Made by a program: the position numbers and the translations under genes | The notes under the pieces: model-generated | Databases searched by the model: none | Seen by the model: only the letters and a program-made list of their open reading frames with translations | What the model was told of the DNA's origin: nothing | In this document: piece by piece, positions 1-9,798 of the stretch | How the letters are laid out: every line of letters begins with the position of its first letter | Numbering within the stretch: the first letter of the stretch is position 1 | Assembly (NCBI GenBank): GCA_024275415.1 | Contig: JAJRZD010000011.1 | Location: forward strand, 1 to 9,798 | Length of the DNA stretch: 9,798 nucleotides | Direction: 5' to 3' | Source: an archaeon | GTDB lineage: Archaea; Asgardarchaeota; Thorarchaeia; Thorarchaeales; Thorarchaeaceae

Positions 1-139
1 CTAATGCAATCAGGATTGACCGCCTCGTATCGTTGAGAGCAGACATCATCTGCACTAGGTCATATACATCCTGCAGTATATCTTTGTCATTCATACCTCT
101 CATCCATTCTTCAACATTTATGTGCAGATGAATACACAT
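1..139 (-). CDS. Partial CDS (5' end only, runs off the left edge); possible ArsR-like winged-HTH regulator
   Basis: Manual translation of the minus strand from the ATG at 139 is open to the edge: MCIHLHINVEEWMRGMNDKDILQDVYDLVQMMSALNDTRRSILIAL. The end resembles the 'L.n.tR..IL..L' first helix of ArsR-type HTH proteins. The true start could be 139, 103 or 94. Confidence 0.4.
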   Translation of the reverse strand, partial: MCIHLHINVEEWMRGMNDKDILQDVYDLVQMMSALNDTRRSILIAL

Positions 140-310
140 TCAAATTCTCACAGCAAGACATTCAATCTGCAACGTCCTACCTTTTGAAAGGACTATTTCT
201 GTGTTCCTAGCTGTTTCCTTTATCGAATTGGTAAGTCTTGCATAGAGTTAATAATGTTAGAATGATAAAAACGTAATAGAACTTCTGATTACAGGAGGAT
301 CACGAGAATT

Positions 311-880
311 ATGGCTTTCGGTTCAAAGTACTTCGGCTGGCTAGCAGCACTCCTCATCGTTCTTGGTGCGGGGTGGCTCCTGTTACCAGAGGGGTACAAC
401 ACCTTGATTCTCTGGCTATCCCCTCAGCTTGGCAATTACGTCCGTCCGACCATGGTAATGGTCAATGCGATTCTTGTCAATCCATTGAATAACTACGTCA
501 TGGTTGCGATCTGGGCAGTAGCTGGGTTTGTAGGTGGAGCAATAGCCGGAACCAAGAAAGGAGCATTTGTTGTAGGATTATTCACATGGCTGTCAGCTTT
601 ACTCATCCTAGCATTCAGCGTCTACCAACTATTGATTACTGGGATGGATCTTGGCACATTGCCACCTATGCCACCTGGTACATCTATCACGGACCTACTT
701 GGAATTCCATTGGTTCAATCAATTATTGGTGAACTGCTCGGACTTCTAGGTGGATTCGGCGGTGGCGGAGGTATCGACATGTTGGCAGTATTGACACCGT
801 TGCTTATCTGGGTTATCACACCGGTGGTAGTCGTCATTGTTACTGGGATGGTCGGTGCCACTGTACGGCCAAAGGAGTGA
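311..880 (+). CDS. Multi-pass (about 5 TM), Gly-rich hypothetical membrane protein
   Basis: 189-aa ORF with several hydrophobic segments and small-residue GxxxG-type motifs (AGFVGGAIAG). AGGAGG lies upstream at about 293-298. It ends 8 nt before the next gene. Confidence 0.85.
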   Translation: MAFGSKYFGWLAALLIVLGAGWLLLPEGYNTLILWLSPQLGNYVRPTMVMVNAILVNPLNNYVMVAIWAVAGFVGGAIAGTKKGAFVVGLFTWLSALLILAFSVYQLLITGMDLGTLPPMPPGTSITDLLGIPLVQSIIGELLGLLGGFGGGGGIDMLAVLTPLLIWVITPVVVVIVTGMVGATVRPKE

Positions 881-888
881 TATGAAAA

Positions 889-2541
889 ATGAAAAAGATA
901 CGAATAGAGCACGCTTTTGTTGTGTTGTTCATAGGCTTTCTTGTTATGGCACCTCTGACTGCATCCGCAGGACACACGCTCGCTCAAGACGGATTCAGTG
1001 GCGAGGACCTGTTCCAGGGACTCATCACTGATGGAGCTGAAGTGATGTACTCCATGATTGATGACCAGGGAGTGCCTGCTGCGATCTATGGTCAACTCGG
1101 AATACCATCAAGCGACTTGAACCTTGATGACCCCATGTATGAGGGATCTCTAGCCATGGCGTTAGTGTCCACACATGGAGAGTTCTTAGATATTATAATG
1201 GAACTGATAGGCGGTGGGGCATTCACTGGTAATAGTAGCAGTACGCCTGCACAGTTCGCGCTCGCTCAGGATAGTGGGGGATTTGATCCAAATTCCATAT
1301 TGGACATGGTCGGGACTGAATTCAATCTCCTTGCCAACGTCATTGTGAATGTGGACGAGGCGACTTCGCAGTCAAGGATGGCAAGCATCCTCAACCACCT
1401 GCAGGCACAGTTTGGATTTAGCTTCACCGAGCTTTTGAAACTAAGGATTGACGAGAACACACTTCCGCCTGATGTCAATATAACCTTACCATTCACCTCT
1501 ATGGATTTGTACCTCTATAAAGAGAATCACGAGTTCGGTCTTGCAGTCGATACAATCTTTGGAGTCATGAGCAGCACAGGGTTCTTGGGTTCAATCAACA
1601 CTGATGTGTTCAAGAATGCCTTCGCATCAGCTGCAGGGTTGTTAGTGATTCCTGATATGGCCGACCTAGTAGATCTCATCGAGTCATTCGATAGCGGTGG
1701 ACAAGGTGCAGCAGGCTTTACGTCAACAATTCTTGCTCAGGGTGACAGTTCTGGTTTCTTATTCAACGTAACTGGCCCAGTTGCTATAGCTGCTGCTGGG
1801 TATCTGGGAGAACAAATCCTTTCAACGGACTCAACAAGCCTTAGCATTGGCGACCTCTTCGGAGTAACCGGAAACATCGAGCCATTCTCGAGTGCGAACT
1901 CGCTGATAGTAACTCAGCTCCCAAGCAATCTAAACATCACCTCGATCACACCAGATGCTGTGAACCAGAGTTTCTATGACAACAGCACTAACATGGTCTT
2001 CTGGAACGCGACCGCTTTCGGGACTCAGTCTGAATATGTGATCAATTTTGAAGGTGACTTTCCACCGTTAATCACCATTGAGAGAACATTCTCACCGGAG
2101 GAGAACATTGCGGGAGGCACCACGACCGTCACTGTGACTGTGACCAATGAGGGGAGCGATCCTATCAGCAATCTTGTCATCACTGACAACACGCTCGCAT
2201 CCACCTATTCTACGGTCACCGTTACTGGTGTGACCTCTGACACTGTAACGACCTTAGCTGGGGGTGCCAGTGTCACAATCGAGTACCAGGTCACCTTCCA
2301 GAACGAGGGTGGATATGGCTTCGATCCTGTCCAGATTTCCTACGAGTACAACAGTCAAACCTACTACAAACAGAGCCACACTGAAGGATACACGGTCAAT
2401 CCTGATATCGGTGGACTCTTTGCAGAGGGGGTTATGAGTACCATGCCATTCTCTGGTATCGCCCTCGGTGTTGTTGGCCTTGTAGGTATCTACTCCATTA
2501 TGGGACTTGTACGCAGTAGAAACGATACTTTCCAAGTCTAG
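889..2541 (+). CDS. Exported, C-terminally membrane-anchored cell-surface protein with a DUF11/Ig-like domain (S-layer-like or adhesin-like)
   Basis: Basic N-terminus plus hydrophobic core plus ASA gives a Sec signal peptide. PPLITIERTFSP...TVTVTVTNEG..PISNLVITD is typical of DUF11/CARDB-like Ig beta-sandwiches. There are several N-x-S/T sequons (NSS, NIT, NVT, NQS, NST, NAT) and a C-terminal TM helix with a short tail. The SD-like GGAGTGA at 874-880 overlaps the upstream stop codon. Confidence 0.8.
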   Translation: MKKIRIEHAFVVLFIGFLVMAPLTASAGHTLAQDGFSGEDLFQGLITDGAEVMYSMIDDQGVPAAIYGQLGIPSSDLNLDDPMYEGSLAMALVSTHGEFLDIIMELIGGGAFTGNSSSTPAQFALAQDSGGFDPNSILDMVGTEFNLLANVIVNVDEATSQSRMASILNHLQAQFGFSFTELLKLRIDENTLPPDVNITLPFTSMDLYLYKENHEFGLAVDTIFGVMSSTGFLGSINTDVFKNAFASAAGLLVIPDMADLVDLIESFDSGGQGAAGFTSTILAQGDSSGFLFNVTGPVAIAAAGYLGEQILSTDSTSLSIGDLFGVTGNIEPFSSANSLIVTQLPSNLNITSITPDAVNQSFYDNSTNMVFWNATAFGTQSEYVINFEGDFPPLITIERTFSPEENIAGGTTTVTVTVTNEGSDPISNLVITDNTLASTYSTVTVTGVTSDTVTTLAGGASVTIEYQVTFQNEGGYGFDPVQISYEYNSQTYYKQSHTEGYTVNPDIGGLFAEGVMSTMPFSGIALGVVGLVGIYSIMGLVRSRNDTFQV

Positions 2542-2546
2542 ATTAA

Positions 2547-2590
2547 GAGCGTCCTCCGATGTATTTCGGAGGGCTCCTACTTTCTTTTTT
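2547..2590 (+). terminator. Intrinsic terminator (hairpin plus T-tract)
   Basis: GAGC-gt-CCTCCGA-tgtatt-TCGGAGG-GCTC stem-loop (2547-2576) followed by TTTCTTTTTT (2581-2590), 5 nt after the 2541 stop. Confidence 0.75.
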
Positions 2591-2634
2591 GCATACAGTT
2601 TATCTTCAAGGCGAACTATCAAGAATCGGTCACA

Positions 2635-3570
2635 ATGCCTCTGAAAGACGCTTTGAACGGCTATCTTCGCTCTCCTCGGAACTTCTTTGGAATCCCTGAG
2701 CCAATGGATGAAGAACCTGATGTTGGGATTCTTGGAATACCTTATGACCTAACATCGAGCCACACTCCCGGTGCCCGCTTTGGACCTGACTCTATCCGCA
2801 GAGCGACTGATAGCGAGAGGTCTCACAGCTACCCCCTCACCCTTACTGATGCCTATCACGGATGGAACAAGGCATTGTCATCTGTCCTGACACTAGAGGA
2901 CATTGGAGACCTCGAAGTAGGTGTCCAACTACCCGAGTCTGTGGCAATCCATATCTCTGATGCTGCATCTATCCTTTCCAGTTCGTCAAGCGGACTTGTG
3001 TTCTTAGGTGGAGATCACTTCATCACGTATCCTGTCCTTAGAGGGGTGAAGCGGACTCGTGCCGAGGAGATAGGATTAGTGTATCTAGATTCCCATGCGG
3101 ACTTCTACGACGACATGGGCGGAATGACGCTCTCTCACGCATCGACGCTTCGCAGGATTGTCGACGATAGATTGGTCGCCATCGAGAATGTCGTCGGGTT
3201 TGACCTCAGATGTGTCACTCCAGACCAGAGAGTGGAATTAGGTGATAGTGTATGTCCTTCGGATATGACTAGTTTGATGAAACGGATTGGCGAGCTAGCT
3301 AAGAGTGTCGAGTTACTGTATGTATCAGTTGACCTTGATGTCCTGACCCCCACGGTTTCTCCCGCCGTTTCTCATCCTGAATCCGGAGGACTTTCTATCT
3401 CTGAACTTGTGACCATTGTTGATGCCTGTTTTGCAACCCGAAAAGTTCAGTATTGTGATATTGTGGAATTGAATCCAATGCTGGACAATGCCCGCCTCTC
3501 AGAGCTCGCAGCTAGAGACATCCTCAAGGCAATCCTGACCGGGTTTGCGTATCACAAGGAATTTAAGTAG
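2635..3570 (+). CDS. speB: Ureohydrolase (arginase/agmatinase family), probable agmatinase
   Basis: GIPYD...PGARFGPDSIR N-terminal motif. The complete binuclear Mn ligand set is present: GGDH, DSHAD, DLD. C-terminal DIVELNP. Substrate assignment is less certain than the family assignment. Confidence 0.8.
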   Translation: MPLKDALNGYLRSPRNFFGIPEPMDEEPDVGILGIPYDLTSSHTPGARFGPDSIRRATDSERSHSYPLTLTDAYHGWNKALSSVLTLEDIGDLEVGVQLPESVAIHISDAASILSSSSSGLVFLGGDHFITYPVLRGVKRTRAEEIGLVYLDSHADFYDDMGGMTLSHASTLRRIVDDRLVAIENVVGFDLRCVTPDQRVELGDSVCPSDMTSLMKRIGELAKSVELLYVSVDLDVLTPTVSPAVSHPESGGLSISELVTIVDACFATRKVQYCDIVELNPMLDNARLSELAARDILKAILTGFAYHKEFK

Positions 3571-3598
3571 TAATTACACATAATTTCAATGTACCAAG

Positions 3599-4345
3599 AT
3601 GAGCCTCAGTAGTGATCTGACCATTGACGTGGTGGAAAATCGAGTGACAGAGATACTCCGAGACCTGGGCTTTGGAGCTCACGAGTCTGCAGTTATCATC
3701 GCGCTCAATCAGTTAGCGTCAGCGACTGTGGCAGACCTACACTCATTGACTGGGATACATCATGCAAATCTATATGCCGTCTTGGATGGGCTTGTCGCAA
3801 AAGGCATTGTCATCGGGAACGAGGGGCGGCCAAAGGAATATCAATTCGCGCCTCTCGAACATATCGAAGACCTACTGTCAAGCAAGATACGTCAGCTTGT
3901 CGATGGGTTGCAGCGGATACAGGCAGAGAGAACAACCGAAGGTGCAGTCCCCGCACTGATCTATACGATCCGGGGGACACAGGATGTACGCTCAAAGCTT
4001 GCCAGCATGATACGACGTGCGGATGAGAGGATATTGCTTGTAGGTCCTACAATCGACCTCTTTGGCGACGATATCATTGGTCTGCTTAATGACGCCTCAG
4101 AACGGGGCGTGAAGGTCAGAGCCATTCTAGGGGTATCCTCATCCAAGCTTGACCGGAGAATCCAGCAGAGGATAAAAAAAGACACCCTTGCTGTCAACCT
4201 TGTCAGGGACGGGACAGAAGCGGTTATCTCTATGCCTGACTTCAGTGTGTGCGGATGGGCGGACAACGTATTAATATCCCAGCAGTTCGAAGGCTTTCTT
4301 GAGCAAACGTGGAAATCGCGAGGAAGACTAGATGACCGATTATGA
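3599..4345 (+). CDS. TrmB-family transcriptional regulator (N-terminal wHTH, C-terminal effector-binding domain)
   Basis: LGFGAHESAVIIAL...ATVADL...TGI....LYAVLDGLVAKGIV....GRPKEY is the TrmB HTH pattern. ASMIRRADERILL...ASERGVKVRAI...NLVRDGTEAVI matches the PLD-like TrmB sugar-binding domain. Confidence 0.9.
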   Translation: MSLSSDLTIDVVENRVTEILRDLGFGAHESAVIIALNQLASATVADLHSLTGIHHANLYAVLDGLVAKGIVIGNEGRPKEYQFAPLEHIEDLLSSKIRQLVDGLQRIQAERTTEGAVPALIYTIRGTQDVRSKLASMIRRADERILLVGPTIDLFGDDIIGLLNDASERGVKVRAILGVSSSKLDRRIQQRIKKDTLAVNLVRDGTEAVISMPDFSVCGWADNVLISQQFEGFLEQTWKSRGRLDDRL

Positions 4346-5702
4346 TGTTATTATAGCAGGGGCCGGGACAGGCGGTTCAACGACAGCATACGCAATCGCA
4401 AAGAAAGGCTACTCAGTCCTGTTGTTGGATCGGAAGGAGAAGGACAAGATTGGTGACAAGACCTGTGGCGACGCCCTTGGAAGTCATCATGTGAAAGAAG
4501 CACAGGAACTCATCGGACTCCCAGAGATTCCTGACGACATCGTAGAATATGTAGTGAACGGGATAGACCTCATTGCTCCTGACAGAGAGCATCGGCTTCG
4601 AATGCAAGGCCCTACAACTACGGGAATGTCCTTCAACCGCCTGAAGATGGGGCAGTGGTTCTTGGGTCTCGCTGAGAAAGCAGGGGCTGAGGTCATGGCA
4701 TCAACAAGAGCCAAGAAACTACTCATTAAGGACGGCAAGGTCTCAGGACTGAGAATCATGGACTCGGAAGGTAATGACCGAGACCTCACTGCAAGGATCG
4801 TGGTGGATGCCACTGGGGCGACAGGGATGCTCAGGAGGCAACTCCCAGAGAGCAGTCCTATTGAGCGAGTGATCAACAAGGATGATATGATGGTCGCATG
4901 GCGCGACATCTATGAAACTCCTGAATATGACTTTGAGACCCCTGATATCCTTGAGATATTCTGGAACCAAGAGGAAACCCTTGGTGGTTATACCTGGGTG
5001 TTCCCACAGGGCCGGAACCGAGTCAATGTGGGTGCTGGCGTGATGACCATCAAGAACCATCGCCGACCACAGGACATTATGAAGGAGTTCGTGGAACCAA
5101 ACTGGGACTTCTATAAGACAAAGCTTGTCCGACTGGATAGCAGCGGTGGCGTCGCTCCGATACGAAGGCCCATCGATACTATGGTCGATGACAACTTCAT
5201 GTTAGTTGGTGACGCGGCATGTCAGGTGAACCCGATACATGGTGGAGGCATTGGCTCATCCATACTTGGGGGAGCCCTCGCAGGACTGACTGCTTGCAAG
5301 GTCCTCGAAACGAATGATACCTCTATCGGGTCACTGTGGGAATACAACCCTCGCTACATGGAAATGTATGGCTCGAAGCAGGCCTCTCTGGATGTGTTCC
5401 GCTGGTTCCTACTGAATGTGACGAATGACGATATCGACTTTGCGTTCAGAAAGCAGATTATCAAGGCCAGTGACCTGTTGGACACGAGCATGACTGGCAA
5501 GATGAAGATCGGAACCGGCGAGAAGTTCAAGCGTCTCGTTTCTGGGATTGGGAACGTTCCTCTCTTACGTAGAGTGCAGAAGATAGCCCATCTCATGGAG
5601 GATATCCGGGAGGTCTATGCACAATACCCGAGTTCTCCAGACGGCCTTTCTGACTGGCAGGAAAAGCTCTGGCCAATCTATGACCAAGCTAAAAAGATAT
5701 AG
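4332..5702 (+). CDS. Digeranylgeranylglycerophospholipid reductase (geranylgeranyl reductase), Sulfolobus-type
   Basis: FAD-binding GAGTGG motif; IGDKTCGDAL with the catalytic Cys; GGYTWVFPQG..RVNVG (YxWxFP motif); GDAACQVNPIHGGGI; YGSKQASLDVFR. Recognisably collinear with S. acidocaldarius GGR over the full length. Overlaps the trmB stop by 14 nt. Confidence 0.92.
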   Translation: MTDYDVIIAGAGTGGSTTAYAIAKKGYSVLLLDRKEKDKIGDKTCGDALGSHHVKEAQELIGLPEIPDDIVEYVVNGIDLIAPDREHRLRMQGPTTTGMSFNRLKMGQWFLGLAEKAGAEVMASTRAKKLLIKDGKVSGLRIMDSEGNDRDLTARIVVDATGATGMLRRQLPESSPIERVINKDDMMVAWRDIYETPEYDFETPDILEIFWNQEETLGGYTWVFPQGRNRVNVGAGVMTIKNHRRPQDIMKEFVEPNWDFYKTKLVRLDSSGGVAPIRRPIDTMVDDNFMLVGDAACQVNPIHGGGIGSSILGGALAGLTACKVLETNDTSIGSLWEYNPRYMEMYGSKQASLDVFRWFLLNVTNDDIDFAFRKQIIKASDLLDTSMTGKMKIGTGEKFKRLVSGIGNVPLLRRVQKIAHLMEDIREVYAQYPSSPDGLSDWQEKLWPIYDQAKKI

Positions 5703-5714
5703 TTGGACTGAATC

Positions 5715-6665
5715 TTGATGAGATGCATCGGACAGATGGGTAACATTGACATCTTTGTTCCTACCGATGCATACCTCTCTTTGTTCAATAGCCCGTATAT
5801 CGGTCATATCAAAGGCTCAGCATTAGATGTATATCCGGCACATGAAGAATGGGATGGCCCCGCGAAATCACCCGTTTCGGGAAAAGTCACTCATATCCAT
5901 AGGATCCGGATGGGAAAGAAGGGCGAATTCTTTACCAATGAGTTCGACTATGCGATCGGGATCACTCCACTGGGTCGAGAGGATGAAATCGTCCGTGTCC
6001 TTCATTGTCATCCCACTGTTGATATCGGACAGGTCGTTGAGATTGGTGACGAAATAGGCTCGTTGTTAAGGTCAAGGTATTTTAACTTCTGGACTGGTCC
6101 TCACTACCATCTGGAAGCAATGCAGGCACAATTTTTCAAACGCTCGTCGCAATCCTTTCTTTTCGGATCCATGAAACCTATGGAGCCGAATTTGATGGTA
6201 TACATTGGAACGTGCCTCTTCGATTCCTCATGGATCATCGAACGGGTGACCGACGATTACATTTTACTGGCTTCTAAAGATGCGGAATTCGGGTCTGTCA
6301 ATGGTTATTTTGGACATCTGGCACATCTCGGCGAATCACAGAAAGCACTACTGGACATGGGATTCCCACATTACCACTACGGAGGGCTATATGGATTAGA
6401 CAGTCCATCAGTTGGTAAGGTCAGGATTGGCGATGTCACCATCGGCTCCAACGCTGAAGCACATAGAGGAGTCGTGCAATTCCGGACATATCAAACTCGG
6501 CAGATCCTGTTGAATAATGAACGTGTCAGAGGCATCTCGACCTATCTCTATTCCTCAAGGCAATTAGTCAAAGGAAAACCACTACTGAAAATAATCCCTC
6601 TCCAGTATCCAGCTTACACCTTCCATGTGAGCGAGGGCGAACATGTCAGCTTCACGGTGTCGTAG
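5715..6665 (+). CDS. Archaeal M23/LytM-like zinc metallopeptidase-domain protein
   Basis: H31-x6-D38 (GHIKGSALD), SPVSGKV, H97 followed by TVDIGQVVEIGDEIG, and TGPHYHLE (HxH) reproduce the M23 fold pattern. The start may be the ATG at 5736 (GGA 6 nt upstream) rather than the TTG at 5715. Confidence 0.65.
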   Translation: MMRCIGQMGNIDIFVPTDAYLSLFNSPYIGHIKGSALDVYPAHEEWDGPAKSPVSGKVTHIHRIRMGKKGEFFTNEFDYAIGITPLGREDEIVRVLHCHPTVDIGQVVEIGDEIGSLLRSRYFNFWTGPHYHLEAMQAQFFKRSSQSFLFGSMKPMEPNLMVYIGTCLFDSSWIIERVTDDYILLASKDAEFGSVNGYFGHLAHLGESQKALLDMGFPHYHYGGLYGLDSPSVGKVRIGDVTIGSNAEAHRGVVQFRTYQTRQILLNNERVRGISTYLYSSRQLVKGKPLLKIIPLQYPAYTFHVSEGEHVSFTVS

Positions 6666-6705
6666 GGCATCCAGTTGTACATGGAAACAAGCGCATTACC
6701 ATTCA

Positions 6706-6787
6706 TTAACCAGCTTGGCTATCAGCTCCTGATGTCAACTCATATGGTTAATAAACACTCAAGTTAACCAATAAGGTAAACTTAAAT
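6706..6787 (+). promoter_or_regulatory. Three phased semi-palindromic operator-like boxes plus a TATA-like element upstream of the 6813 gene
   Basis: TAACCA-gct-TGGCTA (6707-6721), CAACTC-ata-TGGTTA (6736-6750) and TAACCA-ata-AGGTAA (6765-6779) start exactly 29 bp apart. CTTAAAT at 6781-6787 is TATA-like. Confidence 0.55.
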
Positions 6788-6812
6788 CGTTACAACACGC
6801 CCTGCGTATTCG

Positions 6813-7310
6813 GTGATTCAATTGGTTGAACGCGGAAAAGTGTTGAGCGGGCTGCTTGTGCTCATCTGTATCGTTGTGCTAACTATGTTCCGAATCATCG
6901 CTCTTGAGCCAGTATCTACCTTCGTGACGATAGTGGCTGGCTTCTTGCTCGCTCTGGTTCTGCCAGGGATAGTAATTGATGCCATCCTCGCAAGCGTTGC
7001 CAAAGAGCTGAATGGTGATGAAGACAATCGCTGTGGCGGTATTCCCAGAGGAGGATATTTGATTGGGCTCACTGAGAGAAGTCTGATCTTTCTGTCTTTC
7101 CTGATTAGCTATTATGACAATGCAATATCCTATTCTTCTATTCTGGGTTTTCTTTCCTTCGTAGTCGCAGCAAAGGCAATCTTTCGTTATTCCAGTAGGG
7201 ACTCGGGAAATCGCGCGTGTGCAGATTGGTATATTCTAGGCACACTCCTGAGCATCACGATGGGACTTGGAGTTTCATGGTTTGTCTTCAGGTTTCTACT
7301 AACCGGGTGA
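6813..7310 (+). CDS. DUF3307-like membrane protein (C-terminal part only)
   Basis: GGYLIGLTERSLIF, AAKAIFRY and DWYILGTLLS match the conserved C-terminal motifs of DUF3307 proteins (G..IG.LER, AAKSIFRF, EY.LIGTL.S). About 4-5 TM helices. An alternative start is the TTG at 6822 with SD GGTGA at 6812-6816. Confidence 0.65.
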   Translation: MIQLVERGKVLSGLLVLICIVVLTMFRIIALEPVSTFVTIVAGFLLALVLPGIVIDAILASVAKELNGDEDNRCGGIPRGGYLIGLTERSLIFLSFLISYYDNAISYSSILGFLSFVVAAKAIFRYSSRDSGNRACADWYILGTLLSITMGLGVSWFVFRFLLTG

Positions 7311-7317
7311 GTCATCA

Positions 7318-7923
7318 TTGATCGCAGTCATCATAGATGTAGTGTCATCACAAAAACTGTCGGCACATGAGAGGAGGTCGCTGGACATGAAGATTCGGAG
7401 CCTTCTTGATGCCACTCGAAATCGGTTCAAAAAGTACTGTCTTGCAAACCCGTCATTGACCCAAGGTGATAGCATCGAAATGCTCGTGGACAACTGGTTG
7501 CCGGTCATATATACAATCCATCGATTACGCATGGATGGCATAGAGGTAAAAACAGGGTTTGGGACTAAGAAAATCATCGTCCATAATGAAGATGCTGACG
7601 AATGTGATGGCCCCGCGTTCTGGAATGCCCGACAAGCACTGAGTGACATCAAGGTGCCCTCTTTCCGACAAAGACCGGCTGCTTTTGTCTTTGAGAGGAG
7701 AACCCCTAATAATGAAATGAACGAAGTACTGAAGGCAATCCTGTTTCTTACCACGCTCATGGGCATGACCTCGACCCAGCTGACATTCAGTTACCATATG
7801 GTCTGGGAGAAAAAGAATGTGACTGAAATCGCAGAGATAGTCGAAACCTCAAAGGCGAATGTCAGCAAGACTCTGAACAAGACCCCGAGTTATGTCTTGC
7901 GCGATATCATATCCCTTCACTAG
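7318..7923 (+). CDS. satD: SatD-family protein (class III nucleotidyl-cyclase-like fold plus C-terminal HTH)
   Basis: IAVIIDVVSS (D7), LTQGDSIEML (D51), GFG and DGPAFWNAR are SatD signature motifs. The C-terminal TSTQ...NVTEIAEIVETSKANVSKTL is an HTH. TTG start with SD GGGTGA (7305-7310) overlapping the upstream stop. Confidence 0.85.
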   Translation: MIAVIIDVVSSQKLSAHERRSLDMKIRSLLDATRNRFKKYCLANPSLTQGDSIEMLVDNWLPVIYTIHRLRMDGIEVKTGFGTKKIIVHNEDADECDGPAFWNARQALSDIKVPSFRQRPAAFVFERRTPNNEMNEVLKAILFLTTLMGMTSTQLTFSYHMVWEKKNVTEIAEIVETSKANVSKTLNKTPSYVLRDIISLH

Positions 7924-8085
7924 AACAAGACGGCATCATAGAACACCGCTCATTGCAAGTCACATCCTGTTAAATGGACTGCAAAGGGATGGTACAGATT
8001 TACTCAAGCCGTGTGCATCTGTAGAGGACTCGTAGGATAGTCATTCTAAACTATGTGAGTACACCCAGCAAGATAATTCGCTTTC

Positions 8086-8394
8086 CTACTGCTCATCCGT
8101 CGGTATTTCCTCATGCTTTCTGCTCAACGTCCATGAGCCAAGTAGTGAGACCCACCAGAACAGAATCGTGCTGAAGTTTATAGTCATGACCCAAATGGCC
8201 GCGGTCAAGAAGAACTGGAGAACCAACGCTGTTTCACTGGATGGTGGACGACCCCATATCAGCAGAGCGAAAAAGAATCCCACCTGGATCAAAAGCCCAA
8301 GCACAATCAATACCTGTGTGATCAACAGAGCTTTCTGCTCAGTTATGAACGTCTTGACACGAAAGGTATTCACCACGCTACACCAATCAACCAC
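8086..8394 (-). CDS. Small hypothetical membrane protein (2 TM helices)
   Basis: 102-aa ORF with two long hydrophobic stretches separated by GRPPSSE and an acidic C-terminal tail. GTG start preceded by G-rich GAGTGGGG; an in-frame stop at 8431-8433 limits upstream extension. Confidence 0.55.
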   Translation of the reverse strand: MVDWCSVVNTFRVKTFITEQKALLITQVLIVLGLLIQVGFFFALLIWGRPPSSETALVLQFFLTAAIWVMTINFSTILFWWVSLLGSWTLSRKHEEIPTDEQ

Positions 8395-8699
8395 AACCCC
8401 ACTCGTGACTAAAAGTTCTTTCGGGAATGGCTATCCGTCCCGATATGAAATAGCCCTCTCTCATGTCAGCTGTAGCCTGCATCATCCACTGTCGATTATC
8501 ACCCCCTCGCCGCCAGTCGATGCCCCTTTCCTTTCCAACCTCTTTCTGCTCATTTTGCTTCTTTGGGTTGAATCGCTATTTGATAAGGTCACTAACAGGT
8601 GACTTGGCGCTCTCAGTACACTGATGTTCAGTATTGGCATATTCCAGACTTTTTTGATAAAAATACTGGTTCCCCATCGAGTTTCATGGATCATGAGTT

Positions 8700-8855
8700 C
8701 TATAGTAGCCATTCTTTCAATATCGCAAATCCCATAACCCTTATCCATTTGCGATTTCCTATATATATCCCTCTGCAAAAAATGAAAATCGACAAAAATA
8801 TCAACTGCACTCTCTCAGGCAAAGAAATATATCTATAATACGCTATTTTGACGCT
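8700..8855 (+). promoter_or_regulatory. CRISPR leader with BRE/TATA-like promoter
   Basis: AT-rich non-coding stretch directly before repeat 1. AAAGAAA (8821-8827) followed by TATATCTATAAT (8828-8839) lies about 28 bp upstream of the first repeat. A-tracts at 8777-8798 and an inverted repeat at 8722-8755. The left boundary is approximate. Confidence 0.65.
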
Positions 8856-9787
8856 GTTGCACAGGCTAAGCTTCAGAAAAGAAGATTGAAATCACTGACT
8901 TTTCCATAGACTTTCCTAATATGAGAAATAGGTTGCACAGGCTAAGCTTCAGAAAAGAAGATTGAAATTCTTGTGTTTTGCCTTACACCTGTTGAATGCA
9001 CGTCGTTGCACAGGCTAAGCTTCAGAAAAGAAGATTGAAATCTAGAGTGCCAAAGCAAGTTCCATTCTATGTGAACTTGGTTGCACAGGCTAAGCTTCAG
9101 AAAAGAAGATTGAAATAAGGGGCCCGAAGAACGTGCTCGGTGTGACCCCCCATTGTTGCACAGGCTAAGCTTCAGAAAAGAAGATTGAAATAAATATGTT
9201 GCTAAACATAGTCGTTAGGAGAGGAGCAATGTTGCACAGGCTAAGCTTCAGAAAAGAAGATTGAAATGATAACATTCCCTGCAGTCGTGCCAGTAGCATA
9301 GAATACCGTTGCACAGGCTAAGCTTCAGAAAAGAAGATTGAAATCTGCTATAAGAAGAGTCGTCAATGACGTGAGCAAGTTGCACAGGCTAAGCTTCAGA
9401 AAAGAAGATTGAAATTGGTGGAGTTGGCTAAGTCCGGCTGGTTTTGTTTCGAATGTTGCACAGGCTAAGCTTCAGAAAAGAAGATTGAAATAGAATCATG
9501 CACAGGTGGCCCAGAGGGAGTTTATCGTTGCACAGGCTAAGCTTCAGAAAAGAAGATTGAAATGTTGTACCTCGACTGAACAAGATACTCTTCGCTCACG
9601 TTGCACAGGCTAAGCTTCAGAAAAGAAGATTGAAAGGGCCGGCATAGGGTTGTCCAACGTGATTCCGAAAGACGCGTTGCACAGGCTAAGCTTCAGAAAA
9701 GAAGATTGAAAGACTGAATAATCAAAGAACGTAAGAGGATTTACTGCAAAGTTGCACAGGCTAAGCTTCAGAAAAGAAGAGATTACG
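8856..9787 (+). CRISPR. CRISPR array: 13 repeats (12 full plus 1 degenerate terminal) and 12 unique spacers of 34-40 bp
   Basis: Repeat GTTGCACAGGCTAAGCTTCAGAAAAGAAGATTGAAA(T/G), 37 bp, starting at 8856, 8932, 9005, 9080, 9155, 9231, 9308, 9379, 9455, 9527, 9600, 9676 and 9751. The last copy matches for 30 bp and then diverges. A CTTC-AGAAAA-GAAG hairpin sits immediately before an 8-nt ATTGAAAN handle, as in Cas6-processed type I/III repeats. Orientation is given by the leader at left and decay at right. Confidence 0.98.
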
Positions 9788-9798
9788 ACCATCACAGA

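Follow-up and report, generated by a model that had tools for sequence, protein, structure and literature searches.

An archaeal genome of the Thorarchaeaceae carries two short genes, satD and a gene for a membrane protein, within 1 kb of a CRISPR array. Does this pair belong to a nucleotide-signalling or defence system, does it work with the array, or is it something else? The window (the whole stretch of DNA that was analysed) is 9,798 nt long and comes from contig JAJRZD010000011.1 of assembly GCA_024275415.1. Both ORFs of the pair are present in it (Table 1). The original prediction, made from the letters alone, described a SatD protein of cyclase fold with a helix–turn–helix (HTH) and a membrane partner, and proposed an archaeal version of second-messenger immunity, possibly acquired from bacteria.

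Table 1. Features of the SatD cassette and its surroundings in the window
Feature	Coordinates	Strand	Basis
Resident gene bordering the cassette, convergent with the resident gene on the other side	5715-6665	+	
Entire cassette (discrete indel), comprising promoter, both genes and 162-nt 3′ flank	6666..8085		Empty-site comparison
Operator array and core promoter	6705..6787	+	Sequence, relatives
Half-sites (GTWAAC type): ATTAAC, GTCAAC, GTTAAT, GTTAAC, GTAAAC	6705, 6734, 6747, 6763, 6776		
TATA-like TTAAAT	6782-6787		
SD-like GGTGA before TTG of membrane partner	6812-6816		
SatE-like membrane partner, 165 aa from GTG at 6813	6813..7310	+	Homologues, AF2, HHalign
Coupling junction: GGG-TGA (stop; SD-like GGTGA), 7 nt, TTG start of SatD	7305..7320	+	
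Stop codon TGA of membrane partner	7308-7310		
SatD, 201 aa	7318-7923	+	
SatD N-terminal domain, residues 1–125, minimal class III cyclase/palm fold	7318..7692	+	AF2, Foldseek
SatD C-terminal domain, residues 131–199, five-helix sigma-70-region-4-like HTH	7708..7914	+	Model, profiles
Resident gene bordering the cassette, convergent	8086-8394	−	
First CRISPR repeat	8856		

The cassette and its distribution

Homologues of the two resident genes that border the cassette lie at most about 20 nt apart in four genomes of the same genus, and SatD is absent anywhere in these four genomes. Because the sister genomes show the empty site, the cassette is delimited as a discrete indel; it is a self-contained accessory module, gained or lost as a single 1.4-kb unit. 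No convincing terminal inverted or direct repeats, and no convincing target duplication, were found at its borders. The window has no match to any RNA family in Rfam, and a scan for sigma-70 promoters and terminators, which is not applicable to archaea, stayed at the level of chance.

SatD was found in 30 of the 86 genomes of the family and in one of the seven genomes of the genus, as one copy per genome, apart from two fragmented assemblies in which two partial matches fall on separate contigs. In the tree, the SatD of the window sits in an Asgard-only clade (the Thor clade below) separated from the other Asgard type with support of 100/100; the protein is too short for the tree to resolve transfers inside the family, and its usable content is the clustering by genus label and the deep split. 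Recent acquisition from bacteria, an origin for which a phylogenetic test had been proposed, is not supported by this position. The cassette is nonetheless a discrete unit of gain or loss. Searches of viral contigs with the Thor-type SatD gave pattern matches, none of which was confirmed, and the SatD of the window has no match in plasmids; a bacterial SatD query of plasmids found only two haloarchaeal megaplasmids, both with the canonical pair.

The canonical pair is SatD/SatE (PF16264/PF11750), which takes its name from satD-satE in the sat operon of Streptococcus mutans. The cassette is best explained as a reduced, Asgard-specific form of this two-gene cassette. The two share the two-domain architecture of SatD, a tightly linked SatE-homologous membrane protein and an operator array in front of the operon, but the gene order is reversed in the window, where the membrane gene comes first and SatD follows.

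Fold and conserved residues of SatD

The second ORF matches PF16264 over residues 2–187 (E 8.9e-13; 48.8 bits against a cut-off of 29), and a search of the genome with PF16264 scores the protein at 47.9 bits. PF16264 was the sole family reported when SatD was compared with Pfam at E up to 0.01; no match to PF00211, the canonical class III cyclase family, was seen. The AF2 model (pLDDT 93.7) has two domains, a palm/cyclase-like N-terminal domain and a C-terminal HTH, and its nearest models in the ESM Atlas belong to bacterial SatD clusters (TM 0.69–0.78 over 176–198 residues).

In a Foldseek search with this model the top 34 PDB matches were all class III adenylyl/guanylyl cyclases or cyclase-like proteins, which bears out the predicted cyclase fold. 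The best match was 5d0h (Ma1120; E 3.4e-4, rmsd 3.1 over 118 columns), with Rv1900c (1ybt) also among the best; the best cyclase matches span 116–122 columns with rmsd 2.8–3.8 and TM by target of about 0.5. Class III cyclases (Mycobacterium avium Ma1120, 5d0h/4wp9; M. tuberculosis Rv1900c; OaPAC) are the best structural match to the N-terminal domain. When SatD alignments were used for profile searches of the PDB sequences, no cyclase was reached. The top match of the first of these searches, PsaD repeats, was rejected as a chance similarity over a short stretch, the FWxxRxAL helix.

Comparison with mCpol and Cas10 palm domains had also been suggested. mCpol (of Panoptes), the Cas10 palm and GGDEF are minimal palm-domain signal synthases with two acidic metal ligands. 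SatD resembles them in having a small palm-type domain with two putative ligands of this kind, and a GGDEF structure (6eib) appears at rank 49 of the fold list, but SatD has QGDS in place of a GGDD/GGDEF motif, its partner and regulatory layout differ, and no Cas10 or mCpol structure is among the top 50 matches, which are headed by the class III cyclases.

Three motifs are present in SatD: D7 in IIDVVSS, G50-D51-S52 in TQGDS and D97-G98-P-A-F-W-N103-A-R105. Their residues are invariant across 34 Asgard homologues, and D7, S11, G50-D51, G98 and F101 are kept also in other Asgard and bacterial SatDs; the two putative metal-site aspartates noted originally, D7 and D51, are thus retained family-wide. 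The Asn/Arg motif suspected in DGPAFWNAR has a narrower range: N103 and R105, spaced N-x-R, are invariant in the Thor clade, but outside it the N103 position is R, N or S and the R105 position mostly R or K. Class III cyclases have the spacing N-x-x-x-R.

In the model D7 ends strand β1, G50-D51 lie in the β2–β3 hairpin, and D97-G98 and N103/R105 stand at the start of helix 99–112. By topology this is like the class III cyclases, with aspartates at the end of β1 and in the β2–β3 hairpin and a candidate polar Asn/Arg pair starting the following helix. The SatD domain differs from them in its size (about 125 aa, not 160–190), in lacking the last strands, in being fused to an HTH and in not keeping N103 outside the clade. 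The equivalence of SatD and cyclase residues was set by fold topology, not by residue-level superposition. PF00211 sequences, sought for a profile–profile alignment, were absent from the 41 genomes searched (this genome and 40 relatives), and SatD is therefore the sole protein of this fold type detected here.

The predicted HTH is supported from three sides: the secondary structure of the AF2 model, profile matches and Atlas neighbours. The profile matches are to UPF0122/YlxM (1xsv, E 0.005), an archaeal regulator (8hnp) and region 4 of SigF; one SatD relative gives Sigma70_r4/HTH_3 matches, and neighbouring SatD clusters in the ESM Atlas also carry Sigma70_r4, HTH_24 or GerE. The putative recognition helix is 179–187 (KANVSKTLN).

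Membrane partner, coupling and operator array

The start of the membrane partner is more likely the TTG at 6822 (162 aa), which is preceded by an SD-like sequence, than the GTG at 6813. The protein has five predicted transmembrane (TM) helices, and its AF2 model (pLDDT 82.8) has five long helices. Two loops are conserved, C74-G-G..G80-G81..I84-G85..E88-R89 and A119..K121-A-I-F-R125-Y-S-S..R134..C136-A-D138-W-Y..G143-T144..S147; conserved stretches at residues 61–80 and 124–137 would face the cytoplasm. A search of 48,161 PDB chains with the model gave a best Z of 9.7 (RND/SSD- and UbiA-type bundles), which is below the informative level for helical proteins, and the partner is therefore given no fold assignment.

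The pair had been treated as one of SatD and DUF3307. None of its 75 homologues of about 163 aa carries a Pfam domain, and PF11750 (DUF3307) has no match in the window protein at E up to 10 or in 33 clade members at E up to 1. A profile search, however, yields 2292 relatives, mostly of 240–280 aa, that are matched in their C-terminal half and carry PF11750 in their N-terminal half. HHalign aligns residues 33–165 of the partner with residues 124–248 of bacterial SatE (99.8%, E 4.8e-28); the bacterial SatE proteins used adjoin SatD, and full-length bacterial SatE is encoded directly after SatD. What holds of the earlier description is thus homology to the C-terminal half of SatE, without the Pfam match. 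Compared with SatE, the partner (163 aa, five TM helices) corresponds to residues of about 124–248 alone, which lie outside the PF11750 model. Absent from the partner is the N-terminal DUF3307 module, in which H14, D18, Q22, H39, H72, D76, D93-Q94 and H97 are invariant; present in it are two clade-specific cysteines, C74 and C136. What always accompanies SatD is the C-terminal four-helix module of SatE, not the His/Asp DUF3307 module.

The two genes are translationally coupled, as predicted. The TTG start of SatD stands 7 nt beyond the stop codon of the partner. Of 24 relatives, 17 have the same 7-nt spacing and 23 a spacing of 4–8 nt; the partner frame in relatives usually ends in SD-like GGGTGA. 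Alignments of SatD homologues begin at residue 1 of the TTG form, and the start codons in relatives are ATG (16), GTG (5) and TTG (3). The partner adjoins SatD in 39 of the 41 informative Asgard loci. It is upstream of SatD in all 26 Thor-clade loci that have a partner, and SatD comes first, in the canonical order, in bacteria, the other Asgard clade and a haloarchaeal plasmid. Two relatives, L054 and L063, have an intact SatD without the partner. No conserved third gene was seen at the Asgard SatD loci.

The operon has its own operator-bearing promoter, in agreement with the original prediction. The half-sites stand in two phases with a period of 29 bp and an alternation of 13/16 bp, and the TATA-like sequence directly abuts the last of them. 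In 25 relatives the density of half-sites is 15.3 per kb upstream of the pair against 0.29 per kb elsewhere, a 53-fold difference, with spacing peaks at 13, 16, 29, 42 and 58 bp; the same array precedes the pair in Thor-clade relatives whose proteins are only about 50% identical. The 3.5-Mb genome has a single copy of the palindrome GTWAAY-N9-11-RTTWAC, at the promoter of the cassette. SatDs of the other Asgard clade have arrays with a different half-site, GTTGAC; the half-site therefore changes with the SatD protein. We infer that SatD binds the GTWAAC half-sites.

Proposed autorepression, possible signalling and the neighbouring array

With moderate confidence, we read the cassette as a nucleotide-gated autorepressor, SatD, with an obligate membrane partner, in an accessory unit unlinked to CRISPR. 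SatD would be a transcription factor whose HTH most likely binds the 29-bp-periodic GTWAAC array running into its own TATA box, and binding there would shut off the operon. The most likely ligand of the N-terminal domain is Mg-NTP, which may be bound at a dimer interface, as cyclases do, and may be turned over; the nucleotide state would set the occupancy of the operators. Translational coupling would fix the ratio of the 5-TM partner to SatD. The partner, as the conserved C-terminal SatE module, would provide either a membrane activity under control of the switch or a membrane input to it. The genes, the fold, the conserved residues, the obligate pairing, the conserved and unique operators, the indel and the missing link to CRISPR or defence are observations; repression, the binding or turnover of nucleotide and communication with the partner are what we infer of SatD.

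Several considerations stand against the autorepressor. An active enzyme accounts better than a mere ligand sensor for the strict conservation of both catalytic-type aspartates, S11 and R105. If the operator of the cassette is the only one in the genome, regulation alone leaves the output of the module unexplained. The module is patchily distributed, stands in varying contexts and sets a small membrane protein behind an autoregulated promoter, all of which are hallmarks of conflict and toxin–antitoxin systems as well. One relative with a PycTM gene in place of the partner and another with SatD fused to an Mrr-type nuclease, both described below, count in the same sense. The literature on SatD, SatE and DUF3307 yielded no experiment or binding data on any SatD; a jumbo-phage paper mentions DUF3307, and elsewhere the SatD family or the sat operon is named only in passing.

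A second-messenger conflict system, in which SatD, as an active minimal cyclase or nucleotidyltransferase, would answer a trigger with a nucleotide signal that opens or activates the partner in the membrane and puts an infected cell into arrest, appears unlikely to us, though it accounts for several observations. Such a system would resemble Pycsar or CBASS with TM effectors, the HTH merely keeping expression low. The cyclase fold and the conservation of both metal aspartates, S11, D97-G98 and R105 argue for it. The lack of PF00211 proteins in this genome and its relatives, which leaves SatD as the only class III cyclase-type fold detected, and the patchy, single-copy occurrence as a discrete indel are also consistent with it. 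Of the proposed layout of a synthase and a TM effector, what stands is a cyclase fold encoded beside a membrane protein, and the only positive hints of a signal read by the partner come from two loci. At L054, where the partner and operators would be expected, a gene of the PycTM family (PF18967, 34.8 bits, cut-off 27.2; PADLOC 5e-22) stands back-to-back with an intact SatD, and in L075 SatD is fused to an Mrr_cat nuclease domain.

Pycsar reportedly consists of a PycC cyclase and a PycTM or PycTIR effector (Tal et al. 2021). The cassette is like it in encoding a cyclase-fold protein beside a small membrane protein, with a true PycTM-family neighbour in L054. Unlike in Pycsar, SatD has an HTH and putative autoregulation, and the partner in the window is not PycTM, no PycTM match being found for it in Pfam or PADLOC. 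The PycTM neighbour occurs at 1 of 43 SatD loci, and SatD adjoins only 1 of 22 Asgard PycTM loci. We know of no characterised cyclase-based defence system with a DNA-binding domain on the synthase. The reduced domain, which lacks the C-terminal cyclase strands, the variation of N103 across the family and the failure to confirm SatD in viral contigs also speak against this reading.

Neither protein of the cassette is matched by PADLOC, and the neighbourhood of SatD is not that of a defence island. In a census, not a statistical test, of the surroundings of 27 Thor-clade pairs, the 133 ORFs lying up to 3.5 kb away were mostly housekeeping genes (ABC transporters, PadR, permeases and biosynthetic genes); the top Pfam families were ABC_tran and SMC_N (the same proteins), PadR, UPF0014, CitMHS, AsnC-type HTH and PEMT. 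The enrichment in defence islands for which a test had been proposed did not appear in this census. PADLOC matches among the neighbours, namely mad3/mad8, AriA, CasR/Csa3 and Cas12f, were put down to cross-matching by the ABC-type ATPases, HTH regulators and TnpB of the Pfam census.

We hold as slightly more doubtful still a broader proposal, that SatD is an active minimal cyclase coupling DNA binding to signal synthesis, with the C-terminal SatE module as membrane receptor and effector, the whole forming an as yet undescribed, autoregulated conflict module of bacteria and Asgard archaea that signals by nucleotide. The effector would then be exchangeable for PycTM or a fused Mrr-type nuclease.

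It is improbable, in our judgement, that the pair is a toxin–antitoxin-like addiction module with no diffusible signal, the partner being a membrane-damaging toxin and SatD a DNA-binding antitoxin and autorepressor with its cyclase-fold domain as the neutralising or sensing part. Two short coupled genes behind an autoregulated promoter with an operator array, strict pairing and co-divergence of both genes, patchy distribution and a precise indel would all suit such a module. The single copy per genome in a clade with no plasmid or virus association does not, and neither does the partner: a conserved protein with five TM helices, invariant polar residues and 2292 relatives, among them 8-TM forms with a His/Asp centre, resembles an enzyme or transporter more than a peptide that forms pores. 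The conservation of the metal site would be left unexplained. The SatDs without a partner in L054 and L063 do not discriminate here, because this state is harmless for an antitoxin.

The remaining proposal, that the pair works with the adjacent array or a type III system, is very improbable and, so far as comparison of genomes reaches, refuted: in its favour are only the distance to the first repeat, 932 nt from the SatD stop codon in this genome, and an array 7 kb away in one relative, where a histidine biosynthesis operon intervenes. The short distance to the CRISPR leader was correctly noted in the original prediction, but a resident gene, conserved in the sister genomes, lies between the leader and the cassette. 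The sister genomes have neither cassette nor array at this site; the two are separate insertions, one on each side of the resident gene. The array is an orphan and, with contig C98 joined to C100, has housekeeping genes on either side; the genome carries at least six arrays, with Cas1 on other contigs. Arrays lie within 10 kb at only 2 of 43 Asgard SatD loci, contrary to the enrichment that had been envisaged. A supposed cas operon downstream of SatD in L058 was rejected, being hisG-hisD-hisC-hisB-hisH. From this context, the cassette has no functional link to the neighbouring array, the adjacency being a coincidence; in a genome with six or more arrays, adjacency to one of them is by itself uninformative.

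Pairs of SatD and SatE occur widely among bacteria and archaea, and annotation pipelines list them by name. The Asgard form is the most reduced version in this analysis, and the clean empty-site comparison indicates that its gene pair behaves as one mobile accessory unit. The rigid operator array, unique in the genome, is a ready-made DNA-binding assay for the autorepressor that we favour, and the conserved SatE module tells the experimenter which piece to test for interaction with SatD. If the cyclase fold is active, SatD would represent a new type of nucleotide signalling in archaeal relatives of eukaryotes, in genomes that, as searched here, are otherwise without canonical class III cyclases.

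The SatD gene pair and its reduced membrane partner

The observed cassette is real. Asgard SatD was compared at 43 loci: the window, two on public contigs and 40 taken from genomes. Of the 41 with the flank present, 39 have a gene for a membrane partner adjoining SatD. This gene is upstream of SatD in the clade that holds the window protein (Thor clade) and downstream in the other Asgard clade, where the partner, at 130-150 aa, is short too. No third conserved gene was found near the pair among the 43 loci; the second-commonest neighbour, an ABC-transporter ATPase, occurs at 10 loci at variable distance. The junction was compared at 24 loci: the partner gene terminates in GGGTGA at 13, the gap to SatD is 7 nt at 17 and 4-8 nt at 23, and SatD starts with ATG (16), GTG (5) or TTG (3). 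Loci L064-L074 of the second clade have higher Pfam-model scores and the canonical order, SatD then partner, with no DUF3307 match in the partner. At another Asgard locus (L063:1993-2610(-)) SatD is intact yet fast-evolving and is followed by MutS; its upstream 516 nt (2611-3126) hold no recognisable partner gene, and this locus may be a decaying cassette.

Features of the window
Feature	Position	Strand	Remarks
TrmB-type regulator gene	3599-4345	+	overlaps start of lipid reductase gene by 14 nt
316-aa protein gene	5715-6665	+	
Half-sites	6705, 6734, 6747, 6763, 6776		upstream of partner gene
TTAAAT (TATA-like)	6782-6787		after the half-sites
Partner gene	6813-7310	+	after gene ending 6665
SatD gene	7318-7923	+	directly after partner gene
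Small membrane-protein gene	8086-8394	-	102 aa, without Pfam match
CRISPR array	8856 to contig end		13 repeats of 37 nt, preceded by AT-rich leader

The partner model has five predicted long helices (pLDDT 82.8), and none of its 75 close homologues (~163 aa) carries a Pfam domain. A profile made from 33 of the homologues retrieved 2,292 relatives from 1.84 billion representatives. The majority of these are 240-280 aa long, align in their C-terminal half only and have Pfam DUF3307 within the N-terminal 110 residues; where looked up (bacteria and a haloarchaeal plasmid), the gene of the DUF3307-bearing relative comes directly after that of SatD. HHalign places partner residues 33-165 onto bacterial SatE 124-248 (probability 99.8%, E 4.8e-28), with the motifs G..GG..IG..ER.LIF, AAK(S/A)IFR(F/Y) and (E/D)(Y/W)..(I/L)GT..S in common. 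In SatE the DUF3307 module is His/Asp-rich (invariant H14, D18, Q22, H39, H72, D76, D93-Q94 and H97), whereas this module is missing from the partner. The DUF3307 label of the original prediction thus holds as homology to the C-terminal half of SatE and fails for the DUF3307 module itself; judged by these alignments, the partner is the C-terminal module of SatE only. Its start is more likely TTG 6822 than GTG 6813, since the homologues align from the former and GGTGA at 6812-6816 occupies the place of the GGTG that precedes the ATG of the relatives.

Insertion site, descent and neighbourhood

The genome (3.5 Mb, 127 contigs, 92.9% complete) is that of an archaeon whose window proteins have named homologues in Thorarchaeota and other Asgard archaea; the window spans one entire contig of it (C98, 9,798 bp). 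Ahead of the cassette the plus strand carries, in order, genes for a hypothetical protein, a DUF11/CARDB surface protein, agmatinase, a TrmB-like regulator with a PLD-like domain, digeranylgeranylglycerophospholipid reductase and the 316-aa hypothetical protein. The regulator (HTH followed by a C-terminal PLD-like domain) gives weak matches to the DrmC and MkoB defence models; it is probably housekeeping, because it is syntenic in sister genomes. The 316-aa protein has no match in Pfam or NCBIfam and is 44-50% identical across genomes of the genus, versus 82-88% for the adjacent reductase.

Four genomes of the same genus retain the upstream synteny of the cassette site. In these, the homologue of the 316-aa gene is followed, at most ~20 nt away, by a convergent homologue of the small membrane-protein gene (49-68% identity); SatD was not found anywhere in the four genomes, and no array follows the small gene. 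As its homologues keep this place, the small ORF is, on comparative grounds, a genuine resident gene. The next conserved gene of the sister genomes is found at the start of another contig of the window genome (C100), which opens with the degenerate terminal repeat and flank that also close the window contig (C98). From the synteny and this terminal match, the local map is resident gene, cassette (6666-8085), resident gene, leader with orphan array, resident gene. By the same comparison, a conserved gene stands between two separate indels, one the cassette and the other the array, and the cassette moves with its own promoter as one piece; no terminal repeats mark its borders.

The orphan array with its leader (~460 nt) occupies 8395-9798 joined to C100:1-115 and is absent at the corresponding site of the sister genomes. 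Its 13 repeats end in ATTGAAAT/G, the last one being degenerate. The last spacers differ between the two contig ends, pointing to strain variation or a collapsed assembly. Three further contigs of the genome bear related repeats: C6, C29 and C113, on the last of these beside Cas1.

Of 86 genomes of the family, 30 have SatD, each as a single copy; the figure is 12 of 23 for high-quality genomes, one of seven for the genus and 59 of 400 for the phylum. In two fragmented assemblies the single gene is split into two partial matches, each on its own contig. The SatD tree splits the Thor clade from the other Asgard type at 100/100 support, and genus labels cluster (13 changes versus a mean of 21.1 for shuffled labels); the inner branches are unresolved and the window SatD sits on a long branch. 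Transfer from bacteria had been raised as a possibility; a recent import finds no support in these data. They agree with a cassette lineage that is old in Asgard archaea and has undergone many losses and some gains, one of them at the window.

The pair had also been read as a candidate defence module beside a CRISPR array; for this lineage that framing finds no support. Scanning the 43 loci for repeats detected an array within 10 kb at two, the window and L058 (with a histidine biosynthesis operon in between); the window genome has at least six arrays, and its Cas1 genes sit on contigs other than C98. Around 27 Thor-clade pairs, a census (not a statistical test) of the 133 ORFs lying up to 3.5 kb away gave no hint of a defence island: the neighbours are ABC transporters, PadR and AsnC-type regulators, UPF0014 and CitMHS/ArsB permeases, PEMT, PLP enzymes, TldD/PmbA and glyoxalases. 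PADLOC models matched neither SatD nor the partner; the matches among neighbours mirror P-loop ATPases, HTH regulators and TnpB and were rejected as defence genes. At one locus (L005:1-2313(+)) a 1,169-aa protein joins DEAD/ResIII helicase domains, a winged HTH and a Cas1 domain; its gene lies 3.7 kb upstream of the SatD pair, with an IS605-type TnpB just downstream.

Cyclase fold and putative operators of SatD

The SatD gene product matches PF16264 (48.8 bits versus a cut-off of 29), and 80 homologues (~203 aa, 43-59% identity) span the entire TTG-initiated form. In an alignment of 34 homologues D7, S11, R19, G50-D51-S52, E54, G80, G82 and D97-G98..F101-W-N103-A-R105 are invariant. The AlphaFold2 model built on this alignment (pLDDT 93.7) has a predicted beta-alpha-beta-beta-alpha-beta core, with a helix at 99-112 and the last strand reaching about residue 125, followed by five helices (131-199). 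The best 34 Foldseek matches in PDB are class III adenylyl/guanylyl cyclases or cyclase-like proteins (among them Ma1120, Rv1900c, OaPAC, Rv1264 and Cya2), with GTP cyclohydrolase III and a GGDEF domain at lower ranks; the model thus bears out the cyclase fold predicted earlier. Palm-type cyclases hold two metal ligands, at the end of strand 1 and in the hairpin between strands 2 and 3. In the model D7 and D51 lie at the equivalent places, an equivalence drawn from topology, not superposition. Even bacterial SatDs at ~20% identity keep both aspartates, S11, G98, F101 and, mostly, R105, a pattern more like that of a functional metal-nucleotide site than of a relic.

The HTH assigned to SatD was likewise recovered. 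Matches of the C-terminal domain are weak but agree on sigma-70 region 4 and related domains (UPF0122/YlxM, E 0.005; an archaeal regulator; SigF), Sigma70_r4 and HTH_3 match in one relative, and the full-length ESM Atlas neighbours are bacterial SatD clusters also bearing Sigma70_r4, HTH_24 or GerE.

The predicted operators proved to be conserved arrays. Thor-clade loci have GTWAAC-type half-sites upstream of the pair, ending in GGTAAAC-TTATAA (a TATA-like element). At 25 loci their density in the 170 nt upstream is 15.3 per kb, versus 0.29 per kb in the remainder of these loci. Inter-site distances peak at 13, 16, 29, 42 and 58 bp; therefore the half-sites alternate at 16 and 13 bp with a period of 29 bp. 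The palindrome GTWAAY-N9-11-RTTWAC occurs once in the whole genome, at the window promoter. Comparable arrays in the other Asgard clade use GTTGAC or GTCAAC. These patterns are best explained if SatD binds the half-sites and represses its own operon, because the non-coding sites are conserved though the proteins are only ~50% identical, and because the half-sites overlap the core promoter and change with the SatD clade.

Possible modes of action

The main rival, which we consider doubtful, is that SatD is a second-messenger synthase with a membrane effector. It would accord with the deep conservation of the aspartate site and with the failure to find a canonical class III cyclase (PF00211) in the 41 genomes searched, the window genome and 40 relatives, though PycTM-family genes occur in Asgard genomes. 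Two loci also hint at it. In a Thor-family genome (L054) an AT-rich gene of the PycTM (Pycsar effector) family (9391-9912(-)) stands in for the SatE-like gene and operator array, divergent from an intact SatD (10001-10615(+)). In another Asgard family SatD (L075:9759-10727(+)) carries a C-terminal fusion to a restriction-endonuclease-like domain, Mrr_cat, whose E value of 1.9e-4 lies right at the cut-off; the SatE-like gene there is divergent, ~500 nt upstream of SatD rather than directly downstream. However, SatD adjoins just one of 22 Asgard PycTM genes (found in 21 of 400 genomes, loci L077-L098), position 103, the Asn of the supposed Asn/Arg motif, is R, N or S outside the Thor clade, and the SatD domain lacks the last strands of the cyclases.

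On balance we lean towards a nucleotide-gated autorepressor: SatD would repress its operon under control of a nucleotide and be coupled to the membrane protein, its obligate partner. As a kind the cassette is known but uncharacterised; the window holds a new Asgard variant of it, both reduced and reordered.
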